Positions 1 through 64,000 of a DNA stretch of 64,000 nucleotides are shown here, piece by piece. The stretch lies in the NCBI GenBank assembly GCA_027493445.1, contig JAOSKU010000001.1, positions 1,803,936 to 1,867,935 of the forward strand, given 5' to 3'. The translations under genes were made by a program, and so were the position numbers. The notes below the pieces were generated by a model. That model saw only the letters and a list, made by a program, of their open reading frames with translations, ran no database searches and was not told the origin of the DNA. The DNA is from Thermoleophilia bacterium (lineage in GTDB: Bacteria; Actinomycetota; Thermoleophilia; RBG-16-64-13). Within the stretch, counting starts at the first letter, position 1; every line of letters begins with the position of its first letter.

Positions 1-1276
1 CGAGGTAGCCTTCCGCCGCCTGCCGCCATGAGAAGAGTCGCGCAACCAACTGCTGCGCCTTGTCGGCCTTCTGCGCCGCCGCGCTCGATCCTACCAGGCT
101 GATGACGCACCGGGCCAGGTCGTCGGCATCCTGGGGGTCGAATAGCCACGCGTTCCCCTCGATGCGCCCGAACTCTTCCTCCAAGGACGGGATCCTGGCG
201 AAAGCCACTGGGCAGCCGACCTGCATCGCCTCCCGCCCGGGGAAGCTGCCGGCTTCGTAGAGCGATGGGACGATCAAAGCCGTAGCGAGCCGGTAGAGCG
301 CCGCCAGGTCCCGGTCGCTCACGAAACCGAGCCCTAACACGTCGCGACCATTCCGCAAACCGACGCGCTCGACCGCGCAGACGAGGCTTTGCGCGTAGCT
401 CGTACGGCGGGCGGAGAAGTCGGGCTGAAGCATGTCGGTGTTCGGCCCTACGCAAACCAACCCAAGATCGGGAATCACATCCCGTAGCGATCCCAAGGCC
501 TCGAGTACGACCCGCTGGTTCTTGTGAGAAACGAGCCAACCCACCACAAGAAGAAAGCGAGGCGGAAGCCGGTGTCGCAACCGGCAGCTGTCGAGCTCTG
601 CGGGAGTAGGAGCGGGGCCGGATCCCGGGATGCCCAGGGGTACAACGTGCACCTTCCCACGGGATGAGGGGTAGTACTCGCAGGCCTCCTTGGCGACGGT
701 CTCACTAGAGACGACGATGCCTCGACTCATGGCCATCCAGCCGGGCATCTCGCGTTCGATGCGGCGGCGTGTCCGCGGCTCCAGCGTGTCGAAGTGCTTG
801 AAGTTGAAGTCGTGCGGCGTGCACACGATGGGCTGCTCAAGCGCGGGCACCCGCATGAGGTAGGGGTAGCTGAAGTAAGCCACGTCGAAATCCCCCTGGC
901 GACAGGTCCTCTCCACCAACACTCGAGGGTCGCCCGCAAACTCCTTCGCCCACCGCATACCGCTGCGAGAAACGACGTCGGGGACGGCCCGCAGCAACCG
1001 CCCAGATCCCGGGATGCCCAGAACGCGACCCTTCAGGCGCAGTCCAGAGAGACGCCCGCTGCCCGCGGGTTTGAGGAAGTCGACACGTAGGTTCGAAGCG
1101 GCGACATCCACCGGCCAGGTGACAACCCGGCCATCGGAACCGTGTTCGCCGAGAAGGACCAGGATCTCCCAGGCGGCCGCCCGGGGGGTCTCGAGCAGCC
1201 CGCCGACGAGTCCGTGAAGGAAGCGCTCGACCCCTCCGGAGCTGACGACGTGATCGATGATGGCCAGTCGGGGCAT
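1..1276 (-). CDS. Glycosyltransferase family 4 (GT-B fold); start ATG at 1276, C-terminal few residues beyond window start
   Basis: Hand translation of the minus strand from 1276 gives about 425 aa with no stop. It contains the GT4 signature ...PSLYEAGSFPGREAMQVGCPV... and EX7E-like motifs. It is not in the ORF track because it has no in-window stop. Confidence 0.8.
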   Translation of the reverse strand, partial: MPRLAIIDHVVSSGGVERFLHGLVGGLLETPRAAAWEILVLLGEHGSDGRVVTWPVDVAASNLRVDFLKPAGSGRLSGLRLKGRVLGIPGSGRLLRAVPDVVSRSGMRWAKEFAGDPRVLVERTCRQGDFDVAYFSYPYLMRVPALEQPIVCTPHDFNFKHFDTLEPRTRRRIEREMPGWMAMSRGIVVSSETVAKEACEYYPSSRGKVHVVPLGIPGSGPAPTPAELDSCRLRHRLPPRFLLVVGWLVSHKNQRVVLEALGSLRDVIPDLGLVCVGPNTDMLQPDFSARRTSYAQSLVCAVERVGLRNGRDVLGLGFVSDRDLAALYRLATALIVPSLYEAGSFPGREAMQVGCPVAFARIPSLEEEFGRIEGNAWLFDPQDADDLARCVISLVGSSAAAQKADKAQQLVARLFSWRQAAEGYL

Positions 1277-1291
1277 ACCGAAAGTGTCGCC

Positions 1292-2079
1292 CTAACGTAG
1301 ACGCACGGCCACGGCCACACCAGGGGGGTCCTGCGTGTACTCGAAGAATCGGAACTCCGGATGCTCGTCCCGAACGACATGCCACACGCCCAGGAGGTCC
1401 ACCCACCCGTGGGGATCGTGGCCCAGCTCCGCTCGCATGGCCTCCTCGTCGACGATCTCTGGCGATGGGGCGATGTCGTCGAAGACGACAGCGCCTCCCA
1501 AGGCGCAATGCGGCATCACAGCATCGAGATCCTGATACGCGCCCAGGAGCGAGTGATCGCCGTCGACCAGGATCAGGTCAAACGTATCGGGGTGAGGCAC
1601 CTCCCGCCGCAGCAGCCTGTTGACCAGGCCGCTCGGCCCCCGCTGAAGAAGTTGGGCAAGGTCTCGTGGCTGTTGCCGCTGATGAAACGCGGCTTCTTGC
1701 CCTTGGAGACCCTCTGGAGCTCGCGTTCGACGAAGCGCGGTCCGGGGTTGTCCACCCCTGCGTAGCCCGGCACCCACATGTCAAAACCGAACAACTCCGC
1801 CTCGGGCGCCCGGGCAGCGACGGTCACCATGGAGAAGCCGCGACGGACGCCGATCTCCAGGTAATTGGCGGGCTGGATTTCTCGAGCGAGCCAGGAGATG
1901 AAGCACCGCGTCTCGACGTGTCCCTTCTCGAGCTGCGCCAGCGCCAGCTTGGTCCACTTGGGGTCTGGAGAGAGCCTGCGGAAAACATCCATCACAAACG
2001 ACACGTTCTCCGTTTCCGACACGGCCGCGAGAAGCTGATCGTCCGAGACCTCGGCCCAGAAGCGCGTATCCACTGCCAC
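1292..2079 (-). CDS. Class I SAM-dependent methyltransferase (candidate glycan terminal O-methyltransferase), apparent frameshift near 1650-1700
   Basis: ORF 1573-2079 carries the N-terminal half with a glycine-rich SAM motif (YLEIGVRRGFSMV). ORF 1292-1777 in another frame carries the C-terminal half (FDLILVDGDHS...AVVFDDI). Together they form one Rossmann methyltransferase. Confidence 0.65.
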
Positions 2080-2091
2080 TTGGTCCTCCCG

Positions 2092-3339
2092 TCAGTCCTC
2101 GATACCATCGTCCGACTCGTCGCCGGACTCGAAGCTCCACTCGCACGGAACGTCGATGAGGCCTCCCACCTGGGGTCCTTCGACCTGTAGCATCAGTCGC
2201 TCTGAGTCCACGAGCTCGTCCACGTCGCTGGAGCTCACGAACACCCTGAACCACAATGTGTACACGCCGGTCCTCAAGGACGCGCGAGGAAAGCGCACTG
2301 TCACGCGATGCAGCCCTGGGCGGAACGTCGGGTACAGCCTCTGCACGTCGGTGCGCACATGGACCATATACCGCCCCTCGACGTCCTCGACGACGCAGTT
2401 CACGTAGGCCCGCTCGAGCAGGCGGTCCGTTTCCAGCTCCATCACCGCTTCGAGCGGGCTGTCCGACGTGAGCACGTAACCTCCCGGCACCTGCACGCTG
2501 GTGATGCGGACGCCCGCCATGCCGGTCGAGACACCGGCCTGCGTCTCGCGGAGCAGCTCGTGATAATGGTGAATGGCCTCGGCCACTGGAGCCATCGTGA
2601 CGAGCCTCCCCCCATCGAGGACGATCCCGGTGTCGCACAGGTTCTGGATGGCCGCCATGTTATGGCTCACGAAGAGCACGGTCCGCCCTTCATGGGCCAC
2701 CTCGCCCATCTTGCCCAAGCACTTCTTCTGGAAGTCGATGTCCCCAACCGCCAGGACCTCGTCGACCAGCAGGATTTCGGGCTCCAGGTGAGCCGCAACC
2801 GCGAAGGCCAGACGCACGTACATCCCGCTCGAGTAGCGCTTGACCGGTGTGTCGATGAAGCGCGAGATCTCGGCGAAGTCGACGATGGCATCGAATTGAC
2901 GCTGGATCTCGGCCTTCCTCATGCCCAGGATGGCTCCGTTCAGGAAGATGTTCTCCCGGCCGGTAAGCTCGGGGTGGAAACCTGTGCCCACCTCGAGAAG
3001 GGCGCCCACGCGCCCGAAGAGATCGGCGTAACCTTCGGTGGGCTCGGTGATACGGGAGAGGATCTTGAGGAGCGTGCTCTTACCCGCTCCGTTGCGACCG
3101 ATGATGCCCACCGCTTCGCCCTGCGGCACCGCGAAGGAGACGTCGCGGAGAGCCCAGGTAGTGGGAGCCTGCACTCGAATCCCTGCGTTGCCTGCAAGCA
3201 CCCCTGCGGCGCGCCGGACCGGCCTCTTGACCGCCCCGATGAGTGACTCGCGGGCAGTCCTGTACCTCTCTGCGGGCCGCCCCAGGCGGTATTGCTTGGA
3301 GAGGGAGCTCGCGATGACGGCCGCGTACTCCGTACTCAT
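2092..3339 (-). CDS. wzt: Polysaccharide-export ABC transporter ATP-binding protein (Wzt/KpsT/TagH type) with extended C-terminal carbohydrate-binding-like domain
   Basis: Walker A GRNGAGKST, ABC signature YSSGM and Walker B ILLVDE are present, followed by about 170 extra C-terminal residues. The likely start is the internal ATG (MSTEYAAV) at 3339, overlapping the wzm stop as ATGA. Confidence 0.85.
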   Translation of the reverse strand: MSTEYAAVIASSLSKQYRLGRPAERYRTARESLIGAVKRPVRRAAGVLAGNAGIRVQAPTTWALRDVSFAVPQGEAVGIIGRNGAGKSTLLKILSRITEPTEGYADLFGRVGALLEVGTGFHPELTGRENIFLNGAILGMRKAEIQRQFDAIVDFAEISRFIDTPVKRYSSGMYVRLAFAVAAHLEPEILLVDEVLAVGDIDFQKKCLGKMGEVAHEGRTVLFVSHNMAAIQNLCDTGIVLDGGRLVTMAPVAEAIHHYHELLRETQAGVSTGMAGVRITSVQVPGGYVLTSDSPLEAVMELETDRLLERAYVNCVVEDVEGRYMVHVRTDVQRLYPTFRPGLHRVTVRFPRASLRTGVYTLWFRVFVSSSDVDELVDSERLMLQVEGPQVGGLIDVPCEWSFESGDESDDGIED

Positions 3340-4211
3340 ACCACGTCCGCGAAGGTCCGCTCCATGCGGCGGAAGTACACGGCCCCGCTGAACAGCAAAG
3401 CCAAGGCGACCGCCGCCGAGACGAGCACCATGGGACCCGGGCGCGACTGGGTGCCCAGAAGGGCCCAACGGAAACCCTCAACCACGCCGACCATGGGGTT
3501 CACTCCGTAGACGGTCCGCCAGGGCTCGCCCAGAAGGCTGCTGGGATAGGCGATGGGCGTGGCGAACAGCCAGAGCTGGGTCAGAAACGGGACAGTGTAG
3601 CGCACGTCGCGGTACTGAACGTTGAGGGCAGAGAGCCACAGCCCGACGCCCAGTGATGTCGCCAGGGCAAGGAGCAAGAAGGCCGGCAGCCACAGCAACC
3701 GTGTCGTCGGTAGGAGACCATAGGCCACGATCATCACCACCAGGACCCCGAAGGCCAGGAGGAAGTCGACTAGGCCGGAGAGCACGGTCGCGATAGGCAC
3801 CACTAACCGGGGGAAATACACCTTCGTGATGATGTTCTGGCTTGCGACGAGGCTCTCCGTGGACTGACCGAGCCCGTAGGCGAAGAATGTCCAAGGAACC
3901 AATGCGCAGAAGGCGAACACTGGGTAGGGCGCCCCTTCCGACGAGATGCCGGCTAGACGCCCGAAGAAGAGGCTGAAGATCAGCATCGTAAAGACGGGCT
4001 GCAGCACCGCCCAGGCCACCCCGAAGGCGGTCTGCTTGTAGCGGACCTTGATGTCACGCCAGGCGAGGAAGTAGAGGAGCTCGCGATACTCCCATAGGTC
4101 TCTGAGGTTTAGCGCAGCCCGACCGGTGGTCGGGCGCACGCGGGTGACGCGGATAGGAGGAATGGACAGGTTCAGTCGGACACCTAGGTCGTGGTTCTCT
4201 TGGGCATCCAT
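3336..4211 (-). CDS. wzm: ABC-2 type polysaccharide-export permease (Wzm)
   Basis: Six predicted TM segments and the conserved N-terminal LRDLWEYRELLYFLAWRDIKVRYKQT motif. The preferred start is MDAQ at 4211; the track ORF extends to 4340. The stop is coupled to the wzt start. Confidence 0.8.
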   Translation of the reverse strand: MDAQENHDLGVRLNLSIPPIRVTRVRPTTGRAALNLRDLWEYRELLYFLAWRDIKVRYKQTAFGVAWAVLQPVFTMLIFSLFFGRLAGISSEGAPYPVFAFCALVPWTFFAYGLGQSTESLVASQNIITKVYFPRLVVPIATVLSGLVDFLLAFGVLVVMIVAYGLLPTTRLLWLPAFLLLALATSLGVGLWLSALNVQYRDVRYTVPFLTQLWLFATPIAYPSSLLGEPWRTVYGVNPMVGVVEGFRWALLGTQSRPGPMVLVSAAVALALLFSGAVYFRRMERTFADVV

Positions 4212-4361
4212 CCGACCTTGCTTTCCCCGTCGCTGGACCGGAGCGTAGTATACACGAGTGCCATGCTCGCACGCCGTCACCCCCGGGTCTATGGCAGGCA
4301 CGCGAGAAGTAGAGAAGCTTGCGGTTAGGGTAGAACCCACGAGCCGAGAGGATAGCCTCAG

Positions 4362-5481
4362 GTGAGAGACATACCTGTCGCATCAGCCGATCTTAGCGGT
4401 AACGAGGAGCGCTACGCGGTGGAGGCCATCCGCAGCTCGTGGGTCTCTTCCACGGGCGACTTCGTCACACGCTTCGAGAAAGACTTCGCCGCCCTTTGTG
4501 GTACCCGCTCGGCCATCGGTGTCTGCAACGGCACTATCGCCCTGCACCTAGCCCTCCTGGCCCTCGACGTGCGGCCCGGAGACGAGGTGCTGGTGCCCGC
4601 CCTCACCTATATTGCTACCGCCAACGCCGTGCGGTACGTGGGCGCCGAACCCGTGTTTGTCGATGTCGACCCCGAAACCTGGTGCATCGATCCCGAGAGA
4701 CTCGAGCCGGCCATGACCCGCCGAACCCGGGGCATCATCCCGGTGCACCTCTACGGGCATCCGGCCGATATGGACGCCATCAATCACATCGCCGCGATCC
4801 ACGGGCTCTGGGTGATCGAAGACGCAGCCGAGGCCCACCTCGCGCACTACAAAGGGCGACCCGTCGGTGGACTTGCACGGATGGGCACGTTTTCCTTCTA
4901 TGGAAACAAGATCTTCACCTGCGGCGAAGGCGGGGCGGTCACCGTCAACGACCCCCACCTGGAAAAGCGCACGCGCACCTTGAGGGGCCAAGGGGTCGAT
5001 CCCACTCGGCGCTACTACTTCCCCGTGACGGGTTATAACTTTCGGTTGACGAACCTTGCCAGCGCCCTTCTCTGTGCCCAGCTCGAGCGGCACGAATCAA
5101 TAATCGCCCGGCGCAAAGAGATCTTCCTCCTCTACCGAGAGCAGCTGGCCGAGATCCCCGGCATCGACTTCCAGCCTCGGGCCTCCTGGGCGGAGCCCGC
5201 TCCCTGGCTCTTTTGCATCACCGCCAACGCCGACCGCTTCGGGCGCACCCGCGACGAGCTCATGGACATGCTGGCCGAGCAGCAGATCGACACACGGCCC
5301 TTTTTTGTTCCCCTGCACACTCTCCCCCTTCAGGGAGGAGTCGCTCCGTCGTGGCGACGAGCTCCCCGTGACGGTCGTCCTCGGCGCCTCGGGGCTCAAC
5401 CTGCCCACCTACAGCCAGATGAGCGACAGCGACGTCGAACGGGTGTGCGCCGCGATCCGGAAGGCGGCCCGTGCCTCGTGA
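4362..5481 (+). CDS. DegT/DnrJ/EryC1/StrS family PLP-dependent sugar aminotransferase; apparent +1 frameshift at poly-C/poly-T tract near 5312-5330
   Basis: The N-terminus has the family motifs (SSWVSSTGDFV..FEKDFA, GTFSFYGNKIFTCGEGGA with the lysine). The true C-terminus (LPVTVVLGASGLNLPTYSQMSDSDVERVCAAIRKAARAS stop) is in the +1 frame and ends at TGA 5479-5481. The track fuses it with the next gene only because the wrong frame stays open. Confidence 0.8.
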
Positions 5482-5504
5482 TCGTGCACGGGGAAGCCTG
5501 CAAC

Positions 5505-6188
5505 ATGCCCGGCCTTTGGCCCCTCGACGCGCCCGTAGTGATCGTTGGAGCCGGCGGGTTTGCCCGCGAAGTGCTGGGTATTTGCTACGACTTGGGTGTG
5601 GACAACCGCGTCGCCGGCTTCATCGATAGGCAGGACGTATCCCACCCAGACTTGCTCGACGGCAAGCCGATATTGGGCAACGACGGCTGGCTCGCCGCCC
5701 AAACCGAGTCCCGTCTCCGCTTCATCGTGGGGATTGGAGACAACCCGCTCCGCCTGCGCATTGCCCGACGGCTAGAGGCGGCCGGCCTGCATCCCGCCAC
5801 CGTGATCTCCCCGCGTGCGATCGTCTCCCGGTTCGCCTGCATCCATCCCGGCTCCATGATCTGCGCGGGCGTCATCGTGAACACCAACGTCACGGTGGGC
5901 GCACACTCGATCGTGAATCTCAACTGCACCCTCGGGCACGATTCGATACTGGAGCCTTTCGTCAACCTCGCCCCTGGGGTAAACGTTTCAGGGTACGTCA
6001 CTCTGCATGAAGGCGTGTATGTGGGCAGCGGCTCGGCCATCAACGAGCACCTGGAGATCGGCTCCTGGACCATCATCGGGTCCATGGCCGCGGTCAACCG
6101 TGACCTACCGGCCAATGTGACCGCTGTGGGGGTTCCAGCAAAGCCCATCAGGACCCGGCCCGCCGGGTGGCAGCTCGGCGGCTCGTGA
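5505..6188 (+). CDS. Sugar N-acetyltransferase, NeuD/PglD/PglB family (left-handed beta-helix hexapeptide repeats)
   Basis: An N-terminal Rossmann-like VVIVGAGGFAREV motif followed by hexapeptide-repeat segments (IHPGSMICAGVIVNTNVTVGAHSIVNLNCTLGHDSIL...). Own ATG at 5505, 24 nt after the aminotransferase stop. Confidence 0.8.
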   Translation: MPGLWPLDAPVVIVGAGGFAREVLGICYDLGVDNRVAGFIDRQDVSHPDLLDGKPILGNDGWLAAQTESRLRFIVGIGDNPLRLRIARRLEAAGLHPATVISPRAIVSRFACIHPGSMICAGVIVNTNVTVGAHSIVNLNCTLGHDSILEPFVNLAPGVNVSGYVTLHEGVYVGSGSAINEHLEIGSWTIIGSMAAVNRDLPANVTAVGVPAKPIRTRPAGWQLGGS

Positions 6189-7396
6189 GAACCCTCGCCG
6201 TCTGGACCGACCCACCGTTCAGTTCCCCTTCCGGGGGGGTCGTGACCTCGGCCGAGAGCCTTATGGCCGGTCTGGCGGCCTACGCGCCCTGGGACTGGCG
6301 GGTCACCTACGCGCCCTCAGGCACGTGGTGGTTCCGCTCACTCGTGGCAAACCGCTCCGCGCGCAGCGCCGTGGTGCGGGTGGGACCACCAGGCATCTCT
6401 GGACTGCGAGCGGTGGCAGAGAATCTGGTGGGCCCGGTGGGTCGGCGACTGATCGGGGCCGCTGAGCGGATTGCGCGGACCCCAGCCGAGATCCTCCTGG
6501 CCCCGCACGTCTTCAACACTTTTACGCCCATTGGCCCGCACCCTTACGTGGCTCTGACCCCCAACGACTTCCAGCACAGGCGATTCCCCGAAAACTTCAC
6601 GCCATCGGAGCTGCGTCGCCGCATTCGGCTGTACGAGCACGCCGTCTCGCGCGCCGATCTCGTGATCACGGGCAGCCGGGCGACCCATGTCGACCTCCTC
6701 CACTTCCACCCCCAAGCCGCCGACAAGGCGTGGCTGTGGCGTTTTCCGGCCCCCGCCGATCTTCGGGTTCCGAGCGACACCGAGGTGATCCTGGCCAGGC
6801 GCCTGCTGCCCCGCGCAGCAGCCTCGCACACCATCATCTACCCGGCCCAGCTGTGGCCCCACAAGAACCACGCTACGTTGATCCGAGCGGTGGCACTACT
6901 GAGGAGCGAGCGGCGGTTGGAGGTATCGCTGGTCCTGACCGGCGCCGGACCCCAGCTTGGACCGCTACAAGACCTGTCGCGGCAACTGGGCGCGCAGGAT
7001 GCGGTCCACTTCGTGGGCAACGTGCCCCGGGGCGTGCTCTTTGCCCTGCTGGCATCGACCGATCTCGTGGCCGTGCCATCTCTCTTCGAGCAAGCCTCGT
7101 ATCCCCTTGTGGAAGCCGGCTGGTTCCAGAAGCCCATTCTGGCAGCCGATATCGTTTCGCTACGCGAGGAGCTGGCCGGCCACGAGCTGGCGCTTGTTCC
7201 CGGCGAGGATCCTCAGGCGTGGGCAGACGCCATAGAGCAAGCATTCGAAGACGACGCTCGCGCTGGCCAGCTGAGAGAGGCGGGCAGAGCCGTCCTGGCC
7301 CGACACGACCTCGCTATCCAAGCGGGCGAGTTCTGGCGGTACATGCTGCAGAAACTGAACGACACGCGCAGAGCCGGTCTGAGCTACCGCCGTTAG
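6167..7396 (+). CDS. Glycosyltransferase family 4
   Basis: C-terminal GT4 motif VPSLFEQASYPLVEAGWFQKPILAADI. It overlaps the acetyltransferase stop; an alternative GTG start lies at 6185. Confidence 0.8.
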   Translation: MAARRLVRTLAVWTDPPFSSPSGGVVTSAESLMAGLAAYAPWDWRVTYAPSGTWWFRSLVANRSARSAVVRVGPPGISGLRAVAENLVGPVGRRLIGAAERIARTPAEILLAPHVFNTFTPIGPHPYVALTPNDFQHRRFPENFTPSELRRRIRLYEHAVSRADLVITGSRATHVDLLHFHPQAADKAWLWRFPAPADLRVPSDTEVILARRLLPRAAASHTIIYPAQLWPHKNHATLIRAVALLRSERRLEVSLVLTGAGPQLGPLQDLSRQLGAQDAVHFVGNVPRGVLFALLASTDLVAVPSLFEQASYPLVEAGWFQKPILAADIVSLREELAGHELALVPGEDPQAWADAIEQAFEDDARAGQLREAGRAVLARHDLAIQAGEFWRYMLQKLNDTRRAGLSYRR

Positions 7397-7657
7397 AGGC
7401 CGCCTGGACCCGGCGGTGGCCACGGCCCCGAGGGTGGCGTGTGGCGCAACCGATTCCGCCACCCGGAGTGGCTGGCATGCCGAACCGGAAAGACCTGCCT
7501 CACCGCTTGCTTTCGCCTTCATTTGGGAAGACCCCCTCACCGGCGGGTCGGCGACCCGGAGAATTCATCGCGGAGCAGGGAGCCGCCTATGGTCGCACGC
7601 GCCCTGTAAGCACTGCACACGGATCAGCCCAATGAACCTGCACGAGGAGAGAGGGCA

Positions 7658-9889
7658 ATGGGGAGAATGGGGATCTGCGGCATGGCGGGCCGCGCGCTTC
7701 TGATTCTGGCCCTGGTCCTGCTTTGCATCGTCCCGGCGGCGGCGGCCGCCCCGGCGGCAGCGGGAATAGGCGGCGAACCCGACCTGAGCGGCAGGAGCGA
7801 CAACCGGCCTCACCCGCTTGGCGATCAGCAGGCGGAGCTGAAGGCGAAGGCGCTCGAGGCCAAGCTCAGCGGCAAAGCGTACGGCAAGACGCACGAAGTG
7901 GCCCGCGGCCAGTTCGTCGAGCTTACCCGGGAGGGCGAGGACTCGATCTGGACCGTACTGGGCGAGTTCAGCGACTTCCCGCACAACAACGTCGCCCAGC
8001 CCGACCGCGCCTTCGACAACTCCACCATCTGGACGCCGGACTTCAGCCGCGACTACTACCTGGACCTGCTGTTCGCAGAAGGGTCCGGCGCCAATTCGAT
8101 GCGCAACTTCTACATCGAACAGTCGTCGAATCGCTACACGGTCAACGGCGACGTGACCGACTGGATTCCCGTTCCGGGGACGGCCGCGTCCTACGACGAC
8201 TCACCGGACGCCAATGTCTGGAACTTCCTGCAAGACAGCATCGACGGCTGGTACGCGTCTCGACTGGCGGCGGGCATGAGCGCCGCGGACATCGACGCCT
8301 ACCTGAACCGGTTCGATACCTGGGACCGTTACGACTGGGACGGCGACGGCAACTTCAACGAGTCCGACGGCTACATCGACCACTTCCAGTCCGTCCACGC
8401 TGGTGAGGGCGAGGAGGCCGGCGGCGGGACCTTGGGCGCGGCGGCCATCTGGAGTCACCGCTGGTACGCCAACTTCGGAGGCATCGGCAGCGTGGGACCA
8501 TCCCCCGACTACCTACTTGGCGGCCTGCGGATCGGCGGCAGCAGTTACTGGATCGGCGACTACACCATCGAGCCGGAGAACGGCGGGGTGGGCGTGTTCG
8601 CCCACGAGTTCGGCCACGATCTCGGTCTGCCCGACCTGTACGCCACGCAGGGAGGGGAGAACTCCACCGCCTTCTGGACCTTGATGTCTTCCGGCTCCTG
8701 GCTCAGCGACGGCACCCAGGACCTCGGCTCGAAGCCCGGGCACATGGGCGCCTGGGAGAAGTTCCAGCTCGGCTGGCTGAACTATGAGGTCGCCCGCGCC
8801 GGCCAGAGGTCCCAGCACAAGCTCGGCCCGGCCGAGACAACCACGAAGCAGGCGCAGGGACTGTTCGTGATCCTGCCGATGAAGGAAGTCACCACGAACA
8901 TCGGCAGTCCCTACAGCGGCGACCACTTCTACTACAGCGGCTCCGGAGACAACCTCGACAACTTCATGTACAAGCAGTTCGATCTGGCCGCCGGATCGTC
9001 CCTGACCGCAATGGTCGACTACCAGATCGAGAACGATTGGGACTACGCCTACGTGGTGGTGTCCACCGACGGCGGCGCCACTTGGACAAGCGTGCAGACT
9101 ACCGAATCGACCAGCACCAACCCCAACGGTCAGAACCTCGGCTACGGCATCACCGGCAGCTCCGGGGGTTGGGTCGCCCTGGCCGCCGACCTCTCGGCCT
9201 ACACGGGTGACGTGCTCCTGGGCTTCCGCTACTGGACCGACGCCGCGGTGGTGGAGCGCGGGCTCATGATCGACGACATACTGATCACCGGGTACGCGCC
9301 CGATGGCGCCGAAGCCGACGCGGGCTGGACCTTCGCGGGCTTCCGGGTTTCAACCGGCACCGAGACCGGCCTGTTCAGCAACTACTACGTGGCTGAGTAC
9401 CGCCAGTACCGGGGCTACGACGCGGGTTTGCGGAACGCCTACAACTTCGGCTTCCTGAACGATCAGGCGCGGCAGAACTGGGTCGAGCGGTTCCCCTACC
9501 AGGACGGCCTGCTCATCAGCTACTGGGATACCTCCCAGGCCGACAACAACACTCCGCAACATCCCGGCCGGGGCCTGCTCCTACCCATCGACGCCCACCC
9601 GGAGGTCATGATGCGCCCCGACGCCGGCGTGTGGCGCAACCGGGTGCAGGCCTTCGATTCCACCTTCGCACTGGATCCGACCGACGCGATCACGCTGCAC
9701 TGGTGGGGCGAGCCGTCGTACTTCGCGAGCCAGAAGGCGGTCCCGGTCTTCGATGACCGAACGCAGTACTACCGGCCTGCGAATCCGTGGGGAGGCGTCA
9801 TCAACCCCAACACCGGAACACAGGTCACAATCAGAAGCATCAGCACCCTCGGCAACTTCATGCAGGTCGAGGTTCGTCCGGCGAAGTAA
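7658..9889 (+). CDS. Secreted zinc metalloprotease, peptidase family M6 (immune inhibitor A / InhA-like)
   Basis: Signal peptide (LLILALVLLCIVPAAAAA). M6 zinc site VFAHEFGHDLGLPDLY (HEXXH...D.Y). 743 aa. RBS GGAGAGAGGG before the ATG. Confidence 0.85.
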   Translation: MGRMGICGMAGRALLILALVLLCIVPAAAAAPAAAGIGGEPDLSGRSDNRPHPLGDQQAELKAKALEAKLSGKAYGKTHEVARGQFVELTREGEDSIWTVLGEFSDFPHNNVAQPDRAFDNSTIWTPDFSRDYYLDLLFAEGSGANSMRNFYIEQSSNRYTVNGDVTDWIPVPGTAASYDDSPDANVWNFLQDSIDGWYASRLAAGMSAADIDAYLNRFDTWDRYDWDGDGNFNESDGYIDHFQSVHAGEGEEAGGGTLGAAAIWSHRWYANFGGIGSVGPSPDYLLGGLRIGGSSYWIGDYTIEPENGGVGVFAHEFGHDLGLPDLYATQGGENSTAFWTLMSSGSWLSDGTQDLGSKPGHMGAWEKFQLGWLNYEVARAGQRSQHKLGPAETTTKQAQGLFVILPMKEVTTNIGSPYSGDHFYYSGSGDNLDNFMYKQFDLAAGSSLTAMVDYQIENDWDYAYVVVSTDGGATWTSVQTTESTSTNPNGQNLGYGITGSSGGWVALAADLSAYTGDVLLGFRYWTDAAVVERGLMIDDILITGYAPDGAEADAGWTFAGFRVSTGTETGLFSNYYVAEYRQYRGYDAGLRNAYNFGFLNDQARQNWVERFPYQDGLLISYWDTSQADNNTPQHPGRGLLLPIDAHPEVMMRPDAGVWRNRVQAFDSTFALDPTDAITLHWWGEPSYFASQKAVPVFDDRTQYYRPANPWGGVINPNTGTQVTIRSISTLGNFMQVEVRPAK

Positions 9890-9941
9890 AGACTCGAGCT
9901 TGGCGGACCGAACAACCGGCGTTCAAGCCACGGCCAGAGCC

Positions 9942-9974
9942 GAAGGGGCTCCCGGACACTTCCGGGAGCCCCTT
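9942..9974 (+). terminator. Strong GC hairpin (13-bp perfect stem, 6-nt loop) 50 nt after M6 protease stop
   Basis: GAAGGGGCTCCCGG acactt CCGGGAGCCCCTT, read directly from the sequence. There is no clear U-tract, as is common in high-GC genomes. Confidence 0.6.
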
Positions 9975-10083
9975 GCCGGTCGCGAAAGACCCGAGAGGGC
10001 CGCTGTTCACCGAGGCTCGGCGCCGCTCATCCGCGTGCAGCTGGTTGGGGAGGGCAGACTGGCCGCGCCCGCCCTAGGCCAGC

Positions 10084-10440
10084 TCAGACCCCCGGCAGCA
10101 ACTTCTTCAGCGACGTCCCCACCGAACCTCTGTCTTGTTCACTCAGCGCCCCGATAGACCTGAGGATGAAGCGGTGGTCGAGGGTGAAGAGCTTCATGCG
10201 CACCACCGAAGCAGCCTCGAGACCGGCCGACGGGAGATCGTCTATGGCCACATCGAGCGGCCACCGGGAGTTGCGGGCACTCGTGATCATGGCGAGGACG
10301 CTGTGCCCCACGAGCCCCCCCTGCTCCGCCGTGCTCGACAGGACGAGAGCGGGCCTGCGGCGAGCGCGCGGGCTGTCCGTGAAGGGGAAAGGCACGACCA
10401 CCACGGACCACGGCTCATAGTCCACGATAGGCGTCCTCAT
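10084..10440 (-). CDS. mazF: MazF/PemK-family endoribonuclease toxin
   Basis: 118 aa. Family motifs RRRPALVLS and DVAIDDLPSAGL..ASVVR..KLFTLD. Overlaps the upstream antitoxin. Confidence 0.8.
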   Translation of the reverse strand: MRTPIVDYEPWSVVVVPFPFTDSPRARRRPALVLSSTAEQGGLVGHSVLAMITSARNSRWPLDVAIDDLPSAGLEAASVVRMKLFTLDHRFILRSIGALSEQDRGSVGTSLKKLLPGV

Positions 10441-10633
10441 CCTCGTGGGAGAGCCACTCCTCGAGGGTGCCCTCGAGAGACCGGGCGAACTCCAAATCGA
10501 GCGGGTCGGCCTTGCGCATCGTCACCTGGTCGCCTGTCACGAGAAAAGCAACGGAGTCGCCCTGCCGCAGCCCCAGCGCGGCCCGCACGGACGCCGGGAT
10601 GGTAGCCTGGTACTTCTTGGTCAGTCGACTCAT
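10415..10633 (-). CDS. mazE: MazE/AbrB/SpoVT-family antitoxin
   Basis: Swapped-hairpin motif MSRLTKKYQATIPASVRAALGLRQGDSVAF. Internal ATG at 10633 with an upstream GGAAG. Confidence 0.75.
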   Translation of the reverse strand: MSRLTKKYQATIPASVRAALGLRQGDSVAFLVTGDQVTMRKADPLDLEFARSLEGTLEEWLSHEDEDAYRGL

Positions 10634-10684
10634 GGCTGTTACTTCCTTGGAGCGCACGTCGATCACCTGGCCCTGGCCATCCAT

Positions 10685-10725
10685 TGGTAATACAGTAATA
10701 CTATGCTACTGCATTACTCGCTATC
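10685..10725 (-). promoter_or_regulatory. AT-rich promoter/operator candidate of mazEF with inverted repeat AGTAAT(N13)ATTACT
   Basis: An unusually AT-rich patch (ggtaatacagtaatactatgctactgcattactcgctatc) 60-90 nt upstream of the mazE start. It contains a 6-bp inverted repeat and TAGTAT/TATTAC -10-like hexamers on the gene strand. Confidence 0.35.
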
Positions 10726-10983
10726 AGACAAAGCCGCCCGGCATCGTGCTCGCTCAGTGTTCCTAGTGCGCTCTTGGAAGATAGACCACCCCGGGTGAAA
10801 GCCGGATGCATCCTTGGTTGGATTCTGGCCAGATCGCACGTATGGCAATTCCAGGATCTGGGCGCCGGGTATCACCCGCGACTGCTACCTGGATTTGCCT
10901 TTCGCCGCAGGCCCCGGAACTCCGCAGGCGGAGCCGGGTATCACCATTGGGGTGGAAATGGCGACGGCGCCCCCCGCCGGCCC

Positions 10984-11610
10984 CTACGCCGGCGGCCAGG
11001 GCTGGGACGGTGGCTGCGGCGGTGGCTGCGGCTGCCCCTGCTGCGACTGGGGCGGCCACCCCTCTGGATGCCCTTGTGGCTGCGGGCCCGGCCACGGCTG
11101 CCCGGGCGGAACCTCCCTGGGCCACGGCTGCGGCTGGTGCGGCTGACCCGGCCACTGTCCCGGCCGCGGCTGCAACCCGGGCGGCGCGACACGCGCCGCC
11201 CGGCGCGCCAGGACTCCTGCAATCAGCGCGAGCAAGGGGGGTCCAGCAAGGGGCCCGGCCACCGGCGCCAGGAACTGGACCCCATCGGGCTGAAGGGCCA
11301 CCAGCGCCCCGGCGGCCCCGGCGGCGGCCAGCAGCCCGAGGACACCCGGCAGCACCAGGAACCACAGGGCTGTGCGCCGGCTCTTCGGTCCCACGAACAC
11401 CCCGATCAAAGCCGGAAGCGCCACCAAAGCCAAGATGAGCGCGCCGCTCCCGAAGATCCCCAACGCCAGGAACACGGCGCCGGGCCCCCGGCCTCCGTCC
11501 CAGGTCTCTGGATCGCGCAGGACCTCGCGGACTAGAAACACCAGGTTGGCCGCTACCAGACCGGCCGCAACGGCGGCCACGAACGCCAGGAGTCGTCCGG
11601 TGATTCTCAT
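10984..11610 (-). CDS. Hypothetical 4-TM membrane protein with Pro/Gln/Trp-rich low-complexity C-terminal tail
   Basis: RBS GGAGG 7 nt before the ATG. Four hydrophobic helices, then the tail PRPGQWPGQPHQPQPWP...PQPPPQPPSQPWPPA, encoded by a periodic GGCTGCGG-type nucleotide repeat at 10990-11160. The start overlaps the upstream gene's stop (co-transcribed). Confidence 0.55.
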   Translation of the reverse strand: MRITGRLLAFVAAVAAGLVAANLVFLVREVLRDPETWDGGRGPGAVFLALGIFGSGALILALVALPALIGVFVGPKSRRTALWFLVLPGVLGLLAAAGAAGALVALQPDGVQFLAPVAGPLAGPPLLALIAGVLARRAARVAPPGLQPRPGQWPGQPHQPQPWPREVPPGQPWPGPQPQGHPEGWPPQSQQGQPQPPPQPPSQPWPPA

Positions 11611-12652
11611 GGCCGGCCTCCTACCGGCGGCCCAAGAGACCCTGGAGCCGGCTCCTCAGCGGGCCGGTCCCACAGCGGTCGGCCGACGCGAAGCAGCGCA
11701 TCCAGAGGTCGCAGGAAGCCCTCCCGCAACGCGGACCGCACCGTGTCGTGGCGGGCGACCCAGCGAGCCAGACCGGGACCGTTGCGCTCGTACCACCCGA
11801 TGAAAGCCCGGCCGGCCGGCCGCGGGCGCAGCACCCGTTCCCGGAAGGTCCGCAGCACGGCTATCTCCTGGGCCACCGGGGTGCCGTAGGCTATGGTAGC
11901 CACGAAGCAGTCGATCTCCTCGCCGGCCGTCTCCCCGCCCGATCCGCTGACCTTCCAGGGCGGAGCCTCCGGGTCGAAGGAGTTGGTCGACTCGATGATC
12001 ACCCGCTCGTTCCCGGAGGTGCCGCCTTTGAGATACGGGTTCTCCTGGGCCTCCGCGGCGCTCAAAGCCTTCCCTAGCCAGCCGTCGACCACCCAGGCGT
12101 CGCCGCCCCAGGTGGTCGGATCGTTGGGATCGGCCCCGTCGGCCATGCCCCAGACGGCGATCTCGTGCCCGGGAGCGGTCAGGATGCGGACGTTGCCCGC
12201 CACGCCGGCGTGTTTGAGGATGTAGTAGGCGGTGTTGGCCTGCTCGCTGCACTGGCTCAGGCGGTTTTCCCAGGCCCATTCGGCTGTGTGCCGGTAGTCG
12301 AAGTCGTTGCGGTCGCGCCACTCCCCGAAAGCCTTGTCCGCGGCGCTCTCTCCGAAGACGCTCAGCCAGTTCCCGGGGATGCTCATGCGCTCGAAGCTGT
12401 TCACGTTGACCATGCGCCGGTCGAGCACCCCGGTGAGCCAGGCGGCGATCTCGTCCCGGGGAGTTCCGGCTTGGTCCAGTGTGCGGACAACTCGCACGGC
12501 TTCGTCGAGGGTGTCGGGGTCGGTGGCAGGAAGGTCGGCAGCCCAGGCATTCACGGGGAGCACAATGAGCATCAGGCAGACACTCAGGAGTACAGCGGCC
12601 CGGAGATACCCGCCGCGCCTATCTCGCCCGCGGTCGTGCGACACGACTAGCC
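11607..12652 (-). CDS. Secreted hypothetical protein with conserved C-terminal CFxATIAYG...LRTFRERVL...WYERNGPGLARWVARH domain
   Basis: Likely GTG start at 12652 after AAAGGGGGG. Signal peptide ...LLSVCLMLIVLPVNAWA/ADLP. The C-terminal 90 aa match a recurring motif arrangement (Cys-Phe-x-Ala-Thr-x-Ala-Tyr-Gly ... LRxFRExxL ... YxxxxPxxAxxxARH) that I recognise from secreted proteins but cannot name. Confidence 0.6.
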
Positions 12653-12970
12653 CCCCTTTCGCGACGCTGCCTGTGAGTCCGGCCGGCTGAGCACAGCGCG
12701 ACTCGAGTCCAAGCATGGAGTCCAAGCATACCCGACTTCACTGGACTCAGGGAAATCATCGGCATCACCGGGCCGAAGCTGAAGGCAACGATATGACCGT
12801 CTCTCGGGCAGCGCGAACGCCACTCGTCCGCAGCCCGTCGCTCAGATTCTCGGCTCGAGCCTGACGATAGGCGTCGACGGCGGCCATAAGGATTCAGGGC
12901 TCGCCTGCCGAATAGAGTAATTACGGCTCAAGGTGCCGGAACCTCGCGTCGTCGGATCTGAGTGTTTCGT

Positions 12971-13000
12971 TTGACAGATGAAGTTCGTCTGCCCTAGTAT
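12971..13000 (+). promoter_or_regulatory. Sigma-70-like promoter candidate (TTGACA-18nt-TAGTAT) for wbaP-like gene
   Basis: TTGACA at 12971-12976 and TAGTAT at 12995-13000. RBS GGGAGAG at 13021 and GTG at 13029. Confidence 0.35.
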
Positions 13001-13028
13001 CGATACCGCGAACTGACCCCGGGAGAGC

Positions 13029-14503
13029 GTGAACACCTTCACCTACTCCGAGCCACTCACCGGCACGGCCCAGAACCAGGGCCGGTTCCGGCCACGCCGC
13101 ATGCTCGCCGCCCTGGATGCCGCCGCCGCCGGGACGGCCCTGCTGGCGGCCGTCATGGGACTCTCCTTGCGGGGAGTGACCGACCCAGCGGCGCAGCTCT
13201 CCCACATGACCACGCTCGGGCTCACGTACGTGACCCTCGCCCTTCTCCTCTTCCACAACGGACAGTACTCGGTAGGCCGGCGCCTGTCGCGCCTGGACGA
13301 CACGCTCATCCTGCTCCGCAGCCTGGCGCTCGCGTATCTGGTGATCGAGGGGGCGTCCTTCGCCACCAAGGGCTTCTTCACGGGCTTCACCGGTCACTCC
13401 CGGCTGATCGTTTTCGGCGACCTCTTGCTGGCTCTCATCCTCATGGGGGCCGCCCGCTGGGCCCTGCGCGCCTATCAGGTGAGGCTCTACGTGAGCGGCG
13501 CGTCGCTGAGCCGGGTCATCATGGCCGGCTCCGGCCGGGCCGCGGCCGACTTCGCCCGCTTCCTCGAGCGCCGTCCGTGGTTGGGCGTGCGTTGCGCCGG
13601 CGGCCTCAGCGTGGCGGGCGAAGGGGGCCGGGCGCCTGCCGCCCGGGCGGTCCCCTGGTCCCGCTCATCGGGAACCTGGCCGAAGCTCGTACTGTCCTGG
13701 CGGCCTACGGTGCGAGCGAGGTGATCGTGGCCCTCGACCCCCACGAGCACCATCACCTGCCACGTATCGCCAGCGAGCTTTCGGGGGCTGGCGTACCCTT
13801 CCGAGTGGTCCCCTCCCTCTTCGAATACGGCTTTAAGTCGGCCACCCTGGCCGGCTTCCAGGAGATGCCCATGGTCGACCTGGGGGTGGACCCCATGGAC
13901 CGAGTGCAGCGCACCCTGAAACGGGCCCTCGACGTGGCCACCGCCGCTCTGGCTCTGTCCCTGACCGCCCCGGCGCTGCTGGCGGTGGCCGCCGCCGTCA
14001 AGCTTACCTCCCCCGGGCCGGTCTTCTTCCGCCAGGAGCGGGTGGGCCACAGAGGGCGCCATTTCCAGATGCTCAAGTTTCGCACCATGGTGCAGGACGC
14101 CGAGACCAGACTCGCGGAGCTGCAGACCCGCAACGAGGCCGAAGGGGCGCTCTTCAAGATCAGGGCCGATCCCCGGCTCACCCGGGTGGGCGCCTTCCTG
14201 CGCGCCTGGAGTCTGGACGAGTTCCCGCAGTTCTGGAACGTACTCCGGGGCGACATGAGCGTGGTCGGGCCCCGGCCGCCCCTGCCCCGAGAGGTGGAGA
14301 CCTACAAGACCCAGCACCACTGCCGGCTCAAGGCCACCCCCGGTATCACCGGCCTCTGGCAGGTCTCGGGCCGCAGCGACCTCAGCTTCGACGAGATGGT
14401 CAAGCTTGACCGCTACTACATCGAGAACTGGTCGGTGGGACTCGACCTGCGGATCCTCCTCAAGACGGCCTATGTGGTGCTGGCCCGCAAGGGCGCGTAT
14501 TAG
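13029..14503 (+). CDS. Polyprenyl-phosphate hexose-1-phosphate transferase (WbaP/CpsE-like bacterial sugar transferase), apparent frameshift near 13645-13665
   Basis: The N-terminal TM region and CoA-binding-like region are in ORF 13029-13724. The C-terminal Bac_transf domain (KFRTM...SLDEFPQFWNVLRGDMSVVGPRPPLP) is in ORF 13577-14503. The frames switch in a GC run. Confidence 0.75.
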
Positions 14504-14516
14504 ATACTATGCGCCC

Positions 14517-14945
14517 ATGAACCCCCTCCTTCACAGCGGGCTTGTCAAGATCGCGCGCGCGTACCGCGTGGATCTCATCTACGCCTTCGGCAGCCGGGCG
14601 GAGGAGGTCGCGTCCCTCCTATCCGGACTCCCGACTCACCCGGAGCATCCCCACTCGGACGCCGACATCGGCGTTCAGCCGGAGCGGGAACACCGCCTCA
14701 CCGCACGCGAGCGCGTCCGCCTCACGCTGGACTTGGAAAGAGAGCTGGGGATCGGGCCCGTGGACCTGGTGATCCTCCCTGAAGCAAACGCGTTCCTGGC
14801 GGCGGAGGTGGTAAGGGGCGAACTGCTCCACGCGCGGGACCTCGACGAAGAGGCCGAGACCCAGCTCTACTACCTGCGCCGGGCCGGCGATCTAGCCCCC
14901 TTCTTCCGCGAGCAATGGCTCGACACCGTAGGGAGCGAGCTGTGA
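14517..14945 (+). CDS. mnt: Minimal nucleotidyltransferase (MNT), antitoxin partner of HepT
   Basis: Pol-beta superfamily motif DLIYAFGSRA...DADIGV. Internal ATG at 14517. Confidence 0.75.
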   Translation: MNPLLHSGLVKIARAYRVDLIYAFGSRAEEVASLLSGLPTHPEHPHSDADIGVQPEREHRLTARERVRLTLDLERELGIGPVDLVILPEANAFLAAEVVRGELLHARDLDEEAETQLYYLRRAGDLAPFFREQWLDTVGSEL

Positions 14946-15400
14946 CCCCCTCCCAGATGCGGGCTGCAACGATTCTCGAGAAAAGCGGGCAGGTGCGTAC
15001 GATGCTGCAGGGCATCACAGACCTACCCTTGGCGAGCCTGCAGGACTTCGTGTCCGACCCGCGCAACCCCGCGGCGGCGGAGTCCTACTTGAGGCGGGCA
15101 CTCGAAGCCCTTCTCGATCTCGGCCGCCACATGTTGGCCAAGAGCTTCGGCCGCGGCCCGGCGGAGTATAAGGAAGTCGCCGCGGCCCTGGCCCGCGCCG
15201 GGGTGCTCGACGAGGCCCAAGGTGCGCTGCTGATGGAGCTCGCCGGCTATCGGAACCGTCTGGTCCACTTCTACGACGAGATCTCCGACCGGGAGCTGTA
15301 CGAGATCTGCTCGGACCAGCTCGGAGACGTCCGCTCCCTCCTTGAGGCCCTGCTGGACTGGGTGCGCCGGCACCCGGAGAGGGTCGACGGCGCCTTGTAG
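14942..15400 (+). CDS. hepT: HepT-like (DUF86) HEPN RNase toxin
   Basis: Rx4HxY motif in GYRNRLVHFYDEI. GTG at 14942 overlaps the MNT stop (GTGA). Confidence 0.75.
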   Translation: MTPSQMRAATILEKSGQVRTMLQGITDLPLASLQDFVSDPRNPAAAESYLRRALEALLDLGRHMLAKSFGRGPAEYKEVAAALARAGVLDEAQGALLMELAGYRNRLVHFYDEISDRELYEICSDQLGDVRSLLEALLDWVRRHPERVDGAL

Positions 15401-15594
15401 AGCCCCCGGGCGTGGCCCTCAGAAGTCCAGCGGCGCCACGGGCCGGGAGGCCGCGAGCTCCGAAGCGCAGGCGCCGCCAACTTCCCGAAGGGTCCGCTTC
15501 CCGGCGGACGCCGGGCGGTTTGGTGGAAGAAGGTGCGGCTCGCGCTGTGCGGCGCGGCGGCGCCGAAGGCGGACTTCACCTGCCGGCGGCCCCG

Positions 15595-15618
15595 AGAGCT
15601 CGTTTCAAGACGAGCTCT
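15595..15618. terminator. Hairpin (9-bp stem AGAGCTCGT / ACGAGCTCT) between convergent hepT and pilin genes
   Basis: Seen directly in the sequence. It overlaps the pilin stop codon. Confidence 0.4.
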
Positions 15619-16197
15619 ACGCCGTGGGCACACGCACCACCTCGGCGGACGTGTTGCCTTTGCCATCCACGTAGAAGATGTCCACCGTCTTGGCCGCGGT
15701 GTTGAAGTGGATCACCAGCGAGCCCACCAGGTAGCGCCGGCTGATTTCGTACGGCTGAGAGTCGAACACCTCATACCGGCACTCGGCGTTGTCCGATATG
15801 TAGACCGCGGGGAGGGCGGTGAGGGGATCTGTGGGCAGGGAACGGCTGTTGAGTATGGCGTACGCCCGTTCGCCGTCGGCGTAGGCATTGGAGTAACCCC
15901 CCTTGCTCCCGCTGGCCCGGAGGATCGTCTCCAGATGGGTGCTCAGGTAGCGCTCGGAGCTCCCTCGCCCGCCGGCTGGTAGCTGGAATCGTAACCCGCC
16001 AGCATCTCCTGCTGAACCAGCGAAGCCAGACTGCGCATGTTCATGTCCAGAACCGAGTCGTGGGCTTTCGCGCGAAGAGTCGGAACCCCCAAGGCGACGA
16101 CCGCCGATACGATCACGACTATGACGAGCAGCTCAAGCGCGCTAAAGCCGCCTTCCCGGAAGGAATCGGGGCCACGGGCTGAGGGACCGCCGGCCAT
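15617..16197 (-). CDS. Type IV pilin-like / pseudopilin with prepilin N-terminal cleavage-methylation motif; apparent frameshift near 15950
   Basis: The N-terminus is MAGGPSARGPDSFREGGFSALELLVIVVIVSAVVALG (G/F-S-A-L-E leader-peptidase site). The body continues in another frame (..STHLETILRASGSKGGYSNAYADGERAYAILN...ECRYEVFD...) down to the stop at 15617. Confidence 0.55.
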
Positions 16198-16198
16198 G

Positions 16199-17735
16199 CT
16201 ACTCGAAGACCTCCAGCCGGTTCTTGCCATGGGCCTTGGCTGAACGCAGGGCCTGGTCGGCGTGGTGCAACACATCGTCGGCCCCGAGGTGATCGCCGCC
16301 GGCCACCACAAGCCCCGCACTGCTGGTCGCTCTGACCTCTTCGGAGTCGAGGATGAAGGCCTGCTCGAACAGGCCGATGATGCGCCGGCCGACGAGGCTC
16401 GCCTGGTGACCACCGGCGGCATCGGCGATGAGAACCCCGAACTCGTCGTCGCCAAGACGAGCGGCGGTGCCCGCCGGCGGCACCACACTCTCGAGCCGCC
16501 GGGCTACCTGCGCGAGCAGTTCGTCTCCGGCTGCGGGACCCAGGCTGTGGTTTATCAGCTGGAAATCATCCACATCGAGGAGAATGACCGCAGTTCTGGC
16601 GCCCTCCCGCCGAGCGGCCTCCAAGGCTTGCTCCACCCGATCCCTGAACAGAGCCCGATTGGCCAGGCCGGTGAGGGAGTCGTGGGTGGCTCCGATGGCC
16701 CGCAGGCGACCGTTCTCGTGGAGAACCACAATCTGTCTCACGACCACCGCCAGAACCAGGGCAGCGGTTCCGAGAATGATGAACCCCGTTTCAGTCCCCA
16801 GCGAAGAGCGGGTGGCGTAGATCAGCAGCGCCAGCCCGACCGTGATGGAGCCCAAGGGCAGCAGGCCCCCGGCCACGTGGCAGGTTCCTTGGGGGACTCG
16901 TGATTCCCTCTGCCGGATCGAGCGAACTCGGCGTAGCTCGCCCAGGCGAACACGACCCACGACACCATGTAGCCAGCGTCGGACACCCCTCCCGCCTGGG
17001 GCATGTCCTGTATGCTCTGGTATCCGTAGACCACGTCCGCGGCAAGGCCGACGAGAAGGCCGGCACTGAGCAGCACGTGACTCGCGTGGATGCGCTGCCC
17101 TCCGCTCCGCAGCACGAGGTAGATGACTCCCGCCAGGAGCAGCACGTCGCCCACCGGGTAGCCAACGGCGAGGGAGTACGCGAGCAGGCTGTCTTCCCCA
17201 GCGTGCAGGGTGGGAAGGAGGAAGAAGTACGAGACCACCATCCCCCGCCCAGGAAGACGGTGAGGCTGTCCAACCAGAAGGCCGCCTGATGCGAGCGATC
17301 CCGAAACGCGCTGGGGAAAGCCAGCAGGCCGCCCAGCATCAGAGGGTAGTACGCGAGGTAGCCCACGTCGGCCAAGGAGGGGAAAGGCGTCTTACCGAGC
17401 AGGTTCTGATACACGAAGAAGAGCGAGTCGCCCGCGAAGAAGCTCCCGAAGCCCATCGCCAGCAGGCGCCAGGCCCATCTGGATCTTCGTTCGGTCTGAA
17501 TTCCCGACGCAATCCACGCCAGCAGGGTGGTGGCCAGTCCTACAGGGAGCATGCCCAGGTTGGCAATGAACGATCGGTCGGCCGCGTCCCCCCAGTTGAC
17601 AATGACGCCAACCAGGTAGGCGACGCACAGGCCGGAGGCGGCCAGTATCGTGAACATCCAGGGGCGGGCGAGCTGCGCTTTCGCTGCGCGTGCCCGACCA
17701 GAACACCAGCCTTCGATGCTGGCAACCACTCCCAC
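16199..17735 (-). CDS. Membrane-anchored diguanylate cyclase (multi-TM sensor + GGDEF domain), two apparent frameshifts (about 17245 at a GGGGG run, about 16900)
   Basis: Three track ORFs (16791-17735, 16822-17241, 16199-16960) join into one protein. It has eight or more TM helices, then the motifs DSLTGLANRALF, LDVDDFQLIN and GDDEF (active-site variant). RBS GGAGGTGA before the GTG at 17735. Confidence 0.7.
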
Positions 17736-17844
17736 GGGGCCTCACCTCCGGGCGCCAGATCTGCGTCCAGCGCGTTCCGGGTCGCCTTTGAGGGGCAATG
17801 TTGATCCTCGCGCCCCTCCTTATCGGCCAAAACGCCCGTGAAGC

Positions 17845-17945
17845 TTAGGAAGAGCGCCGTAGCTATGGGGACGGGAGCGCAGGACGAGGCTCCGCAGAGG
17901 TCCCGCAGACGCTGCGGCCGGAGCTCCTCACCTGGCGGCGGAGAA
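17845..17945. repeat. About 100-nt repeat (family A), second copy at 53326-53430
   Basis: cttaggaagagcgccgtagctatggg...ggagctcctcacctggcg aligns by eye with 53326-53430. The 5' part resembles the centre of the long palindromic elements. Confidence 0.5.
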
Positions 17946-18021
17946 TACCGGCGGCCGTGGCGCGGTCGGCGGCCGGCGCATGAAAGAGGATGACTTCAGA
18001 AGGCCGGCGGCGGGCGGGGAG

Positions 18022-18417
18022 CTACGAGAGCGGCACCAGGGCCAGGTCGGTTTGAACCAAGTCCCGTCCCAGGCAGAGCAAGGGCTGGCCGGCCAGTTTG
18101 GCCACGGCGTAGCTCATGCAGTCCCCGTAGCTCAAGGCCGCAGAATGTCTGCCTTTGCCGAAGCGCAGGAACGCCTCCGTCGCTTCATCCCAATGGGCGG
18201 CCGCGAAGGGCACCACTGCGATCTCATATTCCTGAAGGAATCGAGCAAGCTTGGGGCGCGCGTCGCGATCGAGGCGGGCCGACAAGACAAGCGTGGCCTC
18301 GGTCAACGTGGGCGCCCCCACAGCCAAGGGCTCATCGCCCTCCAGCCTGTCCACCACGGCTTGGAAGCCCGGCTCGCGCAGGACAACGGCCACTAGGGCC
18401 GAGGTGTCGACGATCAT
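18022..18417 (-). CDS. vapC: VapC PIN-domain toxin (family X; paralog at 43077-43472, fragment at 38220-38600)
   Basis: MIVDTSALVAVV...PIN acidic residues. 131 aa. Confidence 0.85.
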   Translation of the reverse strand: MIVDTSALVAVVLREPGFQAVVDRLEGDEPLAVGAPTLTEATLVLSARLDRDARPKLARFLQEYEIAVVPFAAAHWDEATEAFLRFGKGRHSAALSYGDCMSYAVAKLAGQPLLCLGRDLVQTDLALVPLS

Positions 18418-18686
18418 ACGCCGTCGGAGCCGTAGCCCAGGATCTCGTCGTCGAGTGCGTCGTCATGCGGCTTGTCCAGCAGCTCAGCGGGGATATCCGC
18501 CCAGATCTCCCGCTCGAGGAAACGCCGCCGCTGGGCCGTGCGCGCAGCGCGAGACACGCGCAGTGTGAGTCGATCTCGTTTCTCCTCCAGCGCTTGCCGG
18601 ACCGCTTGGGTCTTGTTCTGACCGCTCAGCCGTGCGACCTCTTCAGCCAAGCGCTCGACGTCCGGGTTCTTGATCGTCAACGCCAT
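18414..18686 (-). CDS. vapB: VapB antitoxin (family X)
   Basis: MALTIKNPDVERLAEEVARLSGQNKTQAVRQALEE. 4-nt overlap with vapC. Confidence 0.8.
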   Translation of the reverse strand: MALTIKNPDVERLAEEVARLSGQNKTQAVRQALEEKRDRLTLRVSRAARTAQRRRFLEREIWADIPAELLDKPHDDALDDEILGYGSDGV

Positions 18687-18779
18687 GATCCCTCCGCTGT
18701 GCGCGCCTACCACCTGATGCCCATGATACCAGAATACTGAACCAATACACCAAGCAGTAACCTTGTCGCTCCTCTCTGG

Positions 18780-19190
18780 AGGGGAGCGGCCATGAATGCT
18801 GCTACCACCCAGCTCTCCGTGCGCACGCCGGGATAGCCGGCGAAGTCTGCCTGGTCATTGGTGACGAGCACTACGTCGAGGGCCACAGCATGAGCCCGCG
18901 ATCAGCATGTCAAGCGCGTCCCTCTTCCTGTTGCGGCTTGCCACGCGCATGGGGCCATGTGCCACCGCGGCCGCCGAATCGAAGGCGGCGGGGACGATAT
19001 CTTCGAGCAGAAGCCGCTGAGAATCGGGCGAACGACGGGAGCACGCGATCCAGCCTCCGCCGCGCCGGGCGTATTCGTATCTCATCGCCGACGCGCTCAA
19101 TCTCCACATCGAGGTCGTTCCGCTCATAGGCGAGTTCCGCAGGAATGCGCACCGCTTGGGAGTTGAGGGCGCTGATGTGAGCCTATGTTG
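18780..19190 (-). pseudogene. Decayed vapBC module: AbrB-type VapB fragment plus PIN toxin broken over three frames
   Basis: Fragments ..SQAVRIPAELAYERNDLDVEIERVGDEIRIRP.., ..FDSAAAVAHGPMRVASRNRKRDALDMLIAG.. and ..ALDVVLVTNDQADFAGYPGVRTESW sit in different frames with an upstream in-frame stop. Confidence 0.45.
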
Positions 19191-19620
19191 TAGCGACGGA
19201 CGACTTGTATGGCAGCGCTTCCATCTGGAGCAGCCCGGTCAAGGCGTCGAATTCGGGGTCCTTGTGGATCAGCACCGCATCTCCCCGGAGGGCGAACGCC
19301 GCGATGATGGCATCAGCCAGGGAGATACGATGTTCAGCTTTAAGCCGGGCGGCGGTCAGCACAATCGATTCGTCCATGCCCCACAGGATCTTGACGTTCA
19401 GTTGCTTGATCAAAGCGTAGCGGCGGTCCGCCTCCGCCATACCTTCTTCGTGCAGAGTAATGTAGTGCATTTCCAGGAGAACCGGCCAAGGCACGAGCGT
19501 CGTTGCCTGCTTCAACACGTATTCGACCCGGTCTGCACCTGCTTCGTCCTCGATAAGGGCCAAGAGCGCCGATGTGTCAACCAGATAGGGGTTGGATCCG
19601 GTTTCGACAGTTGCGGCCAT
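19183..19620 (-). CDS. vapC: VapC PIN toxin (family Y; paralog at 48358-48795)
   Basis: MAATVETGSNPYLVDTSALLALIEDE... Confidence 0.8.
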   Translation of the reverse strand: MAATVETGSNPYLVDTSALLALIEDEAGADRVEYVLKQATTLVPWPVLLEMHYITLHEEGMAEADRRYALIKQLNVKILWGMDESIVLTAARLKAEHRISLADAIIAAFALRGDAVLIHKDPEFDALTGLLQMEALPYKSSVATT

Positions 19621-19630
19621 TTCGTTTCGC

Positions 19631-19867
19631 TCAGAGGTGCGTTTCACGATCGCGGTCGTCTTGCCGTTCCGCCAGAAGGCGCTCAGTCAGTTTCTTTCCT
19701 CGACTGCGCCCTCGCAGGGCCTTCAGCGGATCGTCCGACACGGGGACGACCCTGATCGTTTCCCCGTCGTCCAGCCACACCAGATGCACTCCGCTATCAA
19801 TGTGGTATCGCTTGCGAATAGCGGCCGGAACGACGGTCTGCCCGCGTCTTGTTACAGCTGTCTGCAT
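19631..19867 (-). CDS. vapB: AbrB/SpoVT-type VapB antitoxin (family Y)
   Basis: MQTAVTRRGQTVVPAAIRKRYHIDSGVHLVWLDDGETIRVVP. Upstream is an operator-like CTTGTC...GACAAG inverted repeat. Confidence 0.75.
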   Translation of the reverse strand: MQTAVTRRGQTVVPAAIRKRYHIDSGVHLVWLDDGETIRVVPVSDDPLKALRGRSRGKKLTERLLAERQDDRDRETHL

Positions 19868-19948
19868 GGTTGACCTCCTCTTAGCATACTTTACAAGTCG
19901 CTTGTCGAGAACGCAAGTCTCGCTTCCCACAGACAAGGAGCCCCTCAG

Positions 19949-20348
19949 CGCTCGCCTTCACGCTCCACCAGCTCGGCGAGCCCTGGCAGAGCCCGGATGC
20001 TCATAAACGCTGACATTTCTCTTCTTCCTGAGCCTCTGCAGCCGTCTGACCACCGTCTGCTCCTCGGGCAGAGCGTCTTCCATGAACCGGGAAGTATTGA
20101 CCGCGATTCGCTCGATGGCCCGCATACGGAGCATGCCAATCGGCAGGATCGAAGATGGAGTAGTTCACCTCTCGGCCCAGGGCATTCTCGGCCGAGGAGA
20201 CGGCCTCGTGTAGCTTGTCCTGGTCGATGTCCCCGATGACCATGAGGTCGATGTCGGAGCGGGTGTCTTCGAGGTCCTTGGCTACCGAACCGTAGATGAA
20301 GACAGTCCGGATGGGGCCGATGTCCTCCGCGCGCCGTTTCCGTGACAC
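19949..20348 (-). CDS. MNT-type nucleotidyltransferase, frameshifted near 20170
   Basis: VFIYGSVAKDLEDTRSDIDLMVIGDID. The C-terminus (..LPIGMLRMRAIERIAVNTSRFMEDALPEEQTVVRRLQRLRKKRNVSVYE..) is in another frame. Confidence 0.55.
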
Positions 20349-20410
20349 GCCCTATGATGACTATAACAATAGCCATCTTTGAAGGAGACGATCGTGGGTC
20401 GCGAGTAACT
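20349..20410 (+). pseudogene. Truncated copy of phd/yefM promoter plus first four codons (VGRE stop)
   Basis: ctataacaatagccatctttgaaggagacgatcgtgggtcgcgagtaa closely matches 37381-37428, the intact phd start. Confidence 0.5.
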
Positions 20411-20423
20411 GACAGATACCCCC

Positions 20424-20650
20424 GTGGTCCTACTCCATGGAGCCCGGCAAACAGGCAAGAGCACCTTGGCACAGATGGTGGCCAGAGAGCAGCCGGGGGC
20501 ACGTTACCTCACGCTGGATGACCCTGTCACCCTCTCGGCCGCTCGGGCCGATCCTGCCGGTTTCCTGGCCGGCCTTCGCCAGCTCGCCATCATCGATGAA
20601 GTGCAGCGCGCGCCGGAACTCTTCCTGGCCCTGAAGGCGGGAGTTGCGGG
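20424..20650 (+). pseudogene. 3'-truncated DUF4143/COG1373 AAA ATPase (first about 75 codons only)
   Basis: VLLHGARQTGKSTLAQ Walker A and IIDEVQRAPELF, then unrelated sequence. Full-length paralogs are at 45279-46421 and 51936-53084. Confidence 0.6.
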
Positions 20651-21334
20651 GGCGGTTGGCCGCCCGTTGGGCGAGCGCTGGTGGCGTTGGAGCAGGAAGT
20701 CGCGGATCCGCCGCATCTCCCCCATGTTGAGCTCCCACATCCCATCGTTGGAGAAGGGGTGGGCGGAGAGTGAGAGGAACTTGGCGCCCTTCCGGTGACG
20801 CTCGATGATCTTCTGGATGGCACCCGGCACCTGGTCGGCTTTCGTCAAGGCCTGGGGGTCATGGCCCTTCCTGGCTATACGTCCGTTGTCTGACACGGCC
20901 ACCAAGACTTCGGTGGGACAGGAGCTGAACTCGCGCCGCACGAGACCAGCCAACCCCCTGTCCCGCAGCCTCTCGGCATGTCGCTGGAGCACGGCCCGGA
21001 GGAATTCACGCTGGCGCTCCGCCTGGAGGATCGGCGAGGGCATCCCCTGCGAGCGACGTCCGAACCGGCGCGGGCACTCCCCGTGCTCATTCACCTCGAT
21101 CTCCCCGCAGACGCTCTTGCTCTCGACGATCACCAAGCCCCAGCGGTGCAAGACCAGGTGATCGATCTGACACACGTCCCCGCCTTCCGCCAGACGAAGA
21201 TCATTGAAGACGAAGATGTCCTCGGGCGCCCGGAAGGCCCGGTCGAGGTAATGCTGTATTTGCCGCTCAGCCCGCAGGCCCGCCGCCAGCCAGCAGTCTG
21301 AAGCAGTCTTCTTGGCAACCTCTTTGATGACCAT
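20650..21334 (-). CDS. NERD (nuclease-related) domain protein, C-terminus probably replaced at junction with ATPase fragment
   Basis: FVFNDLRLAEGGDVCQIDHLVLHRWGLVIVESK. The ORF tail below about 20650 is antisense to the ATPase fragment and has junk composition. Confidence 0.65.
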
Positions 21335-21425
21335 GTTGGGGTTCTCGGCAGAAGCAGGCCATCAGTTGAGGGCCAGGTTTGTAGCCGATGATCGACGCCT
21401 TCGTAGACCTCTGGCGGCAGCCCTC

Positions 21426-21947
21426 TCAGGCGAACAGGCGAGCTACCGTGGCCATAGGGAGAAAAAGAGTCCGCTCACGGGAGGCAAGCCGGCAGAAACC
21501 GTGGGCCACGTAGAAGCCAGCCGATTCCTCATCCTTGGCCTCTGTGACGATTGCGAATGAGGCCACCTCTTGCGAGGCAGCGTGACTTCGGCGAAGAGCG
21601 TCGACCAGCAGGAGCTGGCCAAAACCCTGACCCTGCAGCCTCCTGTCCACACCCAACCGACCGAGCAGAGTCGCCGGCACAAGCGGATACCTGGGTAGCC
21701 GCTCGACCATCCCCTGGGGTAGGTCCACCAGGCGAACGGCGAGCTGAGAGAGCGTGTAGAAACCGCAGACCGTGCTCGCTTCATCGACTAGAACGTATGG
21801 GACGGCTACCCGCCGCCCGGCATCCTGGCCCGCGCGGCGTTGCAGGTACTCATCGAGAACCTTCACCCCACATTGAAACTGGTCACGATCATGGGACGAA
21901 TCAAGAACCTCGATGCGATACCCATCCCGATCGTGCACTGGGGGCAC
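21426..21947 (-). CDS. GNAT-family acetyltransferase toxin (TacT/KacT/AtaT-like)
   Basis: 173 aa GNAT fold immediately after a DUF1778 gene. The GTG start abuts the antitoxin TAG. Confidence 0.8.
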   Translation of the reverse strand: MPPVHDRDGYRIEVLDSSHDRDQFQCGVKVLDEYLQRRAGQDAGRRVAVPYVLVDEASTVCGFYTLSQLAVRLVDLPQGMVERLPRYPLVPATLLGRLGVDRRLQGQGFGQLLLVDALRRSHAASQEVASFAIVTEAKDEESAGFYVAHGFCRLASRERTLFLPMATVARLFA

Positions 21948-22262
21948 CTACCGCCCCAGTCGCTCCCGGTGCCGCTCAAGAGCATTCACGAGTCTTTCGC
22001 CGGGCTGGGGCGGATCGAGGAGGGCGTTCATAAAAGCGCGGCTGTCGAGCGCTGAGAGGGCGATCGTCTGGTGGAGCTGTACAACTTGGGCGGCCGCGAT
22101 CTCGAGACTGACGGTAGCGAAGTCGATCAACGACGCGCCCTGCAGGGCGGCCGCTCTTTCGAGCAACTCCTTCTGTTCGGGCCTCAGGCGTATCTCGAGG
22201 CGCGCGGTCTTCTGCCCGCTGGGCATAGAAGGCTGTGCACCCATGGCGTCGGCCAACGACAT
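21948..22262 (-). CDS. DUF1778 RHH antitoxin (TacA/KacA-like)
   Basis: ARLEIRLRPEQKELLERAAALQGASLIDFA. RBS GGAGGA 10 nt before the ATG at 22262. Confidence 0.8.
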   Translation of the reverse strand: MSLADAMGAQPSMPSGQKTARLEIRLRPEQKELLERAAALQGASLIDFATVSLEIAAAQVVQLHQTIALSALDSRAFMNALLDPPQPGERLVNALERHRERLGR

Positions 22263-22284
22263 GTTCTCCGGTTCCTCCATATCT

Positions 22285-22314
22285 GTAACTGTACGGCACA
22301 TTGCCGTACGTTAC
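22285..22314. promoter_or_regulatory. 30-bp near-perfect palindrome GTAACtGTACGGCAcatTGCCGTACgTTAC immediately upstream of DUF1778-GNAT operon
   Basis: Read from the sequence. It sits at -25 to -55 relative to the antitoxin start, typical of an RHH-antitoxin autoregulatory operator. Confidence 0.45.
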
Positions 22315-22578
22315 CAGCGTTACCGGCGAGTAGCTTAAGGCCACCAGTGTACACATAGCGGACCCCTCGCACTCTCCGACTTTCGATGGAGCTTGGCAGG
22401 CCGGGCAGGAAATGCCCGGGTCTTCCCTCGTCCGGCGATGGTCAGATCGCAGCCGTGGCCCATAGCAACGATCTCATGACGCCATGATGCCTCCGCCCCG
22501 CGCGCGCACTACGATCTCCACGATAGTCGATCGGTGAAGGGCGACTCAGAACCCAGTCTCCGGTGAACCCGCGCCGGT

Positions 22579-23601
22579 TCAGTACCGAGCTTGGGCGCAC
22601 GCACCGATCATGGTCCTGACGTTGTCGAGGGGCGTCTCCACGCCGATGTCGCACCCGGCGGCGAGAGCGAAGCCTCCACCGGACCAGCCCTTTTCTATGC
22701 ACAGTTTCGCTTCCCGCTGCACCTTATCGCTGGTACCCAGGAGGAGTGTGTCGGAGGGATCCACGTTGCCCATCAGGCACACGGCATCTCCCAAGGCCTC
22801 CTTAGCCACGTCCACACCCACGGCTGTGTCAAAGCTGAAAGCAGAGGGGGAGAGTTGCTTGATCAGGGGGAGGATCCTCGTGGTGTCTCCGCAGACGTGC
22901 AGTATTGGCTTCGGCCCCATGGCCTTGACCGTCTCGATCACGTGCCCGGCATAGGGGGCCGCGAACTCCGCGTAGTGTTGCGGGGAGATGAGGTCACCGG
23001 AGGCGGAAGGGTCGCACACGAAGAGCCCGTGGACTCCGAGCGACGCATACAGCTTCGCCGCGTCGATGACCACTTCCGCCGCGAACTCCAAGAGCTCCCG
23101 TGCGGTATCCGGCTTGCGGATGAGATCTTTCATCAAGTAGTCGACTTTTCTCAGATAGCTGGCCAGGGTGAAGGGTAGCGGTATCGTGGCGTAGCAGAAG
23201 AAGTCTTTGCTCAGCTGCTCCAAGAGCACCTCGGCCGTGCGTACGCTGGCTTCCACGCGATCATCTGCCGTAAGGTCCAGTGAGCGGAGTCTGGCTACAT
23301 CGGCCGACGATTCGAGGACGTGCTTCACCACCAGCGGACTGCCACTATCGAGAATCTTGGACGTGCACCCAAGCAGATCGATGTTGGCCACCCAGTCCCA
23401 GACGACCTCGAGGGCATCGAAGGGGCACACCTCTTGCGCCGCGATTGCGGCCTGGGCCGCTGCGACGGGATCCGCCAGGGACTTCGGAACCGTTACCCCG
23501 AATGCGTCTAGGGCCCAGTACCCCTGAAACGGGGGCGCCACCGGCACCTGGTCTGGAAGTGAGCCTTCAAGGACCGCAGAGAATCTCTCTTTTCCGTTCA
23601 C
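22579..23601 (-). CDS. Uroporphyrinogen decarboxylase (URO-D) family protein, MtaA/CmuA-like methyltransferase subfamily
   Basis: 340 aa aligning along its length with URO-D-like proteins (..ILHVCGDT.., ..GNVDP.., GGGFALAAGCDIGVETP). GTG start with RBS AGAGGGAAG. Confidence 0.7.
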   Translation of the reverse strand: MNGKERFSAVLEGSLPDQVPVAPPFQGYWALDAFGVTVPKSLADPVAAAQAAIAAQEVCPFDALEVVWDWVANIDLLGCTSKILDSGSPLVVKHVLESSADVARLRSLDLTADDRVEASVRTAEVLLEQLSKDFFCYATIPLPFTLASYLRKVDYLMKDLIRKPDTARELLEFAAEVVIDAAKLYASLGVHGLFVCDPSASGDLISPQHYAEFAAPYAGHVIETVKAMGPKPILHVCGDTTRILPLIKQLSPSAFSFDTAVGVDVAKEALGDAVCLMGNVDPSDTLLLGTSDKVQREAKLCIEKGWSGGGFALAAGCDIGVETPLDNVRTMIGACAQARY

Positions 23602-23648
23602 GTTCTTCCCTCTCGCGTGATGTGAAGGGTGGGCACAGCGATGCTCCC

Positions 23649-24633
23649 TCAGTCTCGCGCGAGGAGCTCGCGACACTCCTGGGTCAGGGCCGGAACAATC
23701 CTGAAGAGGTCCCCAACAATACCGTAGTCGGCCCGCGTGAAGATGTACGCGTCGGGGTCCTTGTTGATGGCTACGATGCAGTGCGACGAGGACATGCCGG
23801 CGAAGTGTTGGACCGCCCCTGAGATCCCGCATGCGATGTAGAGCTTTGGAGACACCTGCTTGCCCGTCTGGCCCACCTGGTGATCTTCGCTGATCCACCC
23901 TGAGTCGACGGCCGTTCTTGAGGCCCCCACCGCCCCCCAGGACATCGGCGAGCTCGCGCACGACCGAGAAGCCCTCGGGTCCCCCCACTCCTCGGCCGCC
24001 CGAGACGATGATGTCGGCTTCCTGCAGGCTTACATGCCCCGCCGGCTCGCGCACGATCTCCCGCACTACCGCAGTCAGAGTGCCGGGCGGCAGGTTGGAT
24101 TCTACCCTCTGGTATGGCACTTCCGAGACTGGAACTGGAACCATACCCAATGCGTTGGGTCGAAAGGTCGCGAAGACAGGGCCGGCGGTCCCACCGGACA
24201 CTCGGGCATTCAGCTTGCTGCCGTAGAGGGGCCGCTTGAAGCTGAACTCGCCATCGGTGAACGCAAAGCCGGTGCAGTCGCTGGCAAGTGTCGCCCCCGT
24301 TCGCTCCGCCACGCGCGGCGCGAGGTCGCGCGCCTGTGGCGTGTTTCCGAAGAGTACCGCGCGAGGTTGCCGCTCCTTTACACAAGCCGCCAGGGCGGCG
24401 ACGAAACCCTGGCTGGAGTAGCTCTCCAACTCGGGAGCGTCAAGATGAAGCAGAAGATCAGCGCCGAACTGGGCCAGACGCTCGGCGGGACTCTCCGGAA
24501 GGGGGCCTGCCGCCACGGCGACAAGCGGCTCACCCAAGGAGTCGGCCACACCACGAAACTGAGAAAGGAGTTCTCCAGTCACCTTGCGGAACTCGCCGTC
24601 CTTGGTCTCTGCGAACACGAACACTCCAGGCAT
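23649..24633 (-). CDS. etfA: Electron transfer flavoprotein alpha subunit; frameshift at C6 run near 23945
   Basis: N-terminal and FAD-binding region (..[26 protein letters not shown]) in one frame. The conserved C-terminus ([47 protein letters not shown]) is in ORF 23649-23945. RBS GGGAGGA. Confidence 0.8.
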
Positions 24634-24646
24634 CTGCGAGTCCTCC

Positions 24647-25432
24647 CTAGATGACTTTGGCTTCGTCTCGGAGGAGGTGGGCCAGACTACGGGCCGCCTC
24701 CGCGGGATCACCATCAATCATGCGACCGGCCGCCCGCGCCGGAGGAGGCTCCAGCGTGAGAATGCGGCTCTGCCGGCTCGCAGCGGCCGACTGATCGAGG
24801 CCAAGCTCCGCGGGGGAAAAGAGAGCGATCTCCACGCGCCTGGCCTTCATCACGGCCGGGATCGCCGGGTACCGGGGGGCGTTGAGGCCTTTTTGCGCGG
24901 TCACCAGCGCGGGCAAGGGCAGTTCACGCACTTCAACTCCGCCTTCAATCTCGCACCGAGCAATGAGCTTGCCGTCCTCCACGTCCAGCTTGGTGACCGC
25001 GTTTCCGTGCGGAATGCCCAGCTTCTCCGCAAGCCGCAGGCCTACCTGGGCGGCGGCATCGTCGATCGCCACCCGTCCGCACAGTATGAGGTCGAAGCCG
25101 AGACGCCGCGCGACCGCGCAAAGCACTTCTGCTGTGACGCCGGAATCGGCCTCGGCGAGTGAATCGTCCCAGACGCGGACAGCGGCGTCGGCACCCATGG
25201 CAAGACCCCGGCGAAGCACTTCCTCGGTCCGCTCCGGCCCCATGGTCACCAGGGTGACAGTCGTTCCGGCTTCGCCTCTTTCTCGGATCTGGATGGCCTC
25301 CTCGACAGCGAACTCGTCGTAGGGGTTCATGATGAAGGTGATACCTGTCTCCTCGATCGAACGGCCGTCCGGAGAGACCTTCACCTGCGCCTCGGTATCC
25401 GGCACTTGTTTCGTACATACGACGATCCGCAT
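24647..25432 (-). CDS. etfB: Electron transfer flavoprotein beta subunit
   Basis: MRIVVCTKQVPDTEAQVKV... canonical EtfB N-terminus. 261 aa. Confidence 0.85.
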   Translation of the reverse strand: MRIVVCTKQVPDTEAQVKVSPDGRSIEETGITFIMNPYDEFAVEEAIQIRERGEAGTTVTLVTMGPERTEEVLRRGLAMGADAAVRVWDDSLAEADSGVTAEVLCAVARRLGFDLILCGRVAIDDAAAQVGLRLAEKLGIPHGNAVTKLDVEDGKLIARCEIEGGVEVRELPLPALVTAQKGLNAPRYPAIPAVMKARRVEIALFSPAELGLDQSAAASRQSRILTLEPPPARAAGRMIDGDPAEAARSLAHLLRDEAKVI

Positions 25433-25537
25433 CGCTTCCTCCTCGAGTGACCCGACAGTCAGTGGGATCCCGGAGTAACCCGGGATCCCACGCCGTGTAT
25501 CCGTTCGCGCCTGGTAGAGGCCCCTCAGCGTGCGAAG

Positions 25538-26860
25538 CTACCGAGAGGGCGTCGGCTCCCATTTCGGACCGGCCCACTCGTAGTCGTAGTAGTCCAACAC
25601 CACGTCCATCTGCGTACGATAGCGACCACCAAGCCAGAGCTCGGCCTGCTTGACATCCCGGTAGTACTTCTCGAGGTGGTACTCGTGCGCGGTGCCGTAC
25701 GAGCCCATCAGATCCATCGCGGTCTCGATGATGCGCCGCGCGGCCATCAGGCAGGCTTGGTCTACCGAGGCCGCCCGAGAGTACATGAACTTGCCCCAAA
25801 GAGGTCCGTATTTCTCTGGATGATCCGCCATGTAGCAGCCCTGCATGTACGAGGCTCGGGAGTAGTCCCACATGTGAATGAGCCCGCCAATGGTATGCAC
25901 GAACACCGAGTGCTCACGCATGGGCTTGCCGGCGACGATGCGGTCCTTGGAGAAATCGAGGAGGATCTCGAGGACGGTCTGGCAGGCACCATTGACGTAC
26001 GCGGGCGTGGTGAGCTTGTCCTCAACCGCCAACTCCTTAAAGAGGTCGACGTCCTTCATGTCGGTGCCCCAGGTGGCCGCGTATTCGACCGGCACCCGCA
26101 CGTCGTCGTAGAAGACCTCTGTGTTGGTGTCGGTGCAGCACATCCCCATGGTGGGAATCGGTTTCCCGAACGAGAGGCCCTTGGCGTCGGCGGGGACGTA
26201 GATGAGCTTGATGCCGTCGTCGCCCAGATTGGGATCGGTGGTAGTGAGCGTCATGTAGCCGATGTCGGCCACGCTTGCCCCGCTGGGCCATATCTTGGCT
26301 CCGTTAATGACCCACTCGTCGCCTTCGCGCCGAGCAATGGTGCGGAGGGTCCGTCCGTGCTGGGTGGTGTCATCGATGTTGGTGCCGCCGGCAGGCTCGG
26401 TAAGTGACGTACAGGCCCGATGATGCTTGCCGTCGAGGAGGGGAGGGCCGAAGATGTCGATCAGATCCGTGCGTCCGGCATACAACATCGGCGAGTAGAA
26501 CCAGTACAGAAGGCTGACGTCCAGCGCGATACCGCAGTCCGCGCGGCCGAGTTCCTCGATGAGCATGGCGTATGTGACCATGCTCTTCATGACACCGCCA
26601 AGTCCGCCCTTCTCTTCCGGAAGGATCGCGCGGGGCCATCCCGAGTCGTAGATGGCCTGCATGGCCGTGGCTATGGCCACATCGGCGACCGCCTGATCGT
26701 GGGTCCAGCCGCCGTCAAGGTCGCGGCGCAGCGGCATGATGACCTCGTCGACCAGGTTGTGCATGTTCTCAACAACCGCGTAGACTTCTTCGCGCGGCTC
26801 AGGGAGGAAACACTCACAGAACTTCTTTCGTACGTCGAAATTCGGATGGTAGTAGCTCAC
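25538..26860 (-). CDS. Acyl-CoA dehydrogenase family protein
   Basis: 440 aa with the ACAD N-terminal, middle and C-terminal domain arrangement. Confidence 0.85.
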   Translation of the reverse strand: MSYYHPNFDVRKKFCECFLPEPREEVYAVVENMHNLVDEVIMPLRRDLDGGWTHDQAVADVAIATAMQAIYDSGWPRAILPEEKGGLGGVMKSMVTYAMLIEELGRADCGIALDVSLLYWFYSPMLYAGRTDLIDIFGPPLLDGKHHRACTSLTEPAGGTNIDDTTQHGRTLRTIARREGDEWVINGAKIWPSGASVADIGYMTLTTTDPNLGDDGIKLIYVPADAKGLSFGKPIPTMGMCCTDTNTEVFYDDVRVPVEYAATWGTDMKDVDLFKELAVEDKLTTPAYVNGACQTVLEILLDFSKDRIVAGKPMREHSVFVHTIGGLIHMWDYSRASYMQGCYMADHPEKYGPLWGKFMYSRAASVDQACLMAARRIIETAMDLMGSYGTAHEYHLEKYYRDVKQAELWLGGRYRTQMDVVLDYYDYEWAGPKWEPTPSR

Positions 26861-26919
26861 ATCTCACACTCCTGCTGGCGGTTGATGGCAGCCCCTCGCA
26901 GCCGCCCATGTCGCTGACC

Positions 26920-28280
26920 CTATTCGGCCCCTTCTACTACTCCTTGCTGCGCGCGAACCGCGTAGTTCTCCGGATTCCTTCTCGCTTCGAAGATCATCAC
27001 CAGCCAAATGACTGCGCCAATCGCAACATAAGCGGCGAACACCTTCCACATCAGAGTGTCAAGATACTTGGCACTGAAATAGAGAATGGCCAGTGACGCG
27101 AGGACCGCCAACGCACCCAGGAGATTGCCCACGGGCAGCTTCCACGGCCGGGCCCATTGTGGATACTTCCGTCGTAGCTGTAGAAACGCAAGGCTCGATC
27201 CCGTGTAGGCCACTCCAAGTCCCGTTGCCATCAAGGCCAACAAAGCCGCCAGCCAGTTGGTTCCGGACGCGACTATGAAGAAGATGCATATCGCGAGGAT
27301 AACCACGCTGGCGTTGCCGGGAGTACTGTTCTTGTTCAATCTGTCGAACCACGCGGGCAGGATTCGTGCTTTGCCCATGCTATAGAGAATCCTTGCGCTC
27401 GCGAGCCAGAAACCGGTCAGTGTAGTAATGATGGTCAGTAGAGCCACCCCTGCCACCATGTACTGGAACCAACGTCCAAAGAGGTGCCCCCGATGGTTGC
27501 GTCGACCATCTCCGTGTTTTGCAGTTCGCTCCAGGGGAGCATGCCGGAATCGACGAGTGGTAGTATCGAATAGAACACGATGCAAAAAGCAAGACTCCCC
27601 AAGATTATCTTCCAGAATGACCTCGCTGGATAGTTACATTCTTGTACGAACTGAGGGACTAGTTCAAAACCAAAATACATAGTGATCATTAACGCCGCGC
27701 CCGTGAAAAAACCGCCTGCTCCTGTAGCGAAAAATGGACTCCAGTTTGTGGTCGTGAATGTATCGTTCGTCGTAAACATCAGGATGACAACAACTGCCAC
27801 GAGAAGCATTACTACGGTCATGCCAAACTGAGCCGTAGCGCTGACAATTATCGAACGGGAGGCCAATAGGAAGATCAGGATGGCCACGATGATGCCGATA
27901 ACGACCAGTTGCAGCTGCGTCATGTCTGGCCACCAGAGGTACTGTACGAGCTGAATAGCAGCCATGATCAGGAAACCAAGGACTGATAAATAGGCCAGCA
28001 GCAAACCCCAGGTCGACCAGAAGGCCGCATGTTTTCCGAAGGCGGAATTGACGTAGACAAACGGCCCACCCGTGAAGGGCAACATGGCCGTCATCTCTCC
28101 ATAAACCAGAGCGATTGGCACACACATGATCCCCACGAGAGTGAACGCGAGGCCGATCGATGGGCCGCTCAGCTGGATCCACCACTGCATCATCACGACC
28201 CAAGGCCCTATCATCGCCCCGATGGCCATGGCCAAGAGGTACCACGGGTTGAAGCTCTTACATGTCTTCAGATCCTCCAC
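26920..28280 (-). CDS. APC-superfamily permease; frameshift at GGGGG run near 27530
   Basis: ORFs 27435-28280 and 26920-27585 are both polytopic and join into a 12-TM transporter. Confidence 0.7.
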
Positions 28281-28756
28281 TTGCTCCTCCTAAGATGCTG
28301 TCGCTGCACGCTCGCGGCGAGGTGGGGGCTCAACTTGAGGAGATCACATCGCTCCAGAAGCGCGGGCTGGACCCTCGTCGCCCTACTCGTCAAGGGCCGC
28401 CCTGACGCTCCCGCTGCCGGTGCTCGATCGAAAACCCCCTTTCCCCCTGAGACTCGAGCCTGCCCCTGGCGTTATCCGGTGACCGCCCCCTGCGAGACAC
28501 CGCGGAGCCTGCATCAAACTCTCACACCAAGTGCGCCACGCGATAGGGGGCAGAAGGGGATGCGGACCCCCCATTTGGGTATGAGATCGCCCCATCCGGG
28601 GTATCGACGCAGGCTCGACATCGGGGGCGGCGCGTTCGGTCGGGCGCGCGCCCCCCGATCCTCGTTCGTCTGCTAGAGTCATAGACCACCGGGAATGATC
28701 TTGAGGGACGGTCCCTCTATGCTCCCGCAGGTTCCTGGCCGGAGGTCGGATCGGAC

Positions 28757-30931
28757 GTGCCGAGATATCATGTCAAGACGCTTCTTGCCGCGGCGCTCTC
28801 GCTGCTCGGCCGAGGCGATCTCAGCGTTGATCACGCGAGTGTCGCTCTACTTGAACCAATGGCAGCCGGTCCAGCTCATCCCGGGCTGGACGGTTCACCC
28901 ACCCCCCTCTTGGGGTCGAGGCTTCGTCTTCTGATCGACTCGGGCGACGCCATCGAATCCGTCAGCGGCGAGGGGTGGAGCGCGTGGGGACTGGAACGCC
29001 CAAGGAAGGGCGAAAGCGCTCGCGTTCTCCTGGGGCGAATCAGTCCCACCTTGGCCAACGTGCTCCCCGGGTCGGAACACCAGGTCAGGCCCCTGCAGAC
29101 TCGCTTCCTTGCCGGACTCGGGCCGAGGGGGGCCTTGTGCTCGGCCACGTTGTCCCCGCCCGGCGCCGAGGGAGCAAGGCTGCTCGACATCACGGTCGAG
29201 GAGCTCTTGGATCCGGCCTGCAACGGTCTCCTGGCACACTGCATGGAACTAGAAGAGAGCGCGCGGGCGGCTCGGGAAATCCTCTCTGCGCTCGACAGGG
29301 GCTCCGACCTGAAGACAAAGGCCCAGGCCTTCCTGCCGCGCCTGGTGGGGGCCCTCGGGATGACTGCCGGAGCCGTGTTCATCCCACGTGCCGAGACGAA
29401 AGCCGATTTCCTGGCAGCATACGGCGCCACTCACCAGCGCGGGCACCCGTATGACGCGCTCGATCTGACCGATACCCGACTTGTGCCTCTCAGGTACGAT
29501 GCCGCCTACATTGAGATGGTCAAGGGGGCGAGTACCCAGCCCGCCATCGGTGCGTTGCTGGCTCGTGGGTACACCTACGCGGTGCTGACATGCGCCACGG
29601 TCGGCCACGAGAACGTTGCCTACCTTCTGTTGAGCGGGAGGCGGGAGACGCCGCTGAGTCTCCGGGAATCAGGCTTTCTGGCCACCGTCTGCCAAGCTCT
29701 CGGCCCGACTGTGAGGAATCACATGCTCTCCGATGAGAGCCTCCGCGATGCTGCGTTGCGCGATTCCTCGCAGGCCGTCTTTCGCGCGATCTCCCAAAGT
29801 CTCGACTTGGAACAGACATTCCTCGAGATCGTCACCAACGCCGCTGGAGCTGTCGGAGCCTCCCACTGTCTTCTGCTTCAAAAGATGGCCGCGGGTGATG
29901 TCCTCACCGTCGCTGCTACTTCCGATCCAGAGGCCTCCCGTTTGATGGGCCTGAACGTGCGATTCGAGGGCGGCACGCCTCTGTCCGACCAGATCGGGAA
30001 GATCCGCAATCTCACCGTCGACGACTTGGTTCCAGGTGTTCGCGTGAGCCCCGAAATCAGCCGACTTCTCGATTTTCGCTCAGCGCTATGGGTGCCCGTG
30101 TATACCCAGAACAAGCTGATGGGATCATTGGTTTTCTACTCGATGGGAAGGAGAAAACGCTACTCGGCCGCCGACATGACCAGGGCGTCGGATATCGCGG
30201 CACAGGCGGCGATCGCTATCCACAACGCCCACATCTACCAAGATCTCGTGCAGAGCAGAGAGCGTGTTCGGACCCTGCTGTCGAGACTATCCAGCATACG
30301 GGAGAGCGAACGGAAGCGCATTGCCACCGTTATCCACGACGACATCGTGCAGGCGATCGTCGGGGCGACGTATCTCCTGGAAGCTTTTCGCCTTTCCTCG
30401 AGAACCGAAGAGGTGGTAACCGAAGCGATCGAGTTGATGCGGGAGACGGTAGCGGACGCGCGCCGCGTGATCTGGGAGCTTCGGCCACCGGTTCTGGAGG
30501 AGTTCAGCCTCGAAGAATCGCTCGTGACTCTTGCGGAACACCTCGACCCGGTGGGGGTCATTGTGCCCGAAATCGTTTGCGACATCCGGCATATGCCTCC
30601 TCTGCCGGTGGACACGTCGGCGGTCATCTACAAGATCGCCCGAGAGGCGTTGCTGAATGCCGTCCGGCACGCGGGCCCACGTCTAATCGAGATGAGCCTC
30701 ACCACAAACGACTCTGCCGGCGTTACAGAGATCCATTTGACTGTGCGGGATGACGGCGTCGGCTTCGACGCGACGCAGATGGGCAAGGATTTCCATTACG
30801 GCCTCAGCATGATGGAGGAGCAGGCGATTATGATTGGAGGCGAGGTGGCCATCCTGTCCGAGGTGAACCGGGGCACAACGGTGCGGGTGCGGATCCCCTG
30901 GCATCCGGTATTCGAGCAGCAGGCAGTCTGA
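28757..30931 (+). CDS. Sensor histidine kinase with N-terminal GAF-like domains, HisKA_3 (NarL-type) dimerisation and HATPase_c
   Basis: H-box ESERKRIATVIHDDIVQ. ATP-lid motifs LLNAVRHAGP, DDGVGFD and GGEVAILSEVNRGTTV. Stop overlaps the response-regulator ATG. Confidence 0.8.
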   Translation: MPRYHVKTLLAAALSLLGRGDLSVDHASVALLEPMAAGPAHPGLDGSPTPLLGSRLRLLIDSGDAIESVSGEGWSAWGLERPRKGESARVLLGRISPTLANVLPGSEHQVRPLQTRFLAGLGPRGALCSATLSPPGAEGARLLDITVEELLDPACNGLLAHCMELEESARAAREILSALDRGSDLKTKAQAFLPRLVGALGMTAGAVFIPRAETKADFLAAYGATHQRGHPYDALDLTDTRLVPLRYDAAYIEMVKGASTQPAIGALLARGYTYAVLTCATVGHENVAYLLLSGRRETPLSLRESGFLATVCQALGPTVRNHMLSDESLRDAALRDSSQAVFRAISQSLDLEQTFLEIVTNAAGAVGASHCLLLQKMAAGDVLTVAATSDPEASRLMGLNVRFEGGTPLSDQIGKIRNLTVDDLVPGVRVSPEISRLLDFRSALWVPVYTQNKLMGSLVFYSMGRRKRYSAADMTRASDIAAQAAIAIHNAHIYQDLVQSRERVRTLLSRLSSIRESERKRIATVIHDDIVQAIVGATYLLEAFRLSSRTEEVVTEAIELMRETVADARRVIWELRPPVLEEFSLEESLVTLAEHLDPVGVIVPEIVCDIRHMPPLPVDTSAVIYKIAREALLNAVRHAGPRLIEMSLTTNDSAGVTEIHLTVRDDGVGFDATQMGKDFHYGLSMMEEQAIMIGGEVAILSEVNRGTTVRVRIPWHPVFEQQAV

Positions 30932-31569
30932 TGGTGGAGAGGACCACCCGATTGATCATCGTCGACGACCATGCCGTCGTGCGTCGAGGATTGAGGAGTG
31001 TTCTCGAGAGCTGCCGGGATTTCTCCGTGGTAGGAGAAGCTGCGAACGGCGAGGAGGCCCTGCGGCTTGCTGCGAAACTGCGCCCGGATATCGTCCTTCT
31101 CGACTTGAATCTGCCGGGTAGGAACGGGCTGGAGGTCATTCCGGAACTGCTCACCGGCGCGGACGATCGGCCCGCCGTTTTGGTCCTCACCGTTCACGCG
31201 GATGATGACATCGTGCTGAAAGCCGTCACCGCCGGTGCAAGCGGCTACGTACTGAAACACGCCTCGGCTGAGGAATTGGTGCAGGCGATCCGGCGCGTTG
31301 CTGCCGGGGGCCACTATTTCGACGACATCGTGATGAAGACACTCCTCAGGCAAACGCGCCAGGAGAAAGAGCCCCAACTCCTCACCGAACACGAACTCAG
31401 AGTACTGCAGCTGGTGGCGGAGGGACTGACCAACAAGGAGATCGCGCAGGAGCTCTTCCTGAGCGCGGACACGGTGAAGAGCCACCTCGAGACTATATTC
31501 CGGAAGCTTGGCGTGTCGCATCGGGCACACGCGGTGGCGGTGGCGATGAGGACGGGCATGCTCAAATGA
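30931..31569 (+). CDS. NarL/FixJ-family response regulator (REC + LuxR HTH)
   Basis: LIIVDDHAVVRRGL, DIVLLDLNLPGRNG, and the C-terminal LTNKEIAQELFLSADTVKSHL. Confidence 0.85.
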   Translation: MVERTTRLIIVDDHAVVRRGLRSVLESCRDFSVVGEAANGEEALRLAAKLRPDIVLLDLNLPGRNGLEVIPELLTGADDRPAVLVLTVHADDDIVLKAVTAGASGYVLKHASAEELVQAIRRVAAGGHYFDDIVMKTLLRQTRQEKEPQLLTEHELRVLQLVAEGLTNKEIAQELFLSADTVKSHLETIFRKLGVSHRAHAVAVAMRTGMLK

Positions 31570-33191
31570 GCCCGCAGCTGGACTCCAGTCCAGGGGGACC
31601 CTTTCTGGTTCTTCGAGAAACGCCCCGTGTCGATAGGGTCTGGCCGCCGATGGACGCCTTTCTCTACAACGCGATGACGATCAACGCCCCCATAGGGCTC
31701 TCGATCCCGTTTCTGGTCGCGGCGATGGTTCATCCGACCGGAAGCTGGGTCGCGGCCACGATCGTTGCCGCGATCATCTGTGCGACCGAGGGGATCGTCT
31801 ACGCTTTGCTCGTGTCTACCATGCCACGGAGCGGCGGTGAGTACTACTTCCAGAGTCGGATTCTGTCGAGGGGAACCGGTTCGGTGGTCTGTCTCGCTGC
31901 GCTTGTCCTGGGCGGCATGATCTGGGTTGCTGTGGAGGGCTGGTTCGCCGCCTACTTGGCGGTCGGTCCCCTGTTCGTCGTCGCGTCGACCGTGACGCAC
32001 TCCGAGGCTCTCCTGGATGTTGGTGCCTGGCTCCAGAGCCCGTGGGGAGTCCTCCTCCTCTCGATTGCCGTCATCGGCTGGTCGGCATTGGCCAACACCC
32101 TCGGGCTTCGGGTGTACGCTCGGCTGCAGCGCGCCCTTTGGGTGGTGGCGGTTGCGGCGTTGACCACCGTGCTCATCGTTCTCCTGACGTCAAGCGACCT
32201 CTCGCGACTCCCCGTCTACCAAGCGGCGACGATCCAGGCCGCCAACCTTGGATTTCCGGATGCCAATGCCCAGGGATGGCTTGCTCAGACCTTGCTGATC
32301 GTGCCCTTGACGAGCTTCACGCTCGTGTACGCAGCGTGGAGCACCCAGCAGGCAGGAGAGATCAAGAGAGCGTCCGAACCCCGGGTTCAGTTAGTAGTCA
32401 TTCTCGGAGCCATGCTTGCTACGGCAATCGTGTCGGCGGTTCTTGGGGCACTGGTAGTGGATCGTTTTGGCTCGGTCACGCTCGGCGCATCGGCGTTCCT
32501 CTTCTTTCGACACCCGGAGAGCATGCCTCTTCCTGTCATCCCGTTCTTCTGGTTCGTGGTGGCCACTTCGTGGGCCGGCAAGATCTTCGCGATCGTCTTG
32601 ATCGTCCTTTTCAACTCGCTGTTCTGGATGTACGCGCCGAACGCCACTCTTGCGGCATCGCGTGTCATGTTGGCCATGTCGTCAGACCGAGTGCTTCCGC
32701 GCTGGGTCGGGATCTTGCACTTCCGCACCAAGGCGCCCGTGAATGCAATTGCCTCCTTTAGCCTTCTCTGTCTCGTCCCTAGCGTGGTCTTCGCGTTCAG
32801 CAATCAGTGGAGCCTACCTCTCGCCACAGTCGCGATAGTCAACTCTGTCGCATTCGCGCTCACCTGCGCGGCGGGCGCTGCCTTTCCCTACGTCCAAAGG
32901 GAACAGTATCGAGAGTCAATAGCGGCGCGCTATGAGGTGTTGGGAATGCCGCTTGTGACAGTCTGTGGTGCGGCATTCGCGGCGAGTTCCGCTCTCTTGG
33001 TGTTCCTGGACTGGCTTACGTGGAAGCAAGTCGTGGAGCCGTTTCTGGGCGTGGGCCATGGGGTCATGGTTCTGGCGATACTCTCTCTCGTTCTGTATGC
33101 CGGGTCTCTCGTTGCCTACGTCGGCTTCAGCGCCTGGCGGCGGTCGCACGAGGGCGTCGAACTCGAGTTGTGGTATACGGAGACACCGTAG
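31566..33191 (+). CDS. APC-superfamily transporter
   Basis: 541 aa with 12 or more hydrophobic segments. ATGA overlap with the response-regulator stop. Confidence 0.75.
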   Translation: MSPQLDSSPGGPFLVLRETPRVDRVWPPMDAFLYNAMTINAPIGLSIPFLVAAMVHPTGSWVAATIVAAIICATEGIVYALLVSTMPRSGGEYYFQSRILSRGTGSVVCLAALVLGGMIWVAVEGWFAAYLAVGPLFVVASTVTHSEALLDVGAWLQSPWGVLLLSIAVIGWSALANTLGLRVYARLQRALWVVAVAALTTVLIVLLTSSDLSRLPVYQAATIQAANLGFPDANAQGWLAQTLLIVPLTSFTLVYAAWSTQQAGEIKRASEPRVQLVVILGAMLATAIVSAVLGALVVDRFGSVTLGASAFLFFRHPESMPLPVIPFFWFVVATSWAGKIFAIVLIVLFNSLFWMYAPNATLAASRVMLAMSSDRVLPRWVGILHFRTKAPVNAIASFSLLCLVPSVVFAFSNQWSLPLATVAIVNSVAFALTCAAGAAFPYVQREQYRESIAARYEVLGMPLVTVCGAAFAASSALLVFLDWLTWKQVVEPFLGVGHGVMVLAILSLVLYAGSLVAYVGFSAWRRSHEGVELELWYTETP

Positions 33192-33374
33192 TAGACGGCC
33201 TCGACCCTGAGTTGCGCGCTCGGCTTGAGGAGGTCTACGGCGACCGGATGGTTCACCTGCAAATGGCTGCTGGCTTGGACGAGCCAACGGCACGGCGCAC
33301 CTAGGTGTCCGATGGGCCACGCCGCACGTGCACGATCGCGGCACCGTATCCTGCATATTCACTTGGTCAAGGAG

Positions 33375-33689
33375 TACATGGCCCGCAGGGAGGCCCAGGA
33401 CGTGGACGCCACCTCGGCGAGAGCGCTCCTGGGGTTGGCGGACTCCTGGGAGGATGACCGAGATGCCGGCAGGATCGCTCGAGCTATCAGAGCCGCCCGG
33501 CTGAGCTCACACCGGTCACCGGCCCCTGGAGATGTATCTCCCGATACCGACACCATCGTCTACCTGCTCAAAGGCCACCCGGAGGTACGACGGAATCTGG
33601 CCCTCCACCCCGATGACGTGGTGGGCACCAGCGCCATGACCCTCATGGAGAACTACCGGGCAGGGACGCCGCGAACTCCGCCGGCGTGA
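33375..33689 (+). pseudogene. Possible vapB C-terminus fused to truncated vapC N-terminus (remnant)
   Basis: ..ARALLGLADSWEDDRDAGRIARAIRAAR.. then ..DTDTIVYLLKGHPEVRRNL..VGTSAMTLMENYRAG. It ends where the convergent PIN gene begins. Low confidence. Confidence 0.3.
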
Positions 33690-34119
33690 GCGCCTCGCAC
33701 CACGGCGCGACGGCTTCCCGCAGACGTCGATCACCCGTGACCAGAACGGTCTCGGGTAAGGTCGTGAGAAGAGCGAGCACGTGCTCGTCTCCGGGCGCGA
33801 CCGGCCCAACACTCCCCGGCAACGATTCCCCCTCCTTCGCCCAAGGGGGCCCACCTGACGCCGGCGGCTCTCGGAGACTGGCATTTATGACCAGTTCCTC
33901 CAGGATGGCGTCCACGTCGGACTCCGTGAGTTGATGCCTATCTCTGATGGAAGGCCTGAGGAGTACGCGCCGGTACTCGGTGAGCAGCGCCTCAGAAAGC
34001 ACGAAGCGAACGGTCCCCGCCAACATAGCGTCCAAGATACTGCGAGTGGATGACGTGCCGGAACCCGCCAGTACACCGCTCACCACGACGTTCGTGTCAA
34101 AGAGCGTGAGTGGCATCAC
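33643..34119 (-). CDS. PIN-domain toxin
   Basis: MMPLTLFDTNVVVSGVLA... 158 aa. Confidence 0.75.
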   Translation of the reverse strand: MMPLTLFDTNVVVSGVLAGSGTSSTRSILDAMLAGTVRFVLSEALLTEYRRVLLRPSIRDRHQLTESDVDAILEELVINASLREPPASGGPPWAKEGESLPGSVGPVAPGDEHVLALLTTLPETVLVTGDRRLREAVAPWCEALTPAEFAASLPGSSP

Positions 34120-34358
34120 GTGCGCTTGGCACGCACCGCCGCGGTCTCGCGCAATGCAAGGTCCATCGCTTCCTCGTCGGTCATGCCGGAGCTGGCGCGC
34201 GCACGCGCCACCAGTTGACGCGCGCTTTCCCGAGAGCGGATGCCGGCCAGCTCGAGGCTCTCATCGACAATCGCTGTGATGGTGGTGCCGCGGCGGGCAG
34301 CAGCCTCCTTCAGCGCCCGTTGCCTCTCCTCGCTCAGCGTGATCGTCATCCTGGGCAT
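34116..34358 (-). CDS. Ribbon-helix-helix (CopG-like) antitoxin
   Basis: MPRMTITLSEERQRALKEAAARRGTTITAIVDESL. 4-nt overlap with the PIN gene. Confidence 0.7.
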   Translation of the reverse strand: MPRMTITLSEERQRALKEAAARRGTTITAIVDESLELAGIRSRESARQLVARARASSGMTDEEAMDLALRETAAVRAKRT

Positions 34359-34534
34359 GACACCCTCCTCGCACGCCGGTACTCAAGATGGGGCGGTGAC
34401 CGGCGAAATCTGAGTTGTTGATGCCTAAGCATATCGGTGCGTATACATATTAGCACCGCTGTCCAGCAGACGGACAAGTACGCTGACATCAACCGCGATC
34501 ATCGTGAGCCTTGATTGCAGCTGCGATGGCGGCC

Positions 34535-34970
34535 TCAGTCGAAGCGGACGACCTCCAAGCCCAAGCTCAGGGCAGCCGCCGCCATGACCCGGTCGGCAGT
34601 GGCCAGCACCTGGGTTCCGATGGCACGGGCCACGGCCAGGTGAAGGGTGTCGAGGCTGCGCAGTGGAGTCTGCGAGACCAGATCGAAGACCCCCGTTGCG
34701 GCTGCCAAGTGTCCATCCTCCAGCGGGTACCGCCTCAGAAAGCCATCCGTTACGTCCTGCTCCACGACCGCCCACACCCGCCCCCCCGACACTGCTGTTC
34801 AGACTGCCCTCGCGCACCCGGCGAGCGAGCAGCGACCGCATCTCGAGCAGGGTCAGGCTGCTGACAGCCACCGGTCCGACCTGCCGCAGGTAGGCCTCCA
34901 CGTCCTCGGAGCGCGCTTCGTTCAGGTACCACTTGGCCAGGGCGCTGGTATCCATGTAGACGGTGGTCAT
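34535..34970 (-). CDS. vapC: VapC PIN toxin, frameshifted near 34790 (N-half in ORF 34425-35057, C-half in ORF 34535-34792)
   Basis: MTTVYMDTSALAKWYLNE...LTLLEMRSLLARRVREG joined to ..LRSLDTLHLAVARAIGTQVLATADRVMAAAALSLGLEVVRF. Confidence 0.65.
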
Positions 34971-35019
34971 GGCCGGCCCGCGGCCGGGATCGAGGCAGCA
35001 GCCGCGGCCACCCTGGGTC

Positions 35020-35247
35020 TCACCCGTTGTCGCGGTCCTCGCGGATGAGGTTCTCACTAGGGACCTCGAGCCGTCTCATGGTCGAGCGTAGGTCTGCGTG
35101 AGAGGGCATGGGCCGCGTCCTCTCGAAGGGGACCATCCGGGCTATGGGGCGACCCCGCCGGGTGATGACCAGCTCGCCTTCACGCTGCACCAGTTCTTCA
35201 AGGCCCGGCAGTGCTCCCCGCATCTCTCGAATCGACACCCTGCGCAC
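35020..35247 (-). CDS. phd: Phd/YefM-family antitoxin
   Basis: VRRVSIREMRGALPGLEELVQREGELVITRRGRPIARMVPFE. GTG preceded by GGAGGTGAGG. Confidence 0.65.
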   Translation of the reverse strand: MRRVSIREMRGALPGLEELVQREGELVITRRGRPIARMVPFERTRPMPSHADLRSTMRRLEVPSENLIREDRDNG

Positions 35248-35251
35248 CGCC

Positions 35252-35562
35252 TCACCTCCGCGGTTGCCCTGTGACACATTTCGATTCGATTGTAGCACTT
35301 CCACCCTTCGGCTCTCGCGCAGAAGCCTCTTTCCCATCCCACGGCAAGGCTTCAACGTGCCCAGCAGCGGCCATACACCCTTGGTAGGACGCTGGGGCGG
35401 CCAGCGGATTGAGCTTGTTCAACGAAGAGGACGAACCGCCAGCTGCGACGGGCGCGCGATGAGGACCGGCCAAGCCGACGCTGGCCGTGGGGATCGCCTC
35501 ACGGTCGGAAGTTGCGAGGGGGATGTCGGCCAACGTCTTCATGGGTGCAGACTACCACGCGT
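35252..35562 (-). pseudogene. MNT 5' region remnant (conserved MKTLADIPLATSDREAI start shared with 51050-51229 and 55700-55800)
   Basis: The first 17 codons and about 50 nt of upstream sequence are conserved in three loci. The downstream sequence here does not continue as a nucleotidyltransferase. Confidence 0.35.
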
Positions 35563-35667
35563 CTCGCCATGATGCGGTCTCCTCATGATCTGCGCACATG
35601 GCGTAGTACAACCGGGCTCGCCCGGCCCGTGGATGCCGCGGGCCGGCGTCGCCGGAGGGCCTCATTA

Positions 35668-35870
35668 GAAGCGGACGACCTGGAGGCCCAAGCTTAGGCA
35701 GCTTGCGGCCAGGACCCGGTCGGCAGTGGCCAGCACCTAGGTTCCGATGGCACGGGCCACGACCAGGTGAAGGGCATCGAGGCTGCACAACGGAGCCTGC
35801 GGGACCAGATCGAAGACCCCCGTCGTGGCTGGCAGGTGTCCATCCTCCAGCGGGTGCCCGTCACAATCAC
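35668..35870 (-). pseudogene. Partial duplicate of vapC C-terminal half (copy of 34535-34715) with CAG to TAG nonsense codon
   Basis: ..SLDALHLVVARAIGT TAG VLATADRVLAASCLSLGLQVVRF. The nucleotide repeat with 34535-34720 is visible by eye. Confidence 0.5.
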
Positions 35871-36272
35871 TTGAGCATCTTGATGATGTGCTTCGCCAGT
35901 GTGCCTTGATGTCTCGGTGTCTGGGCACGGGTTGGCTCACTTTGCTTGCGGGGTTCTGATACCAGTCATGATTGGACGCACGGAATCTCGCCCGAGGTGA
36001 GCTCCCGGTAGATGTCCAGCAGATTCTCTTTGAGTTCCTCCACGGTTGTGCCCTGCGTCCTCCGAGCAGCAGGACGATGCTGCGCGGTGGCCCGGCGGAA
36101 GCAGACCCAAGCCGTCGAAGAAGATCATGTTCAGCTCGCAGTATGCGAGACGACGCATAGGCTCCTAAGCTAAGCACGAGATCACAGATGTGGTTCCCGC
36201 CTGGCTGTGCTGGTGGGGGTTGGCGCCGATACCCCACGCCGGCACTCGCGGGCGGAGGTCCGTCGTGTCGGC

Positions 36273-36668
36273 TCACACTGCGCCGTCAGCAGGATCGGTG
36301 CGCGGTGACTCGAGGCGGCGCCGTACTGCGTCAACAAACGCCATGGCCTGCTCGACCGCCCACCTCGCATTGTCGAGGGTCACTTCATCGCCGGTATAGT
36401 CGGCGACCAGGCGGATCTCGGCGGCACGGTTCAGAGTCCTGCCGAGTTCGACAGGCAACAGTCCGGTCTTCACCACGCGCAGGCTGAAGGCGGAGATCAA
36501 GCCGCTGTGAGTCTTCGCCCCGGTCGCATCAACTGGTGCGCCCGACCAAATCAGCGCAGCCCCGGCGGCGTCGAACATGGCGTAGTACGCGCTGTTGCAG
36601 GCTCCGTCCACATCCCTCGCATCTAGAAGCAGCTTGGCGGACGAAGTGGCTCTCGACACCTTGTCCAT
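36273..36668 (-). CDS. HEPN-domain protein (toxin-like partner of MNT)
   Basis: ..NSAYYAMFDAAGAALIW..LVADYTGDEV.. HEPN fold motifs. Confidence 0.75.
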   Translation of the reverse strand: MDKVSRATSSAKLLLDARDVDGACNSAYYAMFDAAGAALIWSGAPVDATGAKTHSGLISAFSLRVVKTGLLPVELGRTLNRAAEIRLVADYTGDEVTLDNARWAVEQAMAFVDAVRRRLESPRTDPADGAV

Positions 36669-36682
36669 GAGGTCCGAAGGAT

Positions 36683-37066
36683 TCAGAGCCTGACTCCATC
36701 GCGATCGATGTTGCGCAGTAGCTCCGGGTTCGGGGAGCGTTCGGGATGCTCCCACTCCTCGTCCCAGATGGGGAGCGGTTGGATCAAGATGCCCGTCTCC
36801 AGAAGGACTTCGTAGGCGATGTCTGCCAACGCGAGCTTGGTGTCGAGAAAGTTGCCCCGAGGCCCTCGCAACAGAACCGCGATGTCCACGTCGCTGTCGG
36901 GCCGATGATCACCTCGCGCCTGGCTGCCGAAAAGGAGGGCGCCCACAAGATCGTACTGCTGCGCCGCCTTCGCGAGAAAGGCGCGGGCTGCCCGCTCAGT
37001 ATCGGCGTTGATTGTGGTCGCCTGCACGCTGGTCTCGCTATCGCGCTGATTGGTGATCGATTCCAT
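36683..37066 (-). CDS. mnt: MNT nucleotidyltransferase
   Basis: GALLFGSQARGDHRPDSDVDIAVLL. Confidence 0.8.
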   Translation of the reverse strand: MESITNQRDSETSVQATTINADTERAARAFLAKAAQQYDLVGALLFGSQARGDHRPDSDVDIAVLLRGPRGNFLDTKLALADIAYEVLLETGILIQPLPIWDEEWEHPERSPNPELLRNIDRDGVRL

Positions 37067-37408
37067 GACACCCCTATCTTCGAGAGACCAGGCGGCGGAG
37101 AAGAATGCGATCTCGCAGCCGAAGAGCGGGTGAGCACCACCTTTACCACCCTCACCAGGACGAATCCGGCCGCCAAGGCCATGGCGGCGGGAGGCGGCCG
37201 GGGAGCTACGCGAGCGGCACCAGGGCGAGGCGGTTTGAACGAAGTCCCGGCCTCAGCGACATCGGCGGCCACCAGCCCTTCAAAGCCGATAGCACGCCCG
37301 ACAAGTCGATCGGGTAGGCAGACAGCCGCACCTGCGCTTGGTTCGCGGCATGCGCAACCTACATCACGTGCGCTAAGATGGCTATGATAATAGCCATCTT
37401 CGAGGGAG

Positions 37409-37693
37409 ATGATCGTGGGTCGCGAGTACTCCATAGCCGAAGCGCGCAACCATCTCTCCCAGGTGGTCAGATTGGCGGAGCACGAGGGAGCAGTAGAGCT
37501 TACCCGCCGGGGAAAGCCGGTGGCGGTTGTGGTCTCGCGTGACGAGTTCCTGCGCCTGCAGACCCCCGCCGGTGAACCGTTCGGCTTCCTGGACAGGTTC
37601 CGCGACGAGCACGACGTCGACCACTGCGGTCTCGAACCCGATGACATGGCTGGACTCAGAGACCCCCACCCCGGCCGGACCGTCGCGCTGTGA
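37409..37693 (+). CDS. phd: Phd/YefM-family antitoxin (family Z)
   Basis: MIVGREYSIAEARNHLSQVVRLAEHEGAVELTRRGKPVAVVVSRDEF. Confidence 0.8.
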   Translation: MIVGREYSIAEARNHLSQVVRLAEHEGAVELTRRGKPVAVVVSRDEFLRLQTPAGEPFGFLDRFRDEHDVDHCGLEPDDMAGLRDPHPGRTVAL

Positions 37694-38121
37694 GGCCCTA
37701 CTTCCTTCTCGACACCTGCATCCTGTCCGAACCTGTCATGCGCCGGCCGAACGCGGACGTGATGGCGCGTATCCTCGAGCACCGGCACGAGGTGGCCACT
37801 GCAGTACCCGCCTGGCACGAGATCACCTACGGCTGCCGCCGCCTACCTCCGTCGCGGAAACGCACCCTCATCGAGGACTACCTGGCTGCGACCGCGTCAT
37901 CTGGGCTCCCAATACTGCCCTACGACACCGCCGCCGCCACCTGGCATGCGGCTGAACGCGCCCGCCTCGAACGTGCCGGCGCCCTTCCCTCCTTCGTCGA
38001 TGGCCAGATCGCGGCCGTGGCCCACAGCAACGATCTCGTGCTCGTCACACGCAACGTGACCGATTTCCAGAAGTTCGCCGGCCTCCGCGTGGAGAACTGG
38101 TTCGAGCCTTCAGAGAGCTGA
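37690..38121 (+). CDS. vapC: VapC PIN toxin (family Z)
   Basis: YFLLDTCILSEPVMRRPNADV...LVLVTRNVTDFQKFAGLRVENW. 4-nt overlap with phd. Confidence 0.85.
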   Translation: MRPYFLLDTCILSEPVMRRPNADVMARILEHRHEVATAVPAWHEITYGCRRLPPSRKRTLIEDYLAATASSGLPILPYDTAAATWHAAERARLERAGALPSFVDGQIAAVAHSNDLVLVTRNVTDFQKFAGLRVENWFEPSES

Positions 38122-38219
38122 GCGCTTCGAAGGCCCCGGTTCACACGGCGCCCAATCGCCGACACGCGGTATTCATCTGTACTCTGAGTCCTCCCGATGG
38201 AGAGAAGCGCCCGCTCATG

Positions 38220-38942
38220 ATGCAGCCCATGCTGCAGCGGGGCCGACCTCGGGGGCGGGGAGCTACGAGAGCGGCACCACGGCGAGGTCGGTTTGAGCGA
38301 AGTCCCGTCCCGGGCAGAGCAAGTGCTGGTCGGCCAGTTTGGCTACGGCGTAGCTCATGCAGTCCCGTAGTTCGGGGCCGCAGGATGCCGGACCCTGCCG
38401 AAGCGCAGGAACGCCTCCGTCGCTTCGTCCCAATGGGCGGCAGCGAAGGGCACCACTGCGATCTCGTACTCCTGAAGGAATCGAGCGAGCTTGGGGCGCG
38501 CGTCGCGATCGAAGCGGGCCGACAGCACGAGCGCGGCCTCGGTCAACGTGGGCGCCCCCACAGCCAAGGGCTCATCGCGATCGATGCGACCCTTCGTGCG
38601 CACCGTGCGGCAGATGGTGTGGGAGGACCAGGTCCTAGGAGGCCGTTGAAGAACGAAGCCCCGGCCGCCCTTCCGGCGCACGACGAGATCGACTTCGCGG
38701 TCGAGCACCTGCAGCAGAAGGAGGAGCTTGTCCACGGACCTACGGCAGTTGGTCGGGTCGAGCAGCCGGTAGAGCTGCGCGGGAGACGTCCCCAGCCGCC
38801 GAATTATCTCCCGCTTCGAGAGCGGACTCTCCGCGACGGCCCTCTCGGCCTCGAGGGCCAGGCGGTAGAGAAGGAAATCGCGTAGGTACGGGATCCGGAC
38901 GCGAGCCCATACCATCATGGAGCAGCCCACGTGCGTGGGCAT
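38220..38942 (-). pseudogene. Chimeric ORF: HTH-type N-terminal segment fused to the C-terminal two thirds of a family-X vapC, itself frameshifted
   Basis: ..SKREIIRRLGTSPAQLYRLLDPTNCRRSVDKLLLLLQVLDREVDLVV.. then ..EPLAVGAPTLTEAALVLSARFDRDARPKLARFLQEYEIAVVPFAAAHWDEATEAFLRFG. The C-terminal ..QTDLAVVPLS lies in another frame. Confidence 0.5.
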
Positions 38943-38971
38943 CGAGCGAGGTTGGGGCGGAAGGAGCCTGC

Positions 38972-39908
38972 TCAGGTTCCTCTAGCTTCCAATCGCTGTC
39001 GCAAGTTCTGCACTTTCCAGGCCATGACGGGGTCCATGGATGCCCGCTCGAGCACACCCGGATACTCGGCCAGCAGTAGCACGGGGCGATACACCGCGTC
39101 CTCACCGAGCAAGCGCATGAACTCCCGTTCGGCCTCGGAACTCGAGCTCAATGGAGAGAGCCACCGCGCCACCGCCTCAAGCATGACCACGTGGCTGGGC
39201 GCCTCATCAGCTCGAAGCATCGCGAACAAAGGGTCAATGAATTCAGGTGCCGGATGGCGGAAGCGTTCCAGCGCGACCACCGGGTCTGTCACGAACGGGA
39301 ACGGGTCCGATGTGCAGATCGCTCGGACCGCGAGCGCCCGAGCAAGCGGGTCCTCCAAGAAGTCCAACACTGTGACGGCCAGCCGGTAAAGGTCGTACAG
39401 GTCCCGCGCGGCCAGGCGCTCCATCATGGCCTTGATCTTTCCGGCCACGAGTTCTGGCAGCCGCAGCGCCGGAAATGAGATCGGCGGGTCCGCGAATTCA
39501 CATGTCCGGTTTTCCGGCTCCAACAAGGGCACGCGGGCAAGGTAGCTGACGTCCACCTTCACGTGGCTACCCGGGTACTTCACGCGGTAGGTCTGACCGC
39601 TGTGCTCGTCGTTCGTACTCTGGACAAGATACCCGAGTGCTCCCACAACATCGCGGCATATCCACCTCCGCCCGCATGGAGCGCATGCCTTTCGCATCGG
39701 CGGCGCCCACGAACATGAGGTCGATGTCGACCGATAGCCTTGGCGCACGATCATGAAAGACGTTGAGCGCCGTCCCGCCGTGTAGAACAAAGACATTGCC
39801 CAACATCGGGTCCTCCCTGAGCGCCGAGAGTACCTCGAGCAGGCGCTCGACTTTGTCAACAACAATGGGGGCGAATCCGATCGGTAGAGTGAGAATGGGC
39901 CGGGTCAT
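38972..39908 (-). CDS. abiEii: AbiEii/AbiGii-family nucleotidyltransferase toxin (type IV TA), frameshift near 39700
   Basis: NTase motif VFVLHGGTALNVFHDRAPRLSVDIDLMF in ORF 39567-40067. C-terminal ..KIKAMMERLAARDLYDLYRL in ORF 38972-39865. The start overlaps the abiEi stop (ATGA). Confidence 0.7.
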
Positions 39909-40714
39909 CCTCGAGTCCACTCGCGATACGGTAGATCGGCCGGAACGTAGAGACGCCAACGGGCAACGAATTCCCGTTTGGACTCGCCAATGGCGGGAAG
40001 GAGCCGATAGGTCCCCCTGCCGAGCAAATCGCGCATCTCCTCGAGCACGGATGTGTCGACGCGCCAACTGTCGGCGAACATCTCGAGTGTCCAGCCGGCG
40101 CGGGCAGCCAGCGTCGGAGAGCCCAGCAGTCGCGCGTAGGCCGCGACTCGCTCGGGCGACATCGATGTGAACCCGCCGACACTGCGTAGCAGTTCTTCGA
40201 GCCCTCCGGCAAGACTCGGGTCGCGAAGGCAGTCGACGAGCGTGCGCTCCTTGGTGCTCACCGGCACTATCGCCTGCCCCGCTCTTATGCGTGTCACGAA
40301 CCCGCTCAACGTAGCTGAAGATCCCGGCACCAGAGGCGGCGCTACGCGACGGAACCGATAGCCGCGTACCTCGAAGTCACGTATCTTGGTGACAGAGGTG
40401 AAATACACGGTCCGCAGGGGCGAATGCGCAACGCCGTGCGCCTCGAGGGCTGTGTGGTGAGTAAGGACGGCATCTTTGGCAGCCTTCGCGGCTACCAGGT
40501 AGACATTGGGGACCCGATCGCGATACACGCCAATATTCGATGCATACAGACCCCGCCTCACTCGATAGGCCGAACCCCGCGCCACAGCGTTTTGCAGGTT
40601 TGCATAGCGAGTGCGTTCTGATACCGTCGGATCGACGCTAGCCACGTACTCCTCGAGGGTGAACACTTCATGGTCCTCGAGGAAACGGAGCGTCGCCGAG
40701 GCCTTGGTGTTCAT
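39905..40714 (-). CDS. abiEi: AbiEi-family antitoxin/transcriptional regulator
   Basis: 269 aa COG5340-like protein immediately upstream of the AbiEii gene. The promoter has the ATACGTAT palindrome and a TATTATAAC -10 element close to the ATG. Confidence 0.75.
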   Translation of the reverse strand: MNTKASATLRFLEDHEVFTLEEYVASVDPTVSERTRYANLQNAVARGSAYRVRRGLYASNIGVYRDRVPNVYLVAAKAAKDAVLTHHTALEAHGVAHSPLRTVYFTSVTKIRDFEVRGYRFRRVAPPLVPGSSATLSGFVTRIRAGQAIVPVSTKERTLVDCLRDPSLAGGLEELLRSVGGFTSMSPERVAAYARLLGSPTLAARAGWTLEMFADSWRVDTSVLEEMRDLLGRGTYRLLPAIGESKREFVARWRLYVPADLPYREWTRG

Positions 40715-40827
40715 AGCGCGGTTATAATACGTATATTCTTGTGCATTACGTGCCCATCATAACACCAGAACAGCCAACAAGCGAGATTGCTCCTCCGGCC
40801 CTCTCGTTTCATGACTACCAAGGCGCC

Positions 40828-41113
40828 CCTCTTCCTTCTCGACACCTGCATCCTGTCCGAACCTGTCATGCGCCGGCCGAACGCGGACGTGATGGCGCGT
40901 ATCCTCGAGCACCGGCACGAGGTGGCCACTGCAGTACCCGCCTGGCACGAGATCACCTACGGCTGCCGCCGCCTACCTCCGTCGCGGAAACGCACCCTCA
41001 TCGAGGACTACCTGGCTGCGACCGCGTCATCTGGGCTCCCAATACTGCCCTACGACACCGCCGCCGCCACCTGGCATGCGGCTGAACGCGCCCGCCTCGA
41101 ACGTGCCGGCGCC
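40828..41113 (+). repeat. Perfect about 286-nt direct duplicate of vapC(Z) 37700-37985; embedded in truncated ORF 40787-41152
   Basis: The two copies are identical base for base as far as I can align by eye. The copy ends inside the gene (..ERAGAL then unrelated TTHAAPRAVCL stop). The upstream context differs from copy 1. Confidence 0.8.
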
Positions 41114-41318
41114 CTCACCACCCACGCCGCGCCCAGGGCGGTTTGCTTGTAGCGCACCTTGACGTCGCACCAAGTGGGGAAGCAGACGAGTTCCCGATAT
41201 CGCCAAAGCTCGGTGAGACGAAGTGAAACTCACCCCCGAGACGGCTGGATGTGGCGCGGGCGCTCGGGTAGGAGGTCGGCCGGCACCGCAAGATCGGGCG
41301 AAGACCGGCCCGGCGCGG

Positions 41319-41666
41319 TCAGCGGTCTGCGCGCTGTCTCCTGAGAGCGGCGGCGACTCCAAAGGCGTGGAAGTAGCCGTGCCAGCTACGGGCGGTCGAA
41401 CCGAACCGGTTCTCCCCCAGGAAATAGTCGAGGAGGACCTCCCTGAGGCGGGTCAACTCCTTCAGGCGATGCCGATGCCGCGGATCTCCGATCGTCAGCT
41501 CGAGGAGCTCCAGCGCCCGCTCGAGTGCTTTCTGGCTGTAATCGGGGTTGCATTTCGCCGCCCAATTGAGCGCCCGCTCGACTTCGCTCCCCACGTTGGC
41601 CAACTGCTCGAGGAGGGTGAAGTCCCGCCACCGGCCAGCGGCCAACTCTGGATGCTGTACGCTCAT
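41319..41666 (-). CDS. Conserved hypothetical protein (115 aa), downstream partner of a translationally coupled pair
   Basis: MSVQHPELAAGRWRDFTLLEQLANVGSEVERALNW... No family confidently recognised. ATGA overlap with the upstream ORF. Confidence 0.5.
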   Translation of the reverse strand: MSVQHPELAAGRWRDFTLLEQLANVGSEVERALNWAAKCNPDYSQKALERALELLELTIGDPRHRHRLKELTRLREVLLDYFLGENRFGSTARSWHGYFHAFGVAAALRRQRADR

Positions 41667-42004
41667 GGTTCGAGCAGGGCTTCCACGATAGCGAGGACCC
41701 GGTCCCGGAGCACGGGATCGTCAACCCCGCGCGAACGGTTCCCCTGCGACGGGCGGATGTTGATCATGGAATCGAACTCGACGCGATCCGGGCCCGACAG
41801 CTCTGGATAGATGTTGATGCCCCAGAGGTCTTTCTGGGCGGACCCGTGTTCCAGGAGCAATGCTTCTTCGTCGGCGTGGAGCTCCCCGTCGACCGCCATA
41901 ACGCCGCGCTCCACATCGACGACGGCTTTGACGAGATCTCCAAACCCTGCCTGGGCCATGATCTCCAGGTCCGTGGTGGGGATGGGGTTGTCGATGATCT
42001 TCAC
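41663..42004 (-). CDS. Conserved hypothetical protein (113 aa), possibly DUF5674-like
   Basis: MKIIDNPIPTTDLEIMAQAGFGDLVKAVVDVERGVMAVDGELHADEEALLLEHGSAQKDLWGINIYPE. Coding-like codon bias. Confidence 0.5.
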   Translation of the reverse strand: MKIIDNPIPTTDLEIMAQAGFGDLVKAVVDVERGVMAVDGELHADEEALLLEHGSAQKDLWGINIYPELSGPDRVEFDSMINIRPSQGNRSRGVDDPVLRDRVLAIVEALLEP

Positions 42005-42026
42005 GGCCCGAATATAGCAGGCATGG

Positions 42027-42293
42027 CTACCTGGCGCTGGGTCGAGTGGCGGTCGAGAGGCAGCCGGCCAGATCGATGAACCGAGCCTTGCCCACGGTGG
42101 TCAGTTGATCACCCATGGCCTTGGCGGGCTTCCCTCTCAGCGTGACCAGAGCCTCGCTGGGATAAACAGGCTCCATGTTGCTCGTGAGCGGCACCACCTG
42201 CACCCGGTTCAGGTGCCGGTTCGAGGCGTCGTTGCTGATGATGAGCGCCGGGCGTTCTTTGCGAACGTTTGCGCCGTACGAGCATCTGGTATC
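42027..42293 (-). pseudogene. MazF/PemK toxin lacking N-terminus and with replaced 3' end
   Basis: ..GANVRKERPALIISNDASNRHLNRVQVVPLTSNMEPVYPSEALVTLRGKPAKAMGDQLTTVGKARFIDLAG.. A 90-nt near-identical copy of its 3' part is at 51518-51606. Confidence 0.5.
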
Positions 42294-42539
42294 ATGTACG
42301 GCATGGACGAGACGAAGCTTACGGTACGTATCCCGCGGGAAACGCTCGACGAAGCCAAGCGCTACGCTCGCGAGCACGACACCACGGTGAGCCGGTTGGT
42401 CATCACGCATCTCGAGCACTTGCGCCGAGACGACGACGCGCTCGCCGACGCACCCATCACGCGACGGCTGGTCGGTGCGCTCGCTCCCGAAGCCTCCATC
42501 CAGGAGTACCGGGACTACCTCGAGCGCAAGTATGCCTAG
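42294..42539 (+). CDS. Ribbon-helix-helix antitoxin
   Basis: MYGMDETKLTVRIPRETLDEAKRYAREHDTTVSRLVITHLEHL. Confidence 0.65.
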   Translation: MYGMDETKLTVRIPRETLDEAKRYAREHDTTVSRLVITHLEHLRRDDDALADAPITRRLVGALAPEASIQEYRDYLERKYA

Positions 42540-43023
42540 GAGGCCCCGGGTCCTGCTCGATGTCAACGTGGTCCTCGACGTGCTCCAACGTCGCGAGCCC
42601 TTATTCGAGGATTCCGCCTCCCTCATGGCCGCCGTGGAATCGGGCCGCTGCGAGGGTCTGATGGCCGCGCACACCGTCACCACCCTGTTCTACCTAGTGA
42701 CCAAGCACGCCTCCGCTGCAGTTGCGCGCGTCCAGGTCGTCGAGTTGCTCCGACTGCTCAAGGTGGCCCCCGTGGATCAAGGGGTGCTGGAAGAGGCGCT
42801 GGCTCTCCCGTACGGCGATCTCGAAGACAGCGTGCAGATGGCAGCCGCCGAGCGCGCCGGTGCGGAATACTTGGTGACGCGCGACCGAGCGGGCTATGCC
42901 GCCGGTCCCCTCCCCACCCTCACGCCCGGTGAGCTCCTAGGGCCTGGTGGGCGAGGTCTAGCTACCACACGGCGGAGAAGAAGGATGCGATTTCGCAGCC
43001 GGAGCCACGTAAGCGCCCCCTAG
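42532..43023 (+). CDS. PIN-domain toxin
   Basis: MPRRPRVLLDVNVVLDVLQRREPLFEDSASLMAAVESGRCEG... Overlaps the RHH stop. Confidence 0.75.
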   Translation: MPRRPRVLLDVNVVLDVLQRREPLFEDSASLMAAVESGRCEGLMAAHTVTTLFYLVTKHASAAVARVQVVELLRLLKVAPVDQGVLEEALALPYGDLEDSVQMAAAERAGAEYLVTRDRAGYAAGPLPTLTPGELLGPGGRGLATTRRRRRMRFRSRSHVSAP

Positions 43024-43076
43024 ACCACCCTCCTTTGCCCCACCGCCGCCACACGGGGGCGGAGGCCGCCGTTGAG

Positions 43077-43472
43077 CTACGCGAGCGGTACCAGGGCGAG
43101 GTCGGTTTGAGCGAAATCCCCTCCCAGGCAGAGCAAAGGCTGGCCGGCCAGCTTGGCCACGGCGTAACTCATGCAGTCCCCGTAGTTCAAGGCCGCGGGA
43201 TGTCGGCCCTTGCCGAAGCGCAAGAAGGCCTCCGTCGCTTCGTCCCAATGGGCGGCGGCGAAAGGCAAGACTGCGATCTCGTACTCCTGAAGGAATCGAG
43301 CCAGCTTGGGACGCGCATCGCGATCGAGGCGGGCCGACAAGACGAGCGTGGCCTCAGTCAACGTGGGCGCCCCCACAGCCAGGGACTCATCGCCTTCAAG
43401 ACGGTCCACTACGGCTTGGAAGCCCGGCTCACGCAGGACAACGGCCACCATGGCCGAGGTGTCGAGGATCAT
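43077..43472 (-). CDS. vapC: VapC PIN toxin (family X paralog)
   Basis: 131 aa, closely similar to 18022-18417. Confidence 0.85.
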   Translation of the reverse strand: MILDTSAMVAVVLREPGFQAVVDRLEGDESLAVGAPTLTEATLVLSARLDRDARPKLARFLQEYEIAVLPFAAAHWDEATEAFLRFGKGRHPAALNYGDCMSYAVAKLAGQPLLCLGGDFAQTDLALVPLA

Positions 43473-43741
43473 ACGCCGTGGGGGCCGTAGCCCAAGATCT
43501 CGTCGTCGAGCTCTTCGTCGTGCGGCTTATCCAACAGCTCAGCGGGGATGTCCACCCAGATCTCTCGCTCCAGAAAGCGCCGCCGCTGGGCCGTGCGCGC
43601 GACGCGAGACACGCGCAGCGTGAGTCTGTCTCGTTTCTCCTCGAGCGCCTGCCGTACGGCTTGGGTCTTGTTCTGGCCGCTCAACCGCGCGACTTCTTCA
43701 GCCAAGCGCTCGACCTCCAGGTTCTTGATCGTCAACGCCAT
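43469..43741 (-). CDS. vapB: VapB antitoxin (family X paralog)
   Basis: MALTIKNLEVERLAEEVARLSGQNKTQAVRQALEEKRDRLTL. Confidence 0.8.
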   Translation of the reverse strand: MALTIKNLEVERLAEEVARLSGQNKTQAVRQALEEKRDRLTLRVSRVARTAQRRRFLEREIWVDIPAELLDKPHDEELDDEILGYGPHGV

Positions 43742-44233
43742 GATCCCTCCGCTACCCGCGTATCACCTGATGCCCATGATACCAGAATACTGAACGAATA
43801 CACCAAGCAGTAATACCGTCGCGATCCGGGGCACGATCATTGCGTGAGCAGGACCACCTCACGTCCTTCCAAGTCCGTATCCTCCTTGTGAGACGCATGG
43901 GCCCGCCGACCTCGGACCGAGGTCGCGCAGAAGCCCGCGTGGCCTTGCTCCACTATCGCGACGCGGGTCGGACGGACGGCCAGGCACTCGGCCTCGTCCA
44001 GGCCCCGGGTCCAGCTCGATGTCAAGGTCGTCCTCGACGTGCTCCAGCGTCGAGAGCCCTTTTTCGAGGACCGCGCCTCCGTAATGGCCGCCGTGCAATC
44101 GGGAGGCTGCGTACCGGGATCTTCGGCCATGCGGACGAGGAGATTGTGAAGTACCTGAGCCACCTCCCCCCGGGGCATGCTCGACCAGGGGCTCAGATCG
44201 GCCAGCGGGGTCCCCTCCAACAGATCGTTGTAC

Positions 44234-44683
44234 TCAGCCATGCGGGCATTTGGGCCCGTGGATCGCGTCGAAGCTCGTGCCCCAAGTACCCTGGTAGCTC
44301 TCCGGAGGGAGTAGGAGAGTTACGGCGAGTAGATTCTGAGCCGCCCGCACCACCATGGTGATGACTTGAGCTCGCGAGATCTCGTCTGCGGGAGCGAACA
44401 CACCTGGCCCATCGGTGAGCCCGTGGGCAAACGCCACCGCGATATAGCCTACCGGGTAGGGGTACGCCCTCCAGACGGGAATCTGCGGCCGGAAGGTGCC
44501 GTCGACGTAGCCGTTGATAATGCCGCGAGCGGAGAGGTCGCCGATGGCGGAGCCGTACTCGGGGCCGGAGACATCGGTGAAGACGAGCGCCGGTACCGTC
44601 AGCCGGCAAGCAATGACGCCGTGCACCCCAGAACCATCATCCACCGCTTCGCCTCTGCCTGCTTGGTGGTATCGAACGCGCAC
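44234..44683 (-). pseudogene. Orphan internal fragment of an S-layer-homology (SLH) domain protein
   Basis: Two SLH repeats (FTDVSGPEYGSAIGDLSARGIINGYVDGTFRPQ and FAPADEISRAQVITMVVRAAQ). There is no signal peptide upstream. The downstream side runs into an RHH/PIN remnant at about 43900-44100. Confidence 0.55.
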
Positions 44684-45152
44684 CCTCGGCGCGGGCTCCC
44701 ACTATCGCTCAGCGCCGCGCATCGAACGCGGTTAGGAGACTCGCGCCTGGGACGATCCTGGCCACCACGTGACGCTCATCCTCCCATTGCGTACGGGCCC
44801 GCCTCCCATCATCAGACTGAGGAACGAGCTCGAAGGCGAGGAGTTCGAGTACGCAGCGCTCCTGAGCGCTCTCGAGGACTACGCCTACCCCGGGACAAGG
44901 TAACAGCCATGCTCCGGCGGGGCGACATCGTGCGCCTACAAATCACGCAAGGTGCGCCTCCTCGCCGCCGTCGTACGCTTGCTCGGGGGATCAGCAGAGG
45001 CCACGCGGGGGGCGTCGTGGACGAGGCTTTCAGGCGCATGCTCGACCGGTACGAGCTCCGGCGGACAGAGGACTACACCCGGGCCCGGGGACGAGAGGGC
45101 GGTGGCAGACCTCGACGTCGAATCTACCGCGCTGGTCCTGGGTTGAACATAC

Positions 45153-45217
45153 AAGGACAACGCATGGCGCCGCCCAGTGCGCTCCGGCGGCCGAGGTTTC
45201 TTTTCCGACAGCCTCCG
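45153..45217. repeat. Half-copy (one arm) of the long palindromic repeat element; near-identical to 55283-55352
   Basis: gaggacaacgcatggcgccgcccagtgcgctccggcggccgaggtttctttt(t)ccgacagcctcc. Confidence 0.6.
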
Positions 45218-45278
45218 AGGTAAGACATCATAGCTCGTCGCTCACGAGCAGGCACGAAGGCGCGAGGCCTTGATCGTC

Positions 45279-46421
45279 CTAGACCAAGCGCCGCAGCAAC
45301 CCTTCCAAATCTACGACGGTGGCTTCGGTGGTGCCTCCTAGGCCCACCTTGTACTCTCGGCTCAGCACCGGAACCACCACCACCGCCTCCGCTTCCGAGT
45401 AGGCGCGTTTGAGCGCGGCGAGCCCGCTCACATCCCGAAGGGACGCTTCAGACCAGGTGCATTCGACGGCCAGTAGACCGCGCCCCCGGCGCATGACCAC
45501 GAAATCCACTTCCTGCCCGTGCTTCGTCCGCCAGTATCGCGGTTTTACCAAGGGAGCGCGGGCATGGATCTCGTTCAAGACGTAGTGCTCCCAGAAGCAG
45601 CCATAGTCTTCCGGTCGCGGCGAGGCCAGGCCCCGGGCGTGACGAACAAAGCCGGTATCAAGCGCATAGACCTTGGGGGCCTTGACAATCTCCGAGGCCC
45701 GACGGGTGGAGAAGGGAGCAAGGACATGGGCCACCCTCGTTTCCTGGAGCACCTGCAGGTAGTTCGAGATCGTGGGACGGCTCGCCTCGCAGGGACCGGT
45801 GTAAGTCGTCGCCTCAAAGATTCCTCCGCTGTTCAGCAGCAGCATCTCCGTGAAGCGCCGAAACGAACTGCGCCGCTCAATGCGGAAGAGCTCCTGGATA
45901 TCTCGAGCCCAGAACGCATCGAGCCATTCCTCGAACTCTGCCGCGGCGCTATCTGTCCCCCCGAGAAAGAAGGGGGGAACCCCGCCGTTCCAGAGGCGGG
46001 TCTCCAGACTTCCGCCGAACTCCTCAAGATCACGGGACATCATGGGCGTCAACCACACCGCTACTTTGCGCCCCGCGAGGGTATCCGAGAATTTGGCCGT
46101 AGCGGCCAGGGTCGAGGAGCCGGTCGCCACCACCTTGACATAAGGGTAGTGATCCGCTGCGATCTTGAGCACCTCGGAGGGACGGGGCAGCCGGTGGATC
46201 TCGTCAAGCACAATACGCTTGCCCCGAAGACCCGCCAGAAACCGCTCGGGCTCAGCCAACTGCCGCCGCACAGTGGGCAGCTCACAGTCGAAATACTCGG
46301 CAGAATCCAAACTCTGACAGAGAGTCGTCTTGCCGATGCGGCGGACGCCAAACAGCCACACCACCGAACGCCGCCGCCACCCTTCTTCGATTCGTTCTAT
46401 CCAGAAGCTTCTTTGAACCAT
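45279..46421 (-). CDS. DUF4143/COG1373 AAA+ ATPase
   Basis: Walker A GVRRIGKTTL and Walker B RIVLDEIHRLP. 380 aa. Confidence 0.8.
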   Translation of the reverse strand: MVQRSFWIERIEEGWRRRSVVWLFGVRRIGKTTLCQSLDSAEYFDCELPTVRRQLAEPERFLAGLRGKRIVLDEIHRLPRPSEVLKIAADHYPYVKVVATGSSTLAATAKFSDTLAGRKVAVWLTPMMSRDLEEFGGSLETRLWNGGVPPFFLGGTDSAAAEFEEWLDAFWARDIQELFRIERRSSFRRFTEMLLLNSGGIFEATTYTGPCEASRPTISNYLQVLQETRVAHVLAPFSTRRASEIVKAPKVYALDTGFVRHARGLASPRPEDYGCFWEHYVLNEIHARAPLVKPRYWRTKHGQEVDFVVMRRGRGLLAVECTWSEASLRDVSGLAALKRAYSEAEAVVVVPVLSREYKVGLGGTTEATVVDLEGLLRRLV

Positions 46422-46745
46422 GCGCAGCTAGTATTGCATATGGTCGAACCAAAGGCAACTAGACCTGCATATGGTTCCGCTCAAGGAGCCGAACTGTTGC
46501 CCCCTCTACACTCCAGGTCGGAAGGAAGTCTTGACCAGCCCCAGACGCGTCTATGCTCGAAAACGGCGGTCCAGGGTGAAAAGGGCCAGGCCGTATTCGA
46601 GAGCCCTGCCCGCCACTTCGTTCTGCTCGAACAACCTTGCTGCCGTCCGCCCGTGGCGAAGGAAGGAGCGAAGACAGTCGCCTTGAAGTCCTTGCGGGAG
46701 GCGGTGGCGACGGCCCACGCTCGATGGCGGCCCCTATGCCGCCGG

Positions 46746-47156
46746 CTACTCCGGCAGCAGTCTGAACGGGCGCCCGTCACTCATCCGTATGGCGCCGAAG
46801 TGGCGCCGGTCCAGGGTCACGATGCGGTCCGTGCCCAGCCGCTCGGCGAGCACCGCGACGGAGGCGTCCGTGCCGCCAATGGGAAAGTCGGCATAGCGCT
46901 GGACCAGTCCGGCGATGGCCGGCCAGTCGTCTGAACTTGGCGCCTCGACTTCCACCGCGGCGAGGCCGCGGAGGAACGCGGCTTCAGCGGCCGTCCCGAG
47001 GCGGCGGCCAACCAGATACGTCACTTCGGCGACAACGAGGGCCGGTACGACAAGCTCGAGATCGGCGCGCTGGAGCACTTCGAGACAGCGCAGGTGATCG
47101 TCGTCGTCGGCATCAGCCGCTGCGTAGAGCGGGCCGGAGTCAATGATCGCGATCAA
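46746..47156 (-). CDS. vapC: VapC PIN toxin (probable TTG start at 47156; track ORF extends to 47231)
   Basis: LIAIIDSGPLYAAADADDDDHLRC... Confidence 0.7.
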   Translation of the reverse strand: MIAIIDSGPLYAAADADDDDHLRCLEVLQRADLELVVPALVVAEVTYLVGRRLGTAAEAAFLRGLAAVEVEAPSSDDWPAIAGLVQRYADFPIGGTDASVAVLAERLGTDRIVTLDRRHFGAIRMSDGRPFRLLPE

Positions 47157-47373
47157 GGCCCCACTCGGTTTCGAGGATCTTCTCCAGGTCGCGGGCTGTG
47201 GACCGGTGGCCGCTGCGGCCGAGCGCGGCAAAGGGAAGCTCCCTGGGCTCTGCGGACCCGCGCCCCTCGATGGCCTCGCGGGCTATCTGCGAGATCGGAA
47301 CTCCGCGTCGCCGCGCCTCACGCTTGAGGGCGGCGGCGACGTTGTCGGGCAGGCTGATGGTTATGCGCCTCAT
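47140..47373 (-). CDS. vapB: RHH (CopG-like) VapB antitoxin
   Basis: MRRITISLPDNVAAALKREARRRGVPISQIAREAIE. TATTAT -10-like element just upstream. Confidence 0.7.
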   Translation of the reverse strand: MRRITISLPDNVAAALKREARRRGVPISQIAREAIEGRGSAEPRELPFAALGRSGHRSTARDLEKILETEWGLDRDH

Positions 47374-47524
47374 ACATGCATAATAGCATACGTGGCGGCA
47401 TGCGCGGCCCAGGGGAACCATACGCCCCCATGTCGGGGAACAAAACGAGCGACCTTGCCTTGCCGACCACAGTATCCAGCCAGGCGGTCGCCGCGGCCGG
47501 ACGGTCAGCGGCGGCCGTACCTCG

Positions 47525-48335
47525 GTGACAGCGGGCACCATCTTTGACCGAACGCGCACACCGCTCACGGTATGGTTCACCGCCTGCTGGCTTCTCGCCA
47601 CCGGCAAGGACGGCATCTCGGCGCTCAGCCTGAAACGAGCCCTGGAGATGGGCTCCTACCAGACCGCCTGGGCTATGCTGCATCGGCTGCGCTCGGTGCT
47701 GGTGCGCCCGGGCCGGGACCGGCTGGCCGGGGTGGTGGAGGTAGATGAGACCTACATCGGCGGTGAGGAGCCGGGGCTGCCCGGATGGGGCCGCTCCCCG
47801 ATGCCTCGGCCGCCTCGCTGCACGCCTTCGTGCAAGCGCACGTCAACCCGGCGCCAAGGTCATCACCGACGGCTGGCAGTGCTACCGCGGGCTGGAGAAG
47901 CTCGGCTACGCCCACGAGCGCCGCAGCCAACGCGCCGCCCGGGTCGGCGGGAAGGACCCCGGCGATCTGCTGCCCGCTTCACACCGGGTCGCCTCGCCGG
48001 CCAAGCGCTGGCTGCTGGGCACCCATCAGGGCTCGGTGAACAACGCCCACTTGGCCAGCTACTTAAACGAGTTCGTGTTCCGCTTCAACCGCCGGAGCTC
48101 GCGCAGCCGCGGGATGCTGTTCTACCGGGTGCTCGATCTCGCCGTGGCCCACGACCCGGTGCGCTACCAGGACCTCATCGCCGGAGCGCAGCCCCGGGCA
48201 GTACCGCCCCCGCCACCCCAGGCGCGCGGGCATCCCCGAGCTTGGAGCGCCCTCCAGCGAACCGCCCGTGGAGAACTGCCGATCTCGATTCCTCCGGTTA
48301 AATGGATACCCCCTCAGTGCGGAAAACGGGGCTAG
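47525..48335 (+). mobile_element. IS1595-family transposase gene, 5'-decayed and internally frameshifted (ORFs 47525-48301 and 47745-48335)
   Basis: SVTAGTIFDRTRTPLTVWFTACWLLATGKDGISALSLKRAL (ISXO2-like N region) and DGWQCYRGLEKLGYAHERRS...NNAHLASYLNEFVFRFNRR (C region). No intact zinc ribbon upstream. Confidence 0.65.
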
Positions 48336-48357
48336 CGGCCGTAGGCGCAGGTGCGGC

Positions 48358-48795
48358 CTATGATGTATCGATGGACGACTTGTAAGGCAGCGCCTCCATC
48401 GGGAGGAGCCCGGTCAAGGCATCGAATTCGGGGTCGTTGTGGATCAATACCGCATCTCTCCGGAGGGCGAACGCGGCGATGATGGCATCGGCCAGGGAGA
48501 TACGATGTTCAGCCTTCAGCCGGGCGGCGGTCAGCACAGTCGATTCGTCTATATCCCACAGGATCTTGACGTTCAGTTGCTTGATCAAAGCAAAGCGGCG
48601 ATCTGCCTCCGCCACACCTTCTTCCTGCAGGGTAATGTAGTGTGTTTCCAGGAGAACCGGCCAGGGCAGGAGCGTCGTTGCCTGCTTCAGCGCCTGTTCG
48701 ACGCGGTCCGCACCTGCTTCGTCCTCGATGAACGCCAAGAGCGCCGATGTGTCAACCAGATAGGGGTTGGATCCGGTCTCGACAGTCGCGGCCAT
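48358..48795 (-). CDS. vapC: VapC PIN toxin (family Y paralog of 19183-19620)
   Basis: MAATVETGSNPYLVDTSALLAFIEDE. Confidence 0.8.
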   Translation of the reverse strand: MAATVETGSNPYLVDTSALLAFIEDEAGADRVEQALKQATTLLPWPVLLETHYITLQEEGVAEADRRFALIKQLNVKILWDIDESTVLTAARLKAEHRISLADAIIAAFALRRDAVLIHNDPEFDALTGLLPMEALPYKSSIDTS

Positions 48796-48805
48796 TCCGC
48801 TTGGC

Positions 48806-49042
48806 TCAGGGTTGCGTTTCACGATCGCGGTCGTATTGCCGTTCCGCCAGAAGGCGCTCGGTCAGTTTCTTGCCTCGACCCCGCCCGCGCAGGGCCTTCA
48901 GCGGATCGTCCGACACGGGGACGACCCTGATCGTTTCCCCGTCGTCCAGCCACACCAGATGCACTCCGCTATCAATGTGGTAGCGCTTCCGAATAGCGGC
49001 CGGAACGACGGTCTGCCCGCGTTTTGTCACAGCTGTCTGCAT
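48806..49042 (-). CDS. vapB: AbrB-type VapB antitoxin (family Y paralog)
   Basis: MQTAVTKRGQTVVPAAIRKRYHIDSGVHLVWLDDGETIRVVP. The duplicated block about 48365-49130 matches 19180-19965, including the upstream operator-like region. Confidence 0.75.
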   Translation of the reverse strand: MQTAVTKRGQTVVPAAIRKRYHIDSGVHLVWLDDGETIRVVPVSDDPLKALRGRGRGKKLTERLLAERQYDRDRETQP

Positions 49043-49249
49043 GATTGACCTCCCCAAACTAGATTTTACAAGTCGATCATCGGCAACGCAAGTCTCGCTT
49101 TCCGCGGACAAGGAGCGCCTCAGCGTCACTTGGAAGAGCGCGCAATAACGGGCGCTGTGCCACGGGTTCCAGGGTGTGGTGAATGCGTAATGCGACCGGC
49201 TTCGCGCAGCCCGCGGGTGCGGCGGGCGACCTCACAGGGGGTCTCAGTC

Positions 49250-49530
49250 GAGGCGGACGACCTCAAGGACCAAGCTCGGGGCAGCTACGGCCATGACCCG
49301 GTCGGCAGTGGCCAGCACCGGGGCTCCGATGGCACGGACCATGGCCAGGTGGAGAGCGTTCAGGCTGCGCAAGGTCGAGCGCAGGTCGGGGTGTGACGGC
49401 ATGGACCGCACCCTCTCGAAGGGGACCACCCGGGCTATGGGGCGACGTGGGGATGCGCTCGGTTCACTGCGAAGCTGTAGCGAGCAGCCTGGTACTCCGC
49501 CTCTGCCGAGGCCATAGCTTCGGCGGATTT
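49250..49530 (-). pseudogene. Mosaic remnant: Phd C-terminus fused to VapC C-terminus, plus HEPN N-terminal fragment
   Basis: ..ARVVPFERVRSMPSHPDLRSTLRSLNALHLAMVRAIGAPVLATADRVMAVAAPSLVLEVVRL and, just above it, MASAEAEYQAARYSFAVNRA (also seen at 54455-54525). Confidence 0.4.
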
Positions 49531-49551
49531 CTCGAGCCAGTATCTGATGAC

Positions 49552-50970
49552 GGGTCAAGTCCCGTAATGTGGTGTAGCAGCCCGGCAGCCGAGACCTGAG
49601 TAGCAAATCGGCCACTGGGCGTCCTAGAATCGTCGAGGGTTCCGCCAAGAACATCGACGAGAGGAGCATCACAGTGGCCGACCAGTACAGCATGACGCCT
49701 GCCGAAGCCGCGGGCAAGGTCCTTGCATCCGAGCATGGCGACTTCCTGAGAGAAGCCGTGCATTGCGTGCTCAGGGAGATCATGGAGGGCGCGGTGAGCG
49801 CGGTCACAGGCGCGAGCTTCGGCGAACGTTCCCCCGAGCGGGCCGTCCAGCGCAACGGCTACCGGCCCCGGGGGTTCGACACCCGCGTGGGCACCATCGA
49901 GCTCGCCATCCCCCGTCTCAGGCGGGGCAGCTACTTCCCGAGCTTCCTCGAGCCGAGACGCCGAAGCGAACAGGCCCTTGTCGCGGTGGTGGCCGAAGCC
50001 TACGTCAACGGGGTCTCGACGCGCAAGGTGGAGCGCCTGGTGGAGCAGCTCGGCATCGAGTCTATGAGCCGCTCCACCGTCTCCCGGCTCTGCACGGTGC
50101 TCGATGAGCAGGTCAGGCTCTTCCGGGAGCGCCCCTGGAGGGCCGCTACCCCTACCTGTGGCTCGACGCCCGCATCGAGCGGGTGCGTGAGGAGGGGGTG
50201 TCCGCCAGAAGGCCCTCATCGTCGCCTACGGCGTCCACGAGACCGGGCGCAGAGAGGTTCTTGGCACCGACGTGGGCCAGGCGGAGAGCGAGGCCTTCTG
50301 GCGAGACTTCCTGCGTTACCTCGTGGCCCGGGGTCTCACGGGCGTCTTGCTCTGCGTCTCTGATGCCCACCCCGGCCTGAAGAAGGCCATCGCTCAGGTG
50401 CTCGGCTGCCCCTGGCAACGCTGCACCGTCCACTTCCTCCGGGACATGAAGGGGCATGTGGGGCGCTCGCAGCAGCAGATGGTCGCGGCGGCAGTGCGTC
50501 AGGTCTTCCAGGCCGAGGGTCTGGCCCAGGCCCGTCTCGTTCTCGGCGAGGTGGTCGCTCGGCTCGAGGGGCCGGCTCTCAAGGTGGCCCGTCTGCTCGA
50601 GGACGCAGAAGACGACCTCCTTGCCTTCCTTGACTTCCCGCGCGAGCACTGGTCCAAGCTGCGCTCGACCAACCCGCTCGAGCGCATCAACCGGGAGATC
50701 GGCAGACGAAGCGACGTGGTCGGCATCTACCCGAACGACCAGAGCCTCCTCCGGCTCACCGGGGCCCTCCTTTGCGAGCAAAACGACGAGTGGCTCGTCT
50801 CCCGCCGGTACCTCTCGGTCGAGTCCCTGGCGAAGCTCTACCACGACGACACCATCGACGCCGACGAGATCACCCTGTCCATCCATCCTGCACGGAAGGA
50901 GGTGGCCCCGGCGGCGTAGCCGGGAGTCCGTAGCGACGATCGGGAGCTACACCACAAAGTGGGACTTGAC
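49552..50970 (+). mobile_element. IS256-family insertion sequence with about 30-bp terminal inverted repeats and 8-bp target-site duplication CTGATGAC
   Basis: Left end GGGTCAAGTCCCGTAATGTGGTGTAGC and right end (reverse complement) GGTCAAGTCCCACTTTGTGGTGTAGC. CTGATGAC is present at 49544-49551 and 50971-50978. Confidence 0.8.
49674..50919 (+). CDS. IS256-family (mutator-type) transposase; two -1 homopolymer frameshifts near 50150 and 50215
   Basis: Three overlapping ORFs join into ..YRPRGFDTRVGTIELAIPRLRRGSYFPSFLE..PYLWLDARIERVREEGG-VRQKALIVAYGVHETGRREVLG..CVSDAHPGLKKAI.. Confidence 0.8.
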
Positions 50971-51049
50971 CTGATGACGGTTAAGCGAGCGTCTTCGTCC
51001 GTCATGCAGCCACTCCGTGCCGTTCGATCTCATCCCGGATCGGTAGGAC

Positions 51050-51229
51050 CTGATACGGGCCCCGATTCCGGATCGTCGCGCCCGGTGGTCTTCGAACCGA
51101 AGAGCAGAATGTGCACGACGGGGAAGCGATTCCTCAACAGCCCGGCGGCCGCATCGATCGCCTCACGATCGGGAGTAGCGAGGGGGATGTCGGCCAGGGT
51201 CTTCATGGGTGCAGACTAACACGCCCGTG
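51050..51229 (-). pseudogene. MNT remnant interrupted by the IS256 insertion
   Basis: MKTLADIPLATPDREAIDAAAGLLRNRFPVVHILLFGSKTTG... It terminates abnormally. The IS target duplication lies at its 3' side. Confidence 0.4.
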
Positions 51230-51426
51230 TTAGCTGCGCCTCGGCACTCGACGCGTGGGCGGCGTGGCGCGTGTGTCTCCTGTGGGACTTGCCAGTTGCC
51301 TCTCCAGGTCAGTATAGCTCAAGACTTACGCGACGAGCCCCTGGATTGCCGGCTGGGACTTATAGTGCGATGGCACAATTCATCAACTCGAGATGACATC
51401 CGGGCAGTAGTCGGCTGTGATCTTGA

Positions 51427-51633
51427 TCAAGTCCGCGCGGGAGCGACATCTCCCAGCCCAAGCTGCACCATCACCGCCCGCTCCACCCGTTGAAGCTCGG
51501 AAGGCGAGAGGCGGCCGGCCAGATCGATGAACCGAGCCTTGCCCACGGTGGTCAGTTGATCAGCCATGGCCTTGGCGGGCTTCCCTCTCAGCGTGACCCC
51601 CCGCCCTTCGAGGAGCCGAAAGCGACCCACCAC
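51427..51633 (-). pseudogene. MazF C-terminal fragment (duplicate of 42066-42155 region) with new 5' end
   Basis: ..VTLRGKPAKAMADQLTTVGKARFIDLAGRLSPSELQRVERAV.. The N-terminal 60 aa of a MazF are missing. Confidence 0.5.
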
Positions 51634-51637
51634 ACCT

Positions 51638-51772
51638 CACCCCGCTACAGAACCACGTGCGGACGGGCCAGCGCCTCCAGAAACCGGCTGATGTGCCGGG
51701 GCCCGACCACCCTGCGCAGGCCTTCGTGCACCTCTTCATCGACGGTTATGGTGAGCTTCCTTCTCATAGGGC
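51638..51772 (-). CDS. Small RHH antitoxin (44 aa), not in ORF track
   Basis: Hand translation: MRRKLTITVDEEVHEGLRRVVGPRHISRFLEALARPHVVL stop. Confidence 0.45.
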
Positions 51773-51935
51773 CATCCTCTACACGTGTATCACGTGGGCC
51801 ACGCGCGGGCGCCCGGGCGAGCCACGAGATTCATCGCGCCGGGCCGGAAATCAGGTCTATCGTCTGCTCCCCAGCGGCGAGATCGGCCGCGAAGTCGCCG
51901 TGGTTGGCAACGTCCGCCCTGCCGAGGCCCTGCTG

Positions 51936-53084
51936 CTATCCGGGGTAGTCCCAGGCCGGGCCGAGATCGCGCACGGGAACCACCCAGATATCCTCCGCCA
52001 GCCGATAGGCCGTGCGGCCGGGATACACGACCCACAGACCGGCCAACTCAAGGTCCTCCATCGCGGCCTTCATGGAGCGGGTGAGTCGCGGCGCGTCCTG
52101 GTACTTGCACTCCACTCCCCACGTGCGACCACCCCACTGCCAGAAGAGATCAAGCTCAGCCCCCGCGTGGGTGCGCCAGAAGTAGAGTTCGTGGTCTTCG
52201 CGACCCAGCGCACGGCCGACCACCTCCAGGGCGAAGCCCTCCCACGAGGCACCCAACGCGGGGGAAGACTGCAGCTGCTCGAGTGATTCCAAGGAGAGCA
52301 GGGCATGAAGGAGGCCGCTGTCGCGCAGGTAGAGCTTGGGCCGGCGCACAACGCGTTTGCCGACGTTCGCCGCCCAGGGCTGAAGAAGGCGGATCATGAA
52401 CGCGCCCTCGAGGATCTCGCAATACCTGCGCACCGTCATGTCGGACACGGCGAACGAGCGCGCCAACTCGGAGTAGTTGAGCATCTGACCGTGGTAGTGG
52501 CTGAGCATGGTCCAGAAGCGACGCAGGGTGCGCGCCGGGATGGTGATGCCGAGCTGCGGGATGTCCCGCTCGAGGAAGGTCGAGATATACTGCCGGCGCC
52601 AGACGAGGCTTTCTTCTTCCGTGGATGCCAGGAACGAGCGCGGCAGTCCGCCTCTCAGCCAGAGCGTGGTGATGCTCTCCGGCCCTACGTCGCTCACGCG
52701 GAAACCGCTCAGTTGATGGAAGGCGATACGGCCCGCCAGTGTCTCTGAGCTCTGTCGCAGGAGGTCACGAGACGCGCCTCCCAGGATGAGATACTTCTGA
52801 CCCTCGCCGCGGTCGACCAGGTAGCGAAGCAGAGGGAAGAGGTCGGGCAGGCGCTGGATCTCATCGATAACGATCAAACCCCTCAGCTCTTCGAGGGCCA
52901 ATTGCGGTTGCTCCAACCGGGCGAGATCGCGCGGGTTCTCGAGGTCGAAGGAGTGGTCCGCTTTGAATGATCGGGCCAGCGTTGTCTTCCCGCACTGGCG
53001 TGGCCCCAGGATGGCCGTGACCGGAAAGGCGGCCAAGAGCTTGGAGACGGCCTTGAAGTCCTGTGTCCGCAGGATGAGGCTCAT
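51936..53084 (-). CDS. DUF4143/COG1373 AAA+ ATPase
   Basis: Walker A GPRQCGKTTL and Walker B LIVIDEIQRLP. 382 aa. Confidence 0.8.
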   Translation of the reverse strand: MSLILRTQDFKAVSKLLAAFPVTAILGPRQCGKTTLARSFKADHSFDLENPRDLARLEQPQLALEELRGLIVIDEIQRLPDLFPLLRYLVDRGEGQKYLILGGASRDLLRQSSETLAGRIAFHQLSGFRVSDVGPESITTLWLRGGLPRSFLASTEEESLVWRRQYISTFLERDIPQLGITIPARTLRRFWTMLSHYHGQMLNYSELARSFAVSDMTVRRYCEILEGAFMIRLLQPWAANVGKRVVRRPKLYLRDSGLLHALLSLESLEQLQSSPALGASWEGFALEVVGRALGREDHELYFWRTHAGAELDLFWQWGGRTWGVECKYQDAPRLTRSMKAAMEDLELAGLWVVYPGRTAYRLAEDIWVVPVRDLGPAWDYPG

Positions 53085-53325
53085 GGCCCAGGATAGGCAC
53101 AGAACCTTGAAAACTCCAGCCCTTGGTTTGATATTTCAATGATAAGCGGCAGTCTGGAGATCAAGCCCTGGCCGAAGGGGACACCGAAGAGGCCCTCGCT
53201 GACGTCACGTCGCGTCGCCGAGGCGACAGCCCCGTAGCACGCGTATCCCCGCGGCATCGAGGACCTCTTCATGCAGGTCATTCATCGACACCCAGGAGGT
53301 TCATCCAGGCCTGCGCGACGCGGGG

Positions 53326-53430
53326 CGGTGGTGCTTTAGGAAGAGCGCCGTAGCTATGTGGGCGGGCACGCAGGACAAGGCCGCCCAGAGGTCCTGCGGA
53401 CGCGGCGGCCGGAGCTCCTCACCTGGCGAC
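53326..53430. repeat. Second copy of repeat family A
   Basis: Aligns with 17845-17945. Confidence 0.5.
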
Positions 53431-53463
53431 GAGGATGCCGACGGCCTTGACGCCACCAGGCCC

Positions 53464-53639
53464 GCGCTTAGCAGGCTGCTGAAAAACGAAACCTCGGCCG
53501 CCGGACAGCACTGGGAGGCGTCGTGCGTCGTCCTCCGTCGCGCCCGTAGCGCTGCTACGAGCGCTCCCTGCGTCCTTGCCTGGCGCGTTCCCAGCACACC
53601 CCGGCGGCGAAGCGTCATTCTTCAGCAGCCCGTTAGCGC
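53464..53639. repeat. About 176-nt long imperfect palindrome (element B); arms about 87 nt around centre CGTAGCGCTGCTACG
   Basis: gcgcttagcaggctgctgaa...cgtagcgctgctacg...ttcagcagcccgttagcgc. The reverse complement of the right arm matches the left arm. The same family is at 55188-55358 (C, opposite orientation) and as a half-copy at 45153-45217. Confidence 0.6.
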
Positions 53640-54076
53640 ATGAGGTCCTGCGCGGCAGCCGCCCGCCGGATACCGGGGAGCCCGTCGAAATGTCCGTCGA
53701 AGCTCGCGACCACCGGCATTCCGCCGGGCTCGGGGCCGACGCCCCGCACCGCCGCAAACGCGGCCAGATACGCGTCCACCAGGGGGACGGGGCGGTCCCG
53801 CAGCACCTCCACCATCCGCCAAAGCACGTCACGCTGGTCGAACGCGAGCCCGGGGCACTCGAGTAGCGACGCCAGCAGCGCCGCCGCCGCCCCCCGCTCC
53901 AGACCGAGCACACGCAGAAGCACGAACCCCGTCTCCACCACGATCACCGCAGGAACGAAGAGCTCCACCTGCGCCTGCGCAGCGGCCGCGAAGAGGTCGC
54001 GGGCGGCCGCGGCCGACTCCGGAGGCTCCCCCGTCAGAAAGCGGACGATGACGCTCGTGTCGAGGTAGACCCTCAC
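53633..54076 (-). CDS. vapC: VapC PIN toxin
   Basis: VRVYLDTSVIVRFLTGEP.. GTG start overlapping the vapB stop. Confidence 0.75.
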   Translation of the reverse strand: MRVYLDTSVIVRFLTGEPPESAAAARDLFAAAAQAQVELFVPAVIVVETGFVLLRVLGLERGAAAALLASLLECPGLAFDQRDVLWRMVEVLRDRPVPLVDAYLAAFAAVRGVGPEPGGMPVVASFDGHFDGLPGIRRAAAAQDLMR

Positions 54077-54345
54077 GCCGGCAGGTCCCGGTCGAGCCGC
54101 TCGGATGCCTCGTCCGCCCACGCGGCCGCAGCCGTCCCGCGCAGGGCGGCCTCTCCGCCAGGCACGAGCGAGGCACGATCGCCTAACGATCCGGCCAGCT
54201 CAGCCCAGGGCGCCACCCGCCGGAGCTCCACCCTCCCACCCGCGAGCGACACCTCCACTACATCCCCCTCGCGGATACCAAGAGCCTCCCGGATCTCTTG
54301 GGGTATGGTGATCTGTCCCTTTCGGGTAACCTTGGAAGTCGGCAT
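54073..54345 (-). CDS. vapB: AbrB/MazE/SpoVT-type VapB antitoxin
   Basis: MPTSKVTRKGQITIPQEIREALGIREGDVVEV. Confidence 0.75.
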   Translation of the reverse strand: MPTSKVTRKGQITIPQEIREALGIREGDVVEVSLAGGRVELRRVAPWAELAGSLGDRASLVPGGEAALRGTAAAAWADEASERLDRDLPA

Positions 54346-54371
54346 ACACAACTCCATGTGAGAAGTAGTAC

Positions 54372-54572
54372 CTATATACCCAAGTATATACTATGCGACT
54401 TTGGTTGGAGCTTGCTCCCGACTCCGGCGCGACCCGCTAGCAAGCAGGCGTCGTCGAACATGGCGTAGTACGCGCGGTTGCAGGCTCGGTTCACCGCGAA
54501 GCTGTAGCGAGCAGCCTGGTACTCCGCCTTTGCCAAGGCCGTGGCTTCGGCGGGGAAGAGGAGTTTGTGCAC
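54372..54572 (-). pseudogene. HEPN N-terminal fragment
   Basis: MHKLLFPAEATALAKAEYQAARYSFAVNRACNRAYYAMFDDA then truncated. The same about 70 nt occurs at 49451-49520. Confidence 0.5.
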
Positions 54573-54895
54573 GGATTTGCCGCGGACGTCATGCCTGGCC
54601 TTACAGCTCGGGCTCCCCTCTTGACGCTATGTCGTTTCGCGCGAATCGAGACCGGAGTGCTGCTGCGAAGGCTCCAGCGCGGTGAGCTGATCGGGCTGCC
54701 GCATTCGAGACCCATGGCGTCGATCGGGCCGCGATGTCACGAGCTGCGCATCGTCGACAGAACGCGACCTGGCGTGTGGTCTACCGCATCGACAGCGACG
54801 CCATCGTGATGATCGACGCGTGCAGGCGCCGGCTCCGGGAGTACGATGCCGTAGGCGGGAAGGGGTGAGCGTCATGGACAAGACCAAGAAGAGCC
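54567..54895 (+). CDS. higB: HigB/RelE-family toxin, frameshifted near 54780
   Basis: ..GPRCHELRIVDRTRPG.. then in the +1 frame RVVYRIDSDAIVMIDAC.. Confidence 0.5.
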
Positions 54896-55191
54896 GTCTC
54901 GAGGCCGCCGGCTGGCGGGTCGGGGACGCGGCCGACTTCCTCGGAATGAGTCCTGAGGAGGCCGCGTTTGTCGAACTCAAGCTGGCCCTCGCGGCTTACC
55001 TTCGAGACGTGCGTACGCAGCGCGGCTGGACGCAGGCACAGGTCGCCCGGCAGCTCGGTTCCAGCCAATCCCGCGTCGCCAAGATGGAAGCGGCGGATGG
55101 ATCCGTCTCCGTCGACCTGCTCGTGAAGTCGCTTCTAGCCCTCGGTGCCTCGCGCAAGGAAGTGGGCCGGGTCATCGCACGGGCGGCCTAG
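54874..55191 (+). CDS. higA: HigA-type XRE-family HTH antitoxin
   Basis: MDKTKKSRLEAAGW...TQRGWTQAQVARQLGSSQSRVAKME. Confidence 0.7.
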   Translation: MDKTKKSRLEAAGWRVGDAADFLGMSPEEAAFVELKLALAAYLRDVRTQRGWTQAQVARQLGSSQSRVAKMEAADGSVSVDLLVKSLLALGASRKEVGRVIARAA

Positions 55192-55358
55192 CAGGCTGTC
55201 GGGAAATGACGCTTCGCCGCCGGAGTGCGCTGGGTACGCGCCAGGCAAGGACGCAAGGAGCGCTCGTAGCAGCGCTACGGGCGCGACTGAGGACAACGCA
55301 TGGCGCCGCCCAGTGCGCTCCGGCGGCCGAGGTTTCTTTTTCCGACAGCCTCCTGGCA
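55188..55358. repeat. Long imperfect palindrome (element C), centre CGTAGCAGCGCTACG, between convergent higA and MNT
   Basis: This is the reverse-complement relative of element B. Confidence 0.6.
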
Positions 55359-55383
55359 CGATCCTCTGCCGTTGGCAGCCGCC

Positions 55384-55800
55384 TCACCCGACCCGGACGA
55401 CGACTACTTGTCGGCGTTGGCCGGCAGGGAGCCGGCGGCGGCGCCGCGGCGACTTGACTGACTCTCGGTCAGGTCGCTGACGTACCGCTCGATCTTGGCG
55501 AAGGGCTTCAAGCATATCCGCCACCAACAACTCGAGTGAGCATTCGATAGTCTCGGCAAGCGTGACAAAGCGCAAGCCGATCGAGGGGTCAACGTCGACC
55601 AGGATATCGACGTCGCTCTGCTCGGTGGCATCACCGGTGGCGTACGAGCCAAATAGCCCCATGCTGCGCACGCCGAACCGCGCCTCCAGCTCCGGCTTCT
55701 TGCTTCTCAGGACAGCGAGGATCTCCTCGCGACTTGGGCGGCGTGGATCGCCTCACGGTCGGGAGTAGCAAGGGGGATGTCGACCAACGTCCTCATGGGT
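55384..55800 (-). CDS. MNT nucleotidyltransferase with one or two frameshifts
   Basis: MRTLVDIPLATPDREAI.. then LFGSYATGDATEQSDVDILVDVD.. in another frame. The tail continues in a third frame. Confidence 0.55.
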
Positions 55801-55805
55801 GCAGA

Positions 55806-56348
55806 CTACCATGCGTATCGCCGTGGTGCGCCTCGAGGCCGAAGACTCCCGACCACCGTCTCGAAAGGAGGCAGGTCGGGAACGAGAGGTTCAAGCCACT
55901 GGTTCCAAGTGCTCTGGACGTGAGCAAGCATGACAGGCTGAAAGAAGTCTTCCGCACCCATGAACGTCACCTGACGGACGGCACATTTCGCGGCCACGAA
56001 CGACGCAAAGGCTGCGAAGTCCATCTGATCTCCGTAAGAGCCGAGGATGCGCCATAGATCATAGAAATCCCGGGCACGCGACCGACTCCAGCCCCGCTCA
56101 TTCAGCATTTCGACGTGCTGAAGGATAGCTCGAAGCTTCTCGGCGACAATCTCCTCCATTGAATACACGCGTACCGTCGCAGTGAGAGCCTCACCGTACT
56201 CGTGGAGTATCGCCCGGGACGGTGTCGGCTTGAACACCTGTTCGTCCATTGAGATCTCGACCATAACATGGGTGTGTGGTTGCCGGTGCCATGGGAAACG
56301 GGCTCTGACCGAGAAGGCTTCTTCAAGCCGACTGCGCAGGGGTCTCAT
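55806..56348 (-). pseudogene. AbiEii toxin lacking N-terminal nucleotidyltransferase core
   Basis: Only the C-terminal ..YSMEEIVAEKLRAILQ..RARDFYDLWRIL.. region is present. The GGTAL...DIDF motif is absent. Confidence 0.6.
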
Positions 56349-56965
56349 GACCCCGTTCTTCCCGGCAGATTCACCCGGATCATCCAGCGACGGTTGTATG
56401 GACCGCGACGGGGCCCGCTTGGGTCCAGATTCCGATAGCCGACGATAGGCAGCCCGGCGAGAGCGCGCAGCTTGTTCGGCAGAACCCCTGATTCTTCGAG
56501 CACCCAGCCCAGCCGCTTGGCCGTCGCCACATCAAGCCTGAGGGCATAGTCGATGATCCTGGAGAGGTCCAGGCGCTCGCCGCGCACCTCAAAAGCGTGA
56601 AGGCTCTCTGAAAAGTCACCGCAGTATTGAGGCCTTGACAACCCATCGAGCAGCGTGCGTTCGGGATCGGTTATCGCAACGCGAGCCTCGCCGATCCAGA
56701 CCTGTTCCGTCCCGAAGAACCATTCGCGCTTGGTCTGTACGAACTGGTAGATCGTGCCGGCAACGGAAAACCCGTCCGCCCCGCCGGCATCCCGGTGACC
56801 TCGAAAACGAGGTACAGGGACGTCCAACGGGGTCAGGACGAACACTCTCCGGGGAATCTGTTCGGTGAGGCCGTGATGGTGCATGGCCGACCAATGGCTG
56901 ATGGCGCTTGGACGAGCCAGGGCCATGGCTATTTCGAACTCATGAACAGGCGCAACACCCGGCAT
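56345..56965 (-). CDS. abiEi: AbiEi-family antitoxin/regulator
   Basis: 206 aa. ATGA overlap with the truncated abiEii. Confidence 0.7.
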   Translation of the reverse strand: MPGVAPVHEFEIAMALARPSAISHWSAMHHHGLTEQIPRRVFVLTPLDVPVPRFRGHRDAGGADGFSVAGTIYQFVQTKREWFFGTEQVWIGEARVAITDPERTLLDGLSRPQYCGDFSESLHAFEVRGERLDLSRIIDYALRLDVATAKRLGWVLEESGVLPNKLRALAGLPIVGYRNLDPSGPRRGPYNRRWMIRVNLPGRTGS

Positions 56966-57087
56966 GGCCGTGGAGACAGCGTAGAGTCCTTCTAAAGATG
57001 CGGTCCCCTTCGGCGACCATTCTGCGGACGAGTTCGATGCCGGCTCTAGTGTGGATGGGCTGTTCCCGTGTCATGCAGCAACTTTAT

Positions 57088-57118
57088 GGTGATTGTTCGC
57101 TGGTGTCCAACAATCGCC
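57088..57118. promoter_or_regulatory. Inverted repeat GGTGATTGTT(N11)AACAATCGCC upstream of abiEi copy 2
   Basis: Seen in the sequence 120-150 nt upstream of the start. Confidence 0.3.
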
Positions 57119-57375
57119 AGTACACTACTGTGGGGTTCCGGCCACTTGCGGCGAATAGTGTCTCATCAGGTCGACGCACAACAGGGTCTCGTTCACCGTC
57201 TCCCGCGGCGACAGGACCTTGGCGGAGACGGGCTCGCAATTGAGGAGCGGCGCCTCGGCAAGCCCTCTAAATCGCGCAGGAACGCAAGGATTCCCTGTGG
57301 CGCGACGCGATAGAGATCGGAAGGCAACGATGAAGCACCACGTCCTCCTAGGACGGCCCGGGAGCCCGATCTCTC

Positions 57376-58191
57376 CTACGTGCTCAGCAACCCGGCCGCA
57401 ATTTCAAAGGCCTCGTCGAAACCCAGCGAGTCAACCACCAGGTAGGCGAGGGACGACTCCCAACTGGCGCGGTACTCGGCTCGCCGGGCGCGGAACCGGG
57501 CGGCCGCCCCCTCCAGAACCAAAGCCTTGCGTTTGGTCTTGCGCGGCAACGCCTCGAGCGCGGCACCTGTGTCCGCTCCTCGGCGCACCAATTGCGCGAT
57601 GTCATAGACGTCACGGGCGATGGCGTAGCGTCGCTGTCCGCCAACCGCGCGCAGCTTCTCTGCGAGAATCTCCTCGAGCGCGTAGCATTCGACCGACGAC
57701 ACCCCCAGGCCGGCCGCGTCGTCGTACTCGTGCATGAGCGCGCGGTTGACCGCGTCGAACACGAGCTCCTCATCGGCACTCAAATGGAACTGCATGTTGG
57801 GCGGATTCGGCGTGCGCAAAGCCCCGCGGTAGGGCACCTTGATCTCGATTGACTCGCGACCGTGCTCATCGTTTTGGACGATCGTCCTCGCGTCTTCCAT
57901 GAGCAATCGAATGCCCGCACTGCCTGCCCTCGGCGCTGCGTTCTGCACCAGCGATAGCGCAACGGCAGGAGTCAAGCGACCCGCCACCGTGAAGTCCAAG
58001 TCCTCCGAGAAGCGGTAGTCGCCGAAGTGGCACTTGCGAAGGCAGGTCCCGCCCTTGAACACCCAGCGCGCTGACGAGAGATCCGGCGACAGGGCCCACA
58101 AGACAACCCCTAGCGCATGGTCGCGATCGATCACGGCGGGGTCCACGCCCAGCCTGCGGGCAAGGGACTTGACGGAGGCCTCTGGTATCAC
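57376..58191 (-). CDS. abiEii: AbiEii nucleotidyltransferase toxin (intact)
   Basis: VFKGGTCLRKCHFGDYRFSEDLDFT...YALEEILAEKLRA..ARDVYDI. Confidence 0.8.
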   Translation of the reverse strand: MIPEASVKSLARRLGVDPAVIDRDHALGVVLWALSPDLSSARWVFKGGTCLRKCHFGDYRFSEDLDFTVAGRLTPAVALSLVQNAAPRAGSAGIRLLMEDARTIVQNDEHGRESIEIKVPYRGALRTPNPPNMQFHLSADEELVFDAVNRALMHEYDDAAGLGVSSVECYALEEILAEKLRAVGGQRRYAIARDVYDIAQLVRRGADTGAALEALPRKTKRKALVLEGAAARFRARRAEYRASWESSLAYLVVDSLGFDEAFEIAAGLLST

Positions 58192-59018
58192 GCCCGGTCA
58201 TCTCCGTCGAATCCGCCCGCGTTCACCTGCAGGTTCCACCTACGCAGTGTTCGCCCGGTATGGGGACCGCCTCGCTCGAGCGAGGTGAAGCCCGCACCGA
58301 TCCGCGCCCGCCATGAGTCGAGCCACTCCTCCGCTCCCGGAAGTGCCGCGTTCTCCGCCAGAAAACCCAGGCGCTTGGGCACTGTCCCGCTGCTGAAACG
58401 CGTCATGTACGCACTGAGCTTCTGGAGGTCAAGCTGCGACCACGCCGCACGCAATGCGGGCATGACCTCGCCGATGCCCCCCGCGAGATCGGGGCGATCC
58501 ATGACGTCGACGATCGTGCGCTCGGGATCCGTCACCCGAACACGCAGGCCCCCACGCCATTCCTCGCTGATACCGAAAACCCTGACGGGCTTCAACGTGA
58601 CGAACTTGTAGGGCACGCCCAAGATGATCGCATGCGACTTGAACCGGCGCACCGGAGTCACGAAGAACTGCGTGCGTGGCAACTGTGTGGTCCATCCCCA
58701 GTGACGGACGGCGGTCCAGTAGGCCGCGCCCCCCTCCGGCACGAGGAGGCTGCCGATCACGAGGGGGTCCTCGCTCCAGTCACGATCGGTCCCAGCCGCG
58801 AGCGGAACGAGCATGTACTTGCCCCGCTCCAGTCGTTCGAGCCATCCTTTGCGCTCCAGTTGGGCCAAGGAGTTGCGTGCGTATTGCCCACCGCCCCAGA
58901 ACCCAGCCGCCTGCTCGAACGAGAAAACGTCCCGCCCTGCTCCGGCCATGGTAGCAAGGAACTCGGCCTCTCGCGGTCCAAGTTCCGTTATAGTTCGAGC
59001 CATGTTAATAACCTCCAA
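58188..59018 (-). CDS. abiEi: AbiEi antitoxin (intact)
   Basis: 276 aa. RBS GGAGG before the ATG. Confidence 0.8.
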   Translation of the reverse strand: MEVINMARTITELGPREAEFLATMAGAGRDVFSFEQAAGFWGGGQYARNSLAQLERKGWLERLERGKYMLVPLAAGTDRDWSEDPLVIGSLLVPEGGAAYWTAVRHWGWTTQLPRTQFFVTPVRRFKSHAIILGVPYKFVTLKPVRVFGISEEWRGGLRVRVTDPERTIVDVMDRPDLAGGIGEVMPALRAAWSQLDLQKLSAYMTRFSSGTVPKRLGFLAENAALPGAEEWLDSWRARIGAGFTSLERGGPHTGRTLRRWNLQVNAGGFDGDDRA

Positions 59019-59139
59019 ACAGTTATCTTCATGACGCGTACTATACTACAACGTCAGGGCCTGCCGTGCCCATCGACGACCGAAGCAGCCTCGAGCCCGG
59101 CCGAGGCATGATCCTCAACGCCGGCGGCGCGGGTGGTCA

Positions 59140-60330
59140 CGAGGGTGGCCGGCGACGAGTTGGTGACCTCGGATCGTGCACAGAGGGCGTATCTGAGAGG
59201 TTCCCGGCGCCGCGGTAATCGCTCGGCCTTGCGCTCCAGTCCGCGTATGAGCCTGCCTCCGTCTTCAGACCGGGTCCATTTGGCTTCCCCTACCAGCGTG
59301 GCCTCCCGAGCTCGAGCGTTCAGAACGACGGCGTCGATCGATGACGATGAGACCTCTCAGATCCTCCCGGGCCAGCTGCGACTTTACCGCCCCCGGTGCC
59401 ACTCCCAGGCGTCACGCACTATGTGCTCGAGTGACCCGCGCTCGGGGCGCCAGCCGAGCACTTCCCTGGCCCGCTCATTGGAGGCGATGAGGGTGGCCGG
59501 ATCGCCCGCCCGTCTTGGGCCCATGGTGATCTTGACTTCTCGCCCCGTGACCTCAGCACAGGTGCGCAGCACCTCCAGGCTGGAGAATCCGCGTCCGTTT
59601 CCCAGGTTGAACACTGCGCCCCGCCCGAGCCCGCCTGGACGCCAGCCTCCACACCCTCTGCCCCGCCCCCACCGCCCAGCCACTCTAACCCCAGCCTATG
59701 CGCCTCCGCCAGATCGAGCACGTGGACGAAAGTCGCGCACGTAGGTGCCATCGGGCGTGGGATAGTCGCTGCCGTTGACCTCGAACTCGGCCTTAACTCC
59801 GCCCATAGCCTGCAGGACCCGGGGAATGATGTCCGTCTCAGGTTCGTGCCTCTCCCCCAGAAAGCCGTCCGGCTAGGCCCCGGCCACGTTGAAGTAGCGG
59901 AACCTCACGGTGCGCAAGCCGTGCAGGAGTCCATACCAGTCGAGCAACTGCTCGAACATGAGCTTGGAGCCCCCATAGGCGTTCACGGGAAGAAGGCGCG
60001 CATCTTCGGGAATGGGTACGGCCTCGGACTCTCCGTAGACCGCCGCTGTGGACGAGAACACCAGTCCCCGCACCCCATGCCTCACCATGGCTTCCAGCAT
60101 GACCAAAGGAGCGGCCACGTTGTTCTGGAAGGAGCGTCCGGGGTGGGCCTGCGACTCGGCTACCTCGATGTAGCCGGCAAGGTGCATGACGGCGTCCATG
60201 CCGGGCAGGATCTGGTCGAGGAGCTCGGCGTCACCTACCCTGCCGACGACCAGCGTAGCCCGCGGGTCGACCGCCTCGGCGAGCCGGCGCCGCCGGTGAC
60301 GAGGAAGTTCATACGGTTAACCGTAGCAAG
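59140..60330 (-). pseudogene. galE: Decayed UDP-glucose 4-epimerase (galE) gene preceded by short DUF4143-ATPase fragment
   Basis: Segments MNFLVTGGAG.., ..MDAVMHLAGYIEVAESQ..LVFSSTAAVYGE..NAYGGSK.., ..[17 protein letters not shown].. and ..FNLGNGRGFSSLEVL..GWRPERGSL are spread over three frames, with an internal deletion after GGAG. Confidence 0.6.
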
Positions 60331-60796
60331 TGAGCGACGCGACAGGTACCACATGTTGATTTCCAGGCGCACCGACCAGTTGTTAGGGTACCGGCGGTCG
60401 AGCCGCAGGTGTCGTCGCGGGTCGAAGATACGGCAACTGCTTGAATGGGTCTTCGTCTAGCCCATTTTGATCCCCTGGATGAGTCGATGATGACCTCCAA
60501 ACGTTAGGAGTCGCACGCCCATGAAGTCGTAGGCTGGCGGCACGAAACCGTCGAGTTCCAAGGCCCGGGACCGACCTCAGGCGCGGTGGTTACCGAAACT
60601 CATTCCGCGGGGAAAGCCAGTTTCCACTATGCACCGCCCCGGCCATCCTGACGCCGGGGCAGCAGGGAGCCCATCGGACTTTGCTTGCACGGGACGGGGC
60701 CCATCCCCGGCCGTCGGGATACGTGTTCATTTAGAGCAGAAGATCGCCAATTCCGAAAGGAGTGTCTCTAAGAGGGCAATGCTCCAATAGAGAAGA

Positions 60797-60828
60797 TAAT
60801 CGCAAAAATCGCGATTAACCTCTATACT
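60797..60828 (+). promoter_or_regulatory. Operator/promoter of abiEi copy 4: TAATCGC aaaaatc GCGATTA inverted repeat overlapping -35, TATACT -10, GGAG RBS
   Basis: Read from the sequence directly upstream of the ATG at 60836. Confidence 0.4.
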
Positions 60829-60835
60829 GGAGCAC

Positions 60836-61660
60836 ATGGAACGACCGGTTCGCACTCTATCCAAGCGGGAGGCGGAGCTCGTCAGCTGGCTTGAAGCCGA
60901 GCGGCGGCTGAGCATCAGCCTGCCCGAGGTGAGGCGCACTCTGGGCTGGTCGGACTCCGTGGCTCGCAATACACTGTCACGGCTAGCCAAGAAGGGGTGG
61001 CTCCGTCGCACCGCCCTTGGCAGGTACGAGGCCGTTCTCGCCGAAACGGGCGGGTGGTCTGTCCCCAATCCCTGGGCGGCGCTGAGCACTTGGGGGCAGC
61101 GGTACTACGTCGGATTCAAGTCGGCCGCATATGAGCATGGTCTCACAGCCGATCGTCCGGGCAGTGTTCAGACGTGTGTGCCGACGGGCGCCCGCAGGCC
61201 GCTTTCGTGGGGCGACATTCCCATCGTCCTCATCTACCTCCCCAAGTTCGACTCGGCCGGGACGCAGTACAGGAAGCTGCATCAATTCGAGGTTGAGATC
61301 GCGTCGCCAGAGAAGATATTGGTCGACGGGGCTAGCCTTCCAGGACGCATGGGGGGTGTGCTCGGGCTCGCTCGGATCGTTGACCGCGCCGCGAACCAAG
61401 TCGACTGGGCGACCGTAGTTCAGCTCACGACTGCGTCACCCGGCGGGCGGGTGAGCCTGCGGCGGCTCGCCGCCTTGCTGGAGATCCTCGGCCGGGAGGT
61501 GCCGGATCCCCTGGCTAATGGGGCGACGGCGCGGCTGGGTGAGTCGGCACTCTTCCTCGGCGCGAGGCGAACGTACGGCGCACGCGGCGAGCGGCTGTCC
61601 CGCTGGCAGGTGATCGTCAATGTCGATCCGGCTGCGGTCCTCGAGGAGCTGCGACGCTGA
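60836..61660 (+). CDS. abiEi: AbiEi antitoxin
   Basis: 274 aa. LSKREAELVSWLEAERRLSISLPEV.. winged-helix N-domain. Confidence 0.75.
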   Translation: MERPVRTLSKREAELVSWLEAERRLSISLPEVRRTLGWSDSVARNTLSRLAKKGWLRRTALGRYEAVLAETGGWSVPNPWAALSTWGQRYYVGFKSAAYEHGLTADRPGSVQTCVPTGARRPLSWGDIPIVLIYLPKFDSAGTQYRKLHQFEVEIASPEKILVDGASLPGRMGGVLGLARIVDRAANQVDWATVVQLTTASPGGRVSLRRLAALLEILGREVPDPLANGATARLGESALFLGARRTYGARGERLSRWQVIVNVDPAAVLEELRR

Positions 61661-62257
61661 TGGTGCCGCTGGCCATCGTCCGACAGTACGCCGCCGGGCA
61701 GCAAATCAGCGTTGATGTGGCTGACCAGGAAATCGTCCTCCACTAGTGCGTCTTTGGCCACACCGGCCGCTTCTCGAAGGACATCGACTTCAGCGGTCAC
61801 GTCGCGTACGAGCACGAGAACGGCGCCGCCTCCACGGCCTCGACCCGTACGAGATGATCGCCGAGAAGATCATGGCCTGTAACCGTCGACGCGGCGGGTC
61901 CGCGAAGGATGTCATGACATGCTTCTCTGGTCCGAACGCCCTTTCAGTCATGACCTCGTCCGTCGCGTGGCTGTTCTGAAGGCGTGGACAGATCAGAGGA
62001 AGGCGCCGGCGTATGATCCCGACACCTTCGTGGCTGCGGTCGTGCCGGAAAACTACCGCTGGGAAGACCTGGAAGGACTGGTGCCTCGCCGCCTTCAGTC
62101 GAACCCTGAAGGCATCTGCGCCGCGGTCCGGAACAGGTTCGCTTTCCTGACCGCTAGCACCGAGCAGGAAGGCGTGCTCCTGGCTGATCAGGCATCGCAT
62201 CGCGAGGAGGACCTGTTCGGACAGCTCCGAGCCGAAGCGCGGTACTGGTCAGAATGA
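61657..62257 (+). pseudogene. AbiEii toxin pseudogene (in-frame TAG after 28 codons, deletion, frameshifts)
   Basis: MVPLAIVRQYAAGQQISVDVADQEIVLH stop, then ..FGHTGRFSKDIDFSGH.., ..DPYEMIAEKIMA.. and ..LKAWTDQRKAPAYDPDTF.. in different frames. Confidence 0.6.
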
Positions 62258-62945
62258 CTCACTGCACCGCCCCTTCGATCATAATGAGGTAGCGCGTCAT
62301 CTCCTCCGGCACCGGTGTAGAAGACGGTGGACTTGCCCTCGCTGAATGGCTGAAGGAGCATGGTCTTGCCGACGCGCCGCCGGCCCCACACAAGCGCTAC
62401 GCCCTGCCCAGGTGAGCCCCACCATTGTTCCAGAGCGGCCAATTCGTCCCGCCGGTCGACGAAGTCGTCCATGTCCTGAATTGGTGCACTTCCCTGTCGG
62501 TGCTTTGCGGGCTGCTGGGTCGGCCGCCCGTCTCTGTCACTGGCGAACGCAGCGGGGCGCCGAGGTCGATGCCGAGCCGCCGTCCTTGTCTACAGGGGGA
62601 CGGAAGTGGTCCCCTTGGGGTCGCGTGTGGTCGCCCTACCGTGGGAGTTCTTGGCCCGAGGGATCTCGCGCTAGCGGCCCTCCCACCGTCCGCAGCCGCA
62701 CGCAGTCTCCGCAGTCCCACGTGGTACCGTACGGGAAAGGTGGAGATGTATTGCCGGCACCAGACAAGGCTTTGCTCCTCGGAGGTGCGACCGAGGATGA
62801 GGTAGTTCTGACCGAGGCGGCGGTCTACCAGGTTGCGAAGCAGGGGAAACAGATCGGGCTGACGTTGGATCTCGTCGATGACGATGAGACCTCTCAGATC
62901 CTCCAGGGCAAGTTGCGACTTTACCGCCCCCGGTGCCACTCCCAA
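62188..62945 (-). pseudogene. Fragments of AAA ATPases (Arch_ATPase-like N-terminus and DUF4143-type with internal deletion)
   Basis: [16 protein letters not shown].. and ..LIVIDEIQRQPDLFPLLRNLVDRRLGQNYLILG..EEQSLVWCRQYISTF. Confidence 0.5.
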
Positions 62946-63745
62946 GCGTCACGCAGTATCTCCTCGAGCGATCCTCGCTCCGGCCGCCAGCCCAGCACTT
63001 CCCTAGCTCGCTCATTGGAGGCGATGAGGGTGGCCGGACCGCCCGCCCGTCTTGGGCCCATGGTGATCTTGATTTCTCGCCCCGTGACCTCAGCACAGGT
63101 GTGCAGCACCTCCAGGTTGGAGAATCCGCGCCCATTTCCCAGGCTGAACACAGCGCCCCCACCCGAGCCCGCATGAGCGCCGGCCTCCGCACCTCCTGCC
63201 CCGCTCCCACCGCCCAACCACTCCAGCCCCAGCCGATGCGCCTCGGCCAGATCGAGCCGTGGACGAAAGTCGCGCACGCAGGTGCGATCCGGCGTGGGGT
63301 AGTCGCTGCCGTAGACCTCCAGCTCGGCCTTACCCCCGGCCATGGCCTGCAGGATCCGGGGAATGATGTGCGTCTCAGGTTCGTGCCTCTCCCCCCGGGA
63401 GCCGTCCGGCCAGGGCCCGGCCACGTTGAAGTAGCGGAACCGAACGGTGCGCAAGCCGTGCAGGAGTCCATACCAGTCGAACAACTGCTCGAACGTGAGC
63501 TTGGCGGCCCCATAGGCGTTCATGGGAAGAAGGCGCGCGTCTTCCTTGATGGGTATGGCCACCGGCTCTCCGTAGGCCGCCGCGGTGGACGAGAGCACCG
63601 TCCCTGCACCCCCTGGCGCACCATGGCCTCCAGCATGACCAAAGGAGCGGCCACGTTGTTCTGGAAGTAGCGTCCGGGGTGGGCCTGCGACTCGGCTACC
63701 TCGATGTAGCCGGCGAGGTGCATGACTGAGTCCATGTCTGTCAAG
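62921..63745 (-). pseudogene. galE: Second, 5'-truncated galE copy with Gly/Ala-rich insertion
   Basis: ..MDSVMHLAGYIEVAESQAHPGRYFQNNVAAPLVMLEAMVRQG.. plus ..LSSTAAAYGEPVAIPIKEDARLLPMNAYGAAKLTFEQ..DYPTPDRTCVRDF..GGGSGAGGAEAGAHAGSGGGAVFSLGNGRGFSNLEVL.. The nucleotide repeat with 59330-59700 is visible. Confidence 0.6.
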
Positions 63746-64000
63746 GCCGGTTCAAATCTGACCCCTTGCTGGCGGAGCAGGTGCCCGAAGGAACCGGGGC
63801 TCCTCCTTTCAGTGCCCATCCCCCGTAGCATCAGTCGCCTCCCCAATACGGCGGTCCTGAGCATTGCCCACCTTCGCTCGCGGCTTGGCTGCAGGGCGAT
63901 ACCTCCCTAGGCATGCCCCACTGAGCCTCCGGAGCTTGGCTGACTCGGAGGTTGAACCACCTTTCTTCCGAAGCGCAAGAAGTCAATGGCAAACACGAGG

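Follow-up and report, generated by a model that had tools for sequence, protein, structure and literature searches.

What do two small overlapping genes do that lie among toxin–antitoxin (TA) genes in the genome of a Thermoleophilia bacterium and, if they form a TA-like module, which of the two products is the harmful one? The genes, here called A and B, are found on the minus strand of a 64-kb stretch of DNA, the whole of which is referred to below as the window. The features on which the analysis draws are the following, with positions counted from the first letter of the window.

41663 to 42004, minus strand: gene A, encoding a DUF5674 protein, the candidate effector (GTG start, 113 aa, pI 4.3).
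41319 to 41666, minus strand: gene B, encoding the candidate antidote or partner of A (ATG start, 115 aa, pI 9.4).
41663 to 41666, minus strand: ATGA overlap of the A stop and the B start, read from the sequence and indicative of translational coupling.
42011 to 42019, minus strand: extended −10 promoter-like box TGCTATATT, ending 6 nt before the GTG of A.
38972 to 39865: AbiEii, downstream of the A/B pair.
39905 to 40714: AbiEi, downstream of the A/B pair.
42027 to ~42280: PemK/MazF remnant, upstream of the A/B pair.
42105 to 43023: DUF6364 and PIN_3, upstream of the A/B pair.
43077 to 43472: PIN gene, upstream of the A/B pair.
36683 to 37066: MNT gene of the same island.

A and B are genuine genes and not chance ORFs, since A scores 122.9 bits against the Pfam profile PF18924 (DUF5674) and B has many homologues. 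An earlier sequence-only reading of this DNA had judged both ORFs to be coding-like, which these results bear out. It had also described two minus-strand ORFs of 113 and 115 aa sharing an ATGA overlap, in agreement with the ORF coordinates and the sequence. Its placement of the pair between an AbiE pair and a mazF/RHH-PIN cluster held as well, with AbiEii and AbiEi on the downstream side and the PemK/MazF remnant and DUF6364 with PIN_3 on the upstream side. The AbiE side of the island further holds the MNT gene, a Phd/YefM gene with a PIN gene and a truncated PIN copy. The pair occurs only once within the 64-kb window, from which its G+C content hardly differs (0.637 compared to 0.645). In the deposited annotations of identical proteins, B is a hypothetical protein and A is a DUF5674 family protein.

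The match of A to PF18924 covers profile positions 2–108 of 109 (E = 7.7e-36) at a gathering cut-off of 27 bits, and the DUF5674 profile was matched by all 36 aligned A homologues. The family had been named tentatively in the sequence-only reading, and the full-length match proves this naming correct. To our knowledge, no function has been assigned to the PF18924 family, and no mention of DUF5674 or PF18924 was found in the literature searched. Sequence and profile searches with A returned nothing beyond DUF5674, and the PDB contained no relative. The AlphaFold model of A (pLDDT 84, pTM 0.80) is an α/β protein with the predicted secondary-structure order β-α-β-β-α-β-α-β-loop-α, for which Foldseek identified no significant fold neighbour in the PDB or BFVD. 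Residues 80–91 (INIRPSQGNRSR) form the most conserved loop, which has a pLDDT below 50 and is predicted to be flexible. In addition, a polar core consisting of K26, D30, H43, E47, S55, Q57, S79, N82, R84 and N89 is kept in A of both clades, including the cyanobacterial one described below. Because the core is kept across clades with different partners, core and loop most likely serve a function of A itself and not a B-specific interface. A is also the more conserved of the two proteins, with a mean pairwise identity of 0.59 compared to 0.51 for B, and it looks like a conserved effector.

Several known activities and folds were considered for A. Assignment as an MNT-type nucleotidyltransferase, which was rejected, would involve the motif hG[GS]-x9-13-D-h-[DE] together with an NTase fold. 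In A, G54-S55 is followed by D58 after 2 residues only, so that the motif spacing is wrong, no NTP_transf_2 or Polbeta profile was matched and no NTase was present among the Foldseek structures. A ferredoxin-like fold, known for example from Cas2 and VapD, has the order β-α-β-β-α-β and may be kept as a tentative lead for A. Structures of this type were absent from the Foldseek results, and the Asp that closes strand 1 varies. MazG-like, PIN, RES/ART and other toxin folds, considered on the basis of conserved-residue patterns, were unsupported by any search.

B belongs to a large family without a name. A 90%-identity cluster library contained 1598 homologues, the best 120 of which are at least 67% identical, and 1688 cluster representatives of the family were found in a 50%-identity library. 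No family match was obtained in Pfam, NCBIfam, PADLOC or PHROGs, a set of 65 diverse family members gave no recurrent weak Pfam match, and sequence and profile searches of the PDB yielded no relative. The earlier statement that B could not be placed in any known family therefore stands after searches of all five resources. AlphaFold models B as a four-helix bundle (pLDDT 91.9, pTM 0.85) with helices at residues 18–37, 41–60, 62–83 and 92–114. Foldseek matched this model in the PDB only to generic bundles (FliS, MIT and designed proteins), none of them significant and all with E > 0.8. In the wide-family alignment of 65 sequences R31 is invariant, and H5, W13, Q21, G26, R50, E53, L54, E70, Y98 and F99 are each conserved in at least 90%.

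The sequence-only reading had called B loosely HEPN-like, and this suggestion did not survive. The RHRHR segment (residues 63–67) is kept only in close relatives and is replaced elsewhere by DPKN-K, DPRW-R and others. The only conserved His in the 65-sequence alignment is H5, which lies N-terminal to every conserved Arg, and no conserved Rx4-6H motif is present. No HEPN profile was matched, and Foldseek found no HEPN structure in the PDB; since motif and fold both fail, the HEPN reading was rejected. More generally, neither A nor B was matched by the PADLOC-DB v2 defence models at E ≤ 1, neither is similar in sequence to known toxin, antitoxin or defence families in Pfam, NCBIfam, PADLOC or PHROG, and a DNA-binding domain was recognised in neither of them.

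In order to establish how the two genes are distributed, an alignment of A was used to scan one genome per GTDB species, 185,579 species genomes in all. At least 600 matching stretches were found, 591 of which encode relatives. The best 80 of these matches came from more than 20 phyla, with lineages that include Thermoleophilia and other Actinomycetota, Aminicenantes and other Acidobacteriota, many CPR bacteria, Margulisiibacteriota, Elusimicrobia, Omnitrophota, Planctomycetes, Gemmatimonadota, WOR-3, a chlamydial Simkaniaceae MAG, NC10, Bacteroidetes and Proteobacteria. Each of these 80 best loci has B on the same strand, downstream of A, and A was found upstream of B in each of four look-ups made via B. 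A and B are an obligate pair that is inherited together. The identity matrices of the two proteins are correlated (r = 0.55, Mantel p = 0.001), as expected for co-inherited genes. Of 85 pairs, drawn from many phyla, 60 have a 4-nt stop/start overlap, and for most of the remaining pairs the gap is −17 to +7 nt. The sequence-only reading had envisaged, as an outcome speaking against a module, that homologues would never occur together or would fall into housekeeping families. The presence of B in 80 of 80 loci, with no housekeeping family assigned, favours a module.

The surroundings of the pair are variable. The nearest neighbours, comprising 159 proteins, represent about 170 Pfam families, none of which was present in more than two loci, and in this survey the pair had neither a conserved third gene nor a conserved neighbourhood. 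These neighbours are mostly housekeeping or metabolic proteins (RecA, gyrase, tRNA synthetases, PFK), with few related to defence or mobile elements, so the defence-island setting is not general. The pair is found among TA genes in the window and at two further loci (L002 and L168). Of 72 cases, 35 have their nearest relative within their own phylum, and identity averages 0.61 within phyla and 0.54 between phyla, with cross-phylum pairs reaching 78–79%. Two MAGs carry two copies each, and one such copy pair is only 78% identical. With at least 600 matched stretches among 185,579 species genomes, the distribution looks patchy. To judge from these sequence comparisons, A and B make up a two-gene cassette that is autonomous and moves horizontally.

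Two generic features of TA modules are thus present, namely the conserved co-directional pairing of small genes independent of their flanks and an accessory, patchy and horizontally mobile distribution, whereas a third, homology with established toxin or antitoxin families or with a DNA-binding antitoxin domain, is not. The sequence-only reading had held that size, coupling and context match a two-gene addiction or defence module. Pairing, coupling and autonomy uphold the match, but the defence-island setting does not, given the mostly housekeeping neighbours elsewhere. A phage origin of the pair was also considered. No tblastn match was found in 50,697 phage records, no PHROG and no BFVD fold was matched, and B had no relative in IMG/VR; one IMG/VR contig found via A has the pair at its end, next to an integrase. 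Phage origin is unsupported by these searches.

The region upstream of A suggests how the cassette may be expressed. In the window, TGCTATATT (42019–42011) is followed by cgggcc and then by the GTG, with no Shine-Dalgarno (SD) sequence between them. A TANNNT box ends 4–10 nt before the A start in 44 of 84 loci, 37 of them at 6–7 nt and 26 with TGn. In the controls, a box so placed was seen at 43 of 296 starts of neighbouring ORFs and at 107 of 1700 random sites. When the last base of the −10 box is relaxed, 59 of the 84 loci qualify. SD-like motifs, on the other hand, precede A in only 13 of 84 loci and B in only 16 of 83 pairs. From the extended −10 box 6–7 nt before the A start and the absence of an SD sequence we infer a leaderless A/B transcript that starts at or near the A start codon. 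As the stop and start codons overlap and SD motifs before B are rare, translation of B seems to be coupled to that of A. One study describes leaderless transcripts as predominant among Mycobacterium tuberculosis TA operons and leaderless TA operons as common in Actinobacteria (PMC8485053).

Read-through from upstream may also occur, because in a close relative, whose A is 99% identical, the PemK/MazF gene is intact and stops 22 nt short of A; the same spacing separates the stop of the MazF remnant (42027) from the A start (42004) in the window. No match was obtained around the pair in a sigma-70 scan requiring both −35 and −10 elements, nor were Rfam elements found there at E ≤ 1. The upstream DNA beyond the −10 box showed no conservation between unrelated loci. 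One terminator-like site was noted, on the opposite strand.

Loci at which one partner is damaged bear most directly on the roles of the two proteins. JGI metagenomes were scanned via B, and the best 80 loci with an intact B were inspected, 70 of which were informative upstream. A was intact in 56 of the 70 and destroyed in 14, through at least 13 different deletion alleles. For the converse, the best 80 GTDB loci found via A were used, 79 of them informative, and a damaged B next to an intact A was seen in a single case (L046), where B is truncated. This locus is the lone counter-example; at another (L040), an insertion separates B from A. The difference between 14 of 70 and 1 of 79 gives a Fisher p of 1.5e-4, in a comparison whose two arms come from different collections (JGI metagenomes and GTDB) and each comprise the best 80 loci.

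The lesions in A are of several kinds. Near-complete deletions (L101, L108, L110, L115/L116 and L143) leave a mini-ORF of 14–15 codons or B fused to the −10 box. In-frame internal deletions remove residues 58–86 (L090) or 36–63 (L092) or have other breakpoints (L099, L141, L144 and L127), and A is truncated in two further loci (L113 and L159). The polar core of A is removed by most of these natural deletions. In nearly all remnants the −10 box and first codons are kept, and most retain an ATGA or GTGA junction on the B start. Orphan B appears undamaged, with a median HMM score of 155 compared to 159 for paired B (p = 0.21) and, at 36 invariant positions, a mean of 0.50 mismatches compared to 0.60. 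Similar decay was found in an Acidobacteriota MAG (L001), with a frameshifted A and an intact B, and on a finished plasmid of Gloeothece verrucosa PCC 7822, where DUF5674 is a pseudogene with an in-frame stop and its partner is intact. In addition, the B search identified three chimeras (P0256, P0303 and P0309) in which an A fragment is fused to a complete B. The repeated elimination of A while B stays intact suggests that free A is harmful or costly, and that B is harmless alone and perhaps protective.

DUF5674 homologues with 37–48% identity are present on 24 large cyanobacterial plasmids, 13 of which are conjugative, in Nostoc, Trichormus, Anabaena, Calothrix, Aulosira and Gloeothece. These homologues are full-length, high-scoring members of PF18924. 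B had no tblastn match in the plasmid collection. However, all seven cyanobacterial loci examined contain a gene for a 115–124-aa helical protein that overlaps DUF5674 or directly follows it. The partner proteins belong to a single family (HMM E ≤ 3.5e-12), for which no Pfam match was found. Homology of B to this family was considered and is not established, with an hhalign probability of 2.3% (E = 0.021, alignment in register) and an HMM score of about 8 bits. The cyanobacterial partners are acidic, and the acidic–basic charge pairing seen in the window is consequently not general. Two cyanobacteria with such a gene pair, Nostoc punctiforme PCC 73102 (NPUN_RS34590/34595) and Trichormus variabilis ATCC 29413 (AVA_RS27300/27305), are in culture and genetically tractable.

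We favour the reading that A and B form a toxin-first TA-like pair, in which the DUF5674 protein would be the effector that does harm and B, through translational coupling, the antidote to it, and assign this reading a probability of roughly 0.5. According to this model, a leaderless mRNA would arise from the −10 box directly before the A start and B would be made by termination–reinitiation after A, so that each round of A synthesis would be tied to B synthesis. The basic four-helix B would then bind and neutralise the small acidic A, in which the ten conserved polar residues and the flexible Arg/Asn loop may constitute an intrinsic catalytic or target-binding site. The obligate pairing, the autonomy from flanks and the mobile accessory distribution are in line with this reading. 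It is further supported by the decay asymmetry, with the undamaged orphan B, the structure of the remnants and the cases of L001 and PCC 7822, and by the greater conservation of A, whose polar core is kept with partners that are not recognisably related. A toxin-first gene order is known from other systems, for example mqsRA (PMC6918082).

Other observations fit this toxin-first reading less well. Neither protein resembles a known toxin, antitoxin or defence protein, neither has a fold neighbour in the PDB and no DNA-binding domain for autoregulation was recognised. An acidic protein encoded upstream and a basic one downstream is the usual antitoxin–toxin arrangement, which is also the order of A and B. 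The conservation of both proteins is unusually high for a TA pair, their neighbours elsewhere are mostly housekeeping and L046 provides a counter-example. Finally, an expressed B that is kept after loss of A would be equally expected if B were independently useful.

This last point leads to the alternative that survives best, although we regard it as rather unlikely. A and B would form a non-toxic accessory system of two proteins, with B as the core component (a helical regulator, chaperone or stress protein) and A as a dispensable enzyme or modulator, encoded by a mobile operon that is not an addiction module. B does remain intact and apparently expressed after the loss of A, with promoter and junction kept, both proteins are highly conserved and the polar core of A is enzyme-like. 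No TA or defence profile was matched, neighbours are mostly housekeeping and CPR bacteria, whose genomes are small, also carry the pair, all of which would suit such a system. However, if A were merely useless without B, decay of A alone should be about as frequent as decay of B alone, and the latter was found in only 1 of 79 loci. The orphan-B loci also look recent, unlike a stable B-only lineage, because all of them carry recognisable A remnants. In addition, the patchiness, near-identity across phyla, multiple copies, plasmids and TA islands are in keeping with a selfish module.

The classical type II polarity, with the acidic upstream A as labile antitoxin and the basic downstream B as toxin, was implied by the sequence-only reading and is improbable. 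Gene order, protein sizes and the pI pairing of 4.3 and 9.4 all conform to it, and coupling would yield at least as much A as B. The decay data contradict it, since A is lost in 14 of 70 loci and the converse is seen in 1 of 79; the 14 loci in which B and the promoter are intact and A is deleted or truncated would be lethal were B the toxin. A is moreover the better conserved protein and has a polar core, unlike typical antitoxins, and B contains no Rx4-6H or recognisable catalytic motif and no similarity to a toxin fold. The acidic cyanobacterial partner indicates that the charge pattern is not general. Least probable is the reading in which A and B are housekeeping genes of the usual kind, passed on vertically as a pair and placed in a TA island here by chance. 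The high conservation, partial clustering by phylum (0.61 vs 0.54) and host-like G+C would be expected of such genes; the patchy distribution (at least 600 stretches in 185,579 genomes), lack of conserved synteny, cross-phylum nearest neighbours, plasmid copies, multicopy genomes and frequent loss of A are not.

A more specific form of the toxin-first reading can be put forward only tentatively. DUF5674 may be a toxin that works as an enzyme and whose fold is without a solved relative, acting on a conserved cellular target through the polar core and the Arg/Asn loop, with a four-helix antidote coupled to it from a leaderless mRNA. The combination would then be at work in over 20 phyla, with CPR bacteria and cyanobacterial plasmids among its carriers. 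If the toxin-first reading holds, DUF5674 would gain a role, and the B family, with about 1,700 clusters at 50% identity, would gain both a partner and a role. A TA family would be added in which both folds are without solved relatives, and the activity or target of the toxin would probably be new. The expression logic, leaderless and purely coupled, would be compact enough for use across phyla. The comparison of decay between the two partners also illustrates how toxin and antidote roles can be assigned without experiment. As a TA-like module composed of two unrecognised folds the locus would be noteworthy, provided that A proves toxic. No description of an obligate partner, a leaderless arrangement or a decay asymmetry of DUF5674 was found in the literature searched.

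Among known systems, the MNT-HEPN pair (MntA-HepT) resembles A/B in its layout, with an α/β protein of about 110 aa followed by an overlapping gene for a helical bundle of about 115 aa. However, A contains neither the GS-x(9-13)-D-x-D motif nor the NTase fold, and B has neither Rx4-6H nor a HEPN fold or profile. The FliS-type chaperones, small bundles of four antiparallel helices, bind their partner at an extended or disordered stretch of its chain. They gave the best fold matches of B, at a non-significant level (TM 0.5–0.58, E 0.9–6, identity 12–16%). The conserved disordered loop of A could, by analogy, be a segment bound by B in a FliS-like manner. FliS and B have no motifs in common, and the resemblance probably reflects generic bundle geometry.

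The closest parallels are found with the toxin-first type II TA systems higBA, hicAB and mqsRA. A/B differs from them in that it shows no sequence or fold similarity to TA families and no recognisable DNA-binding domain, and for these reasons it fits no TA family. The candidate toxin A is also strongly acidic, and both A and B are much better conserved than is usual in TA pairs. On the other hand, A/B and the toxin-first systems alike consist of two small, co-directional and overlapping genes in an autonomous cassette, which spreads horizontally in a patchy manner, can be present several times in one genome and is found on plasmids as well as in TA islands. Expression of A/B is probably leaderless, as it is for many actinobacterial TA operons according to the study cited above (PMC8485053). 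Finally, in A/B as in the toxin-first systems, it is the toxin-like partner that disappears first, leaving an orphan antidote behind.

The DUF5674 gene (A) and its overlapping downstream partner (B) lie in a toxin-antitoxin island, and the repeats and gene remnants on both sides of the pair were mapped in the window and compared with the corresponding locus of a close relative (L168, A 99% identical).

37695-37994 and 40825-41124: direct repeat of 300 nt, copies 98% identical
38260-38578 and 43074-43393: direct repeat connecting the PIN gene region 38355-38942 with the PIN gene 43077-43472
42027 to about 42280, minus strand: PemK/MazF remnant, ending 22 nt upstream of A
42541-42652 and 44000-44111: direct repeat connecting part of the PIN_3 gene with the region near 44000
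45279-46421, minus strand: 380-aa ORF, a few kb from the pair

The second copy of the 300-nt repeat corresponds to a 5′ fragment of vapC, the PIN gene at 37690-38121, and accounts for a truncated PIN ORF (40787-41152) just 3′ of B. In the close relative, an intact Phd-PIN pair lies immediately 3′ of B. This repeat and the intact Phd-PIN pair suggest that the AbiEi/AbiEii pair and adjacent genes came to their place at the window locus by insertion or rearrangement. Upstream of A, the PemK/MazF gene is present as a remnant only, with a Pfam match spanning profile positions 14-96 and no plausible N-terminus in the region 42027 to about 42280, and this region adjoins a divergent DUF6364 and PIN_3 pair. 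The counterpart in the close relative is intact (97 aa) and preceded by antitoxin-like genes.

The two remaining repeats, at 88-90% identity, are paralogous toxin-antitoxin genes of a single island. The 380-aa ORF looks, from its sequence, like an ATPase with AAA_14 and DUF4143 domains, which is the sole domain combination found twice among the immediate upstream neighbors of the pair in other genomes.

Copy number and contig context were also considered for the pair outside the window. It is present twice, on separate contigs, in each of two MAGs (L026 and L038; L018 and L043). One of these MAGs has copies of 98% identity that resemble each other in their upstream DNA as well. The copies of the other, WOR-3 UBA2258, share just 78% identity, pointing to either independent acquisition or an old duplication. 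In IMG/VR the pair occurs on a single contig (L174, IMGVR_UViG_3300029813_000619, region 3416-5681), a predicted viral sequence of 33 kb in which it occupies the extreme end, some 600 nt 3′ of a gene whose product resembles a tyrosine recombinase when its sequence is inspected by eye. The pair may lie at a prophage-host junction on this contig.

A broken form of A is found on a finished plasmid, Cy782202 of Gloeothece verrucosa PCC 7822.

L170, about 1950-2280: DUF5674 homolog with an in-frame stop

The homolog has no annotated CDS, an ISAs1 transposase is located near it, and its downstream partner, CYAN7822_RS31055, is intact. Additionally, in three database proteins retrieved with B, a fragment of A continues in frame into a full-length B, with A residues 1-42 retained in P0256 and residues 37-113 in P0303. 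These two proteins and the third, P0309, are either natural deletion or fusion products or else assembly artifacts.

Finally, A and B are separated by an insert in one MAG.

L040, 875-1757: insert of 883 nt between A and B

The insert encodes a small helical antitoxin-like ORF, and B in this MAG starts with GTG behind a GGAGG ribosome-binding site of its own. The insert is flanked by two imperfect copies of a repeat of about 65 nt. Both contain a palindrome (cctaacc...gcaactt...gtt[ag]g), and these flanking repeats with their palindromes are reminiscent of integron attC sites.

Follow-up and report, generated by a model that had tools for sequence, protein, structure and literature searches.

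A family of palindromic repeats at gene ends in Thermoleophilia and other Actinomycetota: probable mobile elements with a 4-bp YTAR target duplication and a hairpin that favors one strand

The window analyzed in this study is a stretch of 64,000 nucleotides from a Thermoleophilia bacterium; from about position 18000 to 64000 it is a dense toxin-antitoxin/defense island, in which many modules are paralogs of one another, with nucleotide identities of 65-98% (Table 1). No tRNA genes were found in the window. Within the island, we identified two full copies (B and C), one truncated copy (D), and one end fragment of a hairpin-forming element. A filter-free covariance-model scan of all 64 kb detected nothing beyond these four, and no long palindromes were found at other gene ends in the window. 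Copy B is next to vapC, which in turn adjoins a MazE-type antitoxin gene; copy C is next to the higA-like gene and is convergent with a nucleotidyltransferase gene, which is followed by AbiEii/AbiEi; DUF4143 ATPase genes adjoin B and D. The original prediction had placed the copies just after the stop codons of these neighbors, and our analysis confirms this: the vapC stop, TAA at 53633-53635 on the minus strand, falls inside the terminal four bases of B (53633-53636), and the higA stop, TAG at 55189-55191, falls inside those of C. Both genes read into the left end of their element, and both stops are element bases 2-4. B and C, which are mutually inverted, bracket a 1.55-kb segment with vapBC, the higA gene, and a remnant upstream of it, and the inner ends of both copies are left ends. 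This arrangement resembles a MITE-bounded composite unit and may be one; two independent insertions at stop codons are equally possible.

Table 1. Copies of the hairpin element, surrounding genes, and other repeats in the window, with distant relatives of the element in other genomes.
Feature	Sequence	Position	Strand	Details
Full copy B	Window	53468-53636	- (consensus orientation)	169 nt; covariance model 171 bits on - vs 53 bits on +
Full copy C	Window	55188-55356	+	169 nt; covariance model 184 bits, E = 7e-37, model positions 1-169
Truncated copy D	Window	45153-45219	+	3' arm only; covariance model 29.5 bits, E = 1e-4
End fragment, about 35 nt, CTAGGAGGCCGTTGAAGAACGAAGCCCCGGCCGCC	Window	38636-38670	-	Pattern match with 1 mismatch; BLAST E = 2e-4; weak covariance-model score, 15 bits
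vapC, PIN-domain toxin gene (neighbor of B)	Window	53633-54076	-	Pfam PIN, E = 3e-12
higA-like helix-turn-helix antitoxin gene, XRE-type (neighbor of C)	Window	54874-55191	+	Pfam HTH_31 / HTH_3
vapBC	Window	18022-18713; 43077-43741		
AbiEii/AbiEi	Window	38972-40714; 55806-56965; 57376-59018		
AbiEi	Window	60836-61660		
MazF	Window	42027-42683		
NERD	Window	20504-21334		
DUF4143 ATPases	Window	45279-46421; 51936-53084		
IS256/Mutator-type transposase gene	Window	50272-50919		C-terminal half; truncated
IS1595-type fragment	Window	47745-48335		Truncated
Separate repeat, about 119 nt	Window	17845-17963; 53336-53453	Same strand	85% identical
Relative, Roseithermus sacchariphilus	CP030158.1 (L053)	7008-7176		
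Relative, Clostridia MAG	L007	6580-6747		
Relatives, Clostridia MAG	L009	6480-6649; 6700-6868		
Relative, Clostridia MAG	L042	2557-2724		
Relative, Clostridia MAG	L066	2826-2994		

The limits of B and C were set by alignment to 45 other copies. In C, the element proper spans about 55192-55352, with CTAG on its left flank (55188-55191) and CTGG on its right flank (55353-55356), the latter being a decayed copy of the duplicated target; B is flanked on the minus strand by an exact 4-bp direct repeat, CTAA...CTAA. The two full copies are 86-89% identical in inverse orientation, and copy D, which begins at the conserved AGGAC motif, runs to the right end, and has CGAG there instead of CTAG, matches the 3' half of C (query positions 116-179 of C) at 98% identity. 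The repeats that had been noticed by eye are real. The end fragment corresponds to a right end in reverse complement, beyond which the sequence is unrelated; similar end fragments occur in three loci of other genomes (L013, L049, and L075). A shorter repeat had also been thought to be related to these copies. The pair does exist, about 119 nt long, with each copy downstream of a minus-strand vapC gene and the copy at 53336 also upstream of a 66-aa ORF and a DUF4143 ATPase gene; the proposed relation to the hairpin element is wrong, and we rejected this repeat as a member of the family because the covariance model does not match it and no copy of it is present among the first 79 fetched loci (L001-L079).

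Rather than being limited to these copies and lacking structural conservation, the outcome that the original prediction had named as its refutation, the element has many further copies and shows covariation. Public genomes and metagenomes contain well over 200 more copies, mostly from uncultured Actinomycetota. When one genome per species was searched with the 25-nt pattern of the palindrome centre, at least 79 genome loci were found, and the hosts among the matches listed are nearly all uncultured Actinomycetota (Thermoleophilia, Gaiellales, Solirubrobacterales, or unclassified). BLAST within those 79 listed loci recovered 75 copies, 47 of them full length at 74-90% identity. The MAG MFD04716.bin.2.61 carries at least 24 copies on four contigs, and two other MAGs have at least 10-11 loci each. 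A core pattern that excluded the window-type apical hairpin matched at least 120 metagenome loci, mostly from soil; in the metagenome copies listed, the apical hairpin varies in sequence with its pairing kept, and the core GAGGCAAGGACGCAGGGAGCGC ... GCGCGACYGAGGACGC is nearly invariant. Copies matched by BLAST only in mid-element are also full-length hairpins of about 170 nt, with the same core and very different outer stems. Plasmid BLAST with the whole consensus or with a 42-nt end gave chance-level matches only, and a scan of viral contigs found no copies. The Rfam search that had been proposed as a check (Rfam 15) gave no match at the gathering score in the whole window and none on the elements at E <= 10. 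Our literature searches also returned nothing relevant on this family; it is apparently undescribed and probably represents a new MITE family with unusual structural conservation.

The length of the element is nearly constant: 169-171 nt in 44 of 45 copies, the other measuring 183 nt, and 166-174 nt in 89 of 93, with a mode of 169. The element is short and has no gene of its own; in the consensus, two of the three frames entering at the left meet a stop codon within 15 nt. Some members of the family are truncated or have lost interior sequence, one example being a 61-nt mini copy (L134, 346-406) with two terminal stems between CTAG and CTAG, an interior deletion of about 110 nt, and a full copy 1.3 kb away. 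Members of about 203 nt (L081, L085, L088, L099, L160, L168, and L175) and members with an enlarged apical region (L122 and L172) have an extra hairpin in the 3' arm or the apical loop; all of them keep the G+A-rich core. Outside Actinomycetota, we found weaker full-length relatives of equal length in the complete genome of Roseithermus sacchariphilus and in several Clostridia MAGs (Table 1). These hairpins of 168-170 nt have in common with the window type the apical arrangement GCGC-N-CGTAGC-NGC-GCTACG-N-GCGC and the same favored strand; their remaining sequence differs, and their G+C content is much lower (46-60%). Judged from these sequence features, the relatives suggest a superfamily spanning phyla.

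RNAalifold predicts one hairpin with 56 pairs, and the whole element folds to about 80 bp. Fold prediction, which had also been proposed as a check, places both full copies of the window far below shuffled sequences: -65 kcal/mol for C folded as DNA (z = -6.7) and -104.1 kcal/mol for the minus strand of B folded as RNA (z = -7.7), the plus strand of B reaching -83.4 kcal/mol. The strand on which the hairpin of B had been read is the weaker folder of the two. The description of B as an almost perfect inverted duplication was an overstatement: in DNA terms, the arms are about 75% complementary. In the 45 window-type copies, 96.4% of the cells are paired, and 20 of the 56 pairs show double changes (9.6 +/- 1.8 in shuffles). 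In a broad set of 93 copies, 94.2% of the cells are paired, compared with 72.7% after shuffling and 35-41% with the partners slid, and 45 of the 56 pairs show double changes, with 1022 double-change cells versus 288 +/- 17 in shuffles, counts that are somewhat inflated by the fitting of this broad alignment (A3) to the covariance model. According to these models, the predicted hairpin is kept by compensatory changes, and this covariation supports the structured RNA of the original prediction insofar as a structured single strand is conserved. The most conserved part is not the stem but an internal region, in which GGAC is opposite GGAC twice and GA is opposite GA once more; in the modeled fold, tandem G-A pairing is possible there on just one of the strands. 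The terminal stems differ strongly among subfamilies, and the centre is the most conserved.

The repeated modules of the island and the position of imperfect palindromes at the 3' ends of small toxin-antitoxin genes would also be expected of integron attC sites in a toxin-antitoxin cassette array, and attC sites likewise act as strand-specific folded single strands. However, a RYYYAAC...GTTRRRY core pair is missing from the stem base, the words GTTGAAG and CTTCAAC being in the wrong order and not conserved, and a conserved centre with a variable base is the reverse of attC. Moreover, the 64 kb hold only two full copies, in opposite orientation, no integrase gene is present among the window ORFs scanned, and elsewhere the copies are scattered singly. 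Core sites, conservation pattern, and distribution together refute this reading, to which we assign practically no probability. The genes beside other copies are ordinary (asd, thyX, prfA, acpP, and a GlnRS-like gene), as are those between clustered copies (SpoIIE phosphatase, asd, thyX, and prfA), and a search of the ORFs in the first 79 genome loci (about 0.5 Mb) found no protein family that recurs beside the element. The link to toxin-antitoxin genes that the window had implied is therefore incidental, since elsewhere copies adjoin housekeeping genes.

When each strand is folded separately, the model strand comes out as more stable in 45/45, 23/23, and 91/91 copies, by about 16-21 kcal/mol, and it is also the better folder in the 7/7 distant relatives folded (Roseithermus, Clostridia MAGs, and a Solirubrobacterales MAG). 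The hairpin pairs include 555 G-U versus 46 A-C. Genes read into 34 left ends and 36 right ends (8 and 13 in a smaller count), and neither local GC skew nor gene strand is significantly associated with orientation (p = 0.10 and 0.31, respectively). Since the orientation relative to neighboring genes is random, the asymmetry is unlikely to serve neighboring mRNAs, and a stage in which the element itself is single-stranded is the likelier reason for it; we lean towards a functional single-stranded form. These same data bear on the alternative of a structured RNA selected by the host at mRNA 3' ends, such as a terminator, a 3' exonuclease block, an RNase III site, or a protein-binding element, for which dispersal would be secondary. 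It would account for the strong covariation, for a near-invariant internal loop compatible with tandem G-A pairs, for a helix in which G-U is tolerated and A-C is not, for a length that is constant across phyla, and for the avoidance of divergent promoter regions (head-head placement in 1/35 copies). With random orientation, however, half of the mRNAs would carry the weaker strand; in addition, no T-run or other conservation is found outside the element, no Rfam family matches, turnover between related species is high, and a target duplication is present, as described below. We consider host selection unlikely. An intrinsic (rho-independent) terminator was rejected, as no base outside the element is conserved on either side and the orientation relative to genes is random, and the bidirectional terminator of the original prediction, like any role in the neighboring mRNA, is not supported.

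The ends of the element are sharply defined. In an alignment with 35-nt flanks, conservation is 30-40% outside the element and, on both sides, jumps to 70-99% precisely at CTAG, and the terminal four bases are mostly CTAG but also CTAA, TTAG, and TTAA. Both ends read NTAN in 49 copies; in these, the left and right words agree at the first base in 45 copies (36.8 expected, p = 5e-5) and at the fourth base in 37 (27.3 expected, p = 5e-4). Two observations bear on the nature of this agreement. First, the non-palindromic end pairs that are identical comprise four CTAA/CTAA, three TTAG/TTAG, and one CTAC/CTAC, and complementary-but-not-identical pairs number 0; because the informative matching pairs are all identities, with no complements, the terminal four bases are direct repeats and not the foot of the stem. 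Second, matched end pairs of different kinds occur inside one sequence subfamily, which favors simple duplication. The data fit an element proper of 161 nt plus a 4-bp YTAR target-site duplication. A TA-only duplication of the IS630/mariner type was dropped in favor of 4 bp, as the outer bases of the flanking four-base words match too. Terminal inverted repeats are also present: AGGCTGTTGAAG pairs with CTTCAACAGCCT, other subfamilies have equivalents, and the terminal helix is 97% paired.

Related genomes differ in where they carry the element. The same gene junction is filled in L069 and empty in L016, and another is filled in L021 and empty in L003; L006 and L012 have copies on different sides of acpP, and L020 and L031 have one flank in common with the element in opposite orientations. 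In the closest pair (L071/L049, with 93% identical flanks), the empty site has no TA. The presence/absence pairs compared, all of them between species with flanks 73-93% identical, gave no clean empty site with a single YTAR. Copy number, sharp ends, 4-bp flanking direct repeats, and these differences between related genomes back the mobile palindrome of MITE type that the original prediction had offered as one option, and we conclude that the element is probably a mobile non-autonomous repeat with a YTAR duplication.

Mobility could also have another basis, namely that of a REP/REPIN-type element moved as single-stranded DNA by an HUH tyrosine transposase (RAYT or IS200/IS605-like TnpA) that recognizes a hairpin on one strand. 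[quoted passage not shown] Nevertheless, the flanking four bases are direct repeats that co-vary within a subfamily, like the product of a staggered cut, and HUH elements are not known to make such a duplication. The conserved end is CTAG and not an unpaired GTAG or CGTC tag; where the window subfamily has an apical GTAG, others have ATAG or ATAT; the unit is a single one of 169 nt and not two REPs of 20-40 nt; no recurrent neighbor gene, hence no flanked RAYT, is present in the first 79 genome loci; and orientation has no significant link to GC skew or gene strand. We hold movement by an HUH enzyme to be quite improbable.

For the MITE reading, the mechanism that we propose is as follows. A 161-nt imperfect palindrome without a gene would be moved by a transposase supplied from elsewhere in the genome; we infer such action in trans because YTAR is the signature made by IS5-type DDE transposases, the target duplications of IS5 being 5'-YTAR-3' (PMC5009759). 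In these hosts, which are rich in G+C, sites containing TA are scarce, and YTAR contains TAG or TAA, so that stop codons would be frequent and tolerated targets; the duplication would rebuild the stop codon and leave the upstream gene intact. Insertion into YTAR, often the stop itself, would explain why copies, such as those at vapC and higA, coincide exactly with gene ends. In keeping with the presence of TAG or TAA in YTAR, about a quarter of the element ends supply the stop of a neighbor: 70 of 276 ends (138 elements) hold the stop codon of a coding-like ORF, and about 79% of the ORFs reading into the element stop in the terminal four bases, versus the one third expected by frame.

The identity of the mobilizing enzyme is a more tentative matter: from the target signature, an IS5/IS701-type transposase is a possible candidate. 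The IS701 family also duplicates YTAR in ISfinder, and the element ends begin with GAGG or CAGG, presumably resembling the "Ga/g" ends listed for the IS5 group. The truncated IS256/Mutator-type and IS1595-type fragments of the window (Table 1) are unlikely partners, since neither family is known to make YTAR duplications. In 1.23 Mb of fetched flanks, searches for end sequences and for inverted end pairs 500-3000 bp apart found no autonomous IS with matching ends and yielded only truncated copies, pairs of separate copies, and the 61-nt mini copy.

Two features sit badly with a plain MITE driven by a DDE transposase. Variable ends around a conserved centre are the reverse of what is expected when such an enzyme reads conserved terminal repeats, and IS5-type transposition is not known to require a strand-specific hairpin. 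One strand would act while single-stranded, either as ssDNA or as a transcript, and its role would be in the propagation or control of the element itself and not in the expression of its neighbors. A more specific version, which we regard as doubtful, is that the active form is a folded single strand of one polarity, either a mobile-element ncRNA whose G+A-rich loop is a protein-binding or processing site, or an ssDNA-hairpin transposition substrate that makes a 4-bp duplication; we know of no insertion-sequence family for which the latter combination has been described. If this version were true, a molecular ruler would lie behind the length of about 169 nt that is kept in Actinomycetota, Clostridia, and Rhodothermales alike.

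Among known systems, the closest in form are the bacterial MITEs that fold into long hairpins, namely ERIC/IRU (127 bp), YPAL/RU-2 (168 bp), Correia/NEMIS, and RUP (review PMC2229807). Like them, the element is shorter than 200 bp, has no gene, and has inverted ends, TA at its termini, a target-site duplication, and many dispersed intergenic copies whose transcripts are predicted to form long stem-loops; its size is almost equal to that of YPAL/RU-2. In contrast, no sequence similarity to these MITEs was detected, the hosts are G+C-rich Actinomycetota whereas most described MITEs are A+T-rich, and the duplication is a 4-bp YTAR where described hairpin MITEs have TA. The element also differs in that the middle of its hairpin is conserved and not the ends, with deep covariation and one strand consistently favored. 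The Tourist-type MITEs of eukaryotes (PIF/Harbinger superfamily), which are related to IS5 and make a 3-bp TWA duplication, resemble it by analogy only: they too are short, highly palindromic, and non-autonomous, with a specific target duplication containing TA, and the link in Tourist is an IS5-like transposase. With IS5 itself, the element has the 4-bp YTAR duplication in common (PMC5009759); it differs in having a hairpin over its whole length, where IS5 has only short terminal repeats, and in having no transposase gene and no autonomous relative in the fetched flanks. With the GTAG/CGTC-tagged REPs and REPINs, it has in common that these are palindromic extragenic repeats, mostly downstream of genes, with ends that often give a TAG stop (PMC3733652, PMC3116915), and it differs from them in the single 169-nt unit with a 4-bp duplication, in the lack of an unpaired GTAG/CGTC tag, and in having no RAYT near the first 79 loci. 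The main text of the survey of GTAG/CGTC REPs makes no mention of Actinobacteria (PMC3733652).

Soil Actinomycetota, a major group with few cultured members, carry these repeats in abundance, and the repeats offer a clean case of a transposon whose target preference allows it to land on stop codons without harm to the gene. The reason why a MITE keeps, across phyla, a hairpin that favors one strand, has a fixed length, and contains an invariant purine-rich internal loop could reveal an RNA function or an unrecognized requirement of transposition, and since Roseithermus sacchariphilus is cultured, has a complete genome, and carries a relative, this question is accessible to experiment. The repeats are also relevant to annotation pipelines, as they create spurious ORFs and supply real stop codons, and they break short-read assemblies. 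Two Logan contigs from run SRR25580096 (L080 and L201), which encode exactly the ATPase and the vapC of the window, both end inside copy B, and the one with the exact vapC protein breaks 32 nt into the element. Exact-protein look-ups of the neighboring genes for element-free strain variants returned only short contigs from one sample, and the higA-like protein had no record.

It is also worth mentioning two observations on the sequence of the ends. In the broad consensus (alignment A3), both ends of most subfamilies, when entered from outside, read CTAGGAGG, a stop codon with a GGAGG similar to a Shine-Dalgarno sequence immediately after it. On the model strand, the sequence of the right end is CCUCCUAG, similar to the anti-Shine-Dalgarno sequence.
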